The position numbers were made by a program, and so were the translations under genes. Shown piece by piece: positions 1 through 64,000 of a stretch of 64,000 bases of DNA. The stretch is from the NCBI GenBank assembly GCA_963749495.1, contig CAVVMW010000005.1, forward strand, positions 288,001 through 352,000. Direction: 5' to 3'. Positions within the stretch are counted from its first letter, which is position 1, and the number at the start of each line of letters is the position of its first letter. The notes under the pieces are model-generated. The model was not told the DNA's origin. It made no database searches and saw nothing but the letters and a program-made list of their open reading frames with translations. Source of the stretch: an uncultured bacterium. GTDB lineage: Bacteria; Verrucomicrobiota; Verrucomicrobiia; Limisphaerales; UBA8199.

Positions 1-249
1 CCTCCAGCATTGAGCTTAAGGTGAGCGGGGCGCTTTTCAGAACGTTCCACCGTGTGGATTGTCGGTGCATTTCGTATCTCCGTTCCTGCAGGAAGTTGCC
101 GGCGCCATGCCCACGCTTGCGCGTCTCGAACCACAAGATGCGCTGGCAACCCCGCGCGGTGGAAAGGTTGCAGCCCTTCGCCAGCATCTCCGCCTGCTGG
201 GTATCGCGCTTAGGCTCAGCCTTGATGGGGGCCGAGGATCCCGGCCGCC

Positions 250-590
250 TCATCCATTAGTGACCGGCTTCATCCAGATCAGTTGCTGGTCGAAACTGCG
301 CGCCATTTTGTAAGGCTTGATGTAGTCCTTGAGCGGCGGACCGACGATGTCGATTTTGGTCAGGTCGCCCTGGCCCAGCCCAGCCTGGGCGCAATAATTC
401 AGGTAACCGACCTTGGCGAAATCGATCCCCATCAACTCCAGGGCGACACGGTCGGCGGCCAGCCAGTCCGGGCTGACCACGCAGACGCGAGAATTGACCG
501 GCGTGCCGCCAGCCGGGCCCTCGCCTTCCATCCCCTCGTAGCCGTCGATCACTGCCAGGTGCGGGTGGAGCCGCGCGGCCAGAGTGAACA
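250..590 (-). pseudogene. DUF362 (Fe-S) family protein, C-terminal fragment
   Basis: VIDGYEGMEGEGPAGGTP...AADRVALELMG motif; no N-terminal part upstream. Confidence 0.6.
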
Positions 591-677
591 GGCTTATGGT
601 TCATGGTGGAATGGTTCCTTTCTTTCTCGGTATCAAGGGGATAGTGTGTGTTTCTTAATCGGCGTCTGGCGCGCGGG

Positions 678-1775
678 TTACTTCTGTGGGCCCCGGGTCT
701 GGAAGGCCTTCTGGTGGCCTTTTGCCGGGATGCTCACGACGTAGCTTTGGCCGTCAGGCGCCACCGAGAGTTTGATGTAGTTGGCGGCGCAGTTTCTTTC
801 GAGGTTCGCGATGCAGTCGTCCGTAGTGTTGTTCTGGCTGTCACGCCGCAGGTTTTTGTGGAGCTGGTACATGGCTTGGATGGAAGGTGTGGCCTTGAGG
901 GTCGCGAAGGTTTCGGGTTCGCAGCCCTTGGTCGGGCCGTTGACCATGACGCTCACGGTGGGCGCGAGGCTGCGCACGAGGAATGGGTGGTTGCTGCGGT
1001 CCAGCCCGTGGTGGGTTACCTGAAACACGTCCACTTCGCCGACCAGATTGATGGGACAGACCAGTTGTTTCTCGAAGTCCCACAGCAAATCCGCGGCGTC
1101 GAAGAAGCGGAACGGACCGAAGGCGAGGAGCAACACGACGCTGTTGGGATTGTCGTCGCCCACACGCGACTTCTCGGGCGCGTTGCCGCAGATGGGATTC
1201 GTCCGGGTGTTGCCGTCCACGGCCGCTTTGATGAACTGCTGCTTGGCGGCCAGGCAGCGGAGGGTGACGCGGGCGGTGGCGGGGCTGTCGGATTGCCTGA
1301 GCGGCAGGACATCGCCAGGGGCGATGATGTGGCGTTTGCCGACGTTCATCTCGCGGTAGGGCTTCATTCGTTCAGGAAACCGTGCGTCATCGCGGCCACT
1401 CGGGTCTTTGGTCGGGATGCCGTTGTCCCAGAGGTTGCGGATGGGCAGGAGCCGGGCGAGGTCGGGCGCGCCGCCGTAATGGTCAACATCGAAGTGGGTC
1501 GTGACGAGATGATCGATGTGGTCCAAACCCGCCACCTCGGTCACCACGCGATGGATGCGACCGGCGTCCCGATCACCGGGCACGCCGCTGTCCACCTCAA
1601 TGGCTTCTCCGGCCGGGGTGACAATCAGCGTGCCGCCACCGCCTTCCACGTCCACCCAGTAGATGTCCAGCGTTTGATCCTTGAGCCCCGCGACGGCGGT
1701 AGCGATCAGCGCCATCAGCAGGCCAAGGGGGTATATCCATCTGTGCGAAGTTGCGTTCATGCGTCGGTTTCTCAT
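678..1775 (-). CDS. Secreted MBL-fold metallo-hydrolase (ComEC/Rec2-like)
   Basis: Signal peptide, DVEGG, THFDVDHYGG and HHG motifs. Confidence 0.85.
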   Translation of the reverse strand: MRNRRMNATSHRWIYPLGLLMALIATAVAGLKDQTLDIYWVDVEGGGGTLIVTPAGEAIEVDSGVPGDRDAGRIHRVVTEVAGLDHIDHLVTTHFDVDHYGGAPDLARLLPIRNLWDNGIPTKDPSGRDDARFPERMKPYREMNVGKRHIIAPGDVLPLRQSDSPATARVTLRCLAAKQQFIKAAVDGNTRTNPICGNAPEKSRVGDDNPNSVVLLLAFGPFRFFDAADLLWDFEKQLVCPINLVGEVDVFQVTHHGLDRSNHPFLVRSLAPTVSVMVNGPTKGCEPETFATLKATPSIQAMYQLHKNLRRDSQNNTTDDCIANLERNCAANYIKLSVAPDGQSYVVSIPAKGHQKAFQTRGPQK

Positions 1776-1793
1776 AGGTTTTGATGGCGGTGG

Positions 1794-1895
1794 TCAGCAG
1801 GCAATGGAATCCGTCTGGCCCAGGGCCCGGACTTTTTCATGGCCAGCATCCCGCAAATAGAGCCGAACAAGATAGCTGGTATCGAAGTAGAGCAT
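1794..1895 (-). pseudogene. PIN-domain (VapC) toxin, N-terminal fragment
   Basis: Reads [25 protein letters not shown]... then stops after 33 aa; start overlaps the antitoxin stop. Confidence 0.7.
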
Positions 1896-2158
1896 TAGAC
1901 GCGGTCCTCCCGGTCTTCGGAAATGGCTTGCGTGATGTCAGTGCCTCCGCCCGTATTGCCGCTCTCTATGAGCCGGCGCACTGATTCACTAACGAACTTG
2001 CGATGGGCGAAGTACGGGACTTCCGCCGGTTCGGCTTCCGGCAGAATTTTGGCGATCACCCGGCCGTTGTGAGTGACGCGGATTTCGCCATGCCGGGAGG
2101 CTTGCCGGACAAGTTCACCCGTCCGGCTGTGGAGTTCTCTAATCGTTATTGTTTTCAC
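1895..2158 (-). CDS. Phd/YefM-family antitoxin
   Basis: [10 protein letters not shown]...[17 protein letters not shown] pattern; directly upstream of the PIN fragment. Confidence 0.8.
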
Positions 2159-2370
2159 GTGCCACAATGTGACACACCCAGGGCAAGGGCGTCAATTCCA
2201 CAACCCCACGGCTGGCGGTCGTCCGTTACAGCACCGATGCCCCATCGCGCATCGCATTCTCGCCGGAGAGCACAAGACCTTCATCACCACCACAGCGCTG
2301 AGTACAGGCGGGCGCGCGAAAAGCAATTTCCTATCAGTGGCGCCACCCGCGAGTTGGTGCCATGTTGGCG

Positions 2371-5118
2371 CTACTTCAGTTCGATCTGGGTGGAGGCGGT
2401 GGTCAGGCCCTCGGACTTGGCCGTCACGGTGATAATCCCGGCCTGTCCGCGCTTCGCCTTCAGGATGGCCAGGGCCAAGCCGTTGAAGGCCTTGCGTTCC
2501 TTCGAGGAAAAGGCCACGAGGTCGGTGGCGTCGCCGTTGTCGGTGGCGACGATCTCGCCGGGACCGGAAATCTCGAAGGTGATCGGGTTCTTGGAACGCG
2601 GGACCATCAGGCCGTCCTTGTCGGCAACGGTGAGCGTGACGAAGGAAAGGTCGTGGCCGTCGCCGGCGATGGCGGCACGGTCAGGCTTGAGGAACAACTG
2701 CGTGGCGGCCCCGGTGGTCTTGACGGTGTCGGTGGCCCATTCCTTGCCGGCCTTGTAGGCGACGACCTTGAGTTCGCCGGGAGTGCAGGCTGCGTCATCC
2801 CAGCGGATGCGGTACGCCGGCTGGCCATTGATCTGTTGGTTGACGGAGCCTTCGAAGATCTTCTTCTTGCGGCCCAGCGACTTGCCGTTGAGGAAGAGCT
2901 CGGCCTCGTCGCCGGAGGTGTAAACATGGACGGGCGTGACCTGACCGGCGCGATCCGGCCAGTTCCAGTGCGGCAGAATGTGGGCCATTGGGAAATCGGG
3001 ACGCCACTGGGCCTGGTAGCAGTAGAAGCGATCTTTGGGGAAGCCCGCCAGGTCAATGATGCCGAAGTAGGAGGAGCGCGAGGGGTCGCCGCCGCCGCCC
3101 CAGGGGGTGGGTTCTCCGATGTAGTCAAAGCCGGTCCAGACAAACTCGCCGGCGACGGCGGCGGAGTGGTCCTGGCCGTAGAATTCGTGGTCGGGGGAGG
3201 TGGCCCAGCTTGGATAGTACAGGTCGTAGGAACTCATCTGGTGGCTCGCGTTATCCTGGCTGACCGGCGGGGTTGTGCCGGTGGTGCCGCCGCGTCCGCC
3301 GCGTCCAGTGATCGAACCGAAGCCCGGTCCAACCACCGGGAAGAAATACTCGCCCCGGGAGGAGATGGTGGAGGCCGATTCAGTGCTGAAGAAGAACTGG
3401 GCGGGGTAACTCTGGTGGAAACTGATGTAGTTGTCGGGCTTGTAGTTGAAGCCCATGGCGTCGAGCAGAGTGCTGAAACCATTCCGCGCGGCCTCGGCGC
3501 CGTTGCACGCGGCGGTGACGGGGCGTGTGGGGTCTTCAGAATGCACAATCGCGGCGAGTTCCTTGGCGATGGCAGAGTTGGCGCCCTGGCTCTGTTCGGC
3601 GATCTCATTGCCGATGCTCCAGGCGAAAACGCTGGGGTGGTTGCGATCCCGGCGGACGAGCGCGCGTTGATCCTGTTCATGCCACATGTTGAAGAGGTTG
3701 GCGCCGCCGTAGTCATTGGCGCGCTTGGTGCTGCCCCACGTGTCGAAGGATTCATCCAGGACCATCATGCCGTAGCGGTCGGCCAGGTCGAGGAGTTCCG
3801 GCGTGGGGGGATTGTGGCTGGTGCGGATGGCGTTGCAGCCCATGTCCTTGAGCATCTCGACTTGGCGCTGCAGGGCGCGGAAGTTGATTGCGGTGCCCAG
3901 GGCGCCCAGATCGTGGTGATCGCAGACGCCGTTGAGTTTGACGTGCTCGCCGTTGACGAACAGGCCCGCGTTGGGGTCGTATTTGAAGGTGCGGATGCCG
4001 AAGGGAGTCTCGTAGGAATCAACCACCGCGCCATTCTGGGTCACGGTGGTGACGGCCACGTAGCGGTTGGGGGTCTTGGGGCTCCAGAGCTTGGGATTGG
4101 CCAAGGATGTTTTGGTGTCAACCGAAGCGCTCTTCCCCGCGGCCACCGGGGTGTTGATGGCCGCGATGGAAGCCACAGCCGCACCGGTGCGCTGCCCGTT
4201 GGCATCCAGGGCGAAGATCTGCGTGGCCACGCTGACGTTCACGTCCGCCTTGGCTTTATTGTCAACCGTGACCTTCAGCGTCACGGCAGCGTTGCTGGCC
4301 GTGACCTCCGGCGTGGTGACGAACGTCCCCCACTGCGCGATGTGAACCGGCGCGGTCTTGGTCAGCCAGACGTTGCGGTAGATGCCGCCGCCGGGATACC
4401 ACCGTGACGACCTGGATGGATTGTCCAGGCGGATGGCCAGGACGTTGTCCGCGCCGGTTTTGACGCAGGGCGTCAGGTCCACGCGCCAGGAGGTGTAGCC
4501 ATAGGGCCAGCCGCCCACGATCTGGCCGTTGCACCAGACGGTCGTGTACGACATCGAGCCGTCGAGATCGAGGAATATCTGTTTGCCGGCGTCGCCGGCG
4601 GGGATGGACAGATGCTTGCGATACCAGGCGACGCCGAAGAACGGCAAACGCCCCATAGCGCCGTCCGAGCCGGCCTGGCCGGGCGGAATGAAGGCGCCGT
4701 TGACGCCGAAGTCGTGGGGCAGATCTAGTTGACGCCAGTCGGCGTCGCTGAATGTGGGGGCGACGTAAGTGATGGCGCCGCCGAAGTTGCCGTCGGGTTT
4801 GACGTAGCGCTTGGCGGGATCGGCGATGAAATCGTTGCCCGTCGGCAGGATGTAAGCGGCAATCCCGCTGGTGGGGACCGCGCCCCTTCCGCGGGGATAG
4901 GCGAGAATATCGGCGATGCCGGCGGGGTCGTCCTTCGTGAACCGCCAGTCATCGTTGATCGAAATGCGTTCGCGCGGCGAAGTGGGGGCAACGGCGGCCA
5001 TAACGACTCCCGTTTGCAGCACGACCACTGCGACGCTGGCTGCCAGCAGCAGCGAGGTGCGGCCAAAGGTTGACAGGCTGAGGTTTGTGGGCTTCATGAA
5101 TTCGTTTTTCGTTCTCAT
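2371..5118 (-). CDS. GH2 beta-galactosidase-like glycoside hydrolase
   Basis: RWYPGGGIYR, CDHHDLGALG, IRTSHNPP, WSIGNE, WTGFDYIGEPTP motifs. Confidence 0.92.
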   Translation of the reverse strand: MRTKNEFMKPTNLSLSTFGRTSLLLAASVAVVVLQTGVVMAAVAPTSPRERISINDDWRFTKDDPAGIADILAYPRGRGAVPTSGIAAYILPTGNDFIADPAKRYVKPDGNFGGAITYVAPTFSDADWRQLDLPHDFGVNGAFIPPGQAGSDGAMGRLPFFGVAWYRKHLSIPAGDAGKQIFLDLDGSMSYTTVWCNGQIVGGWPYGYTSWRVDLTPCVKTGADNVLAIRLDNPSRSSRWYPGGGIYRNVWLTKTAPVHIAQWGTFVTTPEVTASNAAVTLKVTVDNKAKADVNVSVATQIFALDANGQRTGAAVASIAAINTPVAAGKSASVDTKTSLANPKLWSPKTPNRYVAVTTVTQNGAVVDSYETPFGIRTFKYDPNAGLFVNGEHVKLNGVCDHHDLGALGTAINFRALQRQVEMLKDMGCNAIRTSHNPPTPELLDLADRYGMMVLDESFDTWGSTKRANDYGGANLFNMWHEQDQRALVRRDRNHPSVFAWSIGNEIAEQSQGANSAIAKELAAIVHSEDPTRPVTAACNGAEAARNGFSTLLDAMGFNYKPDNYISFHQSYPAQFFFSTESASTISSRGEYFFPVVGPGFGSITGRGGRGGTTGTTPPVSQDNASHQMSSYDLYYPSWATSPDHEFYGQDHSAAVAGEFVWTGFDYIGEPTPWGGGGDPSRSSYFGIIDLAGFPKDRFYCYQAQWRPDFPMAHILPHWNWPDRAGQVTPVHVYTSGDEAELFLNGKSLGRKKKIFEGSVNQQINGQPAYRIRWDDAACTPGELKVVAYKAGKEWATDTVKTTGAATQLFLKPDRAAIAGDGHDLSFVTLTVADKDGLMVPRSKNPITFEISGPGEIVATDNGDATDLVAFSSKERKAFNGLALAILKAKRGQAGIITVTAKSEGLTTASTQIELK

Positions 5119-5189
5119 CTATCACTGGCACATCGTATCAAGACCGTCCGGTTCGTCAACTGTCCGAAAACTCGAACGACGTTGAACGA

Positions 5190-5420
5190 CCTGGAACGCT
5201 TGTGACGCGTCGAGCGGTGGTTTCAACCGCCTGTTCCGGTTTATCACCGGCGGAAACGAGGCGAAGCAGAAGATTGCCATGACGACGCCGGTGTTGATGT
5301 CCGGGTTCGCTGACCGGGTGCGCTGTCACTGGCTTTGGGCCAGTCCGTTACCGGCGGCCCTCGATTCGGTCAAGTCTGGCCCGCTGTTCTGCGGCGGCAT
5401 CACGGCATTCAAACCGGCAG
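5190..5420 (+). pseudogene. Fused fragments: SOUL haem-binding protein piece plus Zn-dependent alcohol/aldehyde dehydrogenase piece
   Basis: GGFNRLFRFITGGNEAKQKIAMTTPV (SOUL-like) runs directly into GFADRVRCHWLWA...PLFCGGITAFKP (Ahr-like). Confidence 0.55.
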
Positions 5421-5563
5421 CTTTCGCCGCTCGACATCCACCTGCCCGCCTGGCAGCATGGGGCCAGTATGAGCGCGACCGAAAACCAACTCTCCCTCAC
5501 CCGTGCAGCGTCAATGAAAGAGCGGAGCGAAAAAAGGAAATTCTTGTGAATAATCTGCGTCCG

Positions 5564-6583
5564 ATGAGACTGGCGGCTTTTCTGTGGACTCTGGCTTTGA
5601 CCGCATTCGGGCAGCACTCGGCTCGTCAGCAGGGGGACGTTGTTCGCCTCGAGGACGCCAAGAGCCAAACGGTGGTTTCCGTGATGCCCTCACATGGCAA
5701 CAACGCCTTCGAGATGAAGGTAAAGGGGAAGAATGTGCTGCAATTCCCCTTCGCCTCGGCCGCTGAATTCAAGCGCCGGGGAGGCTTGAGCGGCATTCCC
5801 TTCCTGGCCCCGTGGGCCAACCGGCTCGACGAAATGGCGTTCTACGCGAATGGGAAGAAGTATCTGCTCAACGCGGGATTGGGCAATGTCCGGGGTCCCA
5901 TCCCCATCCATGGGTTCCTCACGACGGCCCCGTGGGAGGTGGTGGAGGTCAAAGCCGACCAGGAGGCCGCATGGGTGACCAGCCGGATCGAGGTTTACCG
6001 GCAGCCCGACTGGATGGCGCAATTTCCGTTCGCCCACACCATCGAAATGACCTGCCGATTGACGGACGGCACCCTCGAGGTGGCGGTAAAGCTCAACAAC
6101 CTGAGCGCCGCGCCCATGCCGGTGGCCATTGGATTTCATCCCTACTTTCAGGTCAACGACGCTCCGCGCGACGATTGGACGTTTTCGGTCGGAGCGAAAA
6201 CGCATTGGATCGCCACGCGAAACATCCCGACGGGAGAGACGCAGCCGATCGAGAAGGTGATTCCCAATCCCAAGGGCGGGTCGCTAAAGGGCATGAAGCT
6301 CGACGACGTGTTCGGGGACTTGATCCGGGACCCGTCCGGCAAGGCGACCATGTGGGTCCAAGGCAAATCCGAGAGGGTGGAAGTCGCGTTCGGCCCGAAA
6401 TACCACGCGGCTGTGGTGTGGTTTCCGGCTGGATCCAGGCAAGACTTCATCTGTTTTGAGCCGATGGCCGGAATCACCGACTCGATGAACCTGGCGCAGA
6501 AGGGCCTCTATAAGGATCTGCAATACATCCCGCCGGGCCAGAGCTGGCAGGAGAGCTTCTGGATCAAGCCCAGCGGTTTCTGA
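5564..6583 (+). CDS. Aldose 1-epimerase family protein
   Basis: PFLAPWANR, IHG, GFHPYF, FICFEPM motifs; signal peptide. Confidence 0.88.
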   Translation: MRLAAFLWTLALTAFGQHSARQQGDVVRLEDAKSQTVVSVMPSHGNNAFEMKVKGKNVLQFPFASAAEFKRRGGLSGIPFLAPWANRLDEMAFYANGKKYLLNAGLGNVRGPIPIHGFLTTAPWEVVEVKADQEAAWVTSRIEVYRQPDWMAQFPFAHTIEMTCRLTDGTLEVAVKLNNLSAAPMPVAIGFHPYFQVNDAPRDDWTFSVGAKTHWIATRNIPTGETQPIEKVIPNPKGGSLKGMKLDDVFGDLIRDPSGKATMWVQGKSERVEVAFGPKYHAAVVWFPAGSRQDFICFEPMAGITDSMNLAQKGLYKDLQYIPPGQSWQESFWIKPSGF

Positions 6584-6619
6584 GACGCGCGACTCCGTGA
6601 CCCGACGCCGGAACCGGAA

Positions 6620-7080
6620 TTGCTTAAGCTCGCATCAGCACTTATGGGGACCTCACCTCCTAAACAAATCACTGTTCGCCTGGCTGCCGTGGCCTTGCTT
6701 GGTGGCCTGCTCGCCGGCGCCAGAACGGGCAGGGCCGCCGAACCGGCCAGCACCGCCAAACTGCAACAGGCTTTCGTCCAGCCGGCAGCGACGCGGCACT
6801 GATAACACGGCATGAAAGTTTGGATTGAGGGTGACTGCGGTTATCCCGACGGCTTCGCCGGCGGGCTGATCAGCAAGGACTATCCACAGTTGGGCATGCA
6901 AGGCATCCTCGCCGACGCGCGCTGCACAGTCGCCGCCGGCCAGACGCTCGATATTCCGCTGCCCGTTGATACACTGGGCATCCTGGCCTATCCGCGCCCC
7001 GAGGCAGCGGCGCCGGCTGCGGACACGCCTGCGCGGACGGTCAAGCAGTTCCCTCTGCCGGCCGACGGAAACTTGTCGTC
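6620..7080 (+). pseudogene. Glycoside hydrolase (GH106-like) N-terminal fragments
   Basis: Signal peptide then, after a frame break, MKVWIEGDCGYPDGFAGGLI; truncated. Confidence 0.45.
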
Positions 7081-7192
7081 CGGATCAATGGCCAGACGCT
7101 CTCCGACACCCCGCCCATTTTCATGCTCAGGTCATTTCGTGCTGCGTTCTTGGTGATCATTTCGACACTGTTGCGTTTCCTGGGTTCCAGCG

Positions 7193-7314
7193 TCTCATTA
7201 GCACCCCGCTTCAGCGGGGTGTCAGACGCTCCTGGCGCCAGGGGAGCCGTTTCAACGGCTTCTAGGGCTCCCGCTCGACCTGAACACCGGGCTGGAAGCC
7301 CGGTGCTAATGAGA
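7193..7314. repeat. REP/REPIN-like composite palindrome
   Basis: 13-bp inverted ends TCTCATTAGCACC...GGTGCTAATGAGA with internal hairpins (CCCCGCTTCAGCGGGG, GCCGTTTCAACGGC). Confidence 0.75.
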
Positions 7315-7346
7315 GGAGATTTGCGAGGGAATTCAGCATTGTGGAG

Positions 7347-9285
7347 TTACTCAGCGGCAAAAACGCGAAACGAATGAGCTGGAACGGGCACCTCGAATGA
7401 GGTGCCCGCGCCGGCGCCGCCAAATCCGCCGCGCCCGCCACGGCCAGCGCGGTTCTCGGACCCGGCGAGGGTCTCGCCGGACAGCAGGTCGTGCAGCCGG
7501 GTGGCGCGGAGAACCGAGACGCGCGCACTCACCGGCTGTGGCCGGAAGTTCTGGACGATAAGCGTGTGGTTGTCGTAGGCGAAGAGGCTGACGTGATCGG
7601 GCGCGTCGAGGCTGACGAACACATCGCGGCCAAGCAGGGTTCGAATCTGATTCAGGATGCTCTGAGGCAGGCGATAGAGATCGGCGAAATCGTCAGGGAT
7701 GGCCAATACGGAGAACGTGCCTTGGCCGTAGGTGGCCGAGACGGCCATGGGATAGCCGGAGAGGGCGGTGTTGAAGTTAATGGCAAGCCGGTTGTCGTTC
7801 TCGAAGCGGCGGATTTGAGGAAGGAGGATGTTCAAGTCGGGTTCGGAAGCTGTGGCTGCTCCGCCGCCACGGCCACTGCTGAAGCGCGTGGCAATGACGC
7901 GGCGGCCGGCGACCTGGATCTCGGCGATGTCCTGAAAACCTCTGTCACCGAGCGCCTCGATTAAACCCGTGGTGGCGATGACATGACCGCCGGCTTGCAC
8001 GAATTTCTTGACCTTCGGGACGAGGTCTTTGTCGTAACTCGATGCCGCCGTGAGGAAGATGGCGGGGGCGTTGGCAGGGAATTCAGGAACCAGGTCAATG
8101 GGAACGCCGATCATGCCCAGGTAGTTGGGAAGATACGGTTCACCGACCGAGTTGCAGGGCTTGTAGGTGGCGACGCCGATGGGCTTGGCGAGCTTGCCGA
8201 GGAAGCGGTCGAGCAACTCGGCAGAGTAGCCGGCGATTCGAGCGACCATGTTGGGCGAGTAGCTCGAGCCGTCGGGCTGTGGGATGGGCGCCCTGAGTTT
8301 GGCGATGTTCAGGCTGGCGTTGGCATCCGGCTCGCCTCCCCGGTTGCCGGCGTTCAGGCCGGCCATGATTTGCATCGAATTGAAGAGGGTGATTTCGGGA
8401 ACTTTTGCAAAGAACGTGTCCCACATTTGCTCGGCGTAACGTTCCACATCCCGGCCACCGTCAATCCAGCCGCCCTGGTTGCCGCTGGGCTTGATGTTGT
8501 TGAAGTACCGGGTCTGAAGGTAGCTCTGGTAGGATTGAAGGCGCTGGCCGGAATTGGCGTCGCGCGTCTCTGTGCCGGTGTAGATGGCATCGTACAGCTT
8601 CGGCTCGACCGCGAGGTCGTAGCCCAGGCCCTGGAAGCTCTCGTACCAGTTCGGGTACTTGATGATGATCCTCACCTTGGGGTTAATCGCCTTGGCCGGG
8701 CCGATGATGAGGTCCCTCGATACGTCGTCCAATTGTTCGGTCCGGAACCGGGTCCAGCTCTTGTCGCCCTTGGCGGCGATGCACCGGTCGCATTTGCAGT
8801 TCGAGAAAAAGAAGTCGTCCAGAATGATCTCGTCGAAGTGCCGGGCGGTGAATTCGGTCATTGCCTTGACCTTCTCGCGGTCGGCCGTGGTGCTGTAGCA
8901 GTAGGACTGGAACCCGTTGGGTTCATTGGCGGTCAGGCCCAGGCCGGCGGAGGTTTTGATTCCCCTGTCGCCGAAAAACTTCTTCATCGTGGTCACATCG
9001 GACTCGGTGGCCAGTTGGGCATTGCGCGTAGTCTCGAGATAGAACCTTGTCCACCCGGACCTGCTTTTCCACGTTCGCCCATTGGTTGGAAAAACGGTCG
9101 AGGTTGGCCGGAATGGAGTGCACCTCCTGGTAGCGGAAATAGACGGCGATGCTGAGGTTAGTGTAGCCGCCGGCCTGGGCTGCAGCCATGGACAGGATCA
9201 GCGCCAGGAGAACAAACCGGCAAGCCGTGTTCGAGTGCCCAGCTAATTTTGAACCGAACTCTAGTTCAGTAGGCATGCTTTTCAT
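7347..9285 (-). pseudogene. Secreted hypothetical glycoside-hydrolase-like protein, frameshifted near 9040
   Basis: ORFs 8923-9285 (signal peptide) and 7347-8996 (FDEIILDDFFF, KYPNWYE) join by one frameshift. Confidence 0.6.
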
Positions 9286-9625
9286 GGGTTGGTCTTCAAG
9301 TTGGTTTTATTGATGAAACAGGGTGAGTAGGCGCCGAGCATGAGGCACAGGACCCGGGGGGCTGAGCCGAAATTGAGACCCCAGTCGGTTTCGTGGTCTT
9401 TAGTCTTTCGATGCCACATCTTAATAACCTCTATCCCGCACGACCGTTCAAAAGCTGACAGGAATTGTTGACATGTCGATACTTGATTCTGCGGTTGAGA
9501 ACCCCCGGCGAGCGCCCAGCACCGAGGCCCCCGGCCCGTCCGGGGGCACTTTCTGTGGGACAACGGCGGCCCAACCGCGTAAATTATGCTTTGATTTCAG
9601 CAGCCGTTTGACTACTCTGCAAGCC

Positions 9626-12502
9626 ATGCCACGTCAGCGAAAGACCAACGCGGCGCCCAAAGACGCCCAGTCCTATCGATACCCGGAGGCGGATCTGGCC
9701 GCCAGGCCGGAGATCGGCGCGCAGGCCCATTTCAAGAAGGCCAAAGCCCCCGCCGCTTACCGCTTCGATTCCTCGCTCGCGCCGGCACTCGAGTGGGACG
9801 GGCAGAACCCCTCCCGCGAGCAGGGCGAGGCGCTAATACGCGAACTGACGGATTGCGGGATGAAGCTCGCTGAGCTCGCCAAACAGCCCGCTGCGCCCGA
9901 ACGGGACCGCCAAATTGCCGAATTGCGCGCCCGGGTCCGCGCCGCCGAGTCGTCCCTGCGCAAAATCAGCGGCCCCTTCCTCAACTGGTCCGGCAAGGCC
10001 GAGCGCCTCAGCTTCGACGTGCCCACCCTCCCGCTCTTTGTCCACGAGCGCCTCTCCACCAAGGCCATCCTCGAAACGCTCAAAGGCCACAAGCGGGACA
10101 AGCAGGACGATTTCCTCGACGCCCTGTACGGGTTTCAGGAGCGTCCGCTCGCCGACCAACTCCTGCGCGCCTACGAATACCGCGACAATTGGGTCAACCG
10201 CCTCATCCTCGGCGATTCGCTCGTGGTGATGAACTCGCTCCTCCGCTACGAATCTCTCGGCGGCCAGGTGCAGATGATCTATATGGACCCGCCCTACGGC
10301 GTGAAGTTCGGCTCCAACTTTCAGCCCTTCGTCCGCAAACGCGACGTCTCCCACAACGACGACGCCGACCTGACCCGCGAGCCGGAGATGGTCCAGGCCT
10401 ACCGCGACACCTGGGAACTGGGCCTCCACTCCTATCTCACCTACCTGCGCGACCGCCTCCTGCTCGCACGCGAACTCCTCGCCCCCAGCGGCAGCATCTT
10501 CGTCCAAATCTCCGACGAAAACCTCCACCACGTCCGGGAAGTTATGGATGAGGTGTTCGGGGCGGAAAACTTCATCGTCACCATTCTGTTGAAAAAGAAG
10601 GGTGGACAGAAAGGTGGAACGCTTGACCCGATCAACGACTACATACTTTGGTTCGCCAAGGATCGCGAGAAGGCCAGGTCTCGAATCAAAAAGCTCTTCG
10701 TGCAGATTCCGGAGGAGGAACTAGCCAATTCATTTCGGTACGTCGAGTTGCCTGGTGGCGAAGAAGTCACGCTCACTGACCTGGGTAAGCGTGACGAACA
10801 GAGCTACCGTTCGCATCTGGGCCGCCTCTTTGAAAAACATCCAGACGCGAGGCTCTTCGCCTCTGAAAACCTGACTAGCGGTGGGTTCCGCCGGACGCAG
10901 AGCGTGGTTTACAGGTATCGCGGCGTTGCGTTCGACCCAGGCATCGAGAAGGGAAACTGCTGGAAGCATAGTGCTGTCACCGACGACGGCTCTGATTCAG
11001 GCATGGATCGCCTGGCAAAGGCGAAACGTCTCTTTATCGGTGAGAAGCAACTTCGTTACAAGCGATACGCGAGCGACTTTGGTTACTCGGAGGTAACAAA
11101 CTGGTGGGATGAATTCGGTGGAGCTTCCGACCCGCTTTATGTCGTGCAGACCAACCACGAAGTCATCAAGCGTTGTTTACTGATGACCACAGACCCGGGA
11201 GATTTGGTTCTCGATCCAACTTGCGGCAGCGGGACGACCGCGTTTGTGTCCGAGCAATGGGGTCGCCGTTGGATAACCTGTGACGCTAGCCGCGTGCCGC
11301 TCGCCCTCGCCCGCCAACGCCTCCTCACCGCCACATTTGATTACTACCAATTAAAGGACGATTCGAGAGGCCCGGCCGGCGGCTTCGTCTATGAACGCCG
11401 GCAGAATCAGAAGGGCGAGGAAGCCGGGGGCGTTGTTCCACACATCACCTCCAGTACCGTTGCCAACAACGAACCTACCACCCAGGAGGTGCTGGTGGAT
11501 CGTCCCGAGATCGCCAAGGGTGTCGTCCGCGTGAGCGGCCCGTTTTCGTTCGAGGCCACCATTCCGACCGCCGAGGGGTTGGACACCGAACCGGAGACCC
11601 CCGGCGTCCAGGGCGAACAATACGAGAGCTACGTGCAGCGGATGCTGGAAGTCCTGCGGCGCGCGCCAGTGCTGCGTCTTCCCGGCAACCAGACCGTGAC
11701 GTTGAAGAAGATCCGCCCGCCCGCCAAGACACTGGCCTTGAGCGCGGAGGCGGTCGTGGACAAGCCCAGCCTGGCCAACCTCGCTGACGATGCGTCCAAA
11801 CAGCCCGCCCTCACCCGCGACACCGACGCCGTGGCGATACTGTTCGGCCCGGAAAACGGCCCGTTGAGCGAGCGCCTGGTGCGCGAAGCATGGGACGAAG
11901 CGGGCTTGAAACACTACATGCACCTTTACGTCATCGGGTTCGCCATTGACCCGAAGGCGCGGCAGTTCATTGACAGCGCCGCGAAGATCGGCCTTCCCTG
12001 CACCTACCTGCAAGCGACGATGGACCTGCAAATGGGCGACCTGCTCAAGCACATGCGCAGCAGCCAGATCTTCAGCGTCTGCGGTTTGCCGGATGTCCAA
12101 GTGTCCAAAGTCCAAAGTCCAGAGCCCAAAGCCACCGCCAAGGAGCAGGCGTCACATTACGCGGAGCAACAATGGCAGGTCGAGTTGCTGGGGCTCGACA
12201 CCTTCGACCCGGTGACGATGGAAGCCGACCACCTGAAAGCAGCCGACGTGCCCGCGTGGTTCCTGGACACGGATTATAACGGCATGGTTTTCCGGGTGCG
12301 GCAGGCGTTTTTCCCCCGCACCGGCGCCTGGGAAAACCTCAAGAAGGCCTTGCGGGTAGAATTCGAGGACACGGTCTGGGACCACCTTGCCGGGACGACC
12401 AGCGCCCCATTTGCCGCCGGCGAGCACGGCCAGATCGCGGTGAAGGTGATTGACCCGCGCGGCAACGAGCTGCTGGTGGTGAAGAAGCTGGAGAACGTAT
12501 GA
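9626..12502 (+). CDS. mod: Type III R-M DNA methyltransferase (Mod)
   Basis: DPPY catalytic motif and DPTCGSGTT SAM-binding motif; upstream of Res. Confidence 0.92.
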   Translation: MPRQRKTNAAPKDAQSYRYPEADLAARPEIGAQAHFKKAKAPAAYRFDSSLAPALEWDGQNPSREQGEALIRELTDCGMKLAELAKQPAAPERDRQIAELRARVRAAESSLRKISGPFLNWSGKAERLSFDVPTLPLFVHERLSTKAILETLKGHKRDKQDDFLDALYGFQERPLADQLLRAYEYRDNWVNRLILGDSLVVMNSLLRYESLGGQVQMIYMDPPYGVKFGSNFQPFVRKRDVSHNDDADLTREPEMVQAYRDTWELGLHSYLTYLRDRLLLARELLAPSGSIFVQISDENLHHVREVMDEVFGAENFIVTILLKKKGGQKGGTLDPINDYILWFAKDREKARSRIKKLFVQIPEEELANSFRYVELPGGEEVTLTDLGKRDEQSYRSHLGRLFEKHPDARLFASENLTSGGFRRTQSVVYRYRGVAFDPGIEKGNCWKHSAVTDDGSDSGMDRLAKAKRLFIGEKQLRYKRYASDFGYSEVTNWWDEFGGASDPLYVVQTNHEVIKRCLLMTTDPGDLVLDPTCGSGTTAFVSEQWGRRWITCDASRVPLALARQRLLTATFDYYQLKDDSRGPAGGFVYERRQNQKGEEAGGVVPHITSSTVANNEPTTQEVLVDRPEIAKGVVRVSGPFSFEATIPTAEGLDTEPETPGVQGEQYESYVQRMLEVLRRAPVLRLPGNQTVTLKKIRPPAKTLALSAEAVVDKPSLANLADDASKQPALTRDTDAVAILFGPENGPLSERLVREAWDEAGLKHYMHLYVIGFAIDPKARQFIDSAAKIGLPCTYLQATMDLQMGDLLKHMRSSQIFSVCGLPDVQVSKVQSPEPKATAKEQASHYAEQQWQVELLGLDTFDPVTMEADHLKAADVPAWFLDTDYNGMVFRVRQAFFPRTGAWENLKKALRVEFEDTVWDHLAGTTSAPFAAGEHGQIAVKVIDPRGNELLVVKKLENV

Positions 12503-13521
12503 TAACCGAACTGAGGATCGAGAACTTCCGAGGCTTCGCCTCGTTGGACTTGAAAAACCTAAAGCGTGTCAACCTTGTCGTTGGCGAAAACAATGCGGGA
12601 AAGACTTCGCTTCTGGAGGCGATTTTCCTCTTATGCGAACCGTCCCGCATTGGCGAGCTTCCCAACCTGTTCCGCGCACAGCAGGGGAAACCGGACATGT
12701 TTTTCCGCTGGCTGCTGCGGGATGGCGCCAAGGGCGAGGAGGGTCTGCTTTCTGCCAAAGCGGACGATGCTGAGTCGGTCCTTCGCCTGAGCCCGCCCCG
12801 CCATCAGGCCGGGGTCATAACTGACCAGGACTTCATACAGAACCCGGCGAACCCGGGCTCGTCTGGCGCTACGGGCGAAGTAATCACCAGCCGTGCTCGC
12901 GGCCGCCTGTTTTACCAGGGTGCGGCGTTCTGGCTGTGGGGCGATCCGAGCTTTAAGGGCAGGTGTCGAGTCATCCCCGTCCAGAACCGCGACCCGAGCG
13001 CTTTGGTGACGCTGGTGGGGAAAGCTCTCCGCAAAGGAGATGGCGAAGAGACGCTCCAACAGCTGCTGGCGAAGGTTGACCCGCGCATCAAGAAGGTGCG
13101 CGTGGATCCGGGCGAGGAGGGCAACCAGGTGATCGTGGACATTGGCCTCAGCGAACTTCTGCCGGTCTCCCAGGTGGGGCAGGGTGTTTACCGGTTGCTG
13201 GCGATTCTGGCCGATATCATCGGAGAGAACCCCGACGTGGTACTCATTGATGAAGTGGAGAACGGCCTTCACCATTCCATTCACGAACAAATTTGGACTG
13301 GGCTGGCGGAGACGGCCAAGAAACTGGATGTGCAGATCATCGCGACAACCCATAGCGAGGAGTGCCTCCACGCCGCTCACAACGCGTTCCTGGGCCGAGA
13401 GGATTACGATCTTAGCGTGATCCAGTTGTTTCGGATCGAGTCTGGCGTGCAGGGGCGCGTGCTGAGTCGAGAATTTATCGAGGCCGGAATTGACGGAAAC
13501 ATCGACCTGCGCGGATTATGA
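12499..13521 (+). CDS. ABC-type AAA ATPase (AAA_15/AAA_21-like)
   Basis: IENFRGF, GENNAGKT Walker A, LIDEVENGLH Walker B, TTHS. Confidence 0.88.
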   Translation: MITELRIENFRGFASLDLKNLKRVNLVVGENNAGKTSLLEAIFLLCEPSRIGELPNLFRAQQGKPDMFFRWLLRDGAKGEEGLLSAKADDAESVLRLSPPRHQAGVITDQDFIQNPANPGSSGATGEVITSRARGRLFYQGAAFWLWGDPSFKGRCRVIPVQNRDPSALVTLVGKALRKGDGEETLQQLLAKVDPRIKKVRVDPGEEGNQVIVDIGLSELLPVSQVGQGVYRLLAILADIIGENPDVVLIDEVENGLHHSIHEQIWTGLAETAKKLDVQIIATTHSEECLHAAHNAFLGREDYDLSVIQLFRIESGVQGRVLSREFIEAGIDGNIDLRGL

Positions 13522-14210
13522 GTGCAGCGAAACCAGATACGGACAGGAGGCGGAAGTGGAAGAACGAGCCACTGGTTCTTTTTGTCGAGGGTTACAGCGA
13601 CCTGACGTTCTACGCGGAGATGATGGAGCACATCGGCCTTTTCGAACAGTGCTTCATCCAAGATCTTGGTGGCAAGGGGCGCGGGAAACTCCGCAAGGAG
13701 GCCTCCCTGCTTCTCACGCCAACCAACCTGGCGCGGATTTCTGCCGCAGGCGTGTTGCTTGATGCAGATGACAATGCCGCTGCGGCCTTCTCATTGGCCC
13801 GCAACGCGCTAAAGGACGCTGTTGGTGTGGACGTCCAGAGGATGGGCGAGTGGGTCCAGGCAAGCAACAGCAACGCGCGCTTTGGTGTTTTCATCGTCGG
13901 CACAGGACAGCAGGTTGAAGTCGAATCACTCGCCTGGGCCGCGTGGAGCGGTAAGCCGGAGAATGGTGCCTTTCGGGGCTGCGTTGACGATTTCATAAAG
14001 TGCGCCGCGGATTGGGGCAAAAACCTTAAGAGCATCAACAAGGTGCGAATCGGGGCGGTTCTGTCCGTCCTCAACGAGGATGACCCAAGACTCGGCCCCG
14101 GGGCACGCGCAAAGCTGTTCGACTTCGCAGCCGCCGAGTTCTGCGCCCTTCGAGAGTTTCTGAAAGCGATGGCGACCGAAGCCCGAGGCGGTGGCGCTTC
14201 GGGGCGGTGA
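13518..14210 (+). CDS. DUF3226-like TOPRIM-fold protein
   Basis: LFVEGYSD and LLDADD acidic motifs; ATGA-coupled to the ATPase. Confidence 0.7.
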   Translation: MSAAKPDTDRRRKWKNEPLVLFVEGYSDLTFYAEMMEHIGLFEQCFIQDLGGKGRGKLRKEASLLLTPTNLARISAAGVLLDADDNAAAAFSLARNALKDAVGVDVQRMGEWVQASNSNARFGVFIVGTGQQVEVESLAWAAWSGKPENGAFRGCVDDFIKCAADWGKNLKSINKVRIGAVLSVLNEDDPRLGPGARAKLFDFAAAEFCALREFLKAMATEARGGGASGR

Positions 14211-14234
14211 AATTCAAGGAATCACACTCCGAAG

Positions 14235-17200
14235 ATGAGCAATTTCGAAGTCCCCAACCCCATCCTCAGTTCTCCCTTCGAGGAACCCAAGGAGCACTGG
14301 TGGATTCTGGAAGGCGAACCCGCCGAGCGGCGGCAGGGACGCCGGCCAGCCCTCTATTTCTACCGCGATCCGAAGCGGGCGACCGACGAGCGCGGCGGTC
14401 TGGCCATCGAAATGAAGCTGGTCAATCGCATCCGCGAGCGCGTGAAGGCCTGGCGCGAGCGCGGGCATGCGGGCGTCACCCGCACGACCCTGGAACTGCT
14501 CCACCACTGGCGGCGCGACGGCCGGGATCGCCGGCTGTTCTTCGCCCAGATTGAGGCGGTCGAGACGATCATCTTTCTTGTCGAAGCGCGGGCTGATTTC
14601 CGCCAGGGGCTGGACATTCCGCGGGACGAGCCTAGCGACGACCGCAAGGAGGAAGGGCTTGCCGGGTTTGTCCGTTATGCTTGCAAGATGGCCACCGGCT
14701 CGGGCAAGACCACCGTCATGGGGATGCTCGCGGCCTGGAGCATCCTCAATAAGGTGAACGACCGCGCCGACGGCCGTTTTTCCGACGCGGTGCTGGTGGT
14801 CGTGCCAAACGTGACCATCCGCGACCGCTGCCGGGAGCTGGATCCCGAACTGGGCGAGGCCAGCCTCTACCGCACGCGCGACCTGGTGCCCGGCCATCTC
14901 ATGGAACGGTTGCGACAGAGCAAAGTCATCGTCACCAACTGGCATGTCTTTGAGCCGCAATCGGTGACCAACGGCGACGCGGCTAAAGTGGTGAAACGGG
15001 GGCGCGAAGTTCTGACGACCGAAACGGTCCGCATCGCCGAAAAGAACGACACCAAACGCGGCACGCGGTTTCTCACCCGCGAATCATTGCGTCAGCAAAT
15101 CGCCCAGGGAATGTTGGAGGTCCTCGAAGGGAATCCTGATGAGGACGTGGCGGTCAAGATCCGGAGCCGGCGTTACGTTGAAAGCGACACGGCCTTAGTC
15201 AACCGCATTCTCGGTCGTGAGACGGGAGGCAAGCAGAACCTCCTGGTGATGAATGACGAGGCCCACCATGCTTACCGCATCAGACGCGAGGAGCCGGATG
15301 AAGCCGAGGCGGAAGATTTTGGGGAAGAGGAGGAAGCCGAGGAATTCTTCAAGGAAGCGACCGTCTGGGTTGACGGCCTGGATCGCATCAACAAGGTGCT
15401 GGGCCGCAATGGACGGGGTGGCATCAACTTTTGCGTGGACCTTTCGGCCACGCCCTACTTCCTGGGCCGCGTTGGCCAGCAAACCAATCGCCCCTTCCCT
15501 TGGGTTGTCAGTGACTTTAGCCTCATGGACGCCATCGAGTCCGGGCTGGTCAAGATTCCACAACTGGCCATTCGTGACACGACTGGCGCGGAAATTCCCG
15601 GCTACTTCAACATCTGGCGCTGGATTCTGCAGCCAGGGCGTCTCACTCCCGCCGAGCGCGGCGGCAGGCACGCCAGTCCGAAGCCCGAGGCGGTCCTCAA
15701 ATGGGCCCATACGCCTATCGCCATGCTCGCGGGCTTGTGGGAGGCCGATTTCAAGGCGTGGAAGGAGAATGGGGAGCCACGCCCGCCGGTGTTCATCCTG
15801 GTTTGCACGAACACCGCGCTCGCAAACGTCGTCTTCGACTGGCTGGCGAATGGAAACTGTCCCAGCGGCATCCCGCCGGCGAAGCTTGAGGGGTTTCGAA
15901 ACACACAAACTGAGACCAACACGATCGTGGTTCACTCCAAGGTCGTTCACGAGACAGACTCCGATGCCGCCAAGTCCGACGAATCGCGTTGGATGCGTTT
16001 CACCCTCGACACCGTTGGCAAGTCAACATGGCCGATAGATTCCCAAGGCCGGGAGCTTTATCCCGAAGGCTTCGCAGAAGTTGCGGACAAACTCAAGCGG
16101 GACCGGCATCCGCCAGGTCGCGACGTTCGCTGCATCGTGAGCGTCGGAATGCTGACGGAAGGGTGGGATTGCAGCACCGTGACGCACATCGTTGGCTTGC
16201 GGCCCTTCATGTCGCAATTACTGTGCGAACAAGTGGTCGGCCGGGGCTCTCGCCGGGCCAGCTACGAGCCGGGCCCGGACGGCCTGATGCCTGAGGAGGT
16301 ATCCAAGGTATTCGGGGTGCCTTTCGAGGTTGTGCCCTTCAAGGCAAACCCCGGCGGCAAGCCCCCACCGCCCGTCAAGCGATTCCACGTTCACGCTTTG
16401 CCGGAACGGGCGCATCTCGAAATCCGTTTCCCGCGTGTGGAGGGCTACACGCAGGCGGTGCGCAACCGCGTGACGGTGGACTGGAAGAATGTCCCCGCGC
16501 TCATCATCAAGCCTGACCAGATTCCCCCCGAGGTGGAGGTCAAAGGACTCAATCTCAACAACCGTGGCCGCCCGTCCCTCCTTGGCCCAGGCCGACTGGA
16601 CCACGTCACGCTGAAGGAACGCCGCTCGCATCTGCGTTTGCAGGAACTGGTTTTCGATGTAGCGCGAGCCTTGACTCGCGACTTCATCCAACAGCGCGGC
16701 TCAGAAGTGCCCGCCCAAGTGTTGTTTCCACAACTCGCGGCGATTGTGGACCGCTATGTCCGGGACGAGGTGGTGGTGTCGCCGCCGGCCGACCTGCGCA
16801 ACCTCCTCTTCGCACCGTACTATGGCTGGCTGGTCGAGGTCCTCGTTGAATCAATTCGGCCGGACGCCGCCAATGGCGAATCGCCGGAGATTCCGCGCTT
16901 GGAGGCTTCGCGCGGCCCAGGTTCCACGGGCAACGTCAATTTCTGGACCACACGCGAGGTGCGAGAGATCCGCAAATCACATGTCAATTACATGGTCGCG
17001 GACACACGCCGGTGGGAGCAAACCGCCGCCTTCTATATCGATACTCATAAAGCCGTGCGCGCCTTCGCCAAGAACGCCGGTCTCGGCTTCGCCATTCCCT
17101 ACCTCCACAATGGGCAGATGCACGATTACCAGCCCGACTTTATCATCCACCTTGATTCCCCAACCGAGCGTTTCCTTGTCCTGGAGACAAAAGGTTACGA

Positions 17201-17345
17201 TCCTCTCGCAAACGTCAAGCAGGCGGCGGCCTGCCGGTGGTGCGCCGCGGTAAATGCACAGGGCGGGTTTGGTCATTGGTCCTATCAACTCGTCCGCCGA
17301 ACGGATCAGGTCAGGGGCGTTCTGGACGCCTCACAGGTGAGTTAA
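14235..17345 (+). CDS. res: Type III R-M restriction endonuclease/helicase (Res)
   Basis: MATGSGKT, NDEAHH, LSAT, MLTEGWD and C-terminal PDF...LETKG nuclease motif. Confidence 0.92.
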   Translation: MSNFEVPNPILSSPFEEPKEHWWILEGEPAERRQGRRPALYFYRDPKRATDERGGLAIEMKLVNRIRERVKAWRERGHAGVTRTTLELLHHWRRDGRDRRLFFAQIEAVETIIFLVEARADFRQGLDIPRDEPSDDRKEEGLAGFVRYACKMATGSGKTTVMGMLAAWSILNKVNDRADGRFSDAVLVVVPNVTIRDRCRELDPELGEASLYRTRDLVPGHLMERLRQSKVIVTNWHVFEPQSVTNGDAAKVVKRGREVLTTETVRIAEKNDTKRGTRFLTRESLRQQIAQGMLEVLEGNPDEDVAVKIRSRRYVESDTALVNRILGRETGGKQNLLVMNDEAHHAYRIRREEPDEAEAEDFGEEEEAEEFFKEATVWVDGLDRINKVLGRNGRGGINFCVDLSATPYFLGRVGQQTNRPFPWVVSDFSLMDAIESGLVKIPQLAIRDTTGAEIPGYFNIWRWILQPGRLTPAERGGRHASPKPEAVLKWAHTPIAMLAGLWEADFKAWKENGEPRPPVFILVCTNTALANVVFDWLANGNCPSGIPPAKLEGFRNTQTETNTIVVHSKVVHETDSDAAKSDESRWMRFTLDTVGKSTWPIDSQGRELYPEGFAEVADKLKRDRHPPGRDVRCIVSVGMLTEGWDCSTVTHIVGLRPFMSQLLCEQVVGRGSRRASYEPGPDGLMPEEVSKVFGVPFEVVPFKANPGGKPPPPVKRFHVHALPERAHLEIRFPRVEGYTQAVRNRVTVDWKNVPALIIKPDQIPPEVEVKGLNLNNRGRPSLLGPGRLDHVTLKERRSHLRLQELVFDVARALTRDFIQQRGSEVPAQVLFPQLAAIVDRYVRDEVVVSPPADLRNLLFAPYYGWLVEVLVESIRPDAANGESPEIPRLEASRGPGSTGNVNFWTTREVREIRKSHVNYMVADTRRWEQTAAFYIDTHKAVRAFAKNAGLGFAIPYLHNGQMHDYQPDFIIHLDSPTERFLVLETKGYDPLANVKQAAACRWCAAVNAQGGFGHWSYQLVRRTDQVRGVLDASQVS

Positions 17346-17544
17346 CTAGAGCTTGTCCCAAAACCACAAGAGGCCCGTAAATACAGGCGTTTCGTAGCAT
17401 CAGCACGTCAACATAAACAGTGCTGTTTCCGATTTTGTTGGTAACGAACCTGAGCCGCCGGTTCACAGCCAGGAGGCGTTTAGACGTAATAATCGCGATC
17501 ATCTCCGATTGTTGTCGAGCGGTAACGGCGCCAATGCGCTAGGG

Positions 17545-18861
17545 TCAATAGGTGCCCAGGGTAACACGCAGCGTTTGCGGAGTGTCGCGGAACGGCAAGG
17601 CATGGTCGGTCTCGTCCCCGTTTAGGATGCGCATCACACGGAAGGCGGATGCCGGCGAGTAGTCACGCCCATTGTGGGAAGCGTTGGGCTTCCTTTCCAG
17701 TTGCTCGGCTTCCTCGACCCGGAGCCAGTCACGATGCCCTCCGGACGCCACTTTGAACTCGATGGTGCAGGAGCTGCCGGTGATGAAAAATTGGTTCTCC
17801 TCGATTTGGGCAACCAGCGCACATCCCCTGGGCGGGGGCGGGGCGGCTTCTCCCGCGTCCGGGCCCGCGCCACGTTGGCCACGCGTCCCGCCGGTCGCGT
17901 TGTTGGTTGCGGTTGGGTTTGCCGCCGCCCCTGCACCGGGGCCTCCGCCAAAACCCCCTGGACGGCGTCCGGCTCCCCTGAAGTTGATGATTGCGCTCCA
18001 GGCTCCAAAATCGAGCGTTGCGCTCGTCTGGCCTGCTTCTTCTTCAACCGCCTTGACTTTGCCTTCGAAATTGAGCCGCGCCACTTCGCGCATGATAGGT
18101 TCGAGCATCCTGTAGTTCATCCCGACCGGGGCGATGGATTCGGGCGTTGCCCGCGTGTAGTCAAGGCCAAAGGGCGACCAACCGATGGCTCCGCGCCCCA
18201 GCGCGGCGAAGCACATCCGGCTGCCGTTGCCGGTTCCGCCGGTCTCCGGGACGAACAGGGCGTTGTCGGGCCGCGAGTAATGGTCCAGCACAGCCAGGTA
18301 TTTCGTGCTGTCACGCATGTAAATGTCGGGACAAAGAATATCAATGGCGGGAGCGGCCGCCTTCCAAATGCCCAGGACATTGTCGGTGGCGCCGCCGCTT
18401 TCGTAGGTGCCGGCGCGGGGATTGGTCAGGGGATCGCGCAACGCGGCGTTGACGTACATCGGCAACGGGTATTCGGCCTTGCCAGCCGCGGCCACTTGGC
18501 CAATGTAATGGGTCACACAGTAGGCGTGAACAACAATCGAGGGGTCGAATTTGCCCTGCTCCGGCTCGAATTGCTCCCAATAAACCGGGATCTCCAGCGT
18601 GTTGGCGTGCAGGTCGTCAATGGCCGCCCAGACCTTGGGGAGCGTCCCCGGCCACGCGCTGGAATTGTGGGACTGCGCACCCAGCATGAGGAAGGGCGCG
18701 CCATCCACGAACAGCGCGTGGTGTCCGTTGGAAGCGACAATCCGGGGCATCGGGTTTGCGGCCCCCGCCGCTGTTTGACCGCTGAACAGAACAAGGCCAA
18801 GGCCGGCCAGGGCTGCGGCGCAAAGCCGGCCGCACGAGCGTATGCTGATTTCGAGTTTCAT
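17545..18861 (-). pseudogene. DUF5597/GH35-like protein with internal deletion
   Basis: VDGAPFLMLGAQSHNSSAW, YESGG, NALFVPE; lacks the WFGTWKN...ENE segment present in paralog 26431-27504. Confidence 0.65.
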
Positions 18862-18890
18862 ATTGGTTTGACTCTGGTTTCACTGCTCAG

Positions 18891-20316
18891 TTAGCGATGT
18901 CGCCGTAGAGAACTCCACGGCCATTGGTGCCGACATACAGAACGTCCATAAACGCGCGGGTCGCCCGTGATGCACTCGAACCGGTTGCCCCATTGATGCT
19001 CCGCATCGTTGATGCGGACCCAGGTGGCGCCCGCGTCATCGGAACGGTAAAGTCCCGCCGCCGCGCCGCTGCCGCCGGCGGCCACAAAAATGGCGGGATA
19101 GTCTTTGCCCGGCGCGGCTTTGCCAAAGCTGAACTGGCCAATCGGCGGATGGTTGGGGATTTCCTTGAAGGTTCGACCTCCATCGCTCGAATGGCAGAGC
19201 GTTTGTCCAACAAACCAAAGGTCTCCCTCTCTGCCCCCAACGGCAACCAATCGGCTTCCGCCACGCCCGCCGCGTCCGCCGCCACCTCCCGTGGCAGGCA
19301 GGCCGGTGACTTCGTAGCCGTTCGTGAACGTCGCCCCGCCGTCGGTGCTCAGATACATTCGATGCGCAGCCGAATCCAGCCCGTAGAACTTCGCGGGGTT
19401 GGAGCGGTCGGCGATCGGGTTGAAGCCGGCAGGCAGGCAGGCCACGTCCTTCCACGTCGCGCCCCTGTCAGTGGAAATTCGCGGAGTCCCACCTGTGCTC
19501 ATGAAAACCGACCCATCCGCTGAGAGAATCAGCCGCCCGCCTCCGCCCCGCCTGCCACCTGCGGCAGCCTCTCCGCCGAACGTGAAGGGCTTCCAATTGT
19601 GTCCGCCGTCCAATGAATACGCCATCGTGCCCTCGTCGGGAGGGTGAAACGGCGGGCTTCCCGTCCGGACGACAACGTTGGGATTGTTCTCGGCGAAATC
19701 CAGCCATGAGTTGTTTGCGAACAGCGGGTGCCGATTCGGCCCTTGGGGAGGGCTTACATTCAGGTCATCGTGCGTGAAGCCGCTAATATCTCCAAAGCCG
19801 CTGATCAGGTGCGCGCCGCCCGTCGGGCTGATGAGGTTAAGAATGGCGGTTTCCTCGATGCCGTCCGCCCAAATCGTCCAATGAGTGTCGCCGCCGGAAT
19901 CGGCATTATTCATAAAAAGTCTTGCCTTGGTCCATGGACCGCAGGATGGCCGCCGGCTGGCCTTGCCCCATCCCCGCGGCGATATAGACGCGCTGTGGAT
20001 CCATGGGGTCGGTCGCGATGCTCTCCGAGCTGTGGAGATTGCCGACGCCGCACCAGTCGGTCAGAGGCATCCATCGTTTCGTCTGGCTGTCCCACTTGTA
20101 GGAACTGCCGATATCGGTGCGACAGTAGGCCAGGTCCTTTTGGGTGCTGTTGAAGACAATTCCACAGATGAAGCCCCCGCCCTTCACGGTGACATTTTTC
20201 CAGGTGTACGGCTGGGAAGGGATGCTGGCGGATTGACCGAGTGCAATCGCCGGGCCTAGCGCGAGGCAAAGGCCAACCCCAAAGATCTTCGATGAGGACA
20301 ATGCATTGATTCTCAT
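18891..20316 (-). pseudogene. GH74 xyloglucanase-like protein, deleted/frameshifted
   Basis: GGGFICGI, RTDIG, GIEET, SxDxGxTW Asp-boxes, YVGTNGRG; spread over three frames. Confidence 0.7.
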
Positions 20317-20631
20317 AAATGCCTTAGGATGAGGAACGGTTTGCCATCAACGATCAGTTGGCGCGGTCCTCGGGGTTCCTGAAGTCGCCCTCGCCGATGG
20401 GTTTCATGTCGACTGCCACGTTCCATACTATTGTTCCCGCATGAATCGCAAAAACCTGACACAAAAAGCACCGACTTTCGCATGCTTGACAGCATTTGCT
20501 CCCGCCGGGGTCAAAAACGGCTTGCTCGCCAGTGCATGAACAAGACAGGCGAGCAGGCGGGTTATCCAGTTGTCCAAGAGGGCCGGTTCGAGATTCAAGA
20601 ACCCGTCGCAGCGGGCGAATCGGCTCGAGCC

Positions 20632-21033
20632 TTAACGGCCCGCGGCGTAATCAGCCAGGCGGATGGCCAGGCTGGGATAGCACTTCAACACCTCCTGGTC
20701 CGTCGTAATTAGTTTGCAGTTGAGCCGCTGGGCCAGGGCCACATATTCCGCGTCGTAAGCCGAGAGCGAACTGGCCCCGAGGATGGAGAAGACCTCCGCA
20801 TCTGTCAGATGGTGGGCTTGGACGCTCAACGCCGCCAGCGCGCCAGCCGCCATCAGCGTGGCCAGCGCTTCTCCCTTGCGCAGATAGCCAGCCGCCACAC
20901 TACGGAATTCGGTGCGGGAGAGAAAAGGAGCGTGCCACTCCGGATCCCGGTCCCGGCAGGCCACCGCCCCGGCATGGTAGGCATCGGAAGAGATGACGAA
21001 GCCGCAGATGACGCTGTTATCCACGACGATCAT
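20632..21033 (-). CDS. PIN-domain (VapC) toxin
   Basis: IVVDNSV, LSAYDAEYVALA, LITTD motifs. Confidence 0.88.
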   Translation of the reverse strand: MIVVDNSVICGFVISSDAYHAGAVACRDRDPEWHAPFLSRTEFRSVAAGYLRKGEALATLMAAGALAALSVQAHHLTDAEVFSILGASSLSAYDAEYVALAQRLNCKLITTDQEVLKCYPSLAIRLADYAAGR

Positions 21034-21299
21034 TTTCGGCCTTTCCGGCGTAGTGTGGCCGATTCCTCCGGCGACAACCGGGTGCGGAACCGGAGCGCTT
21101 CAATGCGCCGGCGCAGTTCCTCCTCCGGGAGCCGGGGCATGGCGGTTCCGCCCACCAGCGCCGAAGTGATTTCAGGCACTCCGCGCAGCGAGCCCAGGCG
21201 CAAAATGTCGCTTTGACCGAGACCGGTCTTTTCCATGGCCTCAGCCACGACGAGGGCGAGCGTCGCATCCGCCCGGATCTTGAAATAGTTCGTCTTCAT
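21030..21299 (-). CDS. Putative antitoxin
   Basis: Small ORF with ATGA overlap to the PIN gene. Confidence 0.65.
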   Translation of the reverse strand: MKTNYFKIRADATLALVVAEAMEKTGLGQSDILRLGSLRGVPEITSALVGGTAMPRLPEEELRRRIEALRFRTRLSPEESATLRRKGRK

Positions 21300-21459
21300 G
21301 GGCCGATTATGGTCCGTTTGTGGCCCGAGGTCAAGGGGGGGGAACGCCCGGAGACGGGCAAGGGGTCACCGTTGCGGTTTTGGAGGGCGTTTGTGCGGCG
21401 AGAGCGGTGGGAACGGCGCTCTGATCGGCGGTTCCGCCGCACACGTGCTGATGAAGGGC

Positions 21460-23124
21460 TTACGGCTCGAATTTGGCGGGGACGGAGAGATCGAAACCGG
21501 TCCGCTCCAACTGTTCGGCATTCTCGATGACCGCTCCGTTGATCCTCACGTTCTTGAACAGGACCGGGGCGACGTGCTGCCCCATGATCAGGCCGGGCTT
21601 GCTCGGCTTATAGAAAACGCAGTTCTCGAAGGCAAAGTTTGTCAATGGCAAGTTGCCACCGTCGATATAGACCGCCCCGCCATCATTCTCGAACGAGCAG
21701 TCTATAAATCGGAAATCGTCCAAGGCCGCGCTTCTGCTGGGCCGGGAGCCTGCGGAATACCCCCGCCCGGTAAAATACGCAGGCGTCAGTTGGATCCAGA
21801 TGGCAAATTTGTTGTGGCTGGCAACGAAGTGCGCGTCTTCGAGGCGCAGGTGCTTTACGGCCGGGGCGGCGCCATACCCGATGGCCAGGGAGCACGTATA
21901 GCCATAATTGACAAATCCCTTCACGACAACATCCTCGATGCCCCTGCCCCCCCCGCCGTAAAGCGCCCAAGTATCGTCCATGGTCATGGCGAACCCGTCT
22001 TCGATCAGGATATGGCCGCTGCCAGCGGTGAAATCATAAGCATCGTCGTGGTACTGCTGCTTGCGGTTGGCGATCTTGATGTGGTGGGTGGAGAAATTCT
22101 GGCTGCCGCTGACGGTCACGGTCCAATAGGCGGAGCGGAGGAGCAACAGATCCTGGAAGGAAATGTTGCGGCTGTTGTTGACAACGTAGCCCCGGATGCC
22201 ATTTCGAGGATCGTTCACTTTTCCCCCTGGGTCTCTGGCGCGTCCGTCACCGGTGTCGGGTTGAAAGTCATGCCACAGCCACGGGTAGCCCTCCATGTCG
22301 ATGGCGCCCCGCCCCCTCAGGCCGGCATTCTCGACATTGTTAAAGATGAAAAAGGCCCTGGAGGGCCTTCCTCCAGCGCCCGAAGAAGCCGAGGTGTAAT
22401 CCGCAGCCTTGCGCGAGCCCCGAATCAGCGCGCCCGCGTCAACGTAGAGCGTGACTCCGCTCTTCATCAACACGGCGCCCGTCAGGTAAACGCCGGGGGG
22501 AAAGAAGAGCACGCCGCCCCCGGGCCGGCCGGAGACGTCGCTGATGGCCCGGTTAATGTTCGTGGTTTCGAGGGTCTTGCCCGTGCTGTCCACCTTGTAG
22601 TCCTGGATGTTGACCACATTCGCACCGCCGAGTTTGGGGGGATTATTTTCGGGCGGTTCGGCAAACAGCATCAACCCGGTGTTGTTGAAGGCCGGCTCGT
22701 CGTTGAAGAACAAGACCAGGTAGCGCGGCCGATCCAGGTCGAAACTGACCACATTGCCGCTGATCTTCGGCTCGATGCCGTAGGCGAGCGGCCTGATGTG
22801 GCACGTGAGCACTTTCCTCTCGCTGACGAGCAAGGTGACCTCAACGTGGACTTTTCCGGTCATGGCGAAACTGGCATAGTCCATCCAGTTGAACTGGTCG
22901 TAAGTGAAGAACTTATGCACAAACACAGGCTGACCGTTCACGGTCACCTTATAGGAGTCGCTCGGCATCGCTCCTGGGTAAGGGGGATAAGGGGTCACCT
23001 CGCCGAATATCGCCACTGGCAGGAGGAGCAGGAGCAAGGCTATCAGACGTGCCGACAATTCAAGCCCAGAGCCCGACTTATAACTGAAGTGTGGTCTAAT
23101 GAGGTCTTTCATGTTGAGTTTCAT
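21460..23124 (-). CDS. Pectin-lyase-fold glycoside hydrolase (GH28-like)
   Basis: GGGVLFFPPGVYLTG, GRGAID, DAYD, TMDD motifs; signal peptide. Confidence 0.8.
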   Translation of the reverse strand: MKLNMKDLIRPHFSYKSGSGLELSARLIALLLLLLPVAIFGEVTPYPPYPGAMPSDSYKVTVNGQPVFVHKFFTYDQFNWMDYASFAMTGKVHVEVTLLVSERKVLTCHIRPLAYGIEPKISGNVVSFDLDRPRYLVLFFNDEPAFNNTGLMLFAEPPENNPPKLGGANVVNIQDYKVDSTGKTLETTNINRAISDVSGRPGGGVLFFPPGVYLTGAVLMKSGVTLYVDAGALIRGSRKAADYTSASSGAGGRPSRAFFIFNNVENAGLRGRGAIDMEGYPWLWHDFQPDTGDGRARDPGGKVNDPRNGIRGYVVNNSRNISFQDLLLLRSAYWTVTVSGSQNFSTHHIKIANRKQQYHDDAYDFTAGSGHILIEDGFAMTMDDTWALYGGGGRGIEDVVVKGFVNYGYTCSLAIGYGAAPAVKHLRLEDAHFVASHNKFAIWIQLTPAYFTGRGYSAGSRPSRSAALDDFRFIDCSFENDGGAVYIDGGNLPLTNFAFENCVFYKPSKPGLIMGQHVAPVLFKNVRINGAVIENAEQLERTGFDLSVPAKFEP

Positions 23125-23426
23125 AACACGATTCTTGGTTTGTTGTGGCCTTGCGTTCTGGAAAAGCGGAAGAAACGGGTTCGGATTATCCGCGCTCAGG
23201 CCGGTTGGGACACCTTCGCGATGCGGGCAAAGTTGCCCTCGAACTCTGCGCGGCTTTCGCAGCCAACGGTGAAACAGTGGACCGCATCATGTCGTTTCCG
23301 TGGCGGGCCTCTGACGGCCACGCGCTCACAGGATAGGCTGCAACGGCGCCCAGGGCCAAAGACCGCTGCAAGAACTCACGTCGATTCATTCGGTGCATGT
23401 TTCCTTTCAGTTAGCTTCACGTTTAA

Positions 23427-23636
23427 TTATAAAGCAAGCTGATCCACGCGCGGTTGGGGTTCGAACTTGCGCATGAAACTGGCGTTCTTGTGACAGCGCC
23501 CGCAGTAGGCGGGCGTCGCCTGGCGTGTGACCCGGAGCTTGAATCCCCGCTTCGCGCTCATCGACAGGTTCTGGTCATCCTCCTTGGGGTCGCCGCCGTG
23601 GCAGTCGGCGCAACTAATCGCGCGGTGGTGATGCAC
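23427..23636 (-). pseudogene. Multihaem cytochrome c fragment
   Basis: Two CxxCH motifs (CADCH, CGRCH); no proper start or end. Confidence 0.6.
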
Positions 23637-24906
23637 ATATGTCGTAATCCATCATGGCCGGAATCTGCACCAGCGACTTGGGCCAGGTCTGACAAAGCCG
23701 CCCGGCCGGGTTGTAGTCACCGAACAGGACATCGGCCAGGCCATTGCCTTCCTCCTGGCTGCTGTGGGCGAGGTGGAGAATGGCCGGGACATTCTCCTGT
23801 GCCCAGTTGATGGCGTAGGGGAAACTCGAGACGAGGACAACCACCGTCTTGGGATTGGCCGCGAAGACCTGCTTGACCAGTTCCTCCTGCCCGCTGCCGA
23901 GGGTTATGTTCTGGCGATCTATGGCTTCGCGGCCCTCGCTATCATCATTGACTTTCATCCACTTGTTTTGGAAAATATAGCGGGCTTCATAACCCTCGGT
24001 GGCGCCGACCTGATGGAGGATGTCGGTGTCCCAAGTCTCGCCCAGGCCGATGGCCTGGGGGTAGGTGGTGGTGGAGCCGCCCCCCGCCCTGAGGCCGTGG
24101 AGGCCCTCGACCTGCATCATCGAGCGAATCCCCAGCCGGGGCACGCCCGGCCGTTGCGAGAGCAAGGCCACTTTTTTGTGGAACTTCACGAGCCGGTCGA
24201 ACATCATTTTGTACATGGCGGCGGTGCCGTATTCTCCGCGGCGCCCGCCCCACCAGAACCAGGTGCCGTTCATCTCGTGGAAGGGGCGCCAGAGCAGCGG
24301 CACGCGAGCCTCCTCGAGCTTCTTCAGATACGGCACGATGGCATCGACCTGGGCGCACCAGCGCTGGTGGAGTTCAGTGCCCGGGGTGAGGAGGTCTTTG
24401 TATTGTGCTTCGGTGAGCCGGCCTTGCACGGAATTCAGATTGGTCAGGTTGGTGTCCGCGCCGCCGCCGCGCCGTCTCATGAACGTAACCGGTTCGTCGG
24501 CCGTCGGCGGCACCTCGTGCCAGCACATCACGACGAGCGAGCCGTTTCTGTAGTGCTCCTTGAGCTCTTCGACGATGTCGTTGCGGACGTAAGCGGAATC
24601 CTTGTCGCCTTCCTTGGCGAAGCCCCAGTCCTTGCCGAAAATGGCCGGCGTCTTGCCCCAGGCCTTGGCCGCGGCCGCTGTGTGCCTGTCTTTGTCCGCC
24701 GGGAAATTGTGCTGGCCGCTCAAGGTTTGCTTGCCGGAAATGCGGTAGAAGAAGTTCAACAATTCCACCGCCTCCGGAGACGCACCCGGGGTGACCGGCC
24801 GAACGGCGCTCTCGGCGCCAGAAAGCGATGAGGCATTGATGCACAACAGTCCGATCAACGCACTGAAGCCGATCCGCACTTTTTTCATAGGTTTCCTCGG
24901 TCTCAT
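23614..24906 (-). pseudogene. Chimera: GH26 mannanase N-terminus fused to GH3 fragments
   Basis: WRPFHEMNGTWFWWG (GH26) then VEGLHG, YPQAIGLGETWD, GDYNPAGRL (GH3). Confidence 0.7.
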
Positions 24907-24943
24907 GAGTCAGGGGCTACTCGATGGTCCAAATGACTCCGAT

Positions 24944-26374
24944 CTAAATCGTCCACCCGGCCCGGTACGGCGGGTCCACGAATCGATTCGCCTCGTCATC
25001 GTTGGTGACGCGCATCGCCTTGGCGTCCCATTCGAGGGGTGAACCAGTGCGCAAAGCCAGCGCTCCCAGCAACGCCATCTCGGTCATCTGGCAGCCGAAG
25101 TCGAGAGGGCAAACGGTCTCCGCGCCGGTCTTGCACGCCGTCGTCCATTCGGTGTAATGGTTGCCCTGCTCGCACCGGCGCAAGGTCTTGGGCGGGGGCT
25201 GGAAGTCCTGGAACTTCTCCTTAGGGGCCAGCAGCAGCGGTCGGCTACTGCCGTAGTAGCCGCTCAACATCGTGCCGTTCTCACCTACGAAGATGAGTCC
25301 ATCGGGGCGGCTCAGGGCGTTGGGCGGGACTCCCTCGGGCGGCAGCGGTTTCATGCCGCCGTCGTACCAATGCGCCTTGAGCGGCGGCAACGTGCCGCGC
25401 GCCGGGAATTCCCAAGTGACGACGTTGGCATTGCCCTGGCATTCCGGGGTGTCCACGCGTTTCATGAACCCATCGCAACGCGTTGAGCCGTTTCCATAAA
25501 CGCGCACCGGCGCGCCCAATTGCAGTTCCTTGAAGAACATGTGGAGCGTGTGGCATGCCATGTCACCGACCGTGCCTCCCCCAAAGTCCCACCACGGCCG
25601 CCAGTTTTCAGGATGGTAGGCTGAGTGAAAGGGACGATAGGGCGCCGGCCCAATCCACAAGTCCCAATTCATGTCCCGAGGAGGCGTCTGGGTCTCCCTG
25701 GGCCGTGTCAGCGAGCAGGGGTAGATAGGATGGCTCGTCCAAATGTGAACTTCGCGCACGGGCCCGAGGACGCCGGACATCAGCACTTCGGTTGTGCTCC
25801 GTGCGGCATCGGTGCCGGAGGCTTGGGCGCTGGTTTTGGTGACGATTCCCTTGGCGGCCAGCACCCCCGCGCGCACGCGCCGCGCCTCGGCGATGGTATG
25901 GGTGGCCGGTTTGGCGCAGTAAATGTGCTTCTTGAGCTGGAGTGCGCCCATCAAGATAATCGTATGCGTGTGGTCCGGCGTGGCGACAATGAGGGCGTCG
26001 AAGTTCTTCGCCTCTTTGTCGAACATCTCCCGGAAATCGTGGTAGCGGACGGCTTTGGGGAACTTGTCCCACACACCGCGGCGGGCGACCAAATCGTGGT
26101 CGAGGTCGCACAGGGCGACGATGCGTTCGGCTTTGCAGCCGTCGAGGTAGTTGCGGCCCATGCCGCCGCAGCCGATGGCGGCGATACCCAGGGTGTTGCT
26201 CGGCGCGCCTTCGCCTCCAAGCACGTTCCGAGGCACGAGGAGCGGTGCCAGGCCACTCAGGGTGATGGACGCCATGCCGCCCGCCACGAAACGGCGCCGG
26301 GACATGGCGAAACTGCCGTCGCCGCACGACGCTGCGGTCCGGGCGAGTTGCTCAGCGTGTATTGGTTTGTTCAT
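24944..26374 (-). CDS. Tat-exported Gfo/Idh/MocA oxidoreductase
   Basis: SRRRF Tat motif, GCGGMG, ATPDHTH, WDLWIGPAP, GDMACH. Confidence 0.9.
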   Translation of the reverse strand: MNKPIHAEQLARTAASCGDGSFAMSRRRFVAGGMASITLSGLAPLLVPRNVLGGEGAPSNTLGIAAIGCGGMGRNYLDGCKAERIVALCDLDHDLVARRGVWDKFPKAVRYHDFREMFDKEAKNFDALIVATPDHTHTIILMGALQLKKHIYCAKPATHTIAEARRVRAGVLAAKGIVTKTSAQASGTDAARSTTEVLMSGVLGPVREVHIWTSHPIYPCSLTRPRETQTPPRDMNWDLWIGPAPYRPFHSAYHPENWRPWWDFGGGTVGDMACHTLHMFFKELQLGAPVRVYGNGSTRCDGFMKRVDTPECQGNANVVTWEFPARGTLPPLKAHWYDGGMKPLPPEGVPPNALSRPDGLIFVGENGTMLSGYYGSSRPLLLAPKEKFQDFQPPPKTLRRCEQGNHYTEWTTACKTGAETVCPLDFGCQMTEMALLGALALRTGSPLEWDAKAMRVTNDDEANRFVDPPYRAGWTI

Positions 26375-26430
26375 TTCGAATCACCCGTTCGTTCAGTGGT
26401 TTTGTGATCCATCAGGTTCGCGCCGCATGA

Positions 26431-27504
26431 TCATTCCCGCGTCAATATCTCATCAGGGTCACGCGCATCCTCGCTCCTCGCGCCGGAAGATTGACGGTGG
26501 CTATCCGAAGCGATCACGTTGATCTCCGGCGCGGTGGCTTTCCACAAGTCCAGCATGTGCGACACGGCCCCGCCGCTCGGATAGGTCTCGCCCGGCCGGT
26601 CAAAGCGATCAAAGTTGTCATTCGACCCGTAACCGCCGTTCCAGACATTGACCAGGGTCGGCAACGGGTAGATTTCCTTGCCGTCGCGGGCGACCTCGTT
26701 GATATAGGACGAAACGTAATAAGCGTCGAAGGCCTCTTCCGCGACGCGGCCAAACACCTCTTTCCACGTGCCCGGCCTTTTCTTGAGCGCCGTCACCAAG
26801 GAGGCGGGCACGGGGCCGTTGAACAGCGTGCCGGCCTCGGGAGAGTAGTCGCGCACGCTGCCCAGCGAGCCCGGTTCATTCTCCACCTGCGCCATGATGA
26901 CCGTGCGTTCGGCTTCATCCGTTTCCCTGAGATGCCTCATCATCGCCGAGTAGGCCCGCTTGTCCGCTTCGAGCGTGGCCTTGGAATGGGGCGAGAGAAC
27001 GCGGATCGGTTTCCCGCCATAATCCAGCACCCGGGGAAAGCGGGTGGGGTTGGACTTGACCCAATTCGGCGACCAATCCATTGCGCCGTTTTTCCAGGTG
27101 CCGAACCAAAGCAGCATTACGCGCAACCCTTGCGCTCGAGCGCCACGGAGGATGGCGTCGAATCCGGCGAAGTCGAACCGGCCTTCTTCCGGTTCGATGA
27201 CGTTCCAATAGACGGGGTACTCGACGGTGTTGGCGTTCATCGCCCGCAATTTGGGCCAGGCGCTCTCCATCTCATCCGGAAACGCGCTGAAGTTGCCCAC
27301 CTGGCCTCCCATCATAATGAACGGTTTGCCGTCCACATGAAGCGCGAACTTCTCGCCGTTCTTGACCAACTGCGCAATGGGCTTGCCCTGGGCGAGCGCG
27401 GAGGAAGCCGCAACGGCCAGCGCCAGCGCCAGCGATGCGGCGCGCGGCCGTCCAAAAAATGAGCAGCGAGCCTCTTCTCTGCTGGAATTGAATGGATTGT
27501 GCAT
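26431..27504 (-). pseudogene. DUF5597/GH35-like protein, C-terminally truncated
   Basis: VDGKPF, LWFGTWKNG, QVENEPG, YPSGG; ends abruptly. Confidence 0.7.
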
Positions 27505-27622
27505 AAGTCAGTTAGCGCTCCACGCGCTGGGTCATTTTGTCTAGTGCATCGCGGTCAATTTCGTATCCGAGGCCCGGTTGCCGGGGCGCATGCACATGAC
27601 CGTCCGGGGCGATGCAGCCATT

Positions 27623-28438
27623 TTAGGACTGAGGCAGTGGCCGCAATGGCCGCACGTAGATGTTGCGAAAGGCCACCGCGCCGTGATCGCCTTGCAACAT
27701 CACCACCGGATTGGTTGTCGCCTCGGGCATGTTCGGCGAGGCGACGGTCCGCCCGAGCCGCTCCTGGTTCTCGTGAATCAGTTGCCCGTTGAGCAGGGCC
27801 CGGAGGACCTTGGCGTTCTGGATCTTCTTGCCCGACTCGTCAAAGCGGGGGGCTTGGTACCAGACGTGGCAAGCATTCCACTGGCCGTGGTTTCGCTCCG
27901 CGCGGACCAGGGGAGTCTTGCCCCCGTCCACGCCGTTGATCGGGCCGCCCTGATAGTGATAGAGCGCGCCGGTCTGGTCGGTTGGGAGCCGGGGCACGAT
28001 GCCGTAGCTGTCCCGAATCTGCATCTCATACAGCCCGTGCAGATAGACGCCCGAGTTGGAATTGGCCGGGATCATGAACTCGATGTAGAGCTCGAAGTCG
28101 CTCATCTTTTCGGTTGACATGAGATTGGAGGCGGGGCGGTTGGTGAGCGCCGTGTTGACGATGCGGTCGCCGGGCTCGGCCCGCCCGATCAACACCTTCG
28201 GATTGTCGGTTCCTGCCCAAGCCACCCCCTTGGTGGCCATCCAAGTGCCTTCGCGACGAGTGTCAACGTAGCGCCACCCGTCGAGGTTCGTGCCATTGAG
28301 GAGCGGCTTCCAGCCGTCTTCCAGAAGGAAAGGCGGGGCGCCGTGGTCGTTGCCGTCATAGATGTTTGGCACATCAGCCGCCATTCCCCGGAGGAGGAAT
28401 GCCATGGCGGCCACAGAACAGGCGAGGCTTTTTTTCAT
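27623..28438 (-). CDS. DUF1080 (3-keto-disaccharide hydrolase) protein
   Basis: LLNGTNLDGW, NSGVYLHGLYEMQI, LQGDHGAVAFRNI. Confidence 0.9.
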   Translation of the reverse strand: MKKSLACSVAAMAFLLRGMAADVPNIYDGNDHGAPPFLLEDGWKPLLNGTNLDGWRYVDTRREGTWMATKGVAWAGTDNPKVLIGRAEPGDRIVNTALTNRPASNLMSTEKMSDFELYIEFMIPANSNSGVYLHGLYEMQIRDSYGIVPRLPTDQTGALYHYQGGPINGVDGGKTPLVRAERNHGQWNACHVWYQAPRFDESGKKIQNAKVLRALLNGQLIHENQERLGRTVASPNMPEATTNPVVMLQGDHGAVAFRNIYVRPLRPLPQS

Positions 28439-28680
28439 AATCTGATGACCAGGCATTTGATGAGCGGTTGTCAAATGTGCGCTTAACATGCTTACATACG
28501 TACTCCGGCACGAATCCCCAAAACCTGACAGAAAAAGTGAACGGCGGCCTGAACAACCAGGTTTGAGTTCAGTCCCCCGCATCCGGTTCGAACTAGGCCA
28601 CCCCTCCGCCTGCAGGGGCCAGAGGCAGCGTCAGTTCCTCACCGACGGTCACGATCCGTTCCTCCGTGTCCAGGGATGAT

Positions 28681-29005
28681 CTAGATGCCCAGCCAGGAAG
28701 AGAGCGCCGTGCGCACATCCTTGAGCACTCGGGCGTCAAACTGACCGACCTTGCGCTGGAACTCGGTCCAGGCAACAGGTTGGACCGTTTGGCCGTTGCA
28801 GTAGCTTTGCTCGCGCAGCCAGGGCACGCGGGGCAAGGTGACTTCGTAAGGCGTGTTGCCGTATTGGGTCGTAACCTGGACGACGCTGGAGATCGCTCAG
28901 CCGGCAGTTCGTGTCCGGGACCGACACCACCAGAGCATTGCGGACCTTGCCGTCGAAGCCAAAGTCCACCGTCCAAACTTCACCTGGCAGAGGGTTTGCC
29001 TTCAT
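28681..29005 (-). pseudogene. PemK/MazF-family toxin, frameshifted
   Basis: GEVWTVDFGFDGKVRNALVVS, then a second frame VVQVTTQYGNTPYEV...ALSSWLGI*. Confidence 0.75.
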
Positions 29006-29234
29006 TCATCGCGTCCCATAGCTCCGTGCGGCGCTTCGCTGGGCCGAGGACCTCATCCTCGGGACCATCCGCCAGAAGCGGAAACGGAATGGCCCTCCGC
29101 TTGACCATCTGCGCAAACAGCATCCGGACGATCTCGCCCGGGCTGGTTCCGATTTCCTTAGCGACCCGTCTTGCCTGCCGGGCCAGGTTGCGGTCGATCC
29201 TGACCCGGAACTCTTCGGTGGCCTGCGCATTCAT
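28980..29234 (-). CDS. RelB/DinJ-family antitoxin
   Basis: RVRIDRNL...IGTSPGEIVRMLFAQMVKRRAIPF. Confidence 0.8.
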   Translation of the reverse strand: MNAQATEEFRVRIDRNLARQARRVAKEIGTSPGEIVRMLFAQMVKRRAIPFPLLADGPEDEVLGPAKRRTELWDAMNEGKPSAR

Positions 29235-29634
29235 GTATCAAGTATGCATCATCCCTGGACCGCTTCAAGCCTTTTCAACCCGATGACAAGCTGAGGAGGA
29301 TCGGCCCGGAGCCTCTTCCGCGCCGGTGGGGCTTTGTCTGGCGCAGGCTCTTCCTGGAGAGTTGGGGCAGGCCTGGCCCATTCCGTGGGCATTCTCCAGG
29401 CTGGGCTCTCGGCTGCCCTCCCGTTCCGGGGCAAAACCGTCGGAAAAACCGCCAAAACTTGCGGTTTGACGCCACGGTTCCCGTTCCGCAGCATTGGGGC
29501 ATGATGGGTGAGACCGAACAGTGGTTGTCACAGCCCCGCGCAACTTCAATGAATCGGCGGGGCTCAACGAGCAAATTCGTTCTAACAAAGCCCCCCTACG
29601 CTATGCCCGAGTCCCGATACCCGGCACAATGCCC

Positions 29635-30039
29635 ATGAACGACAAACTCGACCGGCTCTCCCAGCACGTCTGCTCCAAAGTGCGCACATTAGGCTTCTCC
29701 TCACCCCGCGCCCCCGTTATGCGCGCCCTCCTGAAGACGGCGTTTCTCGCAAGCCTCAAGACCGAGGAAAGCCGCTTCCCGCGCGGCAGCTTGACCTTCT
29801 CCGACCCAAGCAAACCAGACACCGATCCGCCACCACTCCGCCGAGGGGATTATCCTTCCTTCACGCGGCTAGGCCACCGAACGCCACTCCAAACGGCGGC
29901 ACTGGTAAAACTGTTCCGCGCGGTCGACAGGTGGTCCGGTTCCCTCGCAGTTTACGGGACACACAGCTCCAGAATTGATAAGGAATCGCCTTGTGAGAAG
30001 CCGAGGGCGAGTTGTCGCTTGCCGTTTTACATAATCTAG
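29635..30039 (+). pseudogene. N-terminal fragment resembling the DACNV sensor domain of diadenylate-cyclase-like proteins
   Basis: LLKTAFLASLKTEESR...ALVKL...LAV pattern; truncated. Confidence 0.45.
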
Positions 30040-30127
30040 TCATTCCCCCGTGCATCCCCAAAACCTAACAGAAAATGTGGCGAATCTTCCATTCCCAGCA
30101 GGTTGTGCTGCCATCCAGGGCAAAAGC

Positions 30128-31624
30128 CTATTCAATCAGCACGACATACATTTCGGTGAAAGTGCAGGCGCAATGACGCGTGCCGAACTCGAGCAACGGC
30201 TGAACGGGCGGTGCGTTGCGGATCGCCTCCAACTGCCAAACGGCCGGTTCGGGCTTGCCCCGGGGCCAGACTCGGGCCTGAAGTTGAACCTGGCCGTCGG
30301 TCAGACGCGCAAGGCGAATCTTGAACTGGAAGGTCTGGCCGGTTTGAAACAACAAGGGAATACTGACCCGTCGGTCGGTTTCGCCGCCCTCCAGCCGCGG
30401 AGAGCCCTCGATTACAAAAGAATACAGCTTGGCCACCCCTTCTCCGGCCGGGTTCCGCTCGCACATGAAGTTGAAATGCTTGCGATCCAGAATCAAAGTC
30501 AAGCCGAAATGGGAATTTCCGAGCGGCCCCGGGTCCTCGACCACGGCGTCCAGCCGCGCCTGGAGGGAGAGTTCGATATTGCCGACTACCGGGATCTGGC
30601 GGCTGAACCAGGAAAAGGGGTTCGGGTCACGCGGTCCGGATCGCTTCTGGTCCGGCAATACCGAAACCTTGCCTTGCCGCACGGTGTTCTCATCGACCTC
30701 CCAGTTGCCATCACCGCCCGTGCTCACCACGCGCGGGTCCACCGGAACGGGAACCCTCAGGCCGCTTTGACCGATGGGGCGGGCCTTCAATTCCAGGTTC
30801 TTTGCCGCCACCGCGAACTGCCCGGCAACCACGGGCTGGAAGAGGTCCGCCGATCTGCTCCGCATCTCCACTTCACCCTTCATCACCTTCAGCCAGGTGG
30901 CCTCCCATTGGCTGGCCAAGCTGAATTTGGTGCCTTTGACGCTGGCTTCGGCTTGCGGCGTTGCCACGGCCAACGGTTCGCCGGCCGGTTGGTGGGCGAC
31001 CACCGCTTCCAACCTGCCGCGCTGGAGCACGAAGTGTTTGCCTTTCTCAAAGTCCGACAGCCCTAACCGCGTCTGCTCTTTCAATTCCAGGCAGGTGCCC
31101 TCGCGCGCGAATTCGACCACCGCGGATTGGCCTGGGCCGGTTTCAACAATGTCCCCGGGTTGCAGGTGCAATTTGCGCGTGGCCGGCAGTCGTTCCTCAC
31201 CCCGTTGCACCTCGACACCGGCGCTGCTCCGGCGCAACCGTGGCAGGTTGTCCTTCTCAGGCCAAAACCAATAGCCTGCAACCAGAGCAAGCGCCGCCGC
31301 CAACCCTGTCACCCAAAGCGGGGTGCTCCTCCAGGAGTGCCGTCGGGACGCCGGCAAAGCGGTTGGCCGGGGCAGGGCGATCAGAGGGCCCGTCCCCGCC
31401 GGAACCGAACTGCCAGACTCTGTTAATTGGCTATCCTGGCCCATCGCCCCAGCAAGTTCCCGGAGTAGGAGGTCGATTTCCATTTGCCCGAGCAAGGCCT
31501 CGCCCAGAGACGGTTGCGCCTTGAGACGCGCCAACAGCCGGGTCGCTTCCTCGGGCGTGAGTTCGCCGGAAACGTATTTCTGAATCAGCACCTCGGCTTC
31601 CCGAGGTTCAATCGGCTCAAGCAT
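30128..31624 (-). CDS. FecR-domain anti-sigma factor
   Basis: TM helix, LQPGDIVET, GRLEAVVAHQP, TPQAEASVKGTKF; follows ECF sigma. Confidence 0.85.
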   Translation of the reverse strand: MLEPIEPREAEVLIQKYVSGELTPEEATRLLARLKAQPSLGEALLGQMEIDLLLRELAGAMGQDSQLTESGSSVPAGTGPLIALPRPTALPASRRHSWRSTPLWVTGLAAALALVAGYWFWPEKDNLPRLRRSSAGVEVQRGEERLPATRKLHLQPGDIVETGPGQSAVVEFAREGTCLELKEQTRLGLSDFEKGKHFVLQRGRLEAVVAHQPAGEPLAVATPQAEASVKGTKFSLASQWEATWLKVMKGEVEMRSRSADLFQPVVAGQFAVAAKNLELKARPIGQSGLRVPVPVDPRVVSTGGDGNWEVDENTVRQGKVSVLPDQKRSGPRDPNPFSWFSRQIPVVGNIELSLQARLDAVVEDPGPLGNSHFGLTLILDRKHFNFMCERNPAGEGVAKLYSFVIEGSPRLEGGETDRRVSIPLLFQTGQTFQFKIRLARLTDGQVQLQARVWPRGKPEPAVWQLEAIRNAPPVQPLLEFGTRHCACTFTEMYVVLIE

Positions 31625-32147
31625 GGATGCCTCCGTGGGAAAGCGTCCGGTGGATGCACTGGCGCAACTTGCCGCGCAAACGGCAGAGCGCCTGGCAGAC
31701 GGCGTCGGGGTGCGTTTCCATTTGCGCAGCGATGTCCACCGTGGAAATGCCCGTGTCGTAGTAAAGCTCCAGCAAGGCGCGGCCCTTTTCAGGCAGCTTT
31801 TGCATGCAAATCCGCAACGCGGCCACTTTCTCATCCGCGTACGCCGGGGCTTCGCGCTCTTCGGCCAGTTACCGGACATAATCCGCCAACTCACGCATCA
31901 CCTCAGGCATGGCCCGCTTCCGTTCCCGCCAATGGCGGGCGGCCACGTGGCGGGTCATCGTGGCCAGCAGCGGGCGGAGGTCTTGCTCGAGATTCCACTT
32001 CTCCTGCTTGGCCAGAAACTCGAGGAAAACCTGCTGGCTGATGTCATCGACCAAGCCGGGCCAAGGCGCCAGTTTGAAGGCCAGCGCCCTTACGAAGGCG
32101 TGATGTGCCAGCACGAGCTGGGCGACCTTTATCTCGTTCGACAACAT
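31617..32147 (-). pseudogene. ECF sigma-70 factor, frameshifted near 31875
   Basis: Region 2 (VDDISQQVFL) and region 4 (ALRICMQKLP...QALCRLRGKLRQC) in different frames. Confidence 0.8.
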
Positions 32148-32277
32148 AACGTTCTCACCATTATCCCGCACCGACCTTCAAAACCTGACATGAAATGTCA
32201 ATAATCCATCCTTCGCATCGCGGTATTCCGGTCCTGTTGGCTTCGGGTTCCGGGACGTCCTCCTTCGGGCTGGCGCC

Positions 32278-33837
32278 TCATTGACGCCGCGTGCCTGCCC
32301 CACCAAGTGGTGCGGTATTGGAACCGCCTTGCAGATCGCGATCCAGGGCCGCCCCGTCGAACGGAACAACGATGATCTTACTGCCGTGGGTATCATTGCC
32401 CCGTTCCTGTTCCTTGGGAACATCAATGACCGCGAAAGTAAAATGGGTAACATGGCCATTTTGGAGGAGCACGCCGGGACGTTCCATTTTCTCCCAATGA
32501 TTGACGGTCCCATCGGTGTACCGCACGAAGTCCTTCGTCGGATCGTAAGCCAGTCCTCTGAACGTCCAGTTCTTGATGCCGTCGGGTGAGGTCAGGTGGT
32601 AGGCCTTGCGGCCGCTCCAGCTATTGACCACGATGTGGCACAGGTTCCCGCTATACCACACCACCGGATCTTCCAGATTGCGCAGTGGAAGGCCGGGAAT
32701 CTGCGGATAAATGCTCGGTCCCTGGACCGTGTACGGCCCCAGGATGCCGGCCTTGCTGAGCAAGATGGCGCCGGACCGCGGCACGATCATAAAGTCGCCA
32801 TCCGGACGAACCATCATGCTCACGTTCGACATTCGCCCCAGGCGGCTGAACTCGTTTGTGGCGACCTTGATCGAACCGAGAAACTCCCAAGGGCCATCCA
32901 GCGACTCAGAGACAAAAGGGCTCTGGATGGGCATTGGCAGGAAATAGTCGATCAATGTCTTCTCGGCGGCGGGAGCAGGCCGCTGGCCTGGCAGGCCCGG
33001 CGCGCGGGCGATCACCTGGAGTTCCGGCTTGCGCACGCCGAACTGGTCCATCGGGAAGTTCACGAAGCCCAGGGCGAGGGCGGGGGAACCGTCCCTCACC
33101 CGGTAATCGCCCTTGGCGGGGTCCGCGAATTGCGCGTCGGCCACGAGGGAATGTTCGTCCCGGCCGCTCTGGCGTTGCAGGTTGATGGCAGGGGCGTTGG
33201 TCGCGCCGGTCCGGTGCAGAAGGTTGAAGTCCATTTCCTTGCCGGTGATCCGCCAGGTAAAGTCGCCCCAGAGCGCGGGGTGCATGGCGTGATAATAGCC
33301 GCCGGTCGGATCGGCCCAACGCGCGGCGCGATTCGTCGAGATCGCATCCGCAGCGAAGCCGTCGAAATACTGCGCCTTCGGATCGAAGTTCGGATAGCGC
33401 GCCAGGATTTGCCGCTCGCCGTTGACGAAGACCTCCTCGGTCCGCAAGTCCCCCGGCACCTTCGCCTGTAAAATGCCGCCTTGGTAAGGACGCCAGTCGA
33501 GCTTGTCCAGCCTAACGCCGCCGCTGATGATGGGCCGCTCGTTTTTGTAGGCTTGGAAAATGACCGGGGCCTTCTCCGTGCCGGAATCCTGGGCGGTGAA
33601 CACGAGTGGTGCGGACAAATAGTAAATGCCGCCCCGCAGGAACACCGTTCCCGGTTGTTGCCGCACGGCCTGCTGAGCCCGTTGGGGGCTGGCGAAGGGT
33701 CTTTCCAGCGTGCCGGGGTTCGCGTCGTCGCCAGTGGGTGCCACGAAGTATGGCCGCCCGAACGCTGTAAAGGCCATCAGGCCAAGCGACCCGCTCAGCC
33801 AGAGCAACCGGCGGAGGATCGCGATCTTTGGTTTCAT
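32278..33837 (-). pseudogene. Chimera: beta-helix protein fragments plus beta-propeller glycosidase C-terminus
   Basis: YFVAPTGDDANPGT, ARYPN, ADAQFADP then LEDPVVW, MERPGV. Confidence 0.6.
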
Positions 33838-34039
33838 GTGGAAGGCTATTTCCGCTGAAAAACTGAGTAGCCATAGATCCCAAAGGCTCTCATGTAAACT
33901 CCGTCCCGCAAGCTCCGGCGCCAGGTCTGCCACTCGTGTGCGGTGCCCGGCGATTCGTAGAACACGGTCTTGATTCCCGCCTTCTCCAGCGCATCGCGGT
34001 AGTTCTTGACACTGTCGCACATCCGCTTTTGCTCCGCTG

Positions 34040-34336
34040 AACGGTAGGCAGGCGGATCTGGCCGCGAACGGTCCGCACCGCTTCGTCCTGGTCACGAATC
34101 GGCAGCGTGATCCACTCCTCCCAGGTCACCGGGCGGACCTTGGAAGTGCGGAGTGCAGAGTGCGGAGTGCGGAATGAATCGAACTCCAGATCGGGTAGAT
34201 CTTCGCGCTCGATTTCCAGGCCGGTGGCCACGTTGGTGGCCATCATGCAGAACGCCTCTTGAGGCGTGCGCACGTTGATGGCCTGCCAGTTGCGGTTCAG
34301 CACCAGCACGGTCGCTTTTGTCAATGTACTGCTCAT
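34040..34336 (-). pseudogene. HNH endonuclease (McrA-like), N-terminal half, last gene of the tRNA operon
   Basis: VLVLNRNWQAINV...WEEWITLP...IRLPTV; HNH core absent; heptamer insertion in frame. Confidence 0.7.
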
Positions 34337-34415
34337 AAAAAGGGGTCGAGGGTCGAGTGACGAGGACCGGAAGCGCGCTGCGGCCGAGCTTCCCTCGTGG
34401 CCCTTCATCTGCCCA

Positions 34416-34433
34416 AGGTGTTTGTTCTTTGTT
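34416..34433. repeat. 18-bp inverted repeat, trailer arm
   Basis: AGGTGTTTGTTCTTTGTT, exact reverse complement of 41150-41167. Confidence 0.9.
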
Positions 34434-34483
34434 GAGGGCCTTAGCCTTTAGCCTTCAGCCTTCAGCCTTTGGCCTTTGAAGCA

Positions 34484-34558
34484 TGGCTGCCTCGCCTGGA
34501 ATTGCACCAGGTCCTTCGGTTTCAGAGACCGACGCGCTCCTGATTACACCACGAGGCC
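34484..34558 (-). tRNA. tRNA-Gln(CTG)
   Basis: TCGGT-CTCTGAA-ACCGA arm, encoded CCA. Confidence 0.85.
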
Positions 34559-34627
34559 CGCCGTCGCGCTTTGCGCTAAGGCGCGGCAAGCGATTGGCCC
34601 GCCGAGCCGTAGCCGGCAGGCGAAGGC

Positions 34628-34701
34628 TGGTCGCTCGGGAAGGTCCTGCCCCTCCGATTTCTGGGTGTAGGCCAGACGTGATGCTATTTCACCACCGAGC
34701 C
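34628..34701 (-). tRNA. tRNA-Val(TAC)
   Basis: TCTGG-CCTACAC-CCAGA; C33; CCA. Confidence 0.75.
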
Positions 34702-34811
34702 TTTCGAATGCGGAACTCGGAATGCGGAGTGCGGAGTGCCAAACGAGAACGAAGGCTGCTTGTGCGCGCGCCCCCATTCCGCACTCTGCATTCCCCACTC
34801 CGCACTGGGAA

Positions 34812-34885
34812 TGGCTGCCTCGCTTGGATTCGCACCAAGATCATCGGGGTCAAAGCCCGGCATGCTGCCGTTACACCACGAGGCA
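34812..34885 (-). tRNA. tRNA-Gln(TTG)
   Basis: TGCCTCG acceptor, CTTTGAC loop, CCA. Confidence 0.85.
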
Positions 34886-34993
34886 AGGAATCGGCCTGCC
34901 AAGCCGTAGCCCGGCACGTCACAAATGCTCGCCTCCGCACTAGCGTGCTTCGGCGCAGCAGCCCTCGCCACCCGTCGCGCGTGTGGCGAAGGC

Positions 34994-35070
34994 TGGTGGA
35001 GCCGGAGGTAGTTGCAACCTCACCAAACCCGATTAAAAGTCGGGTGCCGGTCTGCTGTGGCTTCGGATCC
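34994..35070 (-). tRNA. tRNA-Lys(TTT)
   Basis: CCCGA-CTTTTAA-TCGGG; CCA. Confidence 0.8.
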
Positions 35071-35077
35071 AGGAAAA

Positions 35078-35162
35078 TGGTGGGCGAGAGAGGATTTGCA
35101 CCTCCAAGGCTCACAGACTCTCGATCTGTGGGGTCTGCTAATTCCCTCTGAACCACTCGCCC
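35078..35162 (-). tRNA. tRNA-Leu(GAG), atypical fold
   Basis: ACAGA-TCGAGAG-TCTGT; short variable region; C33; CCA. Confidence 0.75.
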
Positions 35163-35171
35163 AAAGAAAAG

Positions 35172-35247
35172 TGGTGCTCCCGGCCGGAATCTCACCGGCA
35201 ACCTCAGCCTTCGGAGGGCCGCGCTCTGGTAATTGAGCTACAGGAGC
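35172..35247 (-). tRNA. tRNA-Arg(CCG)
   Basis: CGGCC-CTCCGAA-GGCTG; CCA. Confidence 0.85.
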
Positions 35248-35343
35248 AGTCCTAATGTGGAATTCGGAATGCGGAGTGCGGAATAAGAATGTGCACAGGG
35301 CTCTGCACACTCCGCATTCCGCACTCTACACTCACCACTTGAA

Positions 35344-35414
35344 GGGGTCTCCTGCCGGTGCTGCCCCGGCCTGGCTTGTTTACAAAACGAGCCTGCAGGC
35401 TGCCGCAAGGAGAC
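35344..35414 (-). tRNA. tRNA-Thr(TGT)-like, small D arm, no CCA
   Basis: GTCTCCT/AGGAGAC acceptor, TTTGTAA loop. Confidence 0.6.
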
Positions 35415-35452
35415 GAGATGGCCTGCCGAGCCGTAGCGCTCGGCGCGAAGGT

Positions 35453-35618
35453 TGGTCGCAATCCCCAGTGCTGCCCTGGGCACGGCTGGCTTATGAAACC
35501 GGCCTGAGCGCTAGCCCTTTCAAGTGCAAAGTGGAGAATGCAAAGTGCGGAATGCACCGGGCGCGGGCGTAGCGATGATAATTCTGCACTCCGAATTCCG
35601 CATTCTGCACTGATGGCG
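35453..35618 (-). tRNA. tRNA-Met/Ile2(CAT), interrupted by a heptamer hairpin
   Basis: TTCATAA loop, CCA; candidate 5' acceptor strand CGCCATC (35612-35618) lies beyond a roughly 90-nt hairpin. Confidence 0.55.
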
Positions 35619-35652
35619 GGTGGGTCTGCTCTTCCCCGTGAACCACGCGCCG
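35619..35652 (-). pseudogene. 5' half of a fifth atypical tRNA-Leu
   Basis: CGGCGCG-TGGTTCAC-GGG-GAAGAGCAGA-CCC matches the other Leu genes. Confidence 0.65.
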
Positions 35653-35658
35653 AGAAGA

Positions 35659-35769
35659 TGGCGTCCCTGACCGGCTTCGCTCCCGCCTTCGCTGGAAAGC
35701 TACGGCGGGGCAGGCCGGTGATCTCCTGCATGAGAGGCAGGCATTTTGTCTGGACTACACCACAGGGAC
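35659..35769 (-). tRNA. tRNA-Glu(CTC) with 33-nt insertion in the T arm
   Basis: CCTGC-CTCTCAT-GCAGG; insert 35682-35714; CCA. Confidence 0.8.
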
Positions 35770-35775
35770 TGAAAA

Positions 35776-35852
35776 TGGTGAGGGCAGGAGGCTTCGCACC
35801 CCCAACCTGATGCATGTGACGCATCCGCTCTGGCTGGCTGAGCTATGCCCTC
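35776..35852 (-). tRNA. tRNA-Val(CAC)
   Basis: GATGC-GTCACAT-GCATC; CCA. Confidence 0.85.
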
Positions 35853-35888
35853 AAAATGGCTCGCCGAGACGTAGCTCCGAGCGAAGGC

Positions 35889-35964
35889 TGGTGGGGGACG
35901 AAGAGTGCTGCCCTCTTTGCCTCTCGGATGTCAGACGAGCGCTCTCCTGGTGAGCTACGTCCCC
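35889..35964 (-). tRNA. tRNA-Val(GAC)
   Basis: CTGACAT loop, GCTC/GAGC D stem; CCA. Confidence 0.75.
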
Positions 35965-35970
35965 AACAAA

Positions 35971-36020
35971 TGGAGCGGGTGGACGGAGTCGCACCGTCGA
36001 CTCGGCCTTGGCACGGCCCT
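35971..36020 (-). pseudogene. tRNA-Gly(GCC), 3' two-thirds only
   Basis: GGCC-GTGCCAA-GGCC, T arm, CACCCGC-T-CCA; 5' part missing next to the GIY-YIG stop. Confidence 0.7.
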
Positions 36021-36030
36021 TGGAGATAAA

Positions 36031-36297
36031 CTAGCTCCCCAGGCTCTCCGCTCCGCCCCAGAAGTGTCGTTTTGCGAAGGCATGGCCGGACCCGCTCTTC
36101 AGGTATTTCTCGAAGTGCTGGGCCTGTTCAAGGGACTCGAACGCAACGTACACCTTGAGCGTCCAAGGTATGAACTTGGACGTGTGCGGACATTTACCGG
36201 CGTTATGGTCTGCCACTCGTTGACGGAGGTCTGCCGTATGACCGATGTACCTCTGGTCGCGGTGGCTCAAGCTCTGGATGACGTATGTGTAAAACAT
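36031..36297 (-). CDS. Stand-alone GIY-YIG nuclease
   Basis: YTYVIQS...YIGHT.DL..RV..HNAG...FEKYLKSGSG. Confidence 0.9.
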   Translation of the reverse strand: MFYTYVIQSLSHRDQRYIGHTADLRQRVADHNAGKCPHTSKFIPWTLKVYVAFESLEQAQHFEKYLKSGSGHAFAKRHFWGGAESLGS

Positions 36298-36680
36298 ATT
36301 GCGGCCTGCCATCCATAGCTTGGAACCCGTTCCGTGGAAAGTCCTCCTTCGCCGAGCCTACGGAGGACATCCTCCGTTTGGCCCCCTCGCCTGGCTCGGG
36401 TTCCGAGCGGAGGATGGTGTCCCCAGCCGATTAAATCCAGAACGAAGAATGCAAAGTGCAGAACGCCCCACTCCCTCGCCATTGTCGAAAACCCAAATCC
36501 ATTTTGCATTCTTCATTCTGAATTCTTCATTTCAAAGGGCGGCCTGGATTGCGGGTCCGGTTCCGCTCGCTGGGAAAGGAGGCCGTTTCCTGCTGCTTGT
36601 GCCGCCAGCGCAGGAACTTCTGAAACCGGGCAAAATTCGTTCGGAGCGAATTTTGATAGGTTTTGTCCTCGAAGAACAAA

Positions 36681-36768
36681 TGGCGGAATGCCGTGGACTT
36701 GCACCACTTGCCTGGAGGCACGCACTCGTTAGCACCGAGGCCCGGTTCGCTTGCCCGGTTGGCATTCC
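36681..36768 (-). tRNA. tRNA-Ser(GCT), 8/4 fold
   Basis: 8-bp acceptor GGAATGCC/GGCATTCC, 4-bp T stem, long variable arm, G73-CCA. Confidence 0.8.
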
Positions 36769-36808
36769 AGAAATGGCCTGCCGAGCCGAAGCTCGACAGA
36801 GCGAAGGC

Positions 36809-36892
36809 TGGTCGGCGTGGGGAGACTTGCGCTCCCAAGGCTGTTCGGGTTTGAGCCGAACCGGTCTGCTATTCCCGGTAAACCACACGCCG
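36809..36892 (-). tRNA. tRNA-Leu(CAA), atypical fold
   Basis: TTCGG-CTCAAAC-CCGAA; A73-CCA. Confidence 0.8.
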
Positions 36893-36924
36893 GCCCGCCG
36901 AGCCGTGGCCCGGGGAGCGAAGGT

Positions 36925-37010
36925 TGGTCGGCGCCCCGGGACTTGCACCCGGAAGGCTCAGCGATTTTAAGTCGCTGGGGTCTGCTGATTCCCGCTGAAG
37001 CCAGGCGCCG
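36925..37010 (-). tRNA. tRNA-Leu(TAA), atypical fold
   Basis: AGCGA-CTTAAAA-TCGCT; A73-CCA. Confidence 0.8.
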
Positions 37011-37123
37011 AGAAAATGGCCTGCCGGGTCGGAGTTCGGAGCGAGGGTCGGATGCCCGCCTACGCCTCAAAGGCAGGCTTCGGCGAGACAGTCTTCGTTC
37101 TCCGCTGCGCTCCGAACGAAGAC

Positions 37124-37207
37124 TGGTGGGCATGGAGGGACTTGCACCCCCAAGGCTGCCAGATTCTGAATCTGGACCCTCTGCTATTCGGGTTGAACCA
37201 CATGCCC
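37124..37207 (-). tRNA. tRNA-Leu(CAG), atypical fold
   Basis: CCAGA-TTCAGAA-TCTGG; A73-CCA. Confidence 0.8.
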
Positions 37208-37216
37208 AGTTGAAAT

Positions 37217-37292
37217 TGGTGCTCCCGGCAGGACTCTCACCTGCAACCGGCGGTTCGAAGCCGCCCGCTCTGATATTTTGAGCTACGGGAGC
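37217..37292 (-). tRNA. tRNA-Arg(TCG)
   Basis: GGCGG-CTTCGAA-CCGCC; CCA. Confidence 0.85.
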
Positions 37293-37378
37293 CCTCCAAA
37301 TGCAGAGTGCGGGATGCAGAGTGCAGAATGACGCCCTTCCGTTCTGCGTCCCCCATTTTGGATTATTCAGTTGAAAAT

Positions 37379-37825
37379 TGGGGCCGGTGGGGAGACTCGC
37401 ACTCCCGTGGTAACTGTTCAGGTGTTGGACCAGTGCTGGCTTCGACGCCAGCGCCGGGCCCAGCCAAGCCGTTGTCCCGGAGGGACAACCCGAGAATAGC
37501 CCGGCGCTTCAGCGCCGGGTCCGACGCCCTAAAAACCCCGCGTCCCGACAGGGACGCCTGAGGCTCAGCACCGCAAGAGGCCAGCCGATTCAGCCGTCCC
37601 TCCGGGACGGGCGGGAGATTAGACCGCTTTCCCCGGCGCTGAAGCGCCGGGCTATTTTCGGGCTGTCCCTTCGGGACAACGACGGCCCTCGAACCAGAGC
37701 GCGTCCCGAGAGGCCCCGGCGGCGATGTGGCAACCCATGTGCCGAGACCTGAACAGTTACCTCCCGTGGGACGAATTGCCCGGCAGTTTACGAAACTGCT
37801 GCTGTCGCTGCTGAGCCACGCCGGC
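37379..37825 (-). tRNA. tRNA-Thr(CGT) with long variable arm, split by a MITE
   Basis: GCAGT-TTCGTAA-ACTGC; removing 37410-37768 restores the gene. Confidence 0.75.
37410..37760. mobile_element. 351-bp MITE-like element carrying a REP-type long palindrome
   Basis: TIRs GTAACTGTTCAGGT/ACCTGAACAGTTAC; direct repeat CTCCCGTG at 37402-37409 and 37761-37768. Confidence 0.9.
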
Positions 37826-37933
37826 CTCCGAAATGCGGAATGCAGAGTGCGGAGTGCGGGATTGCACAGAGCCGTCACAACAACGCTTGTGCTCCTCATT
37901 CCGCACTCAGCACTCCGAACTCCGCACTGAAAA

Positions 37934-38007
37934 TGGTGGGTCGCCACGGTGCTGCCCCGTGCTCTGCGGTTTAAGAGACCGCTGCATCGCTGCAATGCTT
38001 GCAACCC
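37934..38007 (-). tRNA. tRNA-Lys(CTT)
   Basis: GCGGT-CTCTTAA-ACCGC; CCA. Confidence 0.85.
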
Positions 38008-38010
38008 AAC

Positions 38011-38085
38011 CGCGACACGAAGGCGGAGTTGAACCGCCGCAGCCAGATCTGTGAAGTCCTGGCCGGCACCGGTGTTCGCGTCGCG
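38011..38085 (-). ncRNA. tRNA-like RNA (11-bp closing stem, canonical T arm, no CCA)
   Basis: CGCGACGCGAA/TTCGTGTCGCG; GGCGG-TTCAACT-CCGCC. Confidence 0.55.
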
Positions 38086-38090
38086 TGAAA

Positions 38091-38165
38091 TGGAATCCCG
38101 TGTGAGAGTCGCACTCACCTGCGCGGTTTTGCAGACCGCTGCCTGGGCTGCTCGGCCAACGGGAC
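38091..38165 (-). tRNA. tRNA-Cys(GCA)
   Basis: GCGGT-CTGCAAA-ACCGC; U73-CCA. Confidence 0.85.
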
Positions 38166-38273
38166 ATCTGAATGCGGAGTGCGGAGTGCGGAGTGCAGAG
38201 TGCAGAGTGCGCAATGTCTGCGGTGCTGCCCCTCAGGCATTCCGCATTCTGCACTCCGCACTCAGCATTTGGT

Positions 38274-38700
38274 TCACGCTGCCCGCACAAAGTCCGAGAT
38301 GACGGCTGGAACGCTGGTGTCGAAACCAACCACGTCCAGCATCCCGCGGTCGTTCGGGTCGGCCAGGGTGAAGCCACTTAAATGAAGAGTTAAGAATGCA
38401 GAATGAAGAACGGAGGACGCCCTCAGCCGCCGTTGGTCTTGATTCCTCATTGTGCATTCTTCATTCTGCATTCATGTGGGCCCAGACCATCGGCAGCGAG
38501 CAATCCGTGCCGCCCATCGGGATCGCACGGACCTTCTCGATGACGCTTTCCAGGCGCATTCGGGGCGAGAGGGCGACCCGGGTAATGCCTGACTCACCGC
38601 CACCCCGCTGGCCGCCGTGACCGCTGGCGGCTGCGCTGAAGGCGATGATCTCGCACTCGGGGTCGGTTGCCGCCGTCACCAGGGCCATGGCGATGGACAA
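38274..38700 (-). pseudogene. rsr: Ro60/TROVE protein, C-terminal vWA remnant
   Basis: AMALVTAAT...MGGTDCSLPMVWA and GFTLADPNDRGMLDVVGFD; split by a heptamer hairpin, N-terminus absent. Confidence 0.8.
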
Positions 38701-38701
38701 G

Positions 38702-38821
38702 TGGCGCCGTAGGGTGGGGATCTCCTTACGGGAATCGAACCCGTCCGGAACTTGAATCCGGGCGCTCTCCCATGGCGAGCGTCCTCCCCGTGCTGGAGGA
38801 TGACCTGCGGACTTCGGCCCA
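38702..38821 (-). ncRNA. tRNA-like RNA on a long stalk (Y-RNA candidate)
   Basis: D-like GCTC..GAGC, hairpin CCGGA/TCCGG, ACGGG-TTCGATT-CCCGT; ends pair; abuts the Ro60 remnant. Confidence 0.55.
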
Positions 38822-38828
38822 TGCGAAT

Positions 38829-38936
38829 TGGTCAGGAAGCCGGGATTCGCACCCGGACCGTCCGCTTCACAGGCGGAGATGCTGTCCACCCTCCGCAGTG
38901 CTGCTACGGAGGACGGGCTGTTACACCACAATCCTG
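38829..38936 (-). tRNA. tRNA-His(GTG) with 33-nt insertion in the D loop
   Basis: TCCGC-CTGTGAA-GCGGA; insert 38884-38916; A73. Confidence 0.75.
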
Positions 38937-38941
38937 GAAAA

Positions 38942-39019
38942 TGGTGCCCCCAGGTGGACTCGCACCACGATCCTCCTGCTTCGCGGGCAGGCGTGCACAT
39001 TCTCTTACACCTTGGGGGC
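38942..39019 (-). tRNA. tRNA-Arg(GCG)
   Basis: CCTGC-CCGCGAA-GCAGG; C33; CCA. Confidence 0.8.
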
Positions 39020-39112
39020 CTTGGAAGTGCGGATTTCGGAGTGCGGAGTGCGAAATGGCTGACGATTCCGGTGCGCCTCATTCCGCATTCCGCATTCTGC
39101 ACTCTGCACTTG

Positions 39113-39191
39113 GAGCGTCCGTGGCCGGACTTGCACCGGCTATGCCCGGCTTGAAGGGCCGGCTGCTCGAGCCTGCTTTGCATTCACGGAC
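39113..39191 (-). tRNA. tRNA-Glu(TTC)
   Basis: CCGGC-CCTTCAA-GCCGG; C33; G73. Confidence 0.75.
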
Positions 39192-39323
39192 AAATTGTTC
39201 ACCGTGGAAGGCTGGAACCACGGGGATTTCTGAACTCAGAATGGAGAATGAAGAGTGCAGAATGTCGAACCCTGCTGGCTCATTCTGCACTTTGCATTCC
39301 CCACTCTGCATTTGAGAGGCGCG

Positions 39324-40467
39324 CTAACGCCGGAGCGCGCGCGTCTTGTAGGTGAGGAGCGGCCGGAAGGTGGCGATAACCGAGATGAGTCCGGCGTCCG
39401 CCAGGTCCTGGACCACGTCCTCGATGCTCTTGTAGGCGGCTGGGGCCTCTTCGTAGAGCAACTCGCGCGGCTCGCAGATGACTTGGCCCCCCAGCGGCGT
39501 TTGGGTCAACTGCTGCCGGCCAAACCGTTCGCGCATGCGCAGGCGGCTCTCACTCCGGGCCCGACCTGCGGCCGGCACCGTGGGCCAAAGACCAGGCGTG
39601 GCTGACGCCATCTCCAATGGGCTTCACGAGGTAACTGAGCGACCCGCGGGAGCCAGGGATCATCACCGGCTCCCGTTCGGCTGCCACGGCACCCTTCCGA
39701 TGCACCCAGACCGCTTCGCCAGGGCTGCCCCTCACCCCGTCCCTCTCCCCATCGGATGGGGAGAGGGTGGCCGCAAGGCCGGGTGAGGGGACGCGAGCGA
39801 TGCTGTTGTGGCAGCCGTCCCAGAGGCACTCGGCCTCCGCTCCCAGCGCCTCGACGAATCGTCGAGCGATGAGCGCCCGGTTTGTCTTGGCCCACCTCAG
39901 GGCCAAGTCATGGTCGCGGAGATAGCCCGCCGCAGCAAACGACTCGGGATCGGAGCCTTCGGCCTGATGCTCTTCCGCGTACGCCCGCAGGACCGATTCG
40001 CCCAGACCGCGCGAGCCGCTGTGGACCAGAACCACCAGTTGCTGTTTGCCCAGGCCCAACCGCCTGAATGCTGCTGCGTCCAAGACGGCCTCGACCTTCT
40101 GCAGTTCGGCGAAGTGATTGGCGCCGCCGATGGTCCCCAGCGCTTCATCGAACTCCGTGGATTCAAGCTCCGCTACGGCGAGAACCTCGCCCACATCGCC
40201 TTCCCACGGATGCTCCAGGTCAAAGCGAAGGTCGGCCCACCCGCCTACGCGCTCCGCGCTCCGGCGCGGCAGGTCTGTCTTGAACAGGGCCGTGCCGCAA
40301 CCGATGTCGCCGCCGATGAGGTGGGGATAAATGACGCCCTTGGTGACGAGGGCGGCGCCCACCGGGCTGCCCTTGCCCGGGTGCAGGTCCGGGAAACCGA
40401 CCGCCAGGCGTACACTTTCGAGTCGTGCCGCCGCATAAAGCTGGCGAACCGCTTCGCCTTCGATCAT
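39324..40467 (-). pseudogene. rtcB: RtcB-family RNA ligase (PrfH-coupled RtcB2-like), frameshifted near 39560
   Basis: PDLHPGKG, GDIGCG, NHFAE, HSGSRG, HN, HRKGA, HGAGR, EEAPAAYK, RPLLTYK. Confidence 0.85.
39729..39790. repeat. CCCTCACCCC..CCCTCTCCC palindromic element inserted in frame in rtcB
   Basis: Nested hairpin encoding PSPGLAATLSPSDGERDGVRG between the HN and HRKG motifs. Confidence 0.75.
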
Positions 40468-40585
40468 CTGCCTGCCCTCCGCAAAATGTAGAATGAAGAA
40501 TGCAGAATGAAGAATGCCCCGGATCACGCACCGCAGGGCGCGGACGGAGATTCTGCATTCTCCATTCTGCACTCTGCATTTGAAC

Positions 40586-40692
40586 TGGCTGCCAGGGTTG
40601 GACTCGCACCCGCCGTCGCTCGGAGCTATGGCGGGGCAGGCCAACACCTAACGGCTTAACAGGCCGCCGTGCTGCTTTGACACAACCTGGCA
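40586..40692 (-). tRNA. tRNA-Asn(GTT) with 32-nt insertion in the T arm
   Basis: GCGGC-CTGTTAA-GCCGT; insert 40609-40640; G73-CCA. Confidence 0.8.
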
Positions 40693-40694
40693 AT

Positions 40695-40750
40695 TGGCGC
40701 TGCCGGCAGGAGTTGCACCCGCATGAGTTCGTTTAGAAGACGAATGCCCC
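40695..40750 (-). pseudogene. tRNA-Arg(TCT), 5' end replaced by a heptamer hairpin
   Basis: TTCGT-CTTCTAA-ACGAA, T arm, CCA. Confidence 0.7.
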
Positions 40751-40859
40751 TTCCAAGTGCAGAGTGAAGAGTGCAGAGTGCGGAATGCCGCGGTCGGGAG
40801 CGAGTGGCTCCAGCCTCTGGCCATTCTGCATTCCGCACTCCGCACTCCGCATTCAAGAA

Positions 40860-40948
40860 TGGTGGGAGGTGCTGGTAACGCTCCAGTCGTCGCTTCCGAC
40901 AGTTGTTTTTGACGCCGGTTTTACGGACCGGCAGTCGGAACACCTCCC
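40860..40948 (-). tRNA. tRNA-Tyr(GTA)-like, D-armless 8/4 fold
   Basis: GGGAGGTG/CACCTCCC, GCCGGT-CCGTAAA-ACCGGC, A73-CCA. Confidence 0.7.
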
Positions 40949-41065
40949 GAGATTGGCTTGCCGCGCCGTAGCTCGAAGCCGCGCGAATGCACGCGGGCGG
41001 TACGGCCCGCCTTCGCTTCGCTACGGCGCGGCAGCCTCGCTCTCAGACTGGCTTCGAGCGGAGGC

Positions 41066-41138
41066 TGGTAGCGGGGGTGGGAGTCGCGCCCACGAAGGCT
41101 GAGGTTATGGGCCTCGCCTGAATCTCATTCTCCCCGCA
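41066..41138 (-). tRNA. tRNA-Met(CAT), initiator-like, minimal D arm
   Basis: 1:72 mismatch, GCGGGG/CCCCGC, CCCATAA loop, CCA. Confidence 0.7.
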
Positions 41139-41149
41139 GTGAAATGGCG

Positions 41150-41167
41150 AACAAAGAACAAACACCT
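41150..41167. repeat. 18-bp inverted repeat, leader arm (boxA-like on the minus strand)
   Basis: AACAAAGAACAAACACCT; complementary to 34416-34433. Confidence 0.9.
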
Positions 41168-41448
41168 CTTGCTACCTTGCGGTACCAACCCACGGTTTCA
41201 CGGTGGTTCTTTCGGTGTTTGGGGGCACACCTCCTGCGAAGCCCATTTGAATGTAGAATGAAGAGTGTAGAGTGAAGAATGCCGCACGAGCGGCTCCGGC
41301 TCTTTCGACGGGGCGCCCATTCTGCGCTCTGCATTCTGCGCTCTGCATTCGATTATGGTGACATCATCAAGACGTCGGTTTCTTTTCGTTCACAGTGCTT
41401 TGCCTTTCGTTGTCGAGTTTTGCTTCTTTCAGTGCTGCACGGGTAAAC

Positions 41449-41481
41449 AAAAAACCCTGCTTCCATTCCGGTAAGCAGGGT
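41449..41481 (-). terminator. Intrinsic terminator in the tRNA-operon leader
   Basis: ACCCTGCTT-loop-AAGCAGGGT followed by TTTTTG. Confidence 0.85.
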
Positions 41482-41502
41482 GCAAAAAGTCTTTTGGTTC
41501 GG

Positions 41503-41673
41503 TTACCTGCTTACCTTCAATCTATCCAGATTGGCTTCGGGGTTTTGTCCACGATACGCCCTGGATAGGCCGAGGCTGAACCAATAGCCTCGGCTGGACC
41601 AGCTATGACGTGTCGCCTGCGCGACCGACGTCATCGGCCAAATCGAGACTAATATGTTCATGCAAGTTTTCAT
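41503..41673 (-). CDS. Putative leader peptide (56 aa, or 52 aa from the ATG at 41661)
   Basis: MKTCMNILVSIW...LDRLKVSR*; last codons overlap the antiterminator strand 41506-41515. Confidence 0.6.
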   Translation of the reverse strand: MKTCMNILVSIWPMTSVAQATRHSWSSRGYWFSLGLSRAYRGQNPEANLDRLKVSR

Positions 41674-41787
41674 CGAACTTGGTTCATACTTATCACATGT
41701 CCCTAATCTTGTCCACTTATATCTTTAGGGTATCCTATATCTTAAATTCAAATATCTGGATAGGTTGATACATCGCTCCCCTCCGGT

Positions 41788-43154
41788 TCACCGGAGTTTA
41801 AGCAATCGCACCTCAAGCGGCGCAAGGGTGAGCGGAGCGTCCACCGGCCTGCCGGTCAGGACATCCTGCACCGCCATTGGCCGGCCGTCGCGCATCAGGA
41901 CTGCCGTCACCGGCTCCTTTCGGTAGTTGCAGAGATTCACCACGGTCCCTTGGGCTGTTTCGGTGCTCCGCCATTCCACGCCCCAAGCGGGCTGCCGCTC
42001 GGCCTCGCGCAGCTCCAGCGTGGGACGCAGGTCCCATGCGGGAAGCTTCGCCAGGATTTGTTCGTGCAGCTTCCGGGACGAAGTGGAACCGTGCCGGAAC
42101 GGGAGCTTGTCGGTGGCTGAGAGCTCGGGCCGTCTTTCGTGCCCATACTCATCCCGGCCCAGCACGTCGTCGTCGCCGACCAGCACCACACGCCCCTTGA
42201 ACTGCCGCAGTCCCGCCAAGGCTGCACCAGCGAGATGGACAACGCCGGGCACAAAAACCAATGGCGCCTGCGGGACGGAACCTGTCTCTGGATGATGTTC
42301 ACACCGTAGTCCGGCCACTTCTCCATGTCCGAGACGACCTGGCTGAAGTGCCCATAGCCGGTGAAGAAAACCGGACGCTCCTGCGGGACGCCACCCGGCA
42401 GGCAGGCCGGAGCCACAAAAGAACTGCGCCTGATGACAGGGCGCTGGTCGCCGGTCCAACGTGGCACGGCAGGGAACTGCCGCTGCCCGGCCAGGGCCTC
42501 TTTGAGTTCGCCACCCAAGCGCGATGCCATTCGTTCCAGGTCGCCGACCTGCTCGAGGGAACGGCGGACTTCTCCGTGGCGGGCGTCTTCCTCCGCATAG
42601 CCGATGAAGTTCTCCAGCACGGTGGCCGTGACTGCGGGATACGAGGGGTCCTGTCCGCGCGATTTGACCGCCTGCAAGTCCGCTTTCAGCGCGGGCAGGC
42701 TCGCCTTCAGGGCGCCTAACCGCTGGAGCGCGTTGGCGGCGGAGAAGAACCCTACGGGCGCGCTGGCGGCAGTGCTTTCCTGGTTCGCCTCCTCCAGGCG
42801 CAGCGTCAGCGCGCATCGCGCATCGCTGGCGGCTGCGCTTTCCCCTTTGACCAGCACCCGCCACACGCCCGCGGCGAGGCTAATGGTCTGGCGGACCGGT
42901 TCCCAGGAGCCCCATCCCGCAGAAAAAGCCCCGGTCACCGCGCGCGGGTTGCTCAACGTGAAAGCGACGCTAAACGGCCCATCGCCCTGGACCACGGTTT
43001 GCGCCTCTTCGGCTTCCAGAAACACCTTGTGACCGGTCGCGCACGCAGCGTCAGTATTGCGCCGGTCCCATCGCCAACCGGCCGGGAGGCCGGCGGAAGC
43101 GACTCGCTCGAAGCCCGAATTGGGAAGCAGGTTAGGCCGGCACTCGTGCTTCAA
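41788..43154 (-). pseudogene. Fragments of a secreted glycoside-hydrolase-like protein
   Basis: NLLPNSGFE, PVFFTGYGHF, and C-terminal LTLAPLEVRLL in another frame. Confidence 0.5.
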
Positions 43155-43195
43155 TACTCGCTTGGCGCCGCCTCACCGGACAAAGCTCACTGAGT

Positions 43196-45640
43196 TCATC
43201 GGGCCTTCGGTTGCCTCGCGCTCTCCACGCCAATCGCGTTAGCCGAGCCGAGCGTGCGCAGTTCGATTTTCAGACTGGAACCGCTTTGCGGACGGCATCT
43301 GATCGCGACCTGCTGCGTGCCGACGCCGGCTTGCGCCGCCGCGACAGCCACCGGCACGCGGGAGAGTTCTTTCCAGGTTGGGTCATATATGCGGGCTTCT
43401 GCTCCTCCGGTGTATTTGAGGCTGCCGCCGGGCGGCACCGCGTACCCATCGATCCCGAGGAGCGGCTTGCCGTTGATTTCGATTGCCACTCCAGTTACCG
43501 GCTGTTTGCCCTCGCAGCGCACCATCCATTGCAATGGCTGGGCCGCGTGCGGGTTCTGAAAGGTCCATTGGGTTGCCTCGCCCCGAGCGGCGTCATGGGT
43601 GAAGCGCTCCGTGTGCGCCGCATACAAGGTCCAGCGCCCCTCGCTCACGGGTTCGAGGTGAAACTCAAGGGCGTTATCCCGCAGATCCGCTTTGACCTCC
43701 GGCGAGAAGGCAGGGGCCATCCGCGCCGTCTCCCACTGCTTCACGGCTTCGAGAATCGCCACCGTGGCGCCGAACCGCCCCGCGGCATCGGCGGAATTCG
43801 AGTCGGCGGCCAGTTGGGCTGAACTGGCCAGACTCGTAGCGAGGGCAAAGCCGGCGTCAAATCCGGCCGCGCGGGCCAGCAGCCACTCGGCGTCTTCGAT
43901 GCTGGTGTCGGAACGTAGCGCGAACCAGCCCAACATGTGGGGCATGAGGTTGCGCTCGAAATGCAACTGGTTCTTGAAGCGGTAGAGAGTCTGGCTCTCT
44001 CGAAAACCGGCGTACCACGGCTCACCCCAGTTCATGCGGGTATAGACGTGCCAGTTGAAGTGGCCCGGGTTGCTCGCGTCGTTGATCTCGCCGCGCAACT
44101 CCGGCAAGAGCGCGTCATACCAGGCCTGGGTGAAGAGCGTCCGCCCATATTGTCCCATGCCGGTGGACCAGTTGCCTTCCAAGCCGTCGAGCGAAATCTG
44201 GAGCGTGCCGGCGTGATTGCAGAGCTTGGCGATGTTCCGCGCGACTTCCTGCGTGAGGTCGGCATCGGTGAGGAAGACCTTGTACCCGTGATCCATCAGC
44301 TTGGCCACCGCCTCGCCCGCGGCGTGGGCCGAGGCGTGCGTGCCCCACGCGCCGCGCTGACAATCGAGCAAGCGCCACGGGGCGTTCGTAGAGACCGAGC
44401 CGTAGCGGATCAGTTCGTCGCCGATGACGACGGTATTCATGTCGGTCTGCTTGCGGAAATAATCCGGGGAGGAGACTGGAACCTCCTTCTGCGCGTCATC
44501 AACGTTCGTCGTCAACGCGCTCGCACCGATCCGAGCCAGACGAGGGTCCGGCCTGGGCGTGACGTAAGGATCGTTGGGCGTAATGAAGTTGGAGAGGGTG
44601 TGAAAGCCGATGCGCACGCCGGCCTTGCGGGCTTTTTCGACGCAGGCGCGCAAGCCGTCCCAGCCGTTTGGAAAGAGGTCCGGCTTGAGCTTGAAATGGC
44701 CCCAGGTCTCGAACGGTGAACTGTGGTAGAGATATTTCAAGCCCGCGCGGCGCGTCATCTCGATGGCGCGGTCCACTGTCTGCTCGCTGAAATCGACGAT
44801 GAGATAGGAACAGTTGGCATTGGTGGCCATCTTGGCCCAGGCGCCGTCGAGCATCGGATGGGGCAGCCCCTCGGCCACTTCGATGGCGCCGATGGTCTCC
44901 AGTGCTTGCGCCGCCGGGCAGGCGAAGAGCGCGATCCGGCTGCCGATGACGCCGCCATCGCTGTAGGCCGGCGCCAGGTATTGCTCATGGCCCCAGTTGG
45001 CGATAATCCGGCTGCGGCTGCGATCCCGGCAGTAGGCTTGCAAAACGCTGCCGAACTCTGTGCGCCGCGCCGTGTCGCCGCGAAAATACTGGCCTTTGTT
45101 CAGCTCGGCCGGGAGGTTCGTGTAGCGACCGGGATCATCTGCCCCGTAATCGGCCTCCACGTCATTCTCCCTTGCCGGGTAGCCGCCGAGGGTCTTGGCA
45201 TTGAGCGCCTGGATGCCGATGGCGAAATCGGCGTCGCGCACGACGCCGACCACCTCACCGATGATGTCGCCAATCGTCGTCGGGTACGGTCCCCAAAGGA
45301 CCAACTCGACCCGGTTCGTCGGCTGAATACCCAGCACCTCGAAAGTGATGTGGGTGCGTCTGGCTTCGGCCGCCAGGATTGCGCTTACACCGGCATTTGT
45401 GAATTGCAAGGTCAGCCGCCTGGTCTGAGGGGCCCAGGCCGCGCCATTCGGCGGGTAGAGCTTGCCGCCGACCCGCACACTCAGCAACGGCGCGGGCTGA
45501 TCGGATGCCAGATAGCTGCGGCCGTCCGTGTCGCGAGAAAGCGCGCAGAGGGTTCCGGCGCCATCAACGCAAAAGGTGGCGGCTCGTGTTCGCAGCGTTA
45601 CCATGGGAGGCTCGGCTCCCCCGAGCGCATTTCCAGACAT
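43196..45640 (-). CDS. Large secreted hypothetical protein (possible TIM-barrel glycosidase); start uncertain
   Basis: About 800 codons; FPNGWDGLRACV, GFHTLSNF, SLDGLEG, MNWGEPW. Confidence 0.7.
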   Translation of the reverse strand: MSGNALGGAEPPMVTLRTRAATFCVDGAGTLCALSRDTDGRSYLASDQPAPLLSVRVGGKLYPPNGAAWAPQTRRLTLQFTNAGVSAILAAEARRTHITFEVLGIQPTNRVELVLWGPYPTTIGDIIGEVVGVVRDADFAIGIQALNAKTLGGYPARENDVEADYGADDPGRYTNLPAELNKGQYFRGDTARRTEFGSVLQAYCRDRSRSRIIANWGHEQYLAPAYSDGGVIGSRIALFACPAAQALETIGAIEVAEGLPHPMLDGAWAKMATNANCSYLIVDFSEQTVDRAIEMTRRAGLKYLYHSSPFETWGHFKLKPDLFPNGWDGLRACVEKARKAGVRIGFHTLSNFITPNDPYVTPRPDPRLARIGASALTTNVDDAQKEVPVSSPDYFRKQTDMNTVVIGDELIRYGSVSTNAPWRLLDCQRGAWGTHASAHAAGEAVAKLMDHGYKVFLTDADLTQEVARNIAKLCNHAGTLQISLDGLEGNWSTGMGQYGRTLFTQAWYDALLPELRGEINDASNPGHFNWHVYTRMNWGEPWYAGFRESQTLYRFKNQLHFERNLMPHMLGWFALRSDTSIEDAEWLLARAAGFDAGFALATSLASSAQLAADSNSADAAGRFGATVAILEAVKQWETARMAPAFSPEVKADLRDNALEFHLEPVSEGRWTLYAAHTERFTHDAARGEATQWTFQNPHAAQPLQWMVRCEGKQPVTGVAIEINGKPLLGIDGYAVPPGGSLKYTGGAEARIYDPTWKELSRVPVAVAAAQAGVGTQQVAIRCRPQSGSSLKIELRTLGSANAIGVESARQPKAR

Positions 45641-45694
45641 CGCCACGCAGGCGCACGCCGCCGCGAGCGCGCGAAGGCACCGAAGATCGACTTG

Positions 45695-45858
45695 AACAGG
45701 AGACAACGAAGAAAACGAAGAAAACAATTTCCGAATGGAGGAACAGATGGCGGGTCGAAAGCCCCTCGTAGTCCGGCCGCGATTGCGAGAGCGCGCCCGT
45801 GGTGCCATCGAAGCGCTTTGACGCCAACTTCCTTCGTTTTCTTCGTTTCCTTCTGTTG
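45695..45858. repeat. 9-mer-repeat hairpin (AACGAAGAA)n...(TTCTTCGTT)n
   Basis: Inverted 9-nt periodic arms; similar element at 61541-61617. Confidence 0.65.
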
Positions 45859-46449
45859 AGATTCGAATGGTCGTGCTCATAGGTGCAGATCCGGCAACAG
45901 CGCGCTTTCCAGCCCACCCAACCTGACTTCGCGGCTTTGCGCACCGCAGCGAACGAGGAAAGTTGCGGGTTCCGAGCCCACATTCCACAGCAACGCGGCT
46001 CGTGCCGATGGATACCACGCCAGTACGGCGGGTTCGTCCCTTTCGTCGATCGGCCAGGGCCAATGCCCATAAAAGAAGCCCGCCAGCCACACACAAGATA
46101 CTCCTGCCCGGGCCACTAGCGCTGGAAAATCGGGGTCCTGCAGAACGGCCTGGGGGTTGAGGCACAAATGGTATTCGCGGGCTCTGGCCGCCCGCCCGGC
46201 CCAGGCGTGCCAGGGCCAGAAGGCGCCGGTCAGCGAGGCCAACGCTGTGAGTCCGAGGCAGCGGCGGCGCGTCATGCCACCCAATCCGGAGCGGTCCGTG
46301 GGCCGCCGTTGGAGGGTGGCGAGGATCCGTTCTTTGGGTTTCATGAGCACGGCTTACAACGATTAAATGCCGTCTTCACAATGGCAGTAACATCCTGGTG
46401 CATGGGCGCAGAGCCTAACGAGTCATTTCGGGACAGGCAAGCAGCCGGT

Positions 46450-48186
46450 TCACCATCTGGGCTTTTGGTTCCGAGCGAACCAATCGCATAAGAGCCTCTG
46501 CCGTTCCGTGGGCGAGGCGGCCGGCCGAGTGTCCTGCCGATCCGGGCCGTGCTCGACGCTCCAGCCGCTCCATTCCCGGAAGGCGTGATAGCTCCAGTCC
46601 CACCCATGGGCCTCAAAGATGTCAATCAGGTCGCCCAGATAACGGCAGGCGCTGTTGTCGGGCGCCCAGCGAATGGCGCTGAACTCGCCGATATAGAGGT
46701 GAACATGGTAGCGCTCCTGAAAGGCAATCGCCGGTCGAAGCGCCCGCTCAAGCTGGGCCTTGTCCCACTGTTTGCCCTCGATCAGGCCGGGATAGCGATA
46801 GGCTGGCCCAGAAGCGTACACTCCCTGGTGGGTGAAGGCGTGCGGCAGGTACATGTGGACGCTATAGACCACGTTCGAGACCGCGATGGGGACCAGCTCG
46901 TTCAGGCCCTCTGGGCTGCCCCATTGCGCGGGCTCGACGATGAGGGCCCGCTCGGGATCGATGGCGCGGATGGCGCGGGCAGCCCGTTCTGCCAGCGCCT
47001 GCCAGTCATCACAGAAGCGAATGAGATTGGCCTTCCAGTCCTGGCCGAGCACACGGAGGCTCTCGGGGTCGATGCCCGGGCTGACCATCGCGCCTCGCAG
47101 CCGAGGCAGAGAGTGGCCTTTGAAAACCGGACCTGCCACAGGTTCTGGCTGCACCACGAGCGGCGCCTTGGCCACGGTGAGTTTGAGGTCGTCAAACCAG
47201 ACCTTGCCGGTGACTTGCTCCAGGCCCAGCACGAGCATGAGGTTCGTGGCGTCGGCTGGGACGTAGGCCGCGAACGCGGCTCGCCGCCAGTCGAGGGTGC
47301 CCGTTTCCACGGTGGCTTGCGGATAGGATTTTCCGGCCGGGCTCTCGGCGATGAGCATGAACTTGATGCCGTTCCAGGGGTTCGGCTTGGGGCTGACCTG
47401 CTCCGCACGCACCATCACCGAGCCGCGAACCCGGCAGCCGCGCAGGGCTTCGGCCGGCAGGTGCCTGGAGAGGATAGCGCCGGACGCCTTGGCCTTGACC
47501 TCCAAAGCCACCGCTTGAGGACTGGCATAACCCGGTTCCAACACCGCCGCGCCGGACCACCCGCTGAGCGCGTTGGAACCTTCAAAATCGGCCTGATAAA
47601 CCACGTCACCCTTCCTCAACGTCTCCGAATCATCGACCGGTGGAATCAGCGGCAGGTCCAGCCAGGCCAGGCCAACGTCGCGACCCATGTGGCTCTTCAC
47701 TCCACCCGGCATTTTCGCCGAACCGTTCCCGTCGTAGAAAACCGCCAGGCGACTCCCGGCTTTCACGACCGAGGGGAGGCCGATGATGTGCTTTGACCAT
47801 TTGCAGTTCTTCCGGTCGAGCACCACCGCCTTGTGGTCGCGGTTCCAGCGGGTGAGGTCCCGGCTCCAATAAACCCAGATGGCGTCCGTGTACTCCAAAC
47901 TCCCGCCATGTTGCCACACCCAGACATCTCTTCCTCCCAGGGCATCGCAATTCCCCGGACCCCCACCATGGCGGAGCACGATGCCCTCGTCCTGGGCCTC
48001 CAGGCGCCACTTCGCTGCGGGTCGTCCATCCGGGTATATTGCCGCTTGGGCAGCTCGCTCCACGCGCGACCCGGCGCTCGCGGCATTCCCCAGGGTGAGA
48101 CTGGCCAGCAGCGCGCAAAGCCAGCCGGGGCGGATCATGGTCTTCGAGACGGCAAAGAATCGCCGCTTGAGCGGGAGCCTGTTCAT
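46450..48186 (-). pseudogene. Mosaic protein: propeller fragments, CBM-like domain and internally deleted GH5 domain
   Basis: VYSVHMYLP, YIGEFS, WSYHAF present; the GH5 NEP segment is missing. Confidence 0.6.
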
Positions 48187-48396
48187 AGGGAGTCTCGTCT
48201 AACCAGGAAAGGTCGGCGCTCGCCGCTTTCTGGTGGTTCGGGCCGTTGGCAGTTAGCTTCGTGGCCCAACCAGCCCCTCCAGGTTGGTCCTTCATCCATT
48301 CTTCCAGTTCGTTACGTGCATCGGCGTTGGGGAAGAGCACCCCCACCGCGTCGGTCGACTGGAGTGGAAGGATTGTTTCCTTGGGGTCCGAGTTGG

Positions 48397-48723
48397 TTAG
48401 CTTCCATAAACGCAAACAGCGGTGGCTAGAATGTCCTCCCGTGCGAAACGGTTGGGCGATCTTTCCAGGGACCCGCGGAGCACAAAGTCCACGCGAGCAC
48501 CGACCAACTCCTCCGCTTCCCCGGCCATTTCGAGCAGGTCCGAAGTCGGGCGGCGGTTGGACTCGTCCAGGGTGACCAACAGATCGACATCACTCTCGGC
48601 GGTGGCCAGGCCTTTTGCTGCCGACCCGAACACCTCCAAGCGGCGGACACGGTGCTTCTCGCAGAAGGGCCGGAGCACAGTCCGCAGTTCCGCGAGCGTG
48701 AGTGGGGCCTGACGTCGTTGCAT
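48397..48723 (-). CDS. Minimal nucleotidyltransferase (MNT antitoxin)
   Basis: VFGS...SDVDLLV...VDFV. Confidence 0.85.
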   Translation of the reverse strand: MQRRQAPLTLAELRTVLRPFCEKHRVRRLEVFGSAAKGLATAESDVDLLVTLDESNRRPTSDLLEMAGEAEELVGARVDFVLRGSLERSPNRFAREDILATAVCVYGS

Positions 48724-48839
48724 GCAGCCAAGCTACCAAGAGAATCCGTTGGCATCAAGCAGGCCGATGCCGTAGGTGCGCTCCACAGGGCAGCCAACTG
48801 AGAGGGGACGAGCAGGTAAGGGCTGCCGCCTATGGCTTG

Positions 48840-49936
48840 GTTTCAATTTCGACCGCGGCCTCATTCAGGCCCTTCGCGCGCGCGGTCACCCGGACCTTGC
48901 CCGGTTCACGGGTGGATTGCAGGATGGCCACGCCGCGTCCGTGATAGGCGTTGCGAACGCCATCCTTCCCCGTCGCTGGGCTGTCCGTTGAGAAAGAAGC
49001 CCTGGTCGGGATCGAAACGGAGCGTGCGGATTCCGAACGGGGTTACGGTTTCGTCCACCAGCTCGCTCTTCCGACTTAACCGGCTCTTCACGCTGTAGAG
49101 CACGGGGGAACCGGAGGACCACAATTGCGGGCCGGGGAGTTTGATTTGCTGAACGACGGTTTGGTTGGTGCCGTGCGGGAGCGTGCCGGTGGCCGTAACG
49201 GAGGCGACGGCGCGACCGTCAGGCGTGAATAGCTCTGTTTCCAGGGAGAAGGACTGGGTCTGGCCGGTGCCATTTTCCACAGCCGTCTCGATGCGAACGG
49301 TGGCGGAACCCGCCGTGACCTCGGGCGCGGTGACATACGTGCCCCAGTGCGCGATGCGCAGCCTGTCCGTAAGCTGGAGCCGGACATGCCGGTAAATGCC
49401 CGAGCCGGTGTACCAGCGCGAATCGGCAAACCGGGAATGGTCCACGCGCACGGCCAGCAGGTTCTCGGCCCCGAAGCGCACCAGCGGCGTGAGCACACAC
49501 TCAAAGCTGGAGTACCCATACGGCCGGCCGCCCACAAAGTGGCCGTTGATCCAGACCCCGAGTAATCATAGATGCCGTCGAACTCGACCGCGACGAGCTT
49601 GTTGGTATCGGCGGCGTCCGGCTTGAACCGCTTGCGATACCAGCCGACTCCGCCCGGAGCGTAGCCGTTGCCGCTGGCGTACTCGGCGCTGAACGGCCCT
49701 TCGCTGCTCCAATCGTGGGGTAGATTCACCGCTCGCCAGGCGGCATCATCAAAGGCCGGCAGCATCGCCGTGGCGAAGTCCCCCTTGCTGAAACGCCAGT
49801 CGCCGTCAAAATCGAGCACTTTCCTTATAGGAGGGGCGGTGGCCGCGCTCACACCGGCGAAGCCGATAGCTGTAGAGACCATGATGAGAAAAAGGACCGG
49901 GCGGATTCCGAAGGGGCGCGGCTTCATGGGGTTCAA
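48840..49936 (-). pseudogene. GH2 glycoside hydrolase, frameshifted and internally deleted
   Basis: LPHDWS, FDGIY, SRWYTGSGIYR, FGIRTLRFD, then jumps to the C-terminal strand. Confidence 0.75.
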
Positions 49937-50577
49937 TGGTTCATTCCAGGCAGAAGCGAAGCATTCATGGCCGGAGCATGACCCGCAGCCGAAAACCGCA
50001 CAACCGCTTTTTATCAGGCCACATCATTTGGCCCGAGTCGCCTGCAGGGCTCTGATGGCAGGCGCCGCGGGAGAAATCGTTCACGGGCACCAGCGGGATG
50101 ATTCTGTGGCGGGCGTAAAACTCATCCGGGTGCATTGCGTGGTGCAGGCCCATGGGCGGGCGGTCGAACGTGAAGGCGAGGCCCGAGAAACCGGTCACCT
50201 CCAGCGGCGCGTCCGAGTGATGGTTCTCGACCCGCGCGCTGATGGTCGCGTCCTCACCCACGAACGTGTAGTCAAAGACGCAAACCAGAATTTGAGGCGC
50301 GGCTGCGCTACTTCCGGCTCCAATCGATCTGGTTGAAGGCCGAAGCTGGGTCTCGAGTCAATTCGAAGGCCGGGCTGGGCTGGGGGCGTCCCGGGGGAGA
50401 ATAGAACCGCGCCGCCTGCACCGCTCCTGCCAAATCCGCTCCGCGCAGTTCGAGCACGTGGTGACCGGGTGGAAGGCCTTGCGCGACGGTGATGCAGGCT
50501 TCCAGGCCGGGTGGGGTGGGCTGAGGCACGACCATGTCGGTGCCACGGAGGATAGCTCGCCAGGTTACGGAATCAGT

Positions 50578-53433
50578 TCAATTAGCGGTTTGGCCGTTAA
50601 GGTGAAGACGGGGCCGTCCGCGGTCGAGCACCACCGCGACGTGCTGCCAAACACCGGGTTTCAATACCTTTTGAGCATGCACCTGCTGATTCCCAGCAAT
50701 GAGTCGCAGGCTCAAGCCCGGCCAAGTGTCCAGGAGAAAACCGTCGTTCTTGCCCACTGTGATCTTGTCCAGCACGCGGCCGGATTCCTTCTCGCCGGGA
50801 CAAATCCAGGCTTCGAATGAGATCGCGCCGGCAAAATCCTCCGCGCTCGCAGGCAACGTATCACCCGGTTTCGGATCCAGCCACGAGCGGACGGCTTGTG
50901 GAGCGGTGACCGGCTTGGTTCGGTCGCCCAAGGCCAGTTCTCGAATTGCCTGGGCCGAAAGTTTGCCGCGAAACAGGGTGACGCGGCCAATCTGACCCGA
51001 GAACCGGTTGCCACCGTTCTGGTCCATGCCCGCGCGCAGGGCATAGGCGTTGGGCGGGACAGGCGGCGCCAGCGGTTTGGCTGGCTGCACTTGACAGACC
51101 GTTACGTCCTCCTTCCGCGATGCTGGAACAATGTCCCAGGCGGCCAGCCTGCCCTCCTTAACGGTTCCGCTGAGCATGGCGCCATGCGTCAAGTGCAGTT
51201 TGAAATCGACATCCCAGTCGGCAGGCCAGGCCGGCAAGAGCAAAATCTTGCTGCCGGCCTCCTGAATGAGCATTCGCTCCAAGGCCACCGAGCCGGCGCC
51301 GAAATGGTCGAAGTCCGGGCAGGAGTCCGGGCCTTCTTTGCCATAGAGCGGGAAGCGGCACATGGTGGAGGCGGTGCGGAACCGGCGCACCAGGCCGTCG
51401 GCCGCCTCGGCGGCATTTCCGGCGCAGGCCCAGTGGATTTGATCCTGGGTCCAACAGGCGCACCCGAACATGTCCGGGCAGGAACGGTGTTTCATCGTCC
51501 AGTTCGCGACATCGGCGCTCCCGAGCGCGAGGCCAAAACAGCGGAAGGGGAAGACCGGGTAAAGTTCGCCGTTCTCAGCGTTGCTTTGTTTTTCCCACGT
51601 CTCGGCCGGGGCAATCGCTTGCCTGCCTTCGATAGTCCGCAGAGGAACCTCCGGGACCGCGGCACGGAGTCTCTGCCAGCGGCTCTGGTCTTCTGCTGTC
51701 CCGGCGTTCATCCTCAGCAATTCATCCAGGCAGAACCGCAGGCCAGCGACATCGGGCGCCGGGTTGACGGCGACCCACCAGGTTTCGAGCACCTGGGCGG
51801 GCTCGAGGCGGAGCTTGCCGTCCGCGCCGCGAGCGTAGTGCCGGTCGAAAAAGAGGAGGACTTCCCGCGCAAAGGGCACCAGCACGCCCTCGCGAAAGCT
51901 ATGATCCTCCGTGTAATCGGCATAGTCGAGCATCATCGCCAGGATTTCCAGGCCGCTGGTAAAATAGTAGTCATGATACCAGCCCTCATACTTTTCGCCC
52001 GGCTTGGTTCTGGGCGGCTGGCCGCCGTGATCGCAGTCGCGCTCGGCTCCTGTCGGCTCGATGTTCTCGCGGTAGTAGGCGCCTTCGTGCCCGAACCAGG
52101 CCTTGGTGATCGCCTTTCGCATCGGCAGCAGATTCCAGTAGTAATCGAAAAACGGCTTCATCAGATCGAAGTCGCCGCTGGCCAGCATCTGCCAATAGAG
52201 CAACCGCTGGTTCTGAAAGGTGAATCGCCGGCCCCAGAGCCGGTCGTCCTCGTGAGTGAGCCAGGTGCCGTCAGGCTGCTTCACCGCGCCCGGCCGGCCT
52301 TGTTCACCGCGGAGACGCAACTGCTGCGTGAACAGCCCGCCGTTGAACTTGGTTTGGATGCGTCCTCGGCTCTGGCAGGCCATCAGGAACCGGAAGACGT
52401 TATAGCTCTGTGCCGCTAAAGCCACGCCGTCCTCCTCGTCGCGGTCTCCGCCCGAAGAAGGTTCACCGCTGAGCTTCCCTCGTTCATCCGGCGGTAAATT
52501 CCGGTCGGAAGCGTCGATCCAGCTCCGCTCCCAGAAGTTCGCCCACCACGCGCAGTGTTTTTCCCAATCGTGCGCCGCATCCACCGGTTGCGCCGCCTGC
52601 TGTTCGATAGTCTCGATCCACGCCTCTGGCTTGGGCGTCTGCATCGCCAGCCCATGAATGCGAATATCGAAACTCCGGCCCGTGCCGCAAAGCGCCCCCT
52701 CTTTGAGCGTCATCGTTGGGCATTCGAGCAGGTTGCCGAAGGTATTGAACCGAAACGGGTCCGGGAAACGCGTCGCCATCTGCTCGACTTGGTAAAACTT
52801 GAGGTCATCGGCATAGACGCTGTGGTCGCCGACCGCGAAATACCAGAGCAGTCTCCCGTTTCGTTCCAGACGCACATCCTGGGGAGGCCCCCCGGTCCCA
52901 ATCACCCCGCGGGAATAGGTGCTGACGCAGTTGAAATCGCAGTGGTCCAAACGCTTCCAGAATTCCGGTCGCGTCGTGACCGCCACTCCGCGGGGCGAAT
53001 GGATTTCGATGTGATAGACGGGCCGATTCGCATCCACCCAAATCCGAATCTCCGTCCCGTCCGCCTGGATGCGAACCGAGCCGGTGGGCAAATCGAGCGT
53101 CTGACGGAACGGCTTTCCGCCGACGAAGGGATTGGGGTCGAGCGAGACCCGCACCCGCCCGGTCTTGTAGAGGTCGCCCATGTAATTGAAGGCATCGTTC
53201 TTGGAGAGCAGCAGAAACAAGTCGCCGTTTTCGATGGCGTACACGCCGGCGGCAATATCCCCGTTGCCAATGGGCATCACGCCAGTGGCGTCCTTCGAGG
53301 GCGTGCTCCAGATCACGTTGTAGCGGCCCATGCGCTTCGCGGCAGCCTCTGCGGATGGCTTGGGCCCGGCAGCCTGAATCGGCACGAGCGAGAGCAGCAG
53401 CAGGCCGGTTTGTACAAGTTGAATAGGGCTCAT
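50578..53433 (-). CDS. DUF5703/GH95-like glycoside hydrolase with LamG-like C-terminus
   Basis: MPIGNGD, FQNQRLLYW, NAENGELYPVFP, LLPAWP..WDVDFKLH. Confidence 0.8.
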   Translation of the reverse strand: MSPIQLVQTGLLLLSLVPIQAAGPKPSAEAAAKRMGRYNVIWSTPSKDATGVMPIGNGDIAAGVYAIENGDLFLLLSKNDAFNYMGDLYKTGRVRVSLDPNPFVGGKPFRQTLDLPTGSVRIQADGTEIRIWVDANRPVYHIEIHSPRGVAVTTRPEFWKRLDHCDFNCVSTYSRGVIGTGGPPQDVRLERNGRLLWYFAVGDHSVYADDLKFYQVEQMATRFPDPFRFNTFGNLLECPTMTLKEGALCGTGRSFDIRIHGLAMQTPKPEAWIETIEQQAAQPVDAAHDWEKHCAWWANFWERSWIDASDRNLPPDERGKLSGEPSSGGDRDEEDGVALAAQSYNVFRFLMACQSRGRIQTKFNGGLFTQQLRLRGEQGRPGAVKQPDGTWLTHEDDRLWGRRFTFQNQRLLYWQMLASGDFDLMKPFFDYYWNLLPMRKAITKAWFGHEGAYYRENIEPTGAERDCDHGGQPPRTKPGEKYEGWYHDYYFTSGLEILAMMLDYADYTEDHSFREGVLVPFAREVLLFFDRHYARGADGKLRLEPAQVLETWWVAVNPAPDVAGLRFCLDELLRMNAGTAEDQSRWQRLRAAVPEVPLRTIEGRQAIAPAETWEKQSNAENGELYPVFPFRCFGLALGSADVANWTMKHRSCPDMFGCACWTQDQIHWACAGNAAEAADGLVRRFRTASTMCRFPLYGKEGPDSCPDFDHFGAGSVALERMLIQEAGSKILLLPAWPADWDVDFKLHLTHGAMLSGTVKEGRLAAWDIVPASRKEDVTVCQVQPAKPLAPPVPPNAYALRAGMDQNGGNRFSGQIGRVTLFRGKLSAQAIRELALGDRTKPVTAPQAVRSWLDPKPGDTLPASAEDFAGAISFEAWICPGEKESGRVLDKITVGKNDGFLLDTWPGLSLRLIAGNQQVHAQKVLKPGVWQHVAVVLDRGRPRLHLNGQTAN

Positions 53434-53504
53434 GATCCTGATCTTTCTATTGAGCCAGGACACCTTCTGATGACGGATGCCTTGAGGCGCCGGAGCGCTG
53501 CGCG

Positions 53505-54836
53505 TCAGACCGACCAGGGCGCGCGGTAGTCGCGTGTCAGCCATGTGGGATCACCCGTGCCGCCGGCGAATTCCAGCTTGAACGGGTCCCACTTCAGATG
53601 CGCGTGGTGGTAATAGCTCTGGTTCACCAGATGACAGCAGATGGCGGAGCGCGCACCGACCTGTTCGCTGGTGATCGGCTTCTTGCGGGCCTTCACACAA
53701 CCCAGGAAATCGGTGAGGTGATCGCTGCTGGCATAGAGCCGCACTTTGGCGTCTTTGAGGAAATTGCGCTCGGCCAGTTGGACCTGCGCCGCACAGTTTG
53801 TGTCGGTGTCCTGCCTGCCGCGGTAAGATGCCACCGGCTTGCCGTCAAGGAGGACTACGAACTGGCCGCGGTTGACCAGCACCTCGCCATTCGCGCCAAA
53901 GAACTGCACCCCAAAGCCATTGACGTGTTCCACCGTGATGCCATTGGCATAAACCAGCTTGGCGCCGCGCTTGGCTTGCGGCGCGCCGGCGGGAAGGACT
54001 TCCACCGGGCCGCTGTCATCCATGCCAAGCCCCCACTGGGCGATGTCCAGGTGATGCGCGCCCCAGTCGCCCACGCCGCCGCTGCCGTATTCCATGTAGT
54101 CGCGCCACGCCGGAAAACCCCTGTGAACGCCGCGCGGGCTGAGCACCGAACTGTAGCCGCGCAGCGGTGCCGGGCCGCACCAGAAGTTCCAATCCAGTCC
54201 CGGCTCCGGTGATTCTTCCTTCAGATCGCATGGCCGGCCCGGGTCGCCGAAGCTGCAGTCGACCTTCTGGATCTTGCCGATCACGCCATTGCGCACCAGT
54301 TCGCACGCCACTCGGAATTCCTTCATCGAGCGCTGCATGGAGCCGGTCTGCAGGACGCGTTGGTTCGCGTCCACGGCCTTCATGACCTCGATCGCCTCGT
54401 GGATATTGTGCGTCAGCGGCTTCTCGCAATAGACGTCCTTGCCAGAGCGCAGCACGGCCAGCATCGGGATGGCGTGCCAGTGATCGGGCGTGGCGATGCA
54501 GACGGCATCAATATCGTTGCGGGCGATGACCTCGCGGAAATCGTTGTAGGCGGCGCAATCGCTGTTCCCATAGGCCTTGTCCACGATCTGTTTCGCGTCG
54601 GTCCGGCGGGTGGTGTCCACGTCGCAGACCGCCAGCACCCGCGTCTGCCGGCCGAGAAACCCCCTCATCAAGCCGCGCCCTTGCGTGCCCAGGCCGATGA
54701 ACCCCATCGTGAGACGCCCGCTGGGTGGCGTTGCCGCGCTCCACAGGCGAGCGGGCAAGAGCAGCGGCGCGGTGGCGGTGACGGTGGCGGCGGCCTTCAG
54801 GAAGTGCCGGCGACTGAACTGGGCGGTTGATTTCAT
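53505..54836 (-). CDS. Tat-exported Gfo/Idh/MocA oxidoreductase
   Basis: SRRHFLK, ATPDHWH, YCEKP, DWGAHHLD. Confidence 0.92.
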   Translation of the reverse strand: MKSTAQFSRRHFLKAAATVTATAPLLLPARLWSAATPPSGRLTMGFIGLGTQGRGLMRGFLGRQTRVLAVCDVDTTRRTDAKQIVDKAYGNSDCAAYNDFREVIARNDIDAVCIATPDHWHAIPMLAVLRSGKDVYCEKPLTHNIHEAIEVMKAVDANQRVLQTGSMQRSMKEFRVACELVRNGVIGKIQKVDCSFGDPGRPCDLKEESPEPGLDWNFWCGPAPLRGYSSVLSPRGVHRGFPAWRDYMEYGSGGVGDWGAHHLDIAQWGLGMDDSGPVEVLPAGAPQAKRGAKLVYANGITVEHVNGFGVQFFGANGEVLVNRGQFVVLLDGKPVASYRGRQDTDTNCAAQVQLAERNFLKDAKVRLYASSDHLTDFLGCVKARKKPITSEQVGARSAICCHLVNQSYYHHAHLKWDPFKLEFAGGTGDPTWLTRDYRAPWSV

Positions 54837-54991
54837 AACTGCATCGAGGATGACGGTCGTCCAACCGCAGATCAACACTCATTTTGGCGCCCCCGACGTT
54901 GCGGTGCTTCCACGCAGCAGGTTCGCTCGGTGGCTTTTCACTTTTTGGTCGCTATTGGCGCACCAGCCTGGCTTGCGCAAGCTTGGCGTGG

Positions 54992-56299
54992 TCACTGCTG
55001 CTCGCCTGATCGCTGCGCAACGTCCATCGCGATGGTGGCCCATTCCCACAGCCGCTGCGGTTGGTAGCGCACCGTGGAGATGTCTTTCATGATGAACTCG
55101 ACATGGCCGCCGCGGGCTGCCGCCAGGAAATCGCCGAGATCCTGCCGCGCCTGACCGGGATTCCAATGGTCTTGGGCGAAAATCGCCGGGTTGGGTTTGC
55201 GACTCATGACCCAGTGCGGACCGATGGTCTCGACCGCCCGTTCCGTCTTGCACCAGGGCGTGACGGAAACCTTGCGCAAGTTGGGGATTTTCCTCAGGAG
55301 CTCGACTTTGCCATCCAGGGGTTCGCAGCAGCCGTAGTAAGCGAGGCCCCAGCGGGAAAGCCAGCGGAGATCATGTTGCAGGGCGAATTCCCAGTGCATG
55401 CGGGGCGAGACTTCGGAGAAGATTTGCGCGTTGGAGCACCCCCACATATTGTGCGGTCGCACCCGGCCCGGATCGTAGTTCCCGCCCGGCAACGAGCGGG
55501 TGTAGCCGTAGCCGCCGGAACCGATCCGCGTGTTATTGGCGTCGAGCGAGAAAAGGTTGAGAGCCTCGAACTGATCGAGTTCGGTCATCCAGGCGTCCAC
55601 CATCCGCTCAACGGCGGCGTGGACCAGATCAGGCCGTTCAACCAGGTCCAGCATGGCCTCCTCGATGCCCCACCAGCGAATGAGGTAATCCCACGGGGTG
55701 TACCAGATGTGGGTCTGCCCCACTTTGCGGACCGGCATGAGGCCGGCGCAAATCTCGGAGATCACGCGAAAACGCTCCTCCGTGGCTGCCGCGACATGGG
55801 TAACCCTGGGCATCTGGATCTTCTCCAGGTCCGGCCAGCCGCGAATCTGAATATGAAAGTGGCGTGAGACGATGGGGTTGGCTTCGTCGGTCTTGGCCAG
55901 GTCCACGTCCTCGACGATGCCGAAGTCGGTGCTGTGGATAGCCAGGGGGCACTCGATGAAATCACTCACGATCATGTCCGCGGGCAGGTGCCGCCACTGG
56001 TAGAGCGTTTGCCGCAACGTCGTCTCCCACTCGCGCGCCCACGGGTGCCGCGTGCGGAGCGTCAGTTCGTCATTGACGTTCATCTCGTGCCACGGGATTT
56101 CGTTGATCCAGACCATCGGGCGCGCGGATTCGAGATCGTTGAGTCGGCGCCACAGCTCGGCTTTCTCACGGTGGACCGGGAGCGCGGCAATCTCCGCCAG
56201 TTCGGCGACGAGGCGGCGGAGGACTTCCTTCTCGTCCTGCTGGAGCTTGATTTCCTCCGTGGTGATGGGCTGTGGGCGATGACTGGGGTCGTGGAGCAT
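54992..56299 (-). CDS. URO-D/methyltransferase-like TIM-barrel protein
   Basis: VSPRMHWEF, YYGCCEPL, LRKVSVTPW, MKDISTV. Confidence 0.7.
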   Translation of the reverse strand: MLHDPSHRPQPITTEEIKLQQDEKEVLRRLVAELAEIAALPVHREKAELWRRLNDLESARPMVWINEIPWHEMNVNDELTLRTRHPWAREWETTLRQTLYQWRHLPADMIVSDFIECPLAIHSTDFGIVEDVDLAKTDEANPIVSRHFHIQIRGWPDLEKIQMPRVTHVAAATEERFRVISEICAGLMPVRKVGQTHIWYTPWDYLIRWWGIEEAMLDLVERPDLVHAAVERMVDAWMTELDQFEALNLFSLDANNTRIGSGGYGYTRSLPGGNYDPGRVRPHNMWGCSNAQIFSEVSPRMHWEFALQHDLRWLSRWGLAYYGCCEPLDGKVELLRKIPNLRKVSVTPWCKTERAVETIGPHWVMSRKPNPAIFAQDHWNPGQARQDLGDFLAAARGGHVEFIMKDISTVRYQPQRLWEWATIAMDVAQRSGEQQ

Positions 56300-56518
56300 G
56301 GGATGAAACTGGTTTAGGGGGTGGCGGCGTACAACTGAAACTCGCAGATCGTCGGCACTTCGACGGCATTGAGGATGTTCAGACGGAAAAGGCGGGCCGT
56401 GGTCGGTGGAAAGGAGATTTCCTTCGCTGGCCCGATGGTCGTGCCGGCGGCGATGGTTTTCCAAGCGCCGTCTTGCTGATGAATCGTGTCATGTGTTCGT
56501 GTTTTTCAAGGTTTCCAC

Positions 56519-57907
56519 TCATTCCGCGGGTTCCATCTCCTGCCTGTAGAGTCTTCGCCAGCCGAACCCGTAAGCCATGATGCAGACGAAGCAGACCATC
56601 GGCATCAGGAATCCAACGCGCATCGAGTAATGATCCGCCAGCCAGCCCATAAGCATCGGCATGATGGCCCCGCCGACAATGGCAGTCACCATCCATGAGG
56701 ACGCGAGCTTGGTCCGTTCTCCCAGCCCGCGAATCGCCAGCGCGAAGTGCGTCGGATACATGATGGACATGAAGAAAAAGCTGAGCATCAGCGCCACCAC
56801 GGAAACCCAGCCCAGGCTGAGGAACACCAAACCCATGAACACGACGTTGGCGAGCGCATAGAGGCCCAGCACCCGATGCGCCGGCGCAAACCGCAGGATG
56901 GCGCTCCCGGAAAAACGTCCGACTGTGAATAAGATGAACGCCAGCGACAGCATCGTCCCGGCGCAGTAATCGGTGATGTGCCACACGTCGTCGCGCAGAT
57001 ACTTCATGTTTCCTGGGAGCAACTCCGCCAGCCACGCCGGCAGCGGGGGCATGCAGCGGGGGTCCTTCAGGTAATTAATGAAGAAGCTGAAGATGCCGGT
57101 CTGCGCCGCGCAGTAGAGGAATTGCGACGCGATGGCCAGGACGAAATGCCACTCACGGACCAGCGGACGCTCATGCACCCGCCCATTGGCCGCGGCGCGC
57201 GCCTCCTGAGCGGCATGGAGATCGGGCACCGAAGCCAGTGCGAACGCCGCGATCAGCACCGTGACGATCCCGGCCACGATCAGGTAAGGCAGGCAGAGCG
57301 CCGTGTTGCTGGTGTTGACCTGCTCGGTCTTCGACAAAATAAACGAGCCGCCGAGCAGCGGGCCGAAAATCCACCCCACGGCATTGCAGCTTTGCGCCAG
57401 GTTGATCCGCGCCACGCCGGACTCCGGCGCCCCGAGCACCGTCGCATAGGGATTGGCGATAGTTTCGATGAACGTGAATCCGCACGCCACCAATCCGAGC
57501 GCGAGCAGGAAGAAACTGAACACAACCGTCTGGCTCGCGACGATCTTCGTCACCGGCACAAAGCAAATGCACCCGACCGCGATCACCGACAGCCCGAGCA
57601 AAATCCCGCCGCGATAGCCATAGCGCCGCGCGAACATCCCCGCCGGCAACGCCAGCAGGAAATACCCGGCGTACCAGAAGCCCTGCACGAATGCGGACTG
57701 CGCCTTGGAGACTTGGAGTGAATTCTGAAAGTGCTTGTTGAGCACATCAATCATCCCGTTGCACAACCCCGAAAGACAGAACAGGCAACAAACCAACAGG
57801 AACGTGGCCAGATGACTCACGCCATCCGGAGTGCGGAAGAGGCGGCCGGAGGCCTTTCGTCCGAAAAGCGTGGCCGGTCTTTTGGAAGCGGGTTGTTCTG
57901 TGATCAT
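56519..57907 (-). CDS. fucP: FucP-family MFS sugar:H+ symporter
   Basis: GYRGGILLGL, ETIANPY, RINLAQS, SIMYPT, AIVGGA. Confidence 0.88.
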   Translation of the reverse strand: MITEQPASKRPATLFGRKASGRLFRTPDGVSHLATFLLVCCLFCLSGLCNGMIDVLNKHFQNSLQVSKAQSAFVQGFWYAGYFLLALPAGMFARRYGYRGGILLGLSVIAVGCICFVPVTKIVASQTVVFSFFLLALGLVACGFTFIETIANPYATVLGAPESGVARINLAQSCNAVGWIFGPLLGGSFILSKTEQVNTSNTALCLPYLIVAGIVTVLIAAFALASVPDLHAAQEARAAANGRVHERPLVREWHFVLAIASQFLYCAAQTGIFSFFINYLKDPRCMPPLPAWLAELLPGNMKYLRDDVWHITDYCAGTMLSLAFILFTVGRFSGSAILRFAPAHRVLGLYALANVVFMGLVFLSLGWVSVVALMLSFFFMSIMYPTHFALAIRGLGERTKLASSWMVTAIVGGAIMPMLMGWLADHYSMRVGFLMPMVCFVCIMAYGFGWRRLYRQEMEPAE

Positions 57908-57910
57908 GTT

Positions 57911-59248
57911 CTAACGGGCGGACATTCCCTCAACATAAAACACCGCGAGGCTGCGGATGATCGGCTCAGCGGCAGACTTGGTGACGCGCAGTCGCACGCG
58001 GCTGACCTTCGCCGCGTGGAAGCGATCAATCTTCTTGCGACCAACGGAACCGCCTTGCTTCAACTCTTGCCACCGCCCGTCGCTGAAGCCCTCCACTACA
58101 TACTCGCGGATACGTTCGCCTTCGCGGTAGTCCTCCATAATGACGGCATGATTAATGAGCGCTGGCTGGGGCAGAACCAGTTCCGTGCTGCTGCCTGGCC
58201 GGTCCTTGACCTCGGCGACAGGGCGGCGGAACCGACGCTCAATCTCCTGACCAAAGGCTTCGTAGAGCTTGAGGTCAGCGTCGGGGATCAAGCCGTTCGT
58301 GTTCGGTGTCGAGTTCAGCAGCAGCACGCCGCCGTGACCGGCGGACTTGTAGTAAACGTCCATCAGTTCCTCGAGGCTCTTGCGTTTCTTCTCGTTGTCC
58401 GCAGACCAAAACCAGTTGTGGTTGTAGAGCGTGGTGTCCGCTTCCAGCGGCGCCCAAGCATCCCCATCGGGATTGCCCTGCGCGGCAGTGGCCACGCCGG
58501 TTTTTAGGTCCTTGCTCAGGAGCGAATTCCACGCCGCGTCCGGCAGTCTCCCGCTTTCGGTGCCGGCCCAGCGGATGGTCGCCTGCGGTCCTTGGAAAAT
58601 CACGGCGTCCGCCGCGTACTTCTTGAGGATGTCGCTCACGTCAATGGCGCAACTGCCATCAAACCACACTTCGGTGATCTTCCCGTAACGCGTGAGTACT
58701 TCGGTCAACTGCTGGCGAAACACCTTGTTGTAGGCTTCCTGCTTGGCGGGGTCTTTGGTGCGTCCGCCACCCACCGCGCCCCAGGTGTCGTCCCCGGGAT
58801 AAATGTAGATGCCGAGCGCGAGTGCGTGATTGCGGCAGGATTGGGACAAGTCCGCCAGCACGTCGCCTTTGCCGTCTTTCCAAGCGGCCTCCTTGATTCC
58901 GTACTTCGTCGTCTCGGTCCGCCACCAGCAGAAGCCGCCGGTGTGCTTCGCCACGAACAGGATTTCCCTGGCGCCCCACAATTTCGCTGCGCGGCACCAT
59001 TGGTCGGTGCCGAGTTGCGTGGGATTGATGGCGCTGAGCGGCGTGGAATGGTTGTCATATTCGCGCCCCTGCCAAGTGCAGGGATCGAGGCAAACGAACT
59101 GAATCCGCTCCTGCTCGTGCCAGGCGTATTGCGCCGGACTGGGCCGAGCAAGCGGGGCACCAGGAACAGCAGCCCTGGCTCCCAGTGCCAGCAGAAACAG
59201 GAATCCAGGCAGAGCGGCGATGAGCAGTGTGGCTGGTGCGGGTTTCAT
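57911..59248 (-). CDS. GH29 alpha-L-fucosidase
   Basis: AKHTGGFCWW, EVWFDG, YYKSAG..LLLN, C-terminal SVGRKKI domain. Confidence 0.9.
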   Translation of the reverse strand: MKPAPATLLIAALPGFLFLLALGARAAVPGAPLARPSPAQYAWHEQERIQFVCLDPCTWQGREYDNHSTPLSAINPTQLGTDQWCRAAKLWGAREILFVAKHTGGFCWWRTETTKYGIKEAAWKDGKGDVLADLSQSCRNHALALGIYIYPGDDTWGAVGGGRTKDPAKQEAYNKVFRQQLTEVLTRYGKITEVWFDGSCAIDVSDILKKYAADAVIFQGPQATIRWAGTESGRLPDAAWNSLLSKDLKTGVATAAQGNPDGDAWAPLEADTTLYNHNWFWSADNEKKRKSLEELMDVYYKSAGHGGVLLLNSTPNTNGLIPDADLKLYEAFGQEIERRFRRPVAEVKDRPGSSTELVLPQPALINHAVIMEDYREGERIREYVVEGFSDGRWQELKQGGSVGRKKIDRFHAAKVSRVRLRVTKSAAEPIIRSLAVFYVEGMSAR

Positions 59249-59489
59249 GGCTCAGGTTCGTCGGCCGTGCATCGGTTCGGGTCTTTGCGCCGCCAACCAT
59301 ATCCCGAGGATGGCAGTTGGCCAAGCGCTATAGATAACCGAAAGCAAGGACAATGCCCTGTTGACACCCAGGAGTCCTGATTTAGCATCGTGCCCTGCAT
59401 GAGCGATGCCAAGAAACTGAATTCTGTCCATCATTCGCCGACGCTATCCGGCATTGTTCCAGGGCTAAGTATGAACCGGGCGGCGGATT

Positions 59490-60443
59490 TCACCAGACAA
59501 CTACAGTCTGATTGATTGCCGGGGCCGTCGTGGGCCACAAGATCCTCTGCCCATCCTCAAGCGACGCCTCCAGGTAATACTCCAGAGTGTCCTGGGACTG
59601 GGCTGGCAGGACCGCCCGATAAGCCCGCCGAGCCCGCAAAACCGATGCCGATTTTTTGAAGTCCCCTTGGCCGAGAGAGCGCCAGCACAGATTGACCCCG
59701 GTGCACTTGGCGTGCGAAAGGACAATAGCACGGATTTCCTGCTGCTCGCCGGCATTCACCTGGGTGGGGTTTGCGAGAACAAAAATCCGCGGCATTCCCC
59801 GGTAAGCCGCACTGATCGAAGACTCGGCCGGCAAGGGTTCTCCCAGCATTTGCGCCATTGCTTGGTCATGAGCGCAGACCAGCCGGCTGCGGGAACCGCT
59901 CTCGATGCCGGAGATGGTTCCAAGCTCGCCGGGCAACCTGGCGCAGTCAACGAAAGCGGCAATAAGGTCCTCGTAGCTGCGGGCGAGTCCCAGTCGCAGG
60001 GGGAGGACTTCTTTGCGGGCGAAACTCGTCTTATTGGCAGCTTCTTGAATGGCATTGGCCTCATTCATTTTCGCAGCAAGGCGAGCAGCGAGTGCCCAGG
60101 TCCGCACGCGGAGTTGGGAAGCGCGCACCAGATTCAGCCAGTAATCGAAGCGCTCAACATTGCCTTGTGCGTCCACGTCTTCGGGCAACCCGATCCATAC
60201 GTTGGCCTCAGGCCCGGCGGCAGGGTTCCAGCTCGGGTAGGTGTGGAAGCCGATGAAGTTCATCCTTAGCTTCGCCATCTGCGACAGGACGCTCTGGTAA
60301 TCCTGAAGGTTCCACCAGTCCGGTCCGACGGAAAAATCATGGAACGGCTGCAGCCCGCGCAGGGCGAAACGGGGCTTGCCAATCTCGTTCGGCTCAGGCC
60401 AGTCACCGTTCAACGGCGCATCGGGCACAATGTCTCCATCCAA
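59490..60443 (-). pseudogene. Internally deleted glycoside-hydrolase-like protein
   Basis: RGLQPFHDF...KLRMNFIGFHTY joined directly to a C-terminal domain. Confidence 0.5.
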
Positions 60444-60467
60444 GGCGAACCTGACGCACGAGGGCCC

Positions 60468-61199
60468 TCACCCCGCAGGTGCGCGCCGTTTGTCGCGTCT
60501 GCCCTTTGAATCCGTGGTTGTCTGTGTTCGCTTGAAAATCACCAACCCGGTGAAACGGCGGCGCTGGTCGAACTGCAGCATGACCGGAAAGTGCTTCAAC
60601 AGCTTGCGCGGCAGTTCCCAGACAAAATGGCTGTAGGGCGGCATCTCGCCGCGTTTGTGCTTGCGCAGCTCCACCGTGACCAAGTGCGTGTCGAAGCGAA
60701 CTTCAACCCCGCTTTCCTCCAGCCGCACCAGCCGATCCGCCGCTATGGTCCAATCGTGCTTCCTGAACCAGCGCGACTGGCTTCGATGCGGGTTCAACAC
60801 CTCGACGTTGAGCTTCGCGCCATGGAAATCAATCGTGTCGTTGACCACGGTCGCCGCTTTTCGAGTGGGAAAGGTGCGCTCGGAATTCGGCACGGCCCGG
60901 CGGCCAATCGTTTTCTTTCCATGAAACGGGAGCAACAGCCATTGCTCCCTTGCGCCGCGAATGAGGCCGCAGACCTTGCAAACAAACTTCCCCTCGCGAT
61001 TCTTCCTCCAGCCGCTGCGATGACGGCATTGCATCGCCAAAAACTCCCATACCAGCCCAAGCTGTTGGTAGATCTCCGCGAACCGCTCCGCGTCCGCTCC
61101 CTCCCGCTTGAGCGCCGGATGCCGCGACACAAAGTCCATGCTGCGGAACAGCCGGCGGAGATCACGTTTCAGGCTCGCTTCTGTGGAACTGCTGTTCAT
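60468..61199 (-). CDS. Hypothetical protein with possible Zn finger
   Basis: 243-aa ORF, CxH...CKVC. Confidence 0.5.
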   Translation of the reverse strand: MNSSSTEASLKRDLRRLFRSMDFVSRHPALKREGADAERFAEIYQQLGLVWEFLAMQCRHRSGWRKNREGKFVCKVCGLIRGAREQWLLLPFHGKKTIGRRAVPNSERTFPTRKAATVVNDTIDFHGAKLNVEVLNPHRSQSRWFRKHDWTIAADRLVRLEESGVEVRFDTHLVTVELRKHKRGEMPPYSHFVWELPRKLLKHFPVMLQFDQRRRFTGLVIFKRTQTTTDSKGRRDKRRAPAG

Positions 61200-61949
61200 G
61201 GGACGAATACTATGCGCTGGTGGGGCAGGTCTGCCAGCCAGTTCCGACAGAGTTTTCGCTCCGGTTCAATCAGGTGCTGTCCGGGTTGCGCAAAAAAGGC
61301 GCCGGCTTGACCGACGAGGAGATGGACGCCCTGCGGCACCTCCTGACCGACGCGGCAATCAGCCCGGCTTTTGTCCGGCGGTTGGCGGCCGAACACGGGG
61401 CCGAATCCTTGGCGGACGCCCCAGGAGGCGTTCTGCACGATGGCCACCACCGTCGCCACCGCCCTGGAGATCGAGCCAAACAAAACTCACCCTCCTTCAT
61501 TGAGTGGTTTACATCAAGATTGAGAGCTGGTCGCAAAATTAACCGCAGAGAACACAAAGAACACAAAGACCTAACAGGATAAGGCAGTTCTTTGCGATCT
61601 CTGCGTTCTTCGCGGTTAATCCGTAATTCTGCAATCGGCTGTTAGGCCTTCTCCTCTCGCGGGTACTTGAAGATCAGGCCGGCCTTCATGGCCTTGGCCT
61701 TCAGCATCTCCGCTTCCACCGAGGTCAACGGTGTGAATTGTGGCGCCAGTTTCAACGCCAGGCGCAGGCACGGCTCGTGCGCCGGAGTGACGGCGGGGGT
61801 CACCGGATGGGAGAAGGTGAAGCGCAGCGCCAGCAGAGCCTCGGCGGGATTGAGCAGGGCTCGTACCAGCAGTTCGAGGCGAAGCGCGCCGCCTCTTTGG
61901 GCCAAGGCCCTTTGGCCATGGCCTTGAGGGCGAGAATGCCCATCTTCTT

Positions 61950-62090
61950 CTCCTGCGCCAGCCAGCTCTCGGGGTCGCCCACACGCTCGGGCTCAAACCA
62001 GACGATGAACCTCTTGCCCTGTTGATGCAGCCAATCGCTGAAGGGGCGGAAGCCCTTCGGGCAGCGTTCTGGATTCCAAACCGGTAAAAT
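61950..62090 (-). pseudogene. GH36 alpha-galactosidase fragment
   Basis: PERCPKGFRPFSDWLHQQGKRFIVWFEPE. Confidence 0.6.
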
Positions 62091-62224
62091 CTTGCCTCTG
62101 TGAGCTCGTTGATTACTATGTGAAGCGTTACCACAGTGGGAGGCGAATTGTTCCCTGAGAACCGCCCCGTTCGGATCCCCAGGGATTCTCATTTTTTATT
62201 TCCACCGCCTAAGATGGCAGGTTT

Positions 62225-62905
62225 TCATGGCGAATGCTGCCGGATGTCCACAGGCCGGTTCGCCTTCATTCTGGTTGCCAGCCCCGCCACGCGCTCGCCG
62301 AGCCGCCGGGCGCCATCAAGCGCTCCCTCGCCCACCCCCGGCCCCAGCGGCCCGGTAACGGCCGCGGCGCCCATTTCCCCCCAGATGCTGCCGGTTTTCT
62401 CGTTCTGATAAAGCGGCCCGGCCACCACCATCCGGTTATTCAGCATGAACAAGAGCAGAGAAACCACCACATGCTCCTGCCCGCCCACCTCGCCCCCGGC
62501 CGTGGCGAAAGCGCCTCCAACCTTGTCCGTGAAGTCCACCTTTAGTTTCCAATTCCAATCATCGATTGCCGATTTCATCTCCCCTGGGATGTTCGCAAAG
62601 TAGGTCGGACAACCCAGGATGATTCCATCGGCTCCTTCGAGGTCCGCCTTGGAAATATCGGCGACCCGCTTGAGCACGGCGACCGTGCCGGGCACGCGTT
62701 TGACTCCCTCGACAACCCCGCGAGCCATCTGCTCGGTGTTGCCTGTGCGCGAGTAATAGGCGACCAGAACGTGGGTTGCGCGCCCTGGAGAAGCGTTGCT
62801 TGCCGGGAAGATGCCCTCGGGAGTCCCGGAGAGCCCGGCTGTCGCAAACCCACAGATCAACGATACCAGCAGCCGTGGGCGGTTTCGATTAGATTGGTGG
62901 TTCAT
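62225..62905 (-). CDS. Flavodoxin/WrbA-like NAD(P)H oxidoreductase
   Basis: YYSRTGNT, GCPTYF, KVGGAFAT. Confidence 0.85.
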   Translation of the reverse strand: MNHQSNRNRPRLLVSLICGFATAGLSGTPEGIFPASNASPGRATHVLVAYYSRTGNTEQMARGVVEGVKRVPGTVAVLKRVADISKADLEGADGIILGCPTYFANIPGEMKSAIDDWNWKLKVDFTDKVGGAFATAGGEVGGQEHVVVSLLLFMLNNRMVVAGPLYQNEKTGSIWGEMGAAAVTGPLGPGVGEGALDGARRLGERVAGLATRMKANRPVDIRQHSP

Positions 62906-63034
62906 TGTCTTTTTGATGAATGAGAATCTGATGTTCCGGTCAGCACGCACAGACCAGGCTAGCCTGGTCGAGCCATATCTTGCCAGGATATTCCTTCGCA
63001 GCGTCATCTGAAGGGCGCACGACAGAATTCTTCG

Positions 63035-63090
63035 CTGCCGCCTAAAGGCGGCGTTCCGCAGCCAACCGGAACGCCGCCTTCAGGCGGCAG
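63035..63090. repeat. REP-like inverted pair
   Basis: CTGCCGCCTAAAGGCGGCGTTCCG...CGGAACGCCGCCTTCAGGCGGCAG. Confidence 0.75.
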
Positions 63091-63299
63091 GATGGCCGGT
63101 CGAAGAAATCCGTCGTGCGCCCTCATCTGAATCGCGCCGCGGCTCAAAACGACGCGAACCCACTTTCCTCTTGTCCCAATAGGCCCGGCGGCCTACGGTT
63201 CGCACCAACACGAAGAATCAGCCGCCAATCAACAGATGCCAGTGGCCGCGATGCCAGGGCGGCATGGTCCCTCTTTTTTCCGTGCGATTATGGTGTCCG

Positions 63300-64000
63300 G
63301 TGAAACTCGTTCTCCCCGCAGTCGGTCTGGCCTTTCTGCTTGCTGCTCCGCTGGCGGCTGAAATCTCACCACCTGGCCGCTTTGAATCGCTCGGCATCCC
63401 TGTGCGCGTCGGCGGGTTGATGGGGTGCGTGGCCGGCTCGAATGGCCGCGGGGGCCAGGCGCTGTATTTCAACTTCAATCAGATCAGTGGCAAGTTGTTC
63501 CTCGTCCAAGTGGATCCCGACACTGGCGAGGCGCGTCAGTTCAACGCGCCGGAAGGCCCCGGAGCCTGGGCGCTCATCGCCGGGCCGGATGAGAAGATTT
63601 ACCTGGGGACCTGGGACGGCGGGTTGATTCTGCGTTTCGACCCGAAGCAGCCGGACAAGGGCATCGAGGTCGTCGGCAAACCGTCTTGGACCGAGGAGTA
63701 TCTCTGGCAATACGACATCGGCAAGGACGGCAAACTTTACGCCTGCACTTATCCGCAGGCCAAGCTCGTCAGCTTCGATCCGAAGACCGGCGCAATGGAG
63801 GATCTGGGCCGCATGCACCCGAGCGAGATGTATGCGCGGAGCGTCGCGGTTGGACCGAACGGCAAGGTGTATGTGGGCATCGGCACTGAGAAGGGCGATC
63901 TGGTCGTGTTCGATCCCGCGACGAAGCAACATCACAGTCTCATTCCGCCCGGACTGCGCGGCTCGGCGGGCTGGAGGACGGTCGGCGTCTCGCGACGAGG
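63300..64000 (+). CDS. Secreted beta-propeller protein, runs off the window
   Basis: GTG start, signal peptide, repeated (D/N)GK(L/V/I)Y..T..FDP blades. Confidence 0.75.
   Translation, partial: MKLVLPAVGLAFLLAAPLAAEISPPGRFESLGIPVRVGGLMGCVAGSNGRGGQALYFNFNQISGKLFLVQVDPDTGEARQFNAPEGPGAWALIAGPDEKIYLGTWDGGLILRFDPKQPDKGIEVVGKPSWTEEYLWQYDIGKDGKLYACTYPQAKLVSFDPKTGAMEDLGRMHPSEMYARSVAVGPNGKVYVGIGTEKGDLVVFDPATKQHHSLIPPGLRGSAGWRTVGVSRR

Follow-up and report, generated by a model that had tools for sequence, protein, structure and literature searches.

Architecture of the locus

The window, a 64-kb stretch of DNA from an 11.4 Mb verrucomicrobial genome, carries a cluster of RNA and protein genes on its minus strand (34041-41777). 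It comprises 28 tRNA-derived units, rtcB, Ro60, GIY-YIG and HNH genes, a Y-RNA-like element, a second RNA with a T arm and a leader with a terminator. Six paralogous arrays, this locus included, are present in the genome, which is estimated to be 88% complete and 5.8% contaminated, so that the six possibly do not all belong to one cell line.

Colinearity places the ends of homology to other arrays at 34041 and about 41777, close to the limits of 34040-41760 drawn by an earlier, sequence-only reading. Its anatomy was nearly exact, from the array, rtcB and the Ro60 remnant to both tRNA-like RNAs, both nuclease genes, the leader and the missing isotypes. The six-copy status and the membership in a large verrucomicrobial family were overlooked. 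As that reading had claimed, scans of 12 ORFs and of a further 17 flanking ORFs (180 aa or longer, 14-60 kb) turned up no integrase or phage family. Its "paired ends" are not element termini, but two copies of a heptamer-palindrome repeat family with at least 13 copies within the array.

tRNA units

Standard finders recover only 5-8 units because the tRNA elbow is non-canonical, with G55 for U55 and mostly A for G18. ARAGORN at default settings reports 5 tRNAs in the window, all on the minus strand (34812-38165), and the Rfam tRNA model reports 8 at the gathering score and 14 at E<=10. At relaxed (85%) thresholds, a check proposed earlier, ARAGORN finds 14 minus-strand units and 1 plus-strand unit. 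A structure-only scan for a cloverleaf with CCA yields 17 units. We built a covariance model, R1, from array tRNAs of other genomes, covering short-arm tRNAs only, and ran it unfiltered over the whole window. It gives 24 matches at E<=0.01, all on the minus strand (34484-41138), and 3 further in-array matches at E 0.02-0.26, the best match outside the array having E 0.084. BLAST with 752 tRNAs of paralogous and related arrays forms 23 clusters, again all on the minus strand (34484-40751).

Merging the scans, R1 and BLAST with a reading of the sequence results in the final 28 units: 17 intact with CCA, 3 with a defective 3' end and 8 truncated or split. The array of tRNA genes read earlier is confirmed, with 28 tRNA-derived units in place of 27, as is the mostly encoded CCA (24 of the 27 3' ends present). 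Ala, Asp, Phe, Pro, Trp and Ile units, previously noted as missing, were not found in the array; the paralogous array C4 has all six at syntenic places. The units are listed from 5' to 3' of the array ("scan" is the structure-only scan).

41066-41138, minus: Met-type CAT, tRNA-like; CCA, odd D arm (scan; R1, E 1.4e-06)
40860-40948, minus: Tyr GTA, tRNA-like; long variable arm, CCA (sequence reading; R1, E 0.26; colinear with L026)
40695-40751, minus: Arg TCT; 5' part missing at a hairpin repeat (BLAST, 54/77 nt of the C21 paralogue; R1)
40586-40692, minus: Asn GTT; T loop split by a 32-nt insert (two BLAST pieces; contigs of other samples join 40608 to 40641)
39115-39191, minus: Glu TTC; 3' end CTCCA, not CCA (BLAST; R1, E 2e-11; sequence reading)
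38942-39019, minus: Arg GCG; intact, CCA (scan, R1)
38832-38930, minus: His GTG; 33-nt D-loop insert, weakened acceptor stem (R1 match 38829-38895; judged by eye against the C4 His unit; RNA and DNA contigs of other samples join 38883 to 38917)
38091-38165, minus: Cys GCA; intact (ARAGORN default, scan, R1)
37934-38007, minus: Lys CTT; intact (scan, R1)
37379-37826, minus: Thr CGT; T arm split by a MITE (two BLAST pieces, two R1 matches)
37217-37292, minus: Arg TCG; intact; T-loop A56 with D-loop U (ARAGORN default, scan, R1)
37124-37207, minus: Leu CAG; long D region, short variable arm (scan, R1)
36925-37003, minus: Leu TAA (ARAGORN 85%, scan, R1)
36809-36892, minus: Leu CAA (ARAGORN 85%, R1)
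36681-36768, minus: Ser GCT; long variable arm (scan; R1, E 0.07)
35971-36018, minus: Gly GCC; lacks the 5' part, adjoins the GIY-YIG gene (BLAST, 48/74 nt; R1)
35889-35964, minus: Val GAC; one additional base ahead of CCA (Rfam tRNA, BLAST, R1)
35776-35852, minus: Val CAC; intact (ARAGORN default, scan, R1)
35659-35769, minus: Glu CTC; 33-nt T-loop insert (Rfam, 32 bits; two BLAST pieces; RNA and DNA contigs join 35681 to 35715)
35611-35655, minus: Leu-type 5' fragment, cut by a hairpin repeat (sequence reading; direct repeat D18 with Leu units)
35453-35515, minus: second Met-type CAT; hairpin repeat replaces the 5' acceptor strand, same lesion in the C21 copy (scan, R1)
35344-35413, minus: Thr TGT; CCA changed to CCT (BLAST, R1, sequence reading)
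35172-35247, minus: Arg CCG; intact (ARAGORN default, scan, R1)
35078-35162, minus: Leu GAG; C33 (ARAGORN 85%, R1)
34994-35070, minus: Lys TTT (scan, R1)
34812-34885, minus: Gln TTG; intact (ARAGORN default, scan, R1)
34628-34701, minus: Val TAC (Rfam tRNA, scan, R1)
34484-34558, minus: Gln CTG; final unit of the array (Rfam tRNA, scan, R1)

Leader and small structured RNAs

Five further elements are located upstream of the first tRNA or among the units.

41449-41677, minus: conserved leader with a 5' conserved box, three hairpins and an intrinsic terminator at about 41449-41481 (BLAST, alignment)
41255-41357, minus: heptamer-palindrome hairpin (14 5' regions compared; repeat families D1-D4)
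41150-41244, minus: "pre" element, a conserved structured RNA ahead of the first tRNA (40 BLAST matches, 85-97% identity; alignment A3, n=21)
38687-38830, minus: Y-RNA-like remnant with a canonical T arm (BLAST homology)
38008-38090, minus: 83-nt conserved RNA with an 11-bp closing stem, one hairpin and a canonical T arm (U55), without CCA (BLAST)

The attenuator-like leader described earlier is present. By BLAST it is 83-88% identical to the leaders of arrays C15, C25 and C21 and 70-77% to those of more than 18 other genomes, and the terminator stem and T-run occur in 21/21 aligned leaders. The 5' arm of the terminator can alternatively pair with a complementary 10-mer upstream, which is a possible antiterminator. 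The terminator may instead close a separate small RNA gene and not act as an attenuator of the array. Other arrays have, in place of the palindromic hairpin, a conserved RNA with three stems and a length of about 65 nt (14 5' regions). In the "pre" element, stem P3 covaries perfectly (CCGC/GCGG in 21, CCAC/GTGG in 8, mixed in 0; n=29), and hairpin P4, with four arm types, is completely paired in 30/31. Rfam searches of the leader and of the "pre" element returned no match.

Both the Y-RNA-like remnant and the 83-nt RNA carry a canonical T arm. The match of the remnant to Deinococcus_Y_RNA (21.8 bits, E 3.5) is by itself not significant. By BLAST, the remnant is homologous to an element that precedes an intact Ro60 gene in L010, L007 and L077; the same position in L010, L042 and L071 scores 42-48 bits with Deinococcus_Y_RNA and 32-50 bits with YrlA, all below the gathering score. 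The 83-nt RNA has 42 BLAST matches at 88-95% and a fold z-score of -3.77, while its Rfam tRNA-Sec match reaches only 23 bits (E 0.66).

Protein genes and decay of the window copy

The protein genes and a MITE lie among the tRNA units or next to the last of them.

39324-40467, minus: rtcB pseudogene with a clipped start, a 20-aa repeat-derived insert and a 1-nt frameshift (Pfam PF01139 in two frames)
38274-38720, minus: Ro60 remnant, two vWA fragments with a hairpin repeat between them, no TROVE domain (Pfam PF25045)
37409-37761, no strand: MITE with terminal inverted repeats and an 8-bp duplication (inverted repeat I23)
36031-36312, minus: small GIY-YIG gene, 93 aa (Pfam PF01541, 4.4e-12)
34041-34339, minus: N-terminal half of an HNH gene, interrupted in frame by a hairpin repeat (aligned with four full paralogues)

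Both rtcB and the Ro60 remnant had been correctly identified from the sequence, but the "own repair tools" ascribed to the locus do not hold for this copy. Alignment with the intact array RtcB of C4, L007 and L019 puts the frameshift just past the HGAGR motif. The Ro60 fragments cover PF25045 profile positions 24-88 and 132-165; Ro60 of L007 has about 1.9 kb between the aligned parts that is missing here, and six related arrays encode a full-length protein. As for the two nucleases, the GIY-YIG ORF is intact, while the HNH gene is truncated: its ORF ends before the HNH domain, homology stops at 34041, and Pfam finds no match, whereas the C4 paralogue matches HNH_4/HNH_5. The GIY-YIG gene has a sole paralogue elsewhere in the host genome (36% identical) and no counterpart in L007, L011 or L026, and is specific to the window copy. 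The MITE, which has 264 BLAST matches in the genome and loci, contains both Acido-Lenti-1 Rfam matches and, mid-array, a terminator-like hairpin.

The window copy is decaying: small palindromic repeats have invaded it, and these together with deletions have cost it the functions of rtcB, Ro60 and HNH and 8/28 units. It is therefore unlikely to be a working translation-stress operon in which one leader transcript delivers 27 backup tRNAs, repair enzymes and nucleases. The intact leader (83-88% identity to sister arrays), the full cloverleaf and CCA in 17 units, the GIY-YIG ORF and the stress induction described for an Anabaena array in PMC8421152 are consistent with such an operon. They are set against a frameshift just past the RtcB active-site motif together with an insert, a Ro60 reduced to two vWA fragments, an HNH gene without its catalytic half, the split or truncated units, the MITE hairpin and six amino acids without a unit.

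A remodelled elbow

In known tRNAs U55 is near-universal, and so is the G18/U55 contact. Contacts between the T loop and the D loop are described in PMC7912444. The systematic G55/A18 elbow, the main peculiarity of the array, had escaped the sequence-only reading. Structure-only scanning of the whole genome on both strands finds G55 in 64/64 units inside the six arrays, with a D-loop GG in 12/64; the 46 units outside have TTC in 42/46 and a D-loop GG in 43/46. The housekeeping tRNAs of the host are canonical, unlike the array tRNAs, and canonical tRNAs for all 20 amino acids are encoded outside the arrays.

Among 80 related loci, 68 contain 665 co-oriented cloverleaf units, against 8 on the opposite strand. 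G55 is found in 656 of the 665, a purine at 57 in 664 and a D-loop GG in 87; all units entered these sets through a cloverleaf filter, which builds stem covariation into alignment A4 and leaves only the loop statistics unbiased. In the 436 units whose D stem has 4 bp, C56 goes with G as the 19-equivalent base in 293/376, G56 with U or C in 18/18 and A56 with U in 17/41; the 18-equivalent base is A in 281/376 C56 units. The family tRNAs keep the cloverleaf and the 19:56 tertiary pair and swap the G18/U55 contact for A18/G55.

Alignment A4 also shows that at least some synthetase identity marks are kept: G3:U70 in 3/3 Ala units, U73 in 2/3 Cys units (C73 in the third), C73 in His units, U1:A72 in 3/3 Gln(TTG) units, and G73 in Gln(TTG) and 2/3 Gln(CTG) units.

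A family of arrays

Sampling of the same order detects the array-type HNH gene (E<=1e-60) in 52/201 genomes and 42/119 genera. The family is widespread yet patchy in this one order of Verrucomicrobiota. It is widespread in soil Verrucomicrobia. A full array combines a conserved leader that ends in a terminator with two small RNAs, both conserved and structured; its tRNA genes, about 25-40 in one orientation, encode CCA and cover nearly all amino acids, and an HNH nuclease gene stands at the end. Embedded in the array is an RNA-repair and quality-control module of RtcB, Y-RNA-like genes and Ro60, often with an SPFH protein and a metallophosphatase. Genomes hold several copies, at different stages of decay.

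The patchy distribution and these variously decayed copies would fit a family without a cellular role, selfish or junk DNA made of tRNA-derived repeats that the HNH nuclease spreads, with G55 as a duplicated founder mutation. The arrays are also hot spots for small repeats, with 16/130 strict hairpin arms in 0.3% of the genome. We nevertheless regard this as very unlikely. Widely divergent units with about 39 anticodons keep G55, purine 57 and a covarying 19:56 pair throughout, and a founder effect cannot hold one loop base in 656/665 units with both stem sides changing. Synthetase identity marks are kept, and the tRNAs are much better conserved than the adjacent protein genes and leader: window tRNAs share 92-96% identity with their orthologues from arrays of other species, compared to 72-78% for rtcB and leader DNA of those arrays. 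This high identity could reflect recent transfer instead of selection.

Proposed function

We consider it probable, with some reservation, that the window locus is a partly degraded paralogue of the L-array type, and that the family provides reserve tRNAs with an enzyme-evading G55/A18 elbow. A stress-inducible reserve set is plausible for the family. Read-through of the leader terminator would switch the array on when translation or tRNA integrity is compromised, supplying a reserve pool of chargeable tRNAs. The elbow would hide them from readers of the canonical T loop, such as TruB and possibly T-loop-directed tRNases, and because of this proposed invisibility they could outlast an insult that disables the housekeeping set. 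RtcB and Ro60/Y RNA would meanwhile mend or clear damaged RNA. In the window copy, about 17-20 tRNAs behind the intact leader may still be produced, without the repair proteins. RNA contigs from two metatranscriptomic libraries match arrays of relatives, although DNA carry-over is possible; one RNA-library contig spans 37943-38046 (Lys CTT/83-nt RNA region) with 1 difference.

Through its elbow a tRNA makes contact with the ribosome, RNase P and modification enzymes. An altered elbow could keep the array tRNAs off the ribosome; they might then serve as decoys for toxins that target tRNA, or donate amino acids or regulate other processes outside translation. The tRNA-mimicking Y RNAs lie within the same array, and sponge and non-canonical roles are raised for the Anabaena array in PMC8421152. 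We find this unlikely: near-complete anticodon sets, encoded CCA and kept identity marks are requirements of translation, and covariation preserves the 19:56 pair, which stacks on ribosomal elements.

Comparison with known long tRNA arrays

L-arrays, long tRNA arrays with a linked HNH gene, are a known type that the family fits. The array-linked HNH is ~35% identical to HNH genes of phages and of plasmids from cyanobacteria (including Nostoc and Acaryochloris) and mycobacteria (including Mycobacterium avium); the M. avium plasmid match sits within a 27-gene tRNA array. In Anabaena, according to PMC8421152, HNH and rtcB neighbour the array and are co-regulated with it, and the array is induced by stress, which makes the comparison with a cyanobacterial stress-induced array drawn earlier an apt one. 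The HNH link does not account for G55, since T loops are canonical in the mycobacterial arrays that carry this HNH family, unlike in the verrucomicrobial ones. Our literature search found no description of the remodelled elbow, of a Ro60/Y RNA/RtcB module embedded in such an array or of the 5' RNAs conserved in the verrucomicrobial family.

The array contains 28 tRNA-derived units that standard finders largely overlook

All features of the array lie on the minus strand. Read on that strand, the stretch consists of densely packed cloverleaf units ending in CCA, with T loops of the type N-G-C-R instead of T-T-C-R and D loops without GG. These loops explain why standard finders overlook most of the units. 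With default settings, ARAGORN detects just five tRNAs (Gln, Arg, Val, Arg and Cys, 34812-38165) across the window, and the Rfam tRNA matches number 8 at the gathering score and 14 at E ≤ 10. ARAGORN at relaxed thresholds, the check that the sequence-only reading had proposed, yields 14 minus-strand units. A scan by structure only (7-bp acceptor stem, 5-bp T and anticodon stems, CCA) finds 17. A covariance model built on 96 array tRNAs from other genomes was run unfiltered across all 64 kb and gave 24 matches at E ≤ 0.01 and 3 weaker ones, all 27 of them on the minus strand at 34484-41138; the top match outside the array has an E value of 0.084. With 752 array tRNAs as BLAST queries, 23 clusters were obtained, all within the array stretch and none elsewhere in the window.

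Class-II and fragmentary units read by eye bring the total to 28, which bears out the 27 tRNA genes first counted almost to the unit. Of these, 17 are intact. Damage at the 3′ end is seen in three units, Glu-TTC, Val-GAC and Thr-TGT, and truncation or splitting in another eight: Arg-TCT, Asn, His, Thr-CGT, Gly, Glu-CTC, a fragment of a Leu unit and the second of the Met-type units. Among the 27 3′ ends present, 24 have an encoded CCA, in line with the earlier description of mostly encoded CCA. No unit reading Ala, Asp, Phe, Pro, Trp or Ile codons was found in the window array, the same six isotypes that had been listed as absent. A cloverleaf with 7/4/5/5-bp stems and a 7-nt anticodon loop is formed by 17 units of the window and by 665 in its relatives. 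As standard finders miss most such genes, the tRNA counts of Verrucomicrobia may be too low.

Two local features were observed in addition. The Leu(GAG) unit (window 35078-35162, minus strand) has C33 in place of the near-universal U33 in the alignment of array tRNAs, as do its counterparts at L001:4038-4113 (sister array on contig C4) and in three related loci (L051, L021 and L065); the copy on sister contig C15 has U, and that on C21 has an 8-nt anticodon loop. Between the final tRNA and the start of the HNH gene lies a short run of tandem AAGGCTG-like heptamers (34440-34480, minus strand).

The tRNA elbow is remodelled throughout the family

The array tRNAs do not have the canonical T loop U54-U55-C56 and D loop G18-G19. 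We compared elbows across the whole genome with the structure-only scan, on both strands. The scan leaves the loop sequence unconstrained, and the partition between array and non-array loops is therefore unbiased.

Elbow of tRNA units inside and outside the six arrays of the genome
Inside the six arrays: 64 units; G at position 55 in 64 of 64; GG in the D loop in 12 of 64
Outside the arrays: 46 units; TTC loop in 42 of 46; GG in the D loop in 43 of 46

The same pattern holds in the related arrays, where position 55 is G in 656 of 665 units (U in 8, A in 1) and position 57 a purine in 664 of 665. At position 56, 571 of these 665 units have C, 49 have A and 43 have G; 87 carry GG in the D loop. 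The 19:56 contact was tested on 436 units whose D stem is a clean 4 bp. Where position 56 is C, the equivalent of G19 is G in 293 of 376 units; where it is G, the equivalent is U or C in 18 of 18; and where it is A, the equivalent is U in 17 of 41. The equivalent of G18 is A in 281 of 376. Since the 19-equivalent base tracks position 56, covariation preserves the 19:56 pair, and A18/G55 stands in for G18/U55. Identity marks read by eye in the alignment include G3:U70 in three of three Ala units, C73 in His, U73 in two of three Cys units, and U1:A72 with G73 in three Gln(TTG) units.

The excerpt of PMC7912444 describes U55, as pseudouridine 55, as the most universally conserved modified tRNA position. 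Our literature search found no description of G55 tRNA arrays or of verrucomicrobial arrays; the supplementary per-species lists of PMC8421152 might include them. The real surprise is this elbow, universally G55/A18 across a widespread array family that has 5′ RNAs of its own; it did not turn up in the literature search. The natural swap of G18/U55 for A18/G55 with 19:56 retained offers a ready-made experiment on the purpose of the tRNA elbow, in a large family of apparently chargeable tRNAs for nearly all amino acids.

A terminator-bearing leader and two structured RNAs precede the tRNAs

41449-41677, minus strand: leader
41150-41244, minus strand: 'pre' element, a conserved structured RNA of 95 nt ahead of the first tRNA
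Between leader and 'pre' element in C25, C21, L026, L016, L042 and others (sister contigs and related loci): three-stem RNA, ~65 nt

Leaders of three sister arrays are 83-88% identical to that of the window, and arrays in many other genomes are preceded by versions at 70-77%. A terminator hairpin followed by a T-run is present in all of the 21 aligned leaders, and a 10-nt stretch ~40 nt upstream is complementary to the 5′ arm of the terminator; across these leaders, changes in either partner are G-U-compatible. These elements fit the upstream attenuator of the sequence-only reading; they would fit a separate small RNA gene ending there equally well. No convincing sigma-70-type site was detected in a promoter scan upstream of the leader.

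Downstream of the leader, most arrays have a conserved form of the three-stem RNA; in the window and in C15, its closest paralogue, it is replaced by a hairpin repeat. The 'pre' element is 85-97% conserved, and two of its stems are backed by compensatory change. Stem P3 is CCGC/GCGG in 21 of 29 sequences and CCAC/GTGG in the other 8, with no mixed type, and P4 pairs fully in 30 of 31 with four arm types. Rfam has no match at E ≤ 10 in 41140-41700, and thus no known riboswitch or T-box family was matched. The leader and the two small RNAs are candidate new regulatory RNA classes.

Sister arrays show what the window copy has lost

The assembly containing the window comprises 11.4 Mb in 31 contigs, and whole-genome ARAGORN revealed five further clusters whose T loops deviate in the same way. 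Outside the arrays, the genome encodes canonical tRNAs for each of the 20 amino acids; the array units are supernumerary. The arrays share a common gene order of leader, 'pre' RNA, tRNAs, rtcB, tRNAs, Y RNA/Ro60 or SPFH, tRNAs and HNH. The largest, on contig C7 (L002:4679-9944, plus strand), holds ~40 units almost without spacers and without an internal protein gene. One initiator-like unit in it (L002:6095-6187) departs from its neighbours: its T loop reads canonical TTCGAAT and its D loop contains GG.

The C4 array encodes an intact RtcB of 376 aa and includes units for Asp, Pro, Ile, Phe, Ala and Trp, the six isotypes missing from the window. Deletion, which had been suggested for them, is accordingly the simplest reading. 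The window and C15 have lesions in common, namely a hairpin in HNH and the loss of the three-stem RNA, and are therefore recent duplicates. At the C4 array, a transposase gene (Pfam PF21804, 7.6e-79; L001:12631-14943, minus strand) is inserted in the leader and parts the 5′ section from the tRNAs. We considered this transposase as a carrier of the array and rejected it, the gene being an insertion that splits the leader.

The protein genes of the window array are remnants

39740-39800, minus strand: GC-rich palindrome in rtcB, in frame, adding 20 residues (VPSPGLAATLSPSDGERDGV)

Pfam RtcB matches the window rtcB in two frames (profile positions 139-354 and 351-425). Alignment with intact array RtcB proteins shows a clipped start, the 20-aa insert derived from the palindromic repeat, and a 1-base insertion directly after the HGAGR motif that puts the final 75 residues out of frame. 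Ro60 is reduced to two vWA fragments in Pfam; intact Ro60 (TROVE and vWA) and RtcB are found in related arrays and not in the window. The GIY-YIG protein has 93 aa.

HNH paralogues close four sister arrays. The window keeps only the N-terminal half: alignment with the four full-length paralogues stops at about residue 123, a hairpin repeat is inserted in frame, and the HNH domain is missing. Homology with other arrays ends at 34041. In the predicted fold (mean pLDDT 71) the C-terminal half of HNH resembles the HNH domains of the Cas9/Gme type. The N-terminal half has no counterpart among the structural matches listed, whose alignments span only 57-116 columns, and thus gives no clue to an RNA target.

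A Y-RNA-like piece adjoins the Ro60 remnant. Its own Rfam score is insignificant (21.8 bits against a gathering score of 80), and by BLAST it is homologous to an element at the matching place in L010 and other relatives. In L010, L042 and L071, related loci with intact Ro60, this place holds a cluster of Deinococcus-type and YrlA-type matches of 32-50 bits, with E values down to 2.5e-08, yet under the gathering scores (69 or 80). The array also contains an 83-nt RNA in which an 11-bp stem encloses a single hairpin and a canonical T arm; BLAST finds it in 42 places at 88-95% conservation, and its fold z is -3.77. We rejected an allo-tRNA or tRNA-Sec for this element, as it scores only 23 bits and has neither a D arm nor CCA. 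A copy of this RNA, with a tRNA-like match, is seen outside the arrays on contig C4 of the genome (C4:507758-508212), beside an odd ARAGORN 'Arg' call.

Repeats have invaded the window copy

34586-34630, 35856-35892 and others: ~32-nt palindrome, spacer copies after CCA ends
40609-40640 (Asn) and 35682-35714 (Glu-CTC): ~32-nt palindrome, reversed, in T loops after position 53
38884-38916: ~32-nt palindrome, reversed, in the D loop of His
37409-37761, both strands: MITE with terminal inverted repeats and an 8-bp duplication, containing both Rfam Acido-Lenti-1 matches

The window array contains 13-14 tandem-heptamer hairpins, which clip tRNAs, rtcB, Ro60 and HNH. A strict hairpin-arm pattern occurs 130 times in the genome, 16 times in the six arrays (0.3% of the DNA) and 10 times in the window array alone. 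The 'paired ends' are two members of this heptamer-palindrome repeat family, and a reading of them as the termini of an element was rejected.

A second repeat, the ~32-nt palindromic element, follows many CCA ends directly, and its core motif is present 83 times in the genome. Three tRNA units carry it as an insert. Contigs of other samples join exactly across all three inserts, two of them also in a DNA run and the third only in RNA libraries. We therefore read these 32-33-nt inserts as insertions; group I or II introns and spliced tRNA introns were rejected, since no intron family matches and joined forms occur in the DNA run for two of the three. Thr-CGT is split by the MITE, which has 264 BLAST matches across the genome and related loci. 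In this lineage, the 'Acido-Lenti-1 RNA' motif seems to belong to a mobile repeat.

The flanking ORFs scanned encode glycoside hydrolases, oxidoreductases and transporters; integrase and phage families are absent among them, in agreement with the sequence-only reading. We hold it as highly probable that the window copy belongs to this array family and has decayed. As the window holds a decaying paralogue, intact arrays are the proper starting point for experiments.

The arrays form a conserved family in Verrucomicrobia

A search with the HNH alignment, one genome per species, yielded 562 confirmed relatives, of which the best 80 were analysed as array loci. Almost all of these 80 are labelled Verrucomicrobia. 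An acidobacterial origin, guessed from the Acido-Lenti-1 matches, was rejected on this distribution. In 68 of the best 80 loci, 665 strict cloverleaf units lie upstream of the HNH gene in the same orientation, with 8 on opposite strands. Between the window tRNAs and their orthologues from other species, identity is 92-96%; for the rtcB and leader DNA of those arrays it is 72-78%.

L007:5538-6170, L011:6701-7333, L010:4152-4799 and L020:5494-6141 (related loci), plus strand: ORF of 210-215 aa, no Pfam match

A cargo survey of 45 ORFs from 15 loci found RtcB intact in three and broken in one, Ro60 full-length in six and split in one, SPFH in five and a metallophosphatase in two. The 210-215-aa ORF recurs directly after Ro60 in related arrays and is absent from the window. 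Of 201 genomes sampled from the order, 52 have an array-type HNH (E ≤ 1e-60), as do 42 of 119 genera; the distribution is patchy, and most carriers have a single copy. In a phylum-wide sample at 1e-30, 116 of 401 genomes match, most of them through distant paralogues of 35-45% identity. The arrays represent a conserved and probably selected family of supernumerary tRNA genes in which the elbow is remodelled; RNA-repair genes travel with them, and a terminator-bearing leader precedes them.

Possible function of the arrays

The family may be a reserve pool of chargeable tRNAs, a function that we put forward tentatively, at somewhat short of even chances. By analogy with Anabaena, stress on translation or damage to RNA would let transcription run past the leader terminator and release the reserve tRNAs, and RtcB with Ro60/Y RNA would mend or clear damaged RNA. 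The translation-stress and repair role that had been proposed suits the family but not the window copy, whose repair genes are dead (frameshifted rtcB, vWA-only Ro60).

G55 cannot become pseudouridine and, together with A18, would remove the sequence seen by elbow-reading enzymes. tRNase toxins that cut the canonical T loop exist. The A18/G55 elbow could be an adaptive disguise that makes chargeable reserve tRNAs orthogonal to enzymes reading the universal T loop, above all such toxins. Resistance to these toxins is an attractive possibility; we rate the disguise as rather unlikely. If true, the array would be a toxin-proof backup translation kit, with a new leader-RNA class as its switch and its own Ro60/Y RNA/RtcB repair, and long tRNA arrays, whose role is still debated, would be linked to RNA damage and repair.

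Contigs in two metatranscriptomic libraries match relatives' arrays, including the leader and several tRNAs, which weakly suggests expression, DNA carry-over being possible. No sequencing run contains more than 9% of the sampled words, and the organism's own expression is therefore unreadable. Sequencing-run depth and uncovered parts were given no weight.

Comparison with known systems

Phage tRNAs with anticodon-loop changes escape host tRNA nucleases. Spare tRNAs altered at the recognition site of a nuclease are the idea common to both systems. Unlike in the phage case, the arrays are chromosomal, the change affects the T-loop/D-loop elbow in all isotypes, and the nuclease is only putative.

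The arrays resemble the Salmonella rsr-yrlBA-rtcBA operon and bacterial Y RNAs, as excerpted in PMC7790460 and PMC4201824, in combining Ro60, tRNA-like Y RNAs and RtcB. They differ in that the module sits inside a tRNA array, RtcR and RtcA were not seen, and the window has remnants only.

tRNA array units or L-arrays are defined by at least 20 co-oriented tRNA genes at a density of at least 2 per kb, according to the excerpt of PMC4758250; the window array, with 28 units in ~6.7 kb, all on the minus strand, fits this definition. High density and mobile DNA are also features of Mycobacterium plasmid and phage tRNA arrays in the excerpts of PMC5966550 and PMC12803027. The HNH family, at ~35% identity, is found on plasmids of Nostoc, Acaryochloris, Tolypothrix and Mycobacterium and in a range of phages. 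On the M. avium plasmid, a homologue of 38% identity is embedded in a 27-tRNA array; these tRNAs differ from those of the verrucomicrobial array, almost all 27 showing canonical GGTTCRA-type T loops together with a D-loop GG and most having no encoded CCA. ARAGORN found no tRNA in 8 kb around the Acaryochloris plasmid homologue.

Through its HNH kinship with array-bearing plasmids, the locus is linked to the L-arrays described by Santamaria-Gomez et al. (PMC8421152), whose excerpted text lists Verrucomicrobia among the phyla with L-arrays and describes none. In the same excerpt, an HNH gene and rtcB are conserved, co-induced neighbours of the Anabaena array. Like this array of PCC 7120, the verrucomicrobial arrays comprise dozens of supernumerary tRNA genes in one orientation, some of them pseudogenes, are patchily distributed, and have rtcB as a neighbour and a linked HNH gene from one and the same protein family. 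The excerpt does not mention a remodelled elbow, in contrast to the G55/A18 elbow here. The HNH gene lies downstream of the verrucomicrobial array and upstream in PCC 7120, and Ro60/Y RNA, SPFH and metallophosphatase are embedded in the verrucomicrobial arrays, unlike in the array described there. While the 5′ region of the Anabaena array is a direct-repeat operator in that text, here it consists of a terminator-bearing leader and two structured RNAs.

Follow-up and report, generated by a model that had tools for sequence, protein, structure and literature searches.

A candidate leader-trailer RNA helix with a boxA-like core at the ends of long tRNA arrays in Verrucomicrobia

Leader-trailer helices of rRNA precursors have been surveyed across phyla in PMC11404451, which describes them as RNase III substrates and reports 17 bp as the minimum length for 16S function, and they are the subject of a functional study (PMC10250234). 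The second element of rRNA operons that concerns us here is boxA. PMC13753749 gives the boxA consensus as UGCUCUUUAACA in E. coli and AUGAUCUUUGAAA in B. subtilis, states that the rrn antitermination complex interferes with both intrinsic and Rho termination, and describes boxA antitermination also in suhB and CRISPR operons of Gammaproteobacteria. Long tRNA arrays (L-arrays) have been reported from several phyla, among which PMC8421152 lists Verrucomicrobia; in the portion of that paper available to us, their regulation is described only via promoter repeats in Anabaena. The terms 'inverted repeat', 'RNase III' and 'antitermination' have 0 occurrences each in PMC8421152; hence, a closing helix and a boxA-like leader are absent from the L-array description published there. 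While long tRNA arrays are known, the full-length transcription and processing of such untranslated operons are undescribed, and a full-text literature search found no paper on inverted repeats or boxA at prokaryotic tRNA arrays.

Here, we analyzed a stretch of 64,000 nucleotides from an uncultured bacterium (the window), in which an inverted repeat brackets a tRNA array. The array is carried in several copies by a Limisphaerales-type Verrucomicrobium and its relatives, soil Verrucomicrobia. Comparison of the arms between loci gives good support to the view that they form an RNA helix, that is, that they pair at the RNA level. We propose that this is probably the leader-trailer helix of a long tRNA operon (L-array) transcript, which would be made by boxA read-through and excised by RNase III.

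The bracketed array and its leader

The plus strand at 34416-34433 reads AGGTGTTTGTTCTTTGTT, and 41150-41167 is its exact reverse complement (18 nt). This agrees with the earlier note on this DNA, which had described a perfect 18-bp inverted repeat around a tRNA array, and the tRNAs inside lie on the minus strand. When up to three mismatches were allowed, the two arms were the only 18-mer matches in the window; shuffled windows had a mean of 0.02 arm matches, and none of 100 shuffles had two or more. As the enclosed genes run on the minus strand, 41167->41150 is the 5' (leader) arm, which reads AGGTGTTTGTTCTTTGTT on the transcript strand and is near-invariant across 40 leader rows, and 34433->34416 is the 3' (trailer) arm, its exact complement. 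The last tRNA called by Rfam (34487-34558, 47.4 bits) ends, with its encoded CCA included, 50 nt before the trailer arm, the distance given in the earlier note. That note had also placed the first tRNA 11 nt from the leader arm; a tRNA-like sequence does start there, but neither ARAGORN nor Rfam called it.

The array body (34484..41139, minus strand) is an eroded copy of an L-array type operon. Rfam gave 13 tRNA rows within the bracket, of which 11 reached the 29-bit gathering score, and ARAGORN called 5 tRNAs, all of them on the minus strand. Heptad-repeat hairpins separate the tRNAs, and the gene order is common to relatives. An RtcB RNA ligase gene (39324..40647, minus strand) occupies two overlapping frames (39550-40647 and 39324-39617; Pfam PF01139, E 2.8e-48 and 2e-10), because of a genuine frameshift or an error of the assembly, and relatives align with it from residue 55 onward. 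The array also contains, on the minus strand, a small ORF for a GIY-YIG nuclease (36031..36312; PF01541, E 4.4e-12) and a fragment of a Ro60-type vWA domain gene (38461..38700; PF25045, E 1.8e-13). A heptad-repeat hairpin at ~38385-38475 directly follows the vWA fragment. At 37470..37681 there is a MITE-like palindromic insertion with 92-nt arms and two matches to the Acido-Lenti-1 RNA; the insertion has dozens of copies genome-wide.

Upstream of the 5' arm lies a conserved, structured leader RNA (41168..41244, minus strand), found together with the arm in 16 of the 40 other genomes searched, with 81-99% identity. An alignment analyzed with RNAalifold had 9 of 28 predicted pairs changed on both sides, and a scan of the leader RNA against Rfam gave no match at E<=1. 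The leader has a covarying GNRA-type hairpin 5 nt upstream of the boxA-like arm and an invariant AAACACC that, according to RNAalifold, pairs locally with the outer 7 nt of the arm, forming a competing structure. A -10-like hexamer at 41250..41255 (minus strand; TACATT here, TACAAT in most relatives), part of a conserved TTTTACAAT block, lies 5-6 nt before conservation begins and is a putative promoter element; a sigma-70 consensus scan called no promoter at the leader. On the other side of the arm, 31 of the 40 leaders have a GC-rich hairpin, which in 23 of the 40 comes with a T-rich tail. The eroded window copy is without this terminator-like hairpin, and its helix measures only 18-19 bp, compared with 20-27 bp in relatives.

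Within the leader arm, positions 41152-41160 (minus strand) carry the boxA-like core TGTTCTTTG, which matches the E. coli boxA consensus in 7 of its first 8 letters and has UCUUUG in common with that of B. subtilis. The earlier note had remarked on this resemblance, and the comparison can now be made with the organism's own rRNA genes: the single rrn operon found (contig C14) has three copies of the identical 9-mer. One of them, 130 nt before the 23S gene, pairs with the trailer 19 nt past 23S in a long helix of ~85 nt, with the boxA core inside the 5' strand, the same layout as in the array arms. The motif alone is not specific, since TGTTCTTTG has 129 occurrences on both strands of the 11.4-Mb genome.

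Pairing of the arms in related arrays

The identical arm pair surrounds the window array and three more arrays of the same genome (contigs C4, C5, C15 and C21). An array on C7 lies within a variant pair, in which a 1-nt insertion in one arm is matched in the other, and the array on C25 has the leader arm only, giving six leaders in the genome altogether. The arms recur in Limisphaerales-type Verrucomicrobiota MAGs of several genera. Among the downstream stretches fetched from relatives, 8 of 14 reached neither the trailer nor the HNH nuclease gene that follows it, and the available DNA of loci whose HNH protein is only 58-63% identical held no comparable helix. Complementary flanks on the tRNA strand were found for 31 arrays. 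These have 4-20 ARAGORN tRNAs each, in a long run on one strand, with the common order Gly-Ala-Asp-Pro-Arg-Asn and beyond the housekeeping set, and 12 of the 31 contain an RtcB-like ORF.

We aligned the arms of 30 distinct leader/trailer pairs. Of the 540 cells, 524 were paired (512 Watson-Crick and 12 G-U) and 16 unpaired, 10 of the latter at the outermost position; the six internal ones were U-C (L042/L076, L063, L096 and L086) or A-C (L065 and L088). Shuffling the trailers among loci left 24.1 +/- 1.3 unpaired cells, with none of 2000 shuffles reaching the observed value. Most of the variation in the trailer arms of relatives preserves pairing with the leader arm, as G-U or Watson-Crick pairs. 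Changes on both strands were seen at position 10, where U-A became A-U in L059 and C-G in L084, at position 15, which became A-U in L038, and at position 16, where G-C became A-U in four of the six loci carrying A16. With the paired insertion on C7 and a changed inner extension in L109, at least five kinds of change have their counterpart on the other strand, and covariation maintains the pairing. Because the leader arm is almost invariant, this covariation comes from a handful of events among related genomes. Co-folding of the window leader with its trailer gained -10.7 kcal/mol compared with -6.2 +/- 3.2 kcal/mol for shuffled trailers; hence, energy alone does not discriminate.

The earlier note had named two observations that would speak against its proposal of an rRNA-like processing stalk. 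One was that the arms are absent from homologous arrays or do not covary there; they are present and they covary. The other, target duplications marking transposon ends, was not seen either, and conservation passes both arms (see below). The proposal stands insofar as the arms behave as a leader-trailer helix that is conserved across several genera and shows compensatory as well as wobble changes.

A proposed mechanism and its alternatives

If the arms are a leader-trailer helix, transcription would start ~77 nt upstream of the 5' arm, and the boxA-like arm might recruit NusB/NusE, allowing RNA polymerase to read past the terminator-like hairpin present in most copies and to transcribe 2-12 kb of untranslated RNA. 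The emerging 3' arm would then pair with the 5' arm, over 18-19 bp in the window copy and 20-27 bp in relatives, and RNase III, for which the genome has a gene (224.8 bits), would presumably cut the arm duplex and separate the tRNA block from both the leader and the HNH mRNA downstream. RNase III cutting of the arms and antitermination by Nus factors are both predicted steps. RNase III leaves 5'-phosphate and 3'-OH ends. RtcB, in comparison, ligates a 5'-OH end to one that carries a 3'-phosphate or 2',3'-cyclic phosphate, according to PMC4604427. With this mismatch in end chemistry and an RtcB-like ORF in just 12 of 31 closed arrays, the additional suggestion in the earlier note, that RtcB could circularize the array transcript, found no support.

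The conserved unit consists, in this order, of the structured leader, the 5' arm, usually the terminator-like hairpin, the tRNAs, the 3' arm and the HNH nuclease gene. The HNH start codon lies 7-133 nt past the trailer arm in 66 of 80 HNH loci, and at most 16 nt past it in 13 of these 66, which is so near that there is no room for a separate HNH promoter or terminator. A real helix could have as its main job the control of HNH rather than excision of the array. The 3' arm would lie in the HNH 5' UTR, where pairing would hide the translation start or create an RNase III site that sets mRNA stability, tying HNH output to full-length transcription of the array. That the arm is A-rich and unstructured alone, and that the HNH gene is conserved as well as the arms, fits such a role. 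However, it leaves unexplained the rrn boxA core in the 5' partner and its exact position at the head of the array, and the window combines perfect arms with a truncated HNH gene (33890..34343, minus strand), which retains the N-terminal part only, has lost the HNH domain and contains a 21-aa in-frame hairpin insertion; an intact paralogue is present on contig C4 (HNH_4, E 1.5e-7). We consider HNH control unlikely to be the main job; it is compatible with leader-trailer excision and the two are not exclusive.

More speculatively, and in our estimate doubtful, the helix might be an antitermination on/off device more than a cutting site. The leader, with its covarying hairpins, an SD-like AGGAGGUG and an internal trailer mimic, would control the passage of polymerase through the terminator-like hairpin. 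The boxA arm would stay single-stranded and bound by NusB/NusE while the 2-12 kb array is transcribed, and the 3' arm would act as an 'anti-boxA' that strips the signal from polymerase at the end of the operon and simultaneously gates translation or stability of the HNH mRNA. Such a self-terminating circuit could serve a stress-induced spare tRNA set.

The arms could also act in DNA, as terminal repeats of a mobile element, as recombination sites of an invertible segment or as paired sites for a protein such as the HNH nuclease. The element is multi-copy, with six leaders in one genome, nuclease genes (HNH and GIY-YIG) are linked to it, and the matched changes in both arms would preserve the identity of DNA arms as well. 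Against this, sequence is conserved among copies and genera for ~77 nt beyond the 5' arm and, past the 3' arm, into the HNH gene; the arms thus lie inside a larger conserved unit and are not transposon ends. No direct repeats were seen flanking the arms in the sequence read around them, and a non-exhaustive scan of 15 ORFs in and around the array found no transposase or recombinase family. The orientation of the arrays, which never flips, speaks against an invertible segment: ARAGORN placed 402 tRNAs of the 31 arrays on the leader strand, with a single call on the other. The strand test also argues for RNA, because the 12 G-U cells of the tRNA-strand RNA are mismatches in DNA, and the opposite strand would have 4 G-U cells and 24 mismatches. 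A role in DNA is very improbable on this evidence. Hardly credible is a last reading, in which the arms are two independent, unpaired boxA-type signals for convergent transcription, one per strand: the opposite strand of the window trailer arm does spell a boxA-like 9-mer, but in relatives the trailer cores have often changed (AGAGC, AGGAC, AATGAAG and others) such that pairing is retained and that 9-mer spoiled, a change in a leader is accompanied by a matching one in the trailer of its own locus, and 402 of the 403 ARAGORN tRNAs share one strand.

Comparison with known systems

The leader-trailer reading, if true, would mean that the rRNA production line, with its Nus factors and RNase III, also makes these spare tRNA sets, and that boxA use extends beyond rRNA, suhB and CRISPR arrays. 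The closing helix would link transcription of the array to the ever-present HNH gene, and as a short and well-defined RNA element it lends itself to tests by mutation and compensation.

In archaea, pre-rRNA stems have bulge-helix-bulge motifs that are cut by the splicing endonuclease, and RtcB circularizes the products; to our knowledge, this is the only leader-trailer stem that, together with RtcB, gives circular intermediates. In contrast, no bulge-helix-bulge was seen in the perfect or near-perfect array stems, and RtcB is present in 12 of the 31 arrays only.

Bacterial rRNA leader-trailer helices are closer. Like the E. coli 16S and 23S stalks, the array arms are complementary segments that flank the mature RNAs of a putative single precursor and covary (PMC11404451, PMC10250234), and the helix exceeds the 17-bp minimum that PMC11404451 reports for 16S. 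The 23S helix of this genome has the boxA core in its 5' strand, as does the array helix, which is short in comparison (18-27 bp versus ~85 nt). The array helix also differs in enclosing 2-12 kb of tRNA genes, sometimes with protein genes, and not rRNA, and its 3' strand adjoins a protein-coding gene; a role in ribosome assembly is inapplicable. Although it resembles leader-trailer helices, it is outside the rRNA set because it encloses tRNA genes, RtcB and other ORFs. As in boxA/Nus antitermination, a short U-rich motif stands in the putative leader of a long untranslated operon, here 5 nt downstream of a covarying hairpin. The arrays differ in that the motif doubles as one strand of the closing helix, an intrinsic-terminator-like hairpin comes next in most copies, and its function is predicted. 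With the L-arrays described in PMC8421152, the arrays share their length, the placement of tRNAs on the same strand, a conserved order, a linked HNH gene and an RtcB gene that is embedded or linked. While the HNH gene is upstream of the operon in the cyanobacterial L-arrays of that paper, it lies past the 3' arm here.

Complementary arms around the tRNA array

The sequence AGGTGTTTGTTCTTTGTT at 34416-34433 of the window has its exact reverse complement at 41150-41167, and these two arms are the only matches to the arm sequence in the whole window when up to 3 mismatches are allowed. Shuffled windows gave a mean of 0.02 matches each, and none of 100 contained two. The exact 18-bp inverted repeat around the array, described in an earlier note on this DNA, was thus confirmed. 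All RNA-like features between the arms lie on the minus strand, so that 41167 to 41150 is the 5' (leader) arm of the transcript and 34433 to 34416 the 3' (trailer) arm. The note's placing of the trailer arm 50 nt after the last tRNA also holds (Rfam tRNA at 34487-34558, including the encoded CCA). The first tRNA that it placed 11 nt after the leader arm is visible as a tRNA-like sequence, but is called by neither ARAGORN nor Rfam.

Within the bracket, ARAGORN found 5 tRNAs and Rfam 13 (11 reaching the gathering score). Many tRNAs of the array (34484-41139) and of 31 relatives' arrays have the T-loop TGCRA instead of the usual TTCRA (426 versus 212 in a crude motif count over 31 arrays), which probably explains the different numbers from the two programs in the window. 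The bracket holds other material besides tRNAs, namely an RtcB gene in two reading frames, a GIY-YIG ORF, a fragment of a Ro60 vWA domain, a MITE-like palindrome with 92-nt arms (37470-37681) containing two Acido-Lenti-1 RNA matches on opposite strands, and numerous long hairpins of 7-nt repeats. The array looks like a decaying paralogue, because few of its tRNAs pass ARAGORN, RtcB is split between two frames, Ro60 is a fragment, a MITE has inserted and the HNH nuclease gene 3' of the trailer arm has lost its catalytic domain. The arms are perfect despite this decay. The assembly is 88% complete by marker genes, and some of the frame breaks may be assembly errors; the shift in RtcB, right after the HGAGR motif and with 68 nt shared by the two ORFs (39550-39617), is either a real frameshift or such an error.

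Several repeats accompany the array. The palindrome has dozens of copies genome-wide (70-92% identity by BLAST). Long hairpins with arms made of runs of 7-nt units (RRTGCRG type) separate the tRNAs; examples of these hairpins in the window are at 41240-41350, 40755-40855, 40480-40585, 39230-39320, 39030-39115, 38385-38475, 38170-38270, 37835-37930, 36435-36535, 35520-35610, 35255-35340, 34720-34810 and 34132-34176. Some lie within ORFs and keep the frame: the Ro60 fragment contains one, and HNH has a 21-aa insert of this type in the window's copy and that on contig C15. Genome-wide, 128 such arms fit a strict pattern; of these, 13 are located within or close to the six arrays, which together cover 0.36% of the genome. 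In other MAGs, the corresponding gap between trailer and HNH contains hairpins of different 7-nt units. The spacers after many tRNA CCA ends (e.g. 34560-34625, 35855-35900 and 35410-35460) share a motif that starts with GCCTTCGC, ends with GGCCA and includes, by eye, a small hairpin whose loop is of TACG type. The ~120-nt unit of tRNA-like gene and spacer at 37017-37129 has six head-to-tail matches (73-77% identity) at positions 18648-19878 of contig C28, apparently a separate array in which one unit is repeated in tandem.

The assembly containing the window comprises 11.4 Mb in 31 contigs, and the 18-mer pair also surrounds loci on three further contigs, C4 (with one change), C15 and C21. C25 has a lone leader arm; no trailer arm was found up to 27 kb downstream at up to 4 edits. 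All four loci are tRNA arrays. On C7 there is a sixth leader, whose arm is longer by one T; the trailer, 5.4 kb downstream, is longer by the matching base, and the pair has one G-U and two more inner pairs. Similarity between the copies extends beyond the arms, covering ~77 nt upstream of the 5' arm and a conserved ORF 3' of the trailer arm. The 95-nt leader plus arm was present with 81-99% identity in 16 of 40 other genomes, 14 of 24 in the same family and 2 of 16 in other families of the order. The trailer arm was found within 15 kb downstream of the leader in 6 of 14 relatives' stretches; the other eight, four of which end at contig ends, do not reach the 3' end of the array and contain neither trailer nor downstream ORF.

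For a pairing test, we took every locus with a leader arm, identified via the conserved upstream hairpin, and a downstream trailer arm on the same stretch. This gave 31 pairs, 30 of them distinct (locus L076 duplicates L042); the C7 pair and locus L109 have indels and stand outside the count. In the small arrays at L104 and L105, ~2 kb separates the two arms. Over 18 positions, the 30 pairs comprise 512 Watson-Crick, 12 G-U and 16 unpaired cells, 10 of the latter at the outermost position. When trailers were randomly reassigned among loci, 24.1 ± 1.3 cells were unpaired (minimum 19) and none of 2000 shuffles reached 16, an outcome that does not amount to a probability because the genomes are related. 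Both strands have changed at position 10 (A-U in L059, C-G in L084) and position 15 (A-U in L038), and position 16 is A-U in L066, L069, L095 and L105 and A-C in L065 and L088. Further matched changes are the insertion in both arms on C7 and, in L109, an inner extension with re-written sequence. U-C cells in L042/L076, L063, L096 and L086 count against pairing.

Most relatives extend the helix inward, with GUUGAAAUGG facing CCAUUUCAAC, to a total of 20-27 bp; the window's helix has 18 bp, or 19 counting one outer G-U. Reading the RNA from the opposite strand would replace the 12 G-U cells with 4 G-U cells and 24 mismatches. Since the leader arm is rich in G and U, any transition in the trailer yields a wobble pair; the asymmetry fits RNA pairing but is no independent proof of it. 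Co-folding the window's leader and trailer gave no clear gain over shuffled trailers, and we do not count energy as support. At HNH loci with 58-63% identity, the DNA stretches examined had no non-random-looking helix of at least 12 bp, which does not imply its absence. Judged by comparison of the loci, a conserved and covarying long-range complementarity closes a one-strand tRNA operon, and that the arms form an RNA helix is well supported.

The leader RNA and its boxA core

The ~77-nt leader RNA (41168-41244, minus strand, and loci L006-L033) is 81-99% conserved across genera and has covarying hairpins. Three hairpins come after a conserved TTTTACAAT block; compensatory changes are clear in two of them, and 9 of 28 leader pairs are changed on both sides (RNAalifold). 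The last hairpin before the arm is capped by a GNRA-type loop and separated from the arm by 5 nt, and an SD-like AGGAGGTG lies within the leader. RNAalifold also predicted an alternative pairing of the arm's outer GGUGUUU with AAACACC in the leader, a heptamer that never varies and also forms the outer part of the trailer arm. The leader had no Rfam match at E≤1. It may itself function as a regulatory RNA.

A GC-rich hairpin of 11-14 bp follows the arm in 31 of 40 leaders, 23 of which additionally have at least 5 T within the following 8 nt. These counts follow our own criteria, which are looser than those of the terminator scan, and that scan did not call the post-arm hairpin of the C4 copy. 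A promoter scan called none at the leader. The window copy and its near twin on C15 are without the hairpin; their arm is fused to an apparent tRNA 3' end, which suggests a deletion with one end at the arm.

The proposed resemblance of the leader arm to boxA was borne out, as the 9-mer TGTTCTTTG is present three times in the genome's own rRNA operon. Compared with the boxA consensuses quoted in PMC13753749, the arm agrees with 7 of the first 8 letters in that of E. coli and has UCUUUG in common with that of B. subtilis. The 9-mer alone is unspecific, with 129 occurrences in the genome on both strands. The single 16S gene found is on contig C14, and of the three sites in its operon one is far upstream, another in the 16S-23S spacer and the third 130 nt ahead of 23S. 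The pre-23S site is within a very long duplex (-106 kcal/mol by RNAduplex) whose partner segment starts 19 nt after the 23S 3' end. This duplex is the 23S leader-trailer helix (C14:230840-234050, ~85 nt per strand), with the boxA core in the 5' strand. Hence, a closing helix with a boxA core in its 5' strand is already in use in the organism's rRNA operon. The 16S helix adjoins a different boxA-like motif.

By sequence match, the 5' strand of the array helix carries the boxA core of the organism's rRNA operon. The leader arm is far less variable than the trailer arm, as would be expected if pairing were all that is required of the trailer and the leader were under an additional constraint, for example from protein binding.

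The HNH gene and readings at the DNA level

The ORF downstream of the trailer encodes an HNH nuclease (HNH_4, E 1.5e-7) with an HNH domain similar to those of Cas9 and IscB. A search with one genome per species returned 80 loci, mostly from MAGs labelled Verrucomicrobiota, Verrucomicrobiia, Limisphaerales or Pedosphaera, and some with other phylum labels. The gene abuts the 3' strand of the helix: in 66 of the 80 loci the trailer arm is followed after 7-133 nt by the HNH start codon, with a gap of at most 16 nt in 13 of the 66. This short gap favours the possibility that pairing or cutting of the helix may also set HNH expression, which is compatible with a helix that closes the tRNA operon. 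The AlphaFold model of HNH has a mean pLDDT of 44.7, and in a profile search of PDB sequences its matches were confined to the HNH domain (residues ~100-160), with none to the N-terminal 100 residues. Distant homologues (~29% identity over at least 85% of the length) lie among phage tRNA genes in Synechococcus phage S-CRM01 (L128) and Myxococcus phage Mx1 (L129). In Mx1, a tRNA-Leu gene flanks the HNH gene on either side, and a peptidyl-tRNA hydrolase and a TROVE/Ro60-type gene are nearby.

Alternatively, but improbably, the arms could act at the DNA level, as the ends of an element or of an invertible segment. The repeated unit extends beyond the arms, which therefore are not its ends, and no transposase or recombinase was found among the 15 ORFs scanned. 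Target duplications, which the earlier note had named as a sign of transposon ends, were not seen, as no direct repeats flank the arms. Nor have the enclosed genes flipped, as gene order is common to the arrays and ARAGORN placed 402 tRNAs on the leader strand and 1 on the opposite strand in 31 arrays.

A prophage was rejected, as only 3 of 21 flanking ORFs had weak PHROGs matches, Pfam assigned glycoside hydrolases, oxidoreductases and transporters, and the leader had no match in 50,697 phage records. The flanking ORFs at 23614-24906, 48906-49535 and 41937-43154 consist of partial or oddly fused glycoside hydrolase domains (GH26 together with pieces of GH3, the middle of a GH2 domain and a GH42-like tail in a shifted frame), and parts of these flanks recur beside other arrays.

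Proposed processing and known systems

We propose that a single transcript spans both arms. The sequencing runs found to contain parts of window 34300-41300 were all DNA runs, with small shares of it (0.05-0.08), and none was an RNA run. NusB/NusE would load at the leader arm and carry the polymerase past the terminator-like hairpin and the long untranslated array; the antitermination complex of rRNA operons interferes with intrinsic termination and blocks Rho, as described in PMC13753749. The helix would form once the trailer emerges. RNase III, for which the genome has a gene and which cuts the leader-trailer helices of rRNA as reported in PMC11404451, would then cut it, and both the leader and the HNH mRNA would come away from the tRNA block. 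The organism's own rRNA operon serves as the analogy that makes both antitermination and processing plausible.

The products of RNase III have 5'-phosphate and 3'-OH ends. RtcB uses 3'-phosphate or 2',3'-cyclic phosphate and 5'-OH ends, according to PMC4604427. Circularisation of the array transcript by RtcB, as had been suggested, is unsupported, since these end chemistries differ and just 12 of 31 closed arrays have an RtcB-like ORF; by the same count, the helix is independent of array-borne RtcB. RtcB fits better with the tRNA-repair role proposed in PMC8421152 for L-arrays.

The arrays here are of this published kind, which that paper's text describes as long tRNA arrays to which an HNH gene and RtcB are linked, listing Verrucomicrobia among the phyla. 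Its main text has no occurrence of 'inverted repeat', 'RNase III' or 'antitermination'. For rRNA, both boxA and leader-trailer helices are well-established features; such helices are treated in PMC10250234 and PMC11404451. Full-text literature, covering few subscription journals, described no closing helix or boxA at tRNA arrays, which does not prove that none is published. The organism's rRNA operon likewise has the boxA core within the 5' strand of a closing helix, that of 23S.

Follow-up and report, generated by a model that had tools for sequence, protein, structure and literature searches.

In the textbook tRNA fold, the 'invariant' contact at the corner of the molecule is formed by G18 and U55. 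The T loops of riboswitches are described differently, as UGNRA or CGNRA motifs in which an intercalated adenosine bonds to the sugar edge of the G at position 2, with tRNA, which has U at this position, as the exception (bioRxiv 10.1101/2022.12.26.521914). Long tRNA arrays (L-arrays) have been reported from Verrucomicrobia, and for the trn operon of Anabaena the same report describes 23 of 26 tRNAs as charged in vivo (PMC8421152). The window analyzed here, a 64,000-nt stretch of DNA taken as a whole, holds an array of the same kind, one of six in an 11.4-Mb genome, probably that of a verrucomicrobium, in which these arrays supplement a full tRNA set. The array tRNAs have mostly UGCRA, and sometimes CGCRA, in place of the UUCRA T-loop motif.

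T loops of the array tRNAs

R1, a covariance model derived from array tRNAs, gives 24 matches at E ≤ 0.01 when scanned unfiltered over the entire window, every one on the minus strand inside 34484-41138 and none elsewhere in the window. With the interrupted units added by curation, the array comprises 28 pieces, 27 of which have a T arm, and all 27 T loops carry G55 while none reads TTC (Table 1, in array order from 41138 downward). This agrees with the first-pass annotation, which had placed 27 tRNAs without TTC at these coordinates; its description of D loops that usually show AGC rather than GG, and of an AT in the D loop of the A56-containing Arg(TCG), likewise holds in the curated units, where AG is usually followed by C or T. 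With default settings ARAGORN calls only 5 of the window units, and Rfam at its gathering score recovers 8. A TTC T arm is found in two extra tRNA-like pieces of the region that lie outside the 27 (38014-38085 and ca. 38700-38824).

G55 extends to all 123 parsed units of the six arrays and to 148 of 150 array units from four related genomes, and in both sets its constancy contrasts with the free variation at positions 54 and 56-60. The housekeeping tRNAs, by the initial proposal the ones that should not share these loops, indeed read T54-T55-C56 in 50 of 50 well-formed, CCA-ending cases outside the arrays, covering 43 anticodons (ARAGORN, whole genome). Although R1 was trained on G55 tRNAs, it recovers canonical tRNAs at high score, and ARAGORN independently yields the same G55/TTC split (G55 in 51/52 calls inside arrays). 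G55 in the arrays is thus neither chance nor a genome-wide habit.

Table 1. Features of the tRNA array in the window and of its surroundings.
Feature	Coordinates	Strand	T loop	Remarks
Structured leader	41167..41262	-		Just upstream of array; from alignments
5' arm, exact 17-nt inverted repeat	41150..41166	-		GGTGTTTGTTCTTTGTT; 2 window matches, 0 expected
Met(CAT)	41066..41138	-	CGCGACT	Odd short D arm; 71/73 identical to C15 copy
Tyr(GTA)	40860..40948	-	AGCGTTA	Long variable arm; A54/T58
Arg(TCT)	40695..40763	-	TGCAACT	Broken; heptamer-repeat hairpin in place of 5' part
Asn(GTT)	40586..40692	-	TGCGAGT	32-nt hairpin between T stem and T loop, ~40609-40640
RtcB RNA ligase gene	39324..40467	-		PRK09588 / release-factor-H-coupled type; split by frameshift
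Anticodon TTC (Glu)	39111..39191	-	TGCAAGT	2 extra bases ahead of CCA
Arg(GCG)	38942..39019	-	TGCGAGT	C33
Anticodon GTG tRNA	38829..38936	-	TGCGAAT	33-nt hairpin in D loop, ~38884-38916; in relatives 75 nt, without insert
tRNA-like piece	38700..38824	-		Canonical T arm GGGTTCGATTCCC; adjoins rsr remnant
rsr (Ro60) gene remnant	38274..38712	-		3' part only; NF041674 positions 390-450, 497-528 of 531
Cys(GCA)	38091..38165	-	TGCGACT	
D-armless tRNA-like element	38014..38085	-	TTCAACT	T arm GGCGG-TTCAACT-CCGCC; tRNA-Sec match 23.1 bits, E 0.66
Lys(CTT)	37934..38007	-	GGCAGCA	74/74 identical to C15 copy
Thr(CGT)	37379..37823	-	TGCGAGT	Split at T stem/loop junction
Arg(TCG)	37217..37292	-	TGAGAGT	A56; D loop AAAATATCA (A18-T19)
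Leu anticodon CAG	37124..37207	-	TGCAAGT	84 nt; 83/84 identical to C15 copy; no long variable arm, extra bases between acceptor and D stem
Leu anticodon TAA	36925..37010	-	TGCAAGT	86 nt
Leu anticodon CAA	36809..36892	-	CGCAAGT	84 nt
Ser(GCT)	36681..36768	-	TGCAAGT	Long variable arm
GIY-YIG nuclease ORF	36031..36312	-		93 aa; PF01541, E 4.4e-12
Gly(GCC), 3' part	35971..36035	-	TGCGACT	Without 5' part
Val(GAC)	35889..35964	-	GGCAGCA	
Val(CAC)	35776..35852	-	TGCGAAG	
Glu(CTC)	35659..35769	-	AGCGAAG	33-nt hairpin between T stem and T loop, 35682-35714; otherwise 77/78 identical to C4 copy
Two broken pieces	35453..35647	-	GGCAGCA	Odd Leu-type tRNA 5' half and CAT tRNA 3' part (with the T loop), heptamer-repeat hairpin between
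Thr(TGT)	35343..35414	-	GGCAGCA	3' end CCT, not CCA
Arg(CCG)	35172..35247	-	TGAGATT	A56; D loop AATTACCA
Leu anticodon GAG	35078..35162	-	TGCAAAT	85 nt
Lys(TTT)	34994..35070	-	TGCAACT	
Gln(TTG)	34812..34885	-	TGCGAAT	D loop AACGGCA versus AACAGCA in paralogues
Val(TAC)	34628..34701	-	GGCAGGA	
Gln(CTG)	34484..34558	-	TGCAATT	Last unit of array
3' arm, 17-nt inverted repeat	34417..34433	+		Array strand reads AACAAAGAACAAACACC
Array-linked HNH endonuclease gene remnant	33890..34408	-		N-terminal 100 aa conserved

Covariation at the tRNA elbow

A coordinated change of both loops, the central claim of the first-pass annotation, is supported by the covariation of positions 18/55 and 19/56 that it had proposed to examine. 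AG accompanies G55 in 161 of 185 tRNAs of viral loci and in 110 of 124 of genome loci, and GG accompanies U55 in 126 of 129 and 61 of 64, respectively, these public loci having been selected by a G55 pattern and being uninformative on overall G55 frequency or enrichment. Many arrays mix U55 and G55 units, and within such mixed arrays AG occurs in 43/44 G55 units and GG in 74/77 U55 units in a first set, and in 29/32 and 25/27 in a second, where, as in all these counts, the dinucleotides were scored near the 3' end of the D loop rather than in aligned columns, and for some units the numbering of the D loop is not clear-cut. In the genome's own units the dinucleotide also follows base 56, with AG for C56 (77/84), AT for A56 (6/8) and AC for G56 (4/5), and the observed match of 19 with 56 as G-C, U-A or C-G was reached by 0 of 20000 permutations. 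Two exceptions are found in the window, namely Arg(CCG), in which C19 faces A56, and Gln(TTG), which combines GG with G55. In the Anabaena operon, G55 is confined to 2 of 24 units, and these are the only ones whose D loop does not have GG.

Because A18 goes together with G55 and G18 with U55, and base 19 tracks base 56, the elbow appears to be rewired rather than broken, and the matched A18/G55 combination is, judged from this covariation, an alternative means of securing the fold of a tRNA. No description of A18/G55 as an alternative tRNA elbow was found in the searchable literature. The YGNRA motif is fitted by 94 of 123 T loops of the genome's arrays and by 116 of 150 of the relatives', and by analogy the elbow would have the same solution as riboswitches and introns, in which an adenosine docks into a T loop.

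Organization and decay of the cassette

The six arrays of the genome all have the leader, as do arrays of related genera, with a few compensatory changes between genera. All nine genome matches of the 17-nt repeat lie at array ends, and each array is bracketed by it. RtcB, RNA ligase and HD-kinase genes are linked to the genome's arrays, and an HNH gene directly follows every array; the homologue after the C7 array is intact, with HNH domains, and the HNH protein adjoining the Anabaena trn operon is 48% identical to the array HNH over the HNH domain.

In the window copy, the HNH gene has a 19-aa insert derived from a repeat and has lost the HNH domain, and a Pfam search of this remnant gave no match. 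The RtcB paralogue in the C4 array is intact (376 aa). The rsr remnant is interrupted by a heptamer-repeat hairpin, and no TROVE domain was found in the genome (88% complete). The adjoining tRNA-like piece could be what is left of a Y RNA, although it gives only a weak match to Deinococcus_Y_RNA (21.8 bits, E 3.5). The D-armless element, present in 4 copies in the genome, has an 11-bp terminal stem and a TCA anticodon-like loop, and is without CCA. The GIY-YIG ORF occupies the expected place of the 5' part of Gly(GCC), and Thr(CGT) is interrupted by a 351-nt inverted-repeat element (37410-37760) that contains both Acido-Lenti-1 matches and is flanked by an 8-bp duplication, CACGGGAG, at 37761-37768 and 37402-37409. 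The alignment of the C21 copy of Asn(GTT) to the model is truncated just as that of the window copy is, which suggests that the C21 copy shares the hairpin insert. With 8 of 28 pieces disrupted and the RtcB, HNH and rsr genes broken, the window copy is clearly decaying; that it is no longer useful is a tentative reading, somewhat more doubtful than not.

Probable charging and possible roles of the arrays

The array tRNAs are ordinary cloverleaves with encoded CCA ends, and tRNAs for all 20 amino acids are present in the C7 array. In the 150 units of the relatives, 96.9% of stem cells are paired, and both-sided changes are found in 21/21 pairs. In 48 of 52 array tRNAs the discriminator base agrees with that of a host tRNA for the amino acid concerned, and no dedicated synthetase was found in the window or in the annotated parts of the five other array loci. 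The 'orthogonal' set envisaged by the first-pass annotation is therefore not upheld; since host identity marks are kept, the array tRNAs resemble a parallel set that the enzymes of the host would charge. Several structurally odd units may be unchargeable, among them the Leu-anticodon tRNAs of 84 nt that have no long variable arm, the Met tRNA with its poor D arm and the units with C33.

We consider it probable that the window contains one eroding copy of a multi-copy spare-tRNA cassette of the long-array kind, with an alternative A18/G55 lock between D loop and T loop. Such a cassette consists of a structured leader, the 17-nt inverted repeat on both sides of the tRNAs, an HNH gene after them and RNA-repair genes inside or beside the array. 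In its tRNAs, YGNRA replaces the UUCRA T loop and the D loop supplies A18 for G18, the 19-56 Watson-Crick pair being retained; by analogy, A18 would stack into the T loop and bond to G55. The tRNAs would lack pseudouridine 55, and would probably be charged and serve translation as a reserve pool. If this explanation is true, the T-loop-plus-adenosine solution of riboswitches and introns has moved into tRNA.

As to why the elbow changed, A18/G55 could be an equally good, neutral alternative, fixed in an ancestor of this lineage of arrays and then propagated through duplication and transfer without any special advantage. The arrays are segmental duplicates with 90-100% unit identity between copies and are common to members of one bacterial family, positions 18 and 55 are coupled almost perfectly within mixed arrays, which implies two stable states, and YGNRA with an adenosine is an established fold elsewhere. 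This account is nevertheless rather unlikely. The array tRNAs share class-specific features with host tRNAs of the same amino acid (the Gln D arm, compared by eye, is an example), suggesting separate origins that converged on G55, and G55 often stands beside U55 tRNAs in one array, in loci whose choice by a G55 pattern gives no measure of enrichment.

Unlikely, and slightly more so, is a protective design, in which G55/A18 was selected to escape readers and cutters of the canonical T loop (TruB, T-loop-directed toxin nucleases), leaving the array as a reserve that is proof against attack or independent of modification and is kept together with repair enzymes of its own. The anticodon loop is where most known tRNA toxins cut, and there G55 would be of no use; the mixture of U55 and G55 in many arrays also argues against such selection. 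The invariance of G55 amid freely varying neighbors is nonetheless in line with a protective design, as are the presence of RtcB, RNA ligase with HD-kinase and an Rsr remnant alongside the arrays, and the fully G55 tRNA sets on viral contigs. TruB is encoded in the genome and is unable to act on G55, which cannot be converted to pseudouridine, although this does not in itself demonstrate a benefit. In favor of this explanation, a toxin has been described whose cut in the T loop falls between the conserved T and the pseudouridine (PMC9086364).

It is improbable that the array RNAs are decoys, tRNA mimics that take no part in translation and sequester tRNA-cutting toxins or other tRNA-binding factors, even though the sponging of toxin RNases is raised as a possibility by the authors of the Anabaena study (PMC8421152) and the shapes of some units make charging unlikely. 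The retention of identity marks, encoded CCA and the full anticodon repertoire, the compensatory change in stems and the charging of the Anabaena operon tRNAs all speak against it. Least probable is the reading of the G55 units as pseudogenes of tRNAs, or as a family of repeats, with loop changes that represent decay, as the insertions and broken genes throughout the window copy and the few default ARAGORN calls might suggest; decay would not make a single base invariant across 123/123 units, the 75-nt versions of relatives are intact where window units are broken, their stems remain paired, and for the array family as a whole this view is contradicted by the covariation, as decay would not couple 55 to 18 or 56 to 19.

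A rewired elbow in the array tRNAs

The canonical tRNA elbow is built from G18-pseudouridine 55, G19-C56 and T54-A58, and two of its bases, G18 and U55 (the latter in the form of pseudouridine), have textbook status as near-invariant. TruB, RNase P, the ribosome and T-box RNAs are described as contacting this corner of the molecule. In the tRNA arrays of the source genome the elbow is shown to be rewired, not lost, and to represent a compensated alternative that is fixed in a family of accessory arrays tied to RNA-repair genes. Like canonical tRNAs, the array units fold as cloverleaves with a T loop of 7 nt, and they retain the 19-56 pair and, in most cases, the 54-58 pair. Unlike canonical tRNAs, however, they have an A-G combination at 18-55, and are therefore without a uridine at position 55 to convert.

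Standard tRNA finders overlook most of these genes. In the window, ARAGORN reported only 5 tRNAs (minus strand, 34.8-38.2 kb) against the 27 T arms that lie on this single strand within 6.65 kb, and Rfam recognized 8 units at the gathering score, 13 tRNA matches at E<0.05 and, at looser thresholds, 15 tRNA-model matches up to E 1.3 as well as a weak tRNA-Sec match. Lowering ARAGORN to 75% gave 48 calls on both strands, many of them spurious, and this approach was replaced by a covariance model trained on 31 array tRNAs (R1) and by curation, which combined a hand scan for T arm, acceptor and CCA with pairwise alignment to paralogues. An unfiltered R1 search of all 64 kb returned 24 matches at E<=0.01, all of them on the minus strand and within the array. 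The curated region comprises 28 pieces, with a T arm in 27, which agrees with the count and span given by the first-pass annotation, as does the presence of G55, the second T-loop base, in 27/27 window T loops.

The window array is one of six in the source genome (11.4 Mb in 31 contigs, 63% G+C, 88% complete), the others being found on contigs C4, C7, C15, C21 and C25 (the window itself is C5:288001-352000). A further 104 units were found by R1 in the five other loci, giving a total of 128. In the model alignment the T loop is 7 nt long in 123 of these, and G55 is present in 123/123. The C7 array contributes 47 R1 matches in 5.3 kb, with anticodons that span all 20 amino acids. In the arrays of four related genomes there are 160 matches, with G55 in 148 of the best 150 of these (aligned). 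Across the entire source genome ARAGORN made 126 calls; among its tRNAs within arrays, G55 is present in 51/52, and the well-formed, CCA-ending tRNAs outside the six array regions read T54-T55-C56 in 50/50. These 50 non-array tRNAs provide 43 anticodons for 20 amino acids, and the arrays are extra to a complete housekeeping tRNA set. Outside the arrays, GG occurs within nt 14-24 of all 52 TTC-bearing, CCA-ending tRNAs, in a crude window that includes part of the D stem. The first-pass annotation had allowed that the host's housekeeping tRNAs might share the same loops; no sharing was seen and, with the housekeeping set reading TTC, this objection therefore does not hold.

The D loop of the array tRNAs changes together with the T loop. 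Dinucleotides were scored instead of aligned columns because the D-loop length varies. Where the D arm could be parsed cleanly (97 units), the dinucleotide near the 3' end of the D loop tracks position 56, being AG in 77/84 units with C56, AT in 6/8 units with A56 and AC in 4/5 units with G56. When position 56 was shuffled among units, 0 of 20000 trials equaled the observed match, a result that holds with duplicate units removed. The second base of the dinucleotide therefore has the behavior of position 19 as the partner of 56, and the preceding base, position 18, is A. Thus the Watson-Crick 19-56 pair is maintained not only as G19-C56 but also as U19-A56 and C19-G56, and the G18/U55 contact is absent from the array tRNAs, in which A18 is the usual partner of G55. 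Two exceptions were noted in the window, the Arg CCG unit, with C19 facing A56, and the Gln TTG unit, which combines GG with G55.

The coupling of positions 18 and 55 was followed in public loci picked by a two-T-arm pattern, with distinct C56 tRNAs counted; these loci were chosen for G55 and frequencies therefore cannot come from them. The coupling is clearest where both kinds of tRNA adjoin, in the mixed loci. The coordinated A18-G55 elbow proposed by the first-pass annotation is hence borne out by D/T covariation at both pairs, with 19 tracking 56 and 18 coupled to 55 within mixed loci. An association of the rare U55 members of G55 arrays with initiators was considered and rejected, with the CAT tRNAs that have a 1:72 mismatch comprising 5 with G55 and 3 with U55.

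Table. D-loop dinucleotide by position 55 in distinct C56 tRNAs of public loci.
Set	G55 with AG (no GG)	U55 with GG
Viral contigs	161/185	126/129
Genomes	110/124	61/64
14 mixed viral loci	43/44	74/77
7 mixed genome loci	29/32	25/27

T-loop type and tRNA identity

The T loops of the arrays are of a kind familiar from other structured RNAs. As described in a preprint (bioRxiv 10.1101/2022.12.26.521914), the T loops of FMN and cobalamin riboswitches are 88.7% UGNRA and 10.9% CGNRA, the base intercalating between T-loop positions 4 and 5 is nearly always an adenosine bonded to the sugar edge of the position-2 G, and tRNA is the exception among T loops, with U at position 2; an rRNA variant, GGAAG, also exists. 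Positions 54-58 of the array units read Y-G-N-R-A in 94/123 units of the source genome and in 116/150 units of the relatives, with the remaining loops being GGNRG, AGNNT, AGNRA or singletons. The 54-58 pair is T-A in 80 and C-A in 16 of the 123 units, and G-G, A-T, A-A or T-T in the other 27.

Compared with the riboswitch T loops described in that preprint, the array loops likewise have G at position 2 of the five-base motif and U or C at position 1 pairing with A at position 5, and the base that would dock from the partner loop is again an adenosine, read from sequence as A18. The context differs, as it is a tRNA, for which the combination of G18 and a U at position 2 had been considered the rule, and the partner is a D loop with an adjoining 19-56 Watson-Crick pair, in a geometry that is inferred rather than solved. 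The YGNRA fit and the A18 partner thus suggest, by analogy, that the array tRNAs use the general T-loop-plus-adenosine solution instead of the tRNA-specific UUCRA-plus-G18. In the searched literature, which comprised openly available text and included passages of PMC8421152, PMC4758250 and PMC10272220, neither a tRNA elbow of the A18/G55 kind nor arrays with G55 were found described.

In other respects the array units, as a family, look like working tRNAs. They conform to the RF00005 cloverleaf (7-bp acceptor stem, 5-bp T stem, 7-nt loop), and nearly all end in an encoded CCA. Among the best 150 of the relatives' 160 units, standard pairing is seen in 96.9% of stem cells, versus 55.7% in shuffles, and two-sided changes are seen at 21/21 stem pairs. 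Units that are interrupted in the window are intact 75-nt genes in the relatives. Class marks are retained, among them C1-G72 (Pro) and U1-A72 (Gln), and the discriminator base is that of a host tRNA for the same amino acid in 48/52 array tRNAs. This last observation, together with the lack of any synthetase among the ORFs scanned in and beside the arrays, argues against the description of the set as 'orthogonal', that is, as served by a separate charging system. The arrays also contain odd members, for example Leu-anticodon tRNAs of 84-86 nt without a long variable arm but with extra bases between the acceptor and D stems, a Met unit whose D arm is poor, and units carrying C33. A second, short Leu-anticodon form of 75-78 nt, also without a long variable arm, occurs both in the arrays and in the trn operon of Anabaena (locus L007); Leu tRNAs of the host itself measure 84-88 nt.

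Accessory arrays and linked RNA-repair genes

The arrays have the anatomy of the L-arrays described by Santamaria-Gomez et al., 2021 (PMC8421152) as long, horizontally spread accessory tRNA operons, for example the trn operon of Anabaena/Nostoc PCC 7120. According to the same paper, L-arrays are known from Verrucomicrobia and are linked to HNH and RtcB, and 23/26 tRNAs of the Anabaena operon are charged in vivo. As in that operon, dozens of tightly packed tRNA genes lie on the same strand, extra to a full housekeeping set, with a linked HNH endonuclease, a link to RtcB and the short Leu-anticodon tRNAs. Neither the T loop nor U55, G55 or G18 comes up in the main text of PMC8421152. In the Anabaena operon itself, U55 with GG in the D loop is found in 21/24 units and G55 in only 2/24 (with D loops AATAAGATA and AAAAGTG), in contrast to the universal G55 seen here, and G55 as a general L-array trait was accordingly rejected. 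Among the Anabaena operon tRNAs, Glu(CUC) combines the T loop TGCAACT with A18 in the D loop. The two systems also differ in the position of the HNH gene, after the array here but before it in Anabaena, and no L-array description of the bracketing repeat and leader was found in the main text of PMC8421152.

A single-T-arm pattern gave matches in 26/41 genomes (the source genome included), with clustered matches in many of the 40 related genomes, compared with at most 3 for the reversed control. Among the matches listed for the two-T-arm pattern in public collections, 80 fetched genome loci place the G55-rich arrays mainly in Verrucomicrobiota and mixed arrays in Planctomycetota, Myxococcota, Gemmatimonadota, Acidobacteriota and Cyanobacteria, with about 30 of these loci lacking any tRNA, and 61 of 80 viral loci, likewise among the matches listed, hold 3 or more tRNAs. 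The best public matches of the window are Verrucomicrobiota genomes and one viral contig, in which related pieces are up to 95% identical. From these matches, the host is probably a verrucomicrobium.

On either side, every array is flanked by an exact inverted repeat of 17 nt (GGTGTTTGTTCTTTGTT), of which the window has 2 matches (0 expected). Genome-wide there are 9 matches, 9/9 at array ends, including sites on C4, C15, C21 and C25, and further sites lie in the fetched loci L272-L277, L039, L044 and L083. The same 17-mer is identical across genera, flanks the arrays of the related genomes G003, G014, G020 and G028, and is present in public Verrucomicrobiota loci. The repeat may let both ends of a long precursor pair with one another, in the manner of rRNA operons, or may be a site for a protein. 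The ends of a mobile element are unlikely because the copies stay similar beyond both repeats, for about 300 nt past the 5' repeat and into the HNH gene past the 3' repeat, and no resemblance was seen to the cyanobacterial TrcR operator (TGTAGTAT).

Next to the 5' repeat lies a leader of about 100 nt that also precedes the other arrays and is kept in other genera, with a few compensatory changes. It forms three hairpins and contains the sequence AAACACC, which is able to base-pair with the beginning of the 5' repeat and in this way imitates the 3' repeat. The leader has no Rfam match at the gathering score, and a sigma-70 promoter scan of it gave 1 match, no more than in shuffles. Taken together, leader and bracket suggest joint expression and processing of each array. 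Among the sequencing runs listed as matches, 19 were DNA, all with small shares, and none was RNA; this carries no information on expression.

In five arrays the 3' repeat is immediately followed by an HNH endonuclease gene (Pfam HNH domains), the product of which shares 48% identity over the HNH domain with the HNH protein encoded beside the Anabaena operon (BLASTP E 9e-24), and RtcB of the PRK09588 type is encoded inside or beside arrays. Beyond the most intact array, on C7, come genes for HNH, for an RNA ligase (PF09414) and for an HD-plus-kinase protein (locus L002, 9989-12591), an arrangement that looks like a healing-and-sealing RNA-repair set where the other arrays have RtcB. Bacterial RNA-repair operons combine Rsr (Ro60), Y RNA and RtcB, and the window array resembles them in that a remnant of rsr, a gene for RtcB and tRNA-like pieces whose T arms are canonical are grouped inside it. 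Unlike in these operons, the rsr gene of the window is a 3' remnant only (confirmed by NCBIfam), RtcB is frameshifted and the genes are embedded in a tRNA array; an intact rsr, Y RNA and rtcB module is thus absent from the window, and a TROVE domain search of the 88% complete source genome found no match. Directly upstream of the rsr remnant lies a tRNA-like piece with a canonical T arm, which may be a decayed Y RNA; the Rfam match of this piece to Deinococcus_Y_RNA is not significant (E 3.5).

As to function, the array tRNAs probably form a reserve pool charged by host enzymes. TruB is encoded in the source genome and cannot convert G55, and a review (PMC9086364) describes a toxin with its cleavage site in the T loop, between T and pseudouridine, so that modification independence and escape from T-loop-reading enzymes are both reasonable as putative reasons for G55. 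An equally possible explanation is that the A18/G55 elbow is a neutral second design that has spread by duplication. A fuller reading of A18/G55 must be considered doubtful: the arrays would provide a second, self-sufficient pool that folds without pseudouridine 55, is invisible to T-loop-reading enzymes and toxins and, with its own ligases and nuclease, sustains translation under housekeeping-tRNA attack or modification failure, with bracket and leader acting as the switch and processing frame that release the whole set at once. Whatever the reason, a parallel tRNA set has a matched alternative elbow (27 in the window, 123 parsed units in the source genome and hundreds more in relatives and viral contigs), so that the elbow has at least two workable designs, the second of which appears to be shared with riboswitches. 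The array tRNAs are also a clean natural experiment on the roles of pseudouridine 55 and G18, and candidate scaffolds that are unmodifiable at position 55.

Erosion of the window copy

Compared with the arrays on C7 and C4 and those of the relatives, where the intact state is clearer, the window copy is an eroding segmental duplicate, as illustrated by its broken units and genes and by its likeness to the nearest array, on C15, which has the same order with units 90-100% identical. Disruption affects 8/28 window pieces. The Arg(TCT) and Gly(GCC) units lack their 5' parts; in the Asn and Glu(CTC) units, hairpins of 32-33 nt lie precisely at the junction of T stem and T loop; the GTG unit has a 33-nt hairpin in the D loop; an element of 351 nt divides Thr(CGT); and a heptamer-repeat hairpin breaks a Leu-type unit and a CAT unit. 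RtcB is split by a frameshift, and the HNH gene of the window is without its catalytic HNH domain.

With RtcB adjoining, the hairpin inserts in T and D loops might be taken for introns, but this was rejected as the main reading, in view of the relatives' GTG unit, which is 75 nt without an insert, and of the 351-nt insert, with its inverted ends and 8-bp duplication. A spacer hairpin (CTTCGC...GCTACGGCTCGGC...GGCCA) follows some CCA ends, with 12/12 matches lying in arrays (on C4, C15 and C21 as well as in the window) and all on the array strand, and by eye the Asn and Glu T-loop inserts look like this hairpin reversed.

Table. Positions of the array and associated features (window coordinates unless a contig is named).
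Feature	Position	Strand	Remark
tRNA array	34484-41138	-	
17-nt repeat, 3' end of array	34417-34433	+	
17-nt repeat, 5' end of array	41150-41166	-	
Leader	41167-41262	-	
tRNA-like piece, canonical T arm	~38700-38824	-	
Spacer hairpins	34590-34627, 35860-35888, 35425-35452		examples
351-nt element	37410-37760		in tRNA-Thr
Acido-Lenti-1 RNA matches	37473-37519	-	
	37632-37678	+	
Heptamer hairpins	34720-34810, 35255-35335, 38170-38270, 39030-39115, 40750-40860, 41270-41350		examples
D-armless element	38014-38085	-	
	C15:358440-358523		
	C4:508027-508108		
	C4:605371-605455		
Stretch inside RtcB	39700-39790	-	

Several small elements were also observed. The 351-nt element in tRNA-Thr has inverted ends (GTAACTGTTCAGGT) and an 8-bp target duplication, and its arms correspond to both Rfam Acido-Lenti-1 RNA matches; this RNA, at least here, is part of a small mobile element. 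The heptamer hairpins consist of inverted runs of TGCGGAG, TGCAGAA and TGCGGAA and interrupt rsr, HNH and several tRNAs; there are 176 such runs genome-wide, 30 of them in arrays versus 0.6 expected by length. A D-armless tRNA-like element, present in four copies that are 90-93% identical, has an 11-bp terminal stem, a TCA anticodon-like loop and a canonical TTC T arm but no CCA, and its weak match to tRNA-Sec in Rfam is not significant. Finally, an in-frame stretch inside RtcB (SPGLAATLSPSDGERDGVRGS) breaks the RtcB alignment and, by eye, looks like a short dispersed insert.

What the first reader, a model, noticed from the sequence alone, without database searches (positions are those of the whole stretch)
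34595..41068. Palindromic mini-element sits precisely at tRNA CCA ends
Seen: eight copies end exactly in the TGG (CCA) of a tRNA gene. Six are also preceded by TGG (34595, 35419, 35857, 36774, 37017, 40954), giving tRNA-CCA-hairpin-CCA on the RNA. Several contain nested copies, and most carry the GTAG tetramer known from REP elements. Inference: GG-targeted insertion that regenerates CCA, or a co-opted processing signal.
Basis: partly seen in the sequence, partly recalled or inferred. Interest (0 to 1): 0.7.

Follow-up and report, generated by a model that had tools for sequence, protein, structure and literature searches.

The report
Mobile hairpin element behind tRNA CCA ends
The small hairpin repeats that start exactly after the CCA end of tRNA-like genes here are gene-less copies of a widespread insertion cassette whose full form carries a tiny GIY-YIG nuclease gene and which sits behind tRNA and tmRNA genes in many bacterial phyla.

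Summary
All eight copies start at the base after the encoded CCA of a tRNA-like gene on the minus strand, and six of the eight end in their own CCA.

The repeats are not REP elements. The "GTAG" is the reverse complement of a C(UACG)G-type hairpin loop.

The element is not private to this genome:
- It occurs in 15 of 44 other genomes of the same family.
- An exact-pattern scan of one genome per species found it in Alphaproteobacteria, Verrucomicrobiota, Planctomycetota, Nitrospirae, Patescibacteria and others. In 75 of 117 testable matches it follows a tRNA-type 3' end.
- Infernal confirmed tRNAs and a tmRNA directly upstream.

The long copies are the complete non-coding leader, made of three hairpins A, B and C, of a cassette that continues into a ~90-residue GIY-YIG nuclease gene. 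The window holds one such gene (36031-36297). The short 31-35-nt copies keep only the two leader ends.

Filled and empty sites with exact CCA boundaries exist among paralogous arrays and among congeneric species, so the element is gained or lost as DNA. How it moves is inferred, not shown.

Earlier agents of this scan described the same class on other DNA. My five literature searches found no paper placing such a cassette at tRNA CCA ends.

The parts
34595..34627 (-). Short copy 1 (33 nt, GCCTTCGC...GGCGGGCCA). It follows the CCA (34628-34630) of tRNA-like gene 34628-34701.
   Evidence: Rfam tRNA 34631-34701 at 35.7 bits
34893..34993 (-). Long copy (hairpins A, B and C). It follows the CCA (34994-34996) of tRNA-like gene 34994-35070 and ends GGCAGGCC, with no final A.
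   Evidence: The paralogous site in C4 carries a short copy instead.
35419..35452 (-). Short copy (ACCTTCGC...GGCAGGCCA). It follows the CCA of tRNA-like gene 35453-35528.
35857..35888 (-). Short copy. It follows the CCA of tRNA-like gene 35889-35965. After it come TTTT and then tRNA-Val 35776-35852.
   Evidence: (Rfam 35893-35964, 40.3 bits)
36774..36808 (-). Short copy with a C(UUCG)G loop. It follows the CCA of tRNA-like gene 36809-36892.
   Evidence: DNA fold z = -2.6. The paralog in C7 has an empty site.
36892..36924 (-). Degenerate short copy (ACCTTCGC...GGCGGGCC). It follows the CCA of tRNA-like gene 36925-37010, has no terminal CCA, and abuts the next tRNA-like gene.
   Evidence: folds no better than shuffles
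37017..37123 (-). Long copy of the GTCTTCG subtype: A 37091-37123, B 37054-37090, linker plus C 37017-37053. It follows the CCA of tRNA-like gene 37124-37207.
   Evidence: (Rfam 37127-37207, 32.9 bits). The same subtype precedes GIY-YIG genes in relatives.
40954..41065 (-). Long copy. It follows the CCA (41066-41068) of tRNA-like gene 41066-41138 and ends GGCAAGCCA.
   Evidence: Paralogous sites in C25 and C4 are empty, and C25 has the same downstream flank.
36298..36414 (-). Leader of the TCCTCCGC subtype (A, B, C hairpins), lying between the CCA of a tRNA remnant (36415-36417) and the start codon of the nuclease gene.
   Evidence: The same arrangement is seen in G003 and behind tmRNA in G052 and G054.
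36031..36297 (-). GIY-YIG nuclease gene, 88 codons. It is the only one of its kind found in this genome. A 3' fragment of a tRNA gene follows it.
   Evidence: Pfam PF01541, E 4.4e-12; genome search; sequence
35685..35716 (+). Copy in the opposite orientation, lying inside tRNA-like gene 35659-35769.
   Evidence: nhmmer E 0.031; Rfam tRNA hit stretched to 108 nt
40612..40643 (+). Element-like sequence (GCCGTCGC...GGCAGGCCA) in the opposite orientation, inside a tRNA-like gene.
   Evidence: read only; not scored by any model

Best explanation
The repeats are gene-less, partly internally deleted copies of a small insertion cassette. The cassette's place is the base after the CCA of tRNA and tmRNA genes.

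The full cassette has two parts:
- A non-coding leader of about 110-125 nt with three hairpins. A is a perfect stem that starts GCCTTCGC, or GTCTTCG or TCCTCCGC, right after the CCA. B is UGCCNCGCC-GWAG-small hairpin-GAAG-GCGGGC, the best conserved module. C is ...GCUACGGCUNGGCAAGCCA, ending in CCA.
- A gene for a single-domain GIY-YIG nuclease of about 90 residues.

Long copies in the window are the whole leader. Short copies keep only its first 8 or so bases and hairpin C.

Shown:
- the anatomy;
- the link of the leader with tRNA/tmRNA ends and with the nuclease gene, in both directions;
- the wide taxonomic spread;
- presence/absence at the same site.

Inferred: the nuclease, by analogy with the Ssn family (small GIY-YIG enzymes that cut single-stranded DNA beside a hairpin), cuts at the hairpin-CCA junction, and host repair or copying then places the element. 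Because each copy ends in hairpin plus CCA, it re-creates a site like the one it used. That would explain tandem runs and stacking.

In this genome the six paralogous tRNA arrays offer about 140 CCA ends. Gene conversion between arrays probably did much of the spreading. The only resident nuclease belongs to the TCCTCCGC subtype, while most copies are of the GCCTTCGC subtype.
For: Position:
- 8 of 8 window copies and 30 of 32 genome copies follow CCA; 20 of the 32 follow a tRNA-like end and 10 follow another copy.

Spread:
- 15 of 44 other genomes of the family carry it. There, 26 of 32 copies follow CCA and 19 of 32 pass my tRNA-end test.
Of 117 matches with enough upstream DNA, 75 pass the tRNA-end test. 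Of those 75, 66 have a C(TNCG)G loop, 46 have the A3' motif within 220 nt, and 14 have a GIY-YIG homolog on the same strand within the 400-nt flank.
- Infernal found a tRNA (51-73 bits) or tmRNA (133.7 bits; one tmRNA hit of 45.3 bits, below the gathering score of 47) ending at the element in 10 of 10 loci checked.

Reciprocal link:
- Of 17 GIY-YIG homologs in other genomes of the family, 14 have a same-strand tRNA or tmRNA ending 77-271 nt upstream, and 14 have the B motif in between.

Gain and loss:
- tRNA ...CCCGCTACCA is filled in C5 and C15 and empty in C25 and C4, with the same downstream flank in C25.
- tRNA-Cys is empty in the window and filled in C4, C15 and G003.
- C21 has two different copies where C4 has one.
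- At one orthologous tRNA locus in 28 genomes of another genus, 14 carry this element, 4 carry a related CGCTTCGCC element and 10 carry none. L188 and L178 are empty sites with the same TCCTGC... flank that follows the element in L167 and L176.

Structure:
- A5'/A3' pairing extends with compensating changes (TCGC/GCGA, GCTT/AAGC, TTGC/GCAA, TGCT/AGCA). Six of 41 distinct combinations are fully paired, against a mean of 1.1 and a maximum of 5 in 1000 shuffles.

Precedent:
- Ssn enzymes are ~94-residue GIY-YIG proteins flanked by hairpin repeats. They cut only ssDNA, a few bases 5' of the hairpin (PMC11893778, passages read).
Against: - No cleavage, excision or insertion has been observed. A nuclease alone cannot join DNA.
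- The short copies lack hairpin B, the best conserved module. If B is the recognition site they should be inert, yet they form tandem runs, and near-identical short forms recur in distant phyla.
- Only one nuclease gene is present in this genome, against more than 30 copies, and its own leader is of another subtype. The assembly is 88% complete.
- The published Ssn repeat motif (SRM) matches none of the cassettes: 0 matches in 8 loci and in window 33001-43000. Membership of the nuclease in the Ssn family could not be tested.
- About 65 chance matches to the scan pattern are expected by my own rough calculation. Of the 42 matches without a tRNA-like end, 22 lack the loop and are probably chance.
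- In G000 the tRNA-sense strand folds better as RNA in 18 of 20 distinct copies, with 24 G-U pairs against 1 on the other strand. That would also fit a role as RNA. The asymmetry is absent in the cross-phylum set: 33 of 81.
Confidence: 0.7

Rival explanations
1. The hairpin is a host-selected RNA module of the tRNA precursor. It would be a 3' trailer that marks or blocks processing at CCA, or protects the transcript, and would have spread because it is useful.
For: - It always lies on the tRNA strand and is co-transcribed by position.
- The loops are of the C(UNCG)G kind, which is especially stable in RNA (my knowledge).
- In G000 the sense strand folds better as RNA in 18 of 20 distinct copies, with 24 G-U pairs against 1.
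Against: - The same tRNA locus is empty in 10 of 28 congeneric genomes and in paralogous arrays, so tRNAs do without it.
- The sequence is near-identical across phyla, whereas tRNA flanks are not conserved.
- There is no strand asymmetry outside G000.
- None of the five ARAGORN-called tRNAs of the window has it.
- It continues into a nuclease gene.
Confidence: 0.12
2. It is a REP/BIME-type element or a miniature IS200/IS605 derivative, moved by a Y1 (RAYT/TnpA) transposase that inserts 3' of a short target.
For: - Insertion is 3' of a fixed trinucleotide without an obvious duplication.
- The element has hairpin ends.
- G000 has 24 matches to Pfam Y1_Tnp.
Against: - None of the 24 matches lies in a tRNA array.
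- The copies are not scattered between genes. All 32 lie in tRNA arrays or heptamer repeats.
- GTAG is in the loop and is replaced by GAAG or GCAG in other copies.
- The constant protein neighbour across phyla is GIY-YIG.
Confidence: 0.05
3. The hairpins are recombination sites, like attC or att sites, of a site-specific recombinase that shuffles tRNA gene cassettes between the arrays.
For: - The arrays are mosaics whose block boundaries often fall at CCA.
- The element has conserved ends and a variable centre, as attC sites do.
Against: - Most tRNA-like units of the arrays lack the element. In my count 27 of 146 units have it.
- No recombinase was seen in the window's array. The other arrays were not searched.
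- Tandem runs with nothing between copies make no sense for cassette sites.
Confidence: 0.05

Closest known systems
Ssn family: small GIY-YIG site-specific ssDNA nucleases with flanking NTS/SRM hairpin repeats (Nat Commun 2025, PMC11893778; passages and one supplement read)
   Same: - A single-domain GIY-YIG protein of about 90 residues.
- A gene flanked by oriented hairpin repeats that far outnumber the gene.
- The authors themselves note the likeness to insertion sequences.
- In SsnA the cut falls a few bases 5' of the hairpin. In our element that position is the CCA|G junction.
   Different: - The repeats here do not fit the published SRM motif: 0 matches.
- They sit at tRNA/tmRNA CCA ends. 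The paper does not mention tRNA: 0 occurrences of 'tRNA'.
- The leader lies on one side of the gene only.
- Whether this nuclease falls in CDD family cd10448 could not be tested.
Free-standing GIY-YIG homing endonuclease genes in tRNA clusters (phage T4 SegB; recalled and named in earlier scan notes, paper not read here)
   Same: A small GIY-YIG gene lodged among tRNA genes, with presence/absence between relatives.
   Different: - Seg enzymes carry a DNA-binding domain and cut double-stranded empty alleles.
- They have no hairpin leader, no gene-less miniature copies and no exact CCA junction.
REP/BIME elements with RAYT, and IS200/IS605 miniature derivatives (PATEs)
   Same: Hairpin repeats, many non-autonomous copies per enzyme gene, and insertion 3' of a short fixed sequence on one strand.
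   Different: A different enzyme class. No association with Y1 genes here. GTAG is not a flanking guide. The target is the end of tRNA-type genes.
CCA-ended mini-hairpins in phage tRNA arrays
   Same: Small hairpins ending in CCA, lying among tRNA genes.
   Different: - Those have a stem, one free base and then CCA, and they stand in their own tRNA slots.
- Here the first C of CCA is usually paired and there is no discriminator base.
- Here the hairpin abuts the upstream CCA and belongs to a nuclease cassette.

Membership tests
Ssn nuclease / SRM repeat system | Single-domain GIY-YIG protein of about 90-100 residues | tested here: met
   88 codons; Pfam GIY-YIG covers residues 6-74, E 4.4e-12. 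No NCBIfam match.
Ssn nuclease / SRM repeat system | Flanking repeats fit the published degenerate SRM motif | tested here: not met
   0 matches in 8 cassette loci and in window 33001-43000. There are 88 matches genome-wide, none in the arrays examined.
Ssn nuclease / SRM repeat system | Protein belongs to CDD family cd10448 / clade of SsnA | not testable with these tools
   No CDD and no SsnA sequence were on hand. The best solved relative is an SLX1 homolog, E 0.004.
Ssn nuclease / SRM repeat system | Cuts only ssDNA beside its hairpin | not testable with these tools
   Needs an enzyme assay.
REP elements with RAYT | Conserved GTAG/GTGG tetranucleotide flanking the palindrome | tested here: not met
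   GTAG is the complement of the loop C(UACG)G. Other copies have UUCG, UGCG or GACG.
REP elements with RAYT | Hundreds of extragenic copies, and a RAYT gene flanked by them | tested here: not met
   There are 32 confident copies, all in tRNA arrays or heptamer repeats. None of the 24 Y1_Tnp matches lies in an array.
tRNA minihelix (acceptor/T-arm mimic, RNase P model substrate) | Continuous stem, one unpaired discriminator base, free 3' CCA | tested here: not met
   Predicted folds pair the first C of CCA and leave only CA free, with no discriminator.
MITE-like non-autonomous derivative of a gene-bearing element | Shares both termini with a longer form that carries the enzyme gene | tested here: inconclusive
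   Long copies equal the leader of gene-bearing cassettes, and short copies keep the leader's two ends. But the gene lies beyond the leader's CCA end, so the right end of the gene-bearing form is undefined.
MITE-like non-autonomous derivative of a gene-bearing element | Presence/absence at orthologous sites with exact boundaries | tested here: met

The most novel reading that the evidence does not exclude
The element lives off the tRNA system twice over.

As DNA, its terminal hairpin plus CCA imitates the end of a tRNA gene. Each insertion therefore renews the landing site, and the nuclease gene itself sits behind such a mimic.

As RNA, it rides on tRNA transcription, and tRNA end-processing enzymes cut at the two CCA junctions. 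One cut frees a working tRNA. The other frees a nuclease mRNA that starts just before its ribosome-binding site.

That would be a selfish element whose targeting and expression both depend on mimicry of the tRNA acceptor end.
Probability: 0.2. Interest if true: 0.8.

Novelty: new variant of a known kind. Interest (0 to 1): 0.55.

Why it matters
If the reading holds, this is a cross-phylum family of tiny mobile cassettes that target one exact nucleotide position, the base after the CCA of tRNA and tmRNA genes. They leave gene-less hairpin copies there.

It matters in three ways:
- Annotation. These trailers are neither terminators, REPs nor tRNA parts. They can stretch or split tRNA calls, as in the two window genes that hold reversed copies.
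- Enzymology. The small GIY-YIG enzymes would be candidates for hairpin- and sequence-specific cutters with a new specificity.
- tRNA biology. Essential tRNAs tolerate a stable hairpin fused to their CCA end, so some processing route must remove it.

In this genome the element also marks, and probably helps to reshuffle, six large arrays of unusual tRNA-like genes.

Tried and rejected
- RNA evidence. The look-up of sequencing runs listed 24 DNA runs with small word shares and no RNA holder, so no reads were laid.
- Rfam. No family covers the element in the window or the full leaders of ten cassette loci.
- My first loose regular expressions for a census gave mostly noise and were dropped in favour of nhmmer and a covariance model.
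- RNAalifold on 21 copies gave a weak consensus: 9 pairs and no pair with changes on both sides. The variable stem does not align, so this says little either way.
- I considered the hairpin as a Rho-independent terminator. In G000 it is followed by TTTC or TTTT, but so are tRNAs without it. In other phyla GCC... follows instead.
- I considered a tRNA remnant or minihelix. The ends do not pair as an acceptor stem.
- A scan of viral contigs found 5 loci only. I did not follow them up.
- Literature searches found the Ssn paper but no paper that places a GIY-YIG cassette at tRNA CCA ends. Papers outside the held library were not searched.
- The taxon of the genome was not determined.


Full report
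WHAT IS THERE

Window 34.4-41.2 kb is a dense array of tRNA and tRNA-like genes on the minus strand. ARAGORN of them. Rfam's tRNA model gives 16 hits at 27-58 bits. My test for an acceptor stem plus T stem before a CCA flags about two dozen units.

The window is G000:C5:288001-352000, in an 11.4-Mb, 63% G+C draft genome. That genome holds five more paralogous arrays, on C4, C7, C15, C21 and C25. They share mosaic blocks at 73-97% identity.

THE OBSERVATION

- Five are short (32-35 nt): GCCTTCGC, a variable stem, a loop that is mostly C(UACG)G or C(UUCG)G, then GGCRGGCCA.
- Three are long (101-112 nt).

The upstream genes are low-scoring tRNA-like genes. None is an ARAGORN call, three are Rfam hits, and five rest on my stem test.

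Genome-wide, nhmmer finds 32 copies at E<0.01.
- 20 follow a tRNA-like end.
- 10 follow another copy, including a run of seven 33-34-nt units on C4 and a run of three.
- 2 lie inside heptamer repeats, where removing the element plus one CCA restores the 7-nt phase.
- 30 are preceded by CCA and 2 by CCC.

All copies in arrays face the same way as the tRNAs, apart from two reversed copies that lie inside tRNA-like genes.

THE ELEMENT IS NOT LOCAL

A covariance model of the short form finds it in 15 of 44 other genomes of the same family, and in 1 of 16 genomes of other families of the order. Only 150 candidates per genome were scored, so these are lower bounds. In the fetched loci, 26 of 32 copies follow CCA.

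By record title they come from Bradyrhizobium, Caulobacter, Sphingomonas, Opitutaceae, Lacunisphaera, Planctomycetota, Nitrospirae, Patescibacteria, Lentisphaeraceae and others.

By my rough arithmetic about 65 chance matches are expected, so I filtered the matches. Of 117 with enough upstream DNA, 75 have a tRNA-type end directly before the element. Of those 75, 66 have the C(TNCG)G loop.

Infernal confirmed tRNAs of 51-73 bits or tmRNA hits (133.7 bits in L103; 45.3 bits in L079, below the gathering score of 47) ending at the element in all 10 loci I checked.

WHAT IT BELONGS TO

Downstream of the pattern many loci continue with two more pieces. One is a sequence that pairs back to GCCTTCGC (A3', GCGARGGC). 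The other is a strongly conserved hairpin B. After these comes a gene for a ~90-residue GIY-YIG protein on the same strand.
- 46 of the 75 filtered loci have A3' within 220 nt.
- 14 of the 75 have the gene within the 400-nt flank.

The window has such a gene at 36031-36297 (Pfam GIY-YIG). It is preceded by a leader with A, B and C hairpins that starts right after the CCA of a tRNA remnant. It is the only gene of its kind found in G000.

The link holds in the other direction too. Of 17 homologs of this protein in other genomes of the family, 14 have a tRNA or tmRNA ending 77-271 nt upstream on the same strand, with the leader in between. Two more show a tRNA 3' end by eye.

Two module orders occur: A-B-C-gene, and A5'-C-A3'-B-gene.

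Leader subtypes go with nuclease similarity classes in these 17 loci. TCCTCCGC goes with 65-93% identity to the window protein, and GTCTTCG and GCCTTCGC with about 46-53%, except one GTCTTCG leader behind a tmRNA at 40%. Two further loci carry other A stems (58% and 41%) and one has no leader. Related genomes share both traits, so this is a hint and not a test.

The window's long copies are whole leaders without the gene. The short copies keep the first 8 or so bases and hairpin C.

The stem next to GCCTTCGC is complementary both to A3' and to the 5' side of C. This offers a simple route from long to short by deletion between repeats.

IT IS GAINED AND LOST AS DNA

Paralogous arrays differ by exactly the element.
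- The tRNA ending ...CCCGCTACCA is followed by a long copy in C5 and C15, but directly by ATCTCGGGGAGG... in C25. In C5 that same flank follows the element.
- tRNA-Cys is bare in the window and filled in C4, C15 and G003.
- C21 has two unlike copies where C4 has one.

I also examined one orthologous tRNA locus in 28 genomes of the genus of L059 (Bradyrhizobium by record title). One unpublished genome was left out, and in one locus the tRNA end was not found.
- 14 carry this element in various forms.
- 4 carry a related CGCTTCGCC element.
- 10 carry nothing.

In L188 and L178 the flank TCCTGC... follows the tRNA's CCA. In L167 and L176 it follows the element's CCA.

At the six non-tRNA sites seen in G000, G014 and G020, the base triplet before the element is CCA, CCC, CCG or CCT, while the element still ends in CCA or GCGA. 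The terminal CCA is therefore carried by the element and is not a target duplication. A seventh copy without a tRNA-like end upstream (G041) follows TCC. The six G000, G014 and G020 sites lie between blocks of 7-nt tandem repeats.

STRUCTURE

Single copies fold only moderately better than shuffles as DNA. The z-scores run from -2.6 to +0.9 for the short copies and -1.0 for a long one.

Support for real pairing comes from compensating changes in stem A and from the subtype pairs GCCTTCG/CGAAGGC against GTCTTCG/CGAAGAC.

In G000 the tRNA-sense strand folds better as RNA in 18 of 20 distinct copies, with 24 G-U pairs against 1. In the cross-phylum set there is no such bias, 33 of 81. The strand on which the structure matters is therefore open.

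HOW IT MOST LIKELY WORKS

The closest described system is the Ssn family. These are ~94-residue GIY-YIG enzymes flanked by oriented hairpin repeats. They cut single-stranded DNA a few bases 5' of the hairpin, and their authors liken the gene-plus-repeats unit to an insertion sequence (PMC11893778, passages read).

In our element the junction CCA|G lies at the foot of hairpin A, or 6 nt before the short hairpin.

I therefore infer that the nuclease cuts there and that repair or copying spreads the element. Each copy would renew a hairpin-plus-CCA site.

None of this has been observed. The published Ssn repeat motif does not match. Family membership of the protein could not be tested. The short copies lack hairpin B. 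The resident nuclease is of another subtype than most copies. In G000, conversion between arrays may account for much of the spread.

RIVALS
- A host-selected RNA processing module. It fits the strand and the loops, but not the empty orthologous sites or the cross-phylum identity.
- A REP/IS200-type element. The genome has 24 Y1 matches but none in an array.
- A recombinase site.

KNOWN OR NEW

Five literature searches found no paper placing such a cassette at tRNA CCA ends. The Ssn paper does not contain the word tRNA.

Earlier agents of this scan reported the same class on other DNA. A note prompted me to look for the nuclease gene. I tested the link myself.

I rate it a new variant of a known kind. 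The mechanism is open.

Noticed in passing
window 34484-41138 (minus strand); also G000 C4:601.5-610.3k, C7:31.7-37k, C15:357-360k, C21:703-711k, C25:65.8-67.7k: There are six paralogous arrays of some 20-45 tRNA and tRNA-like genes each, all with encoded CCA. Many have unusual T loops (e.g. GGTGCAAGTCC, GGGGCAGCACC) and Rfam scores of 27-58 bits, against 60-79 bits for the scattered housekeeping tRNAs. The arrays are mosaics of each other at 73-97% identity.
   Followed up: partly
window 39324-40647 (-) and 38461-38700 (-): An RtcB RNA ligase gene lies inside the array, split over two frames with a palindromic insert around 39730-39790. Next to it is a fragment matching the Ro60 vWA domain. 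RtcB-homologous segments recur in the C4, C15 and C25 arrays. An RNA-repair gene set embedded in tRNA-like arrays deserves its own look.
   Followed up: partly
window 34145-41350, about 17 sites (e.g. 38173-38269, 40485-40580, 41252-41350): Inverted pairs of 7-nt tandem repeats (units such as AGTGCGG or AATGAAG and their complements) lie around 20-60-nt spacers and flank most tRNA units. One runs into the ORF at 33890-34408. The six non-tRNA copies of the hairpin element in G000, G014 and G020 all lie between such repeat blocks.
   Followed up: partly
window 37400-37770; Rfam hits 37473-37519 (-) and 37632-37678 (+): An insertion of about 350 bp with terminal inverted repeats (GGTAACTGTTCAGGT...) and a duplicated TCCCGTGG interrupts a tRNA-like gene. 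It carries two inverted copies of the Acido-Lenti-1 RNA motif (44.7 and 38.3 bits, both over the gathering score). This suggests that the motif is part of a small transposable element.
   Followed up: no
window 35971-36030 (-): Directly after the nuclease gene's stop codon comes the 3' part only (variable region, T arm, acceptor strand, CCA) of a tRNA gene that is whole in the C4 array. The cassette has therefore replaced a short spacer and the 5' part of that gene.
   Followed up: partly
L161, L163, L166, L174 (genus of G061): A second, related element family starting CGCTTCGCC... occupies the same position after the same tRNA's CCA in four congeneric genomes.
   Followed up: no
G000 C1 (e.g. 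595033-595454, 311220-311431) and other contigs: Another abundant hairpin repeat (...TTTTCAGGCGTCGCTACGCGACGCGG...) showed up in the loose regular-expression scan. The genome has 24 Y1-transposase matches, so this may be its true REP/RAYT system.
   Followed up: no
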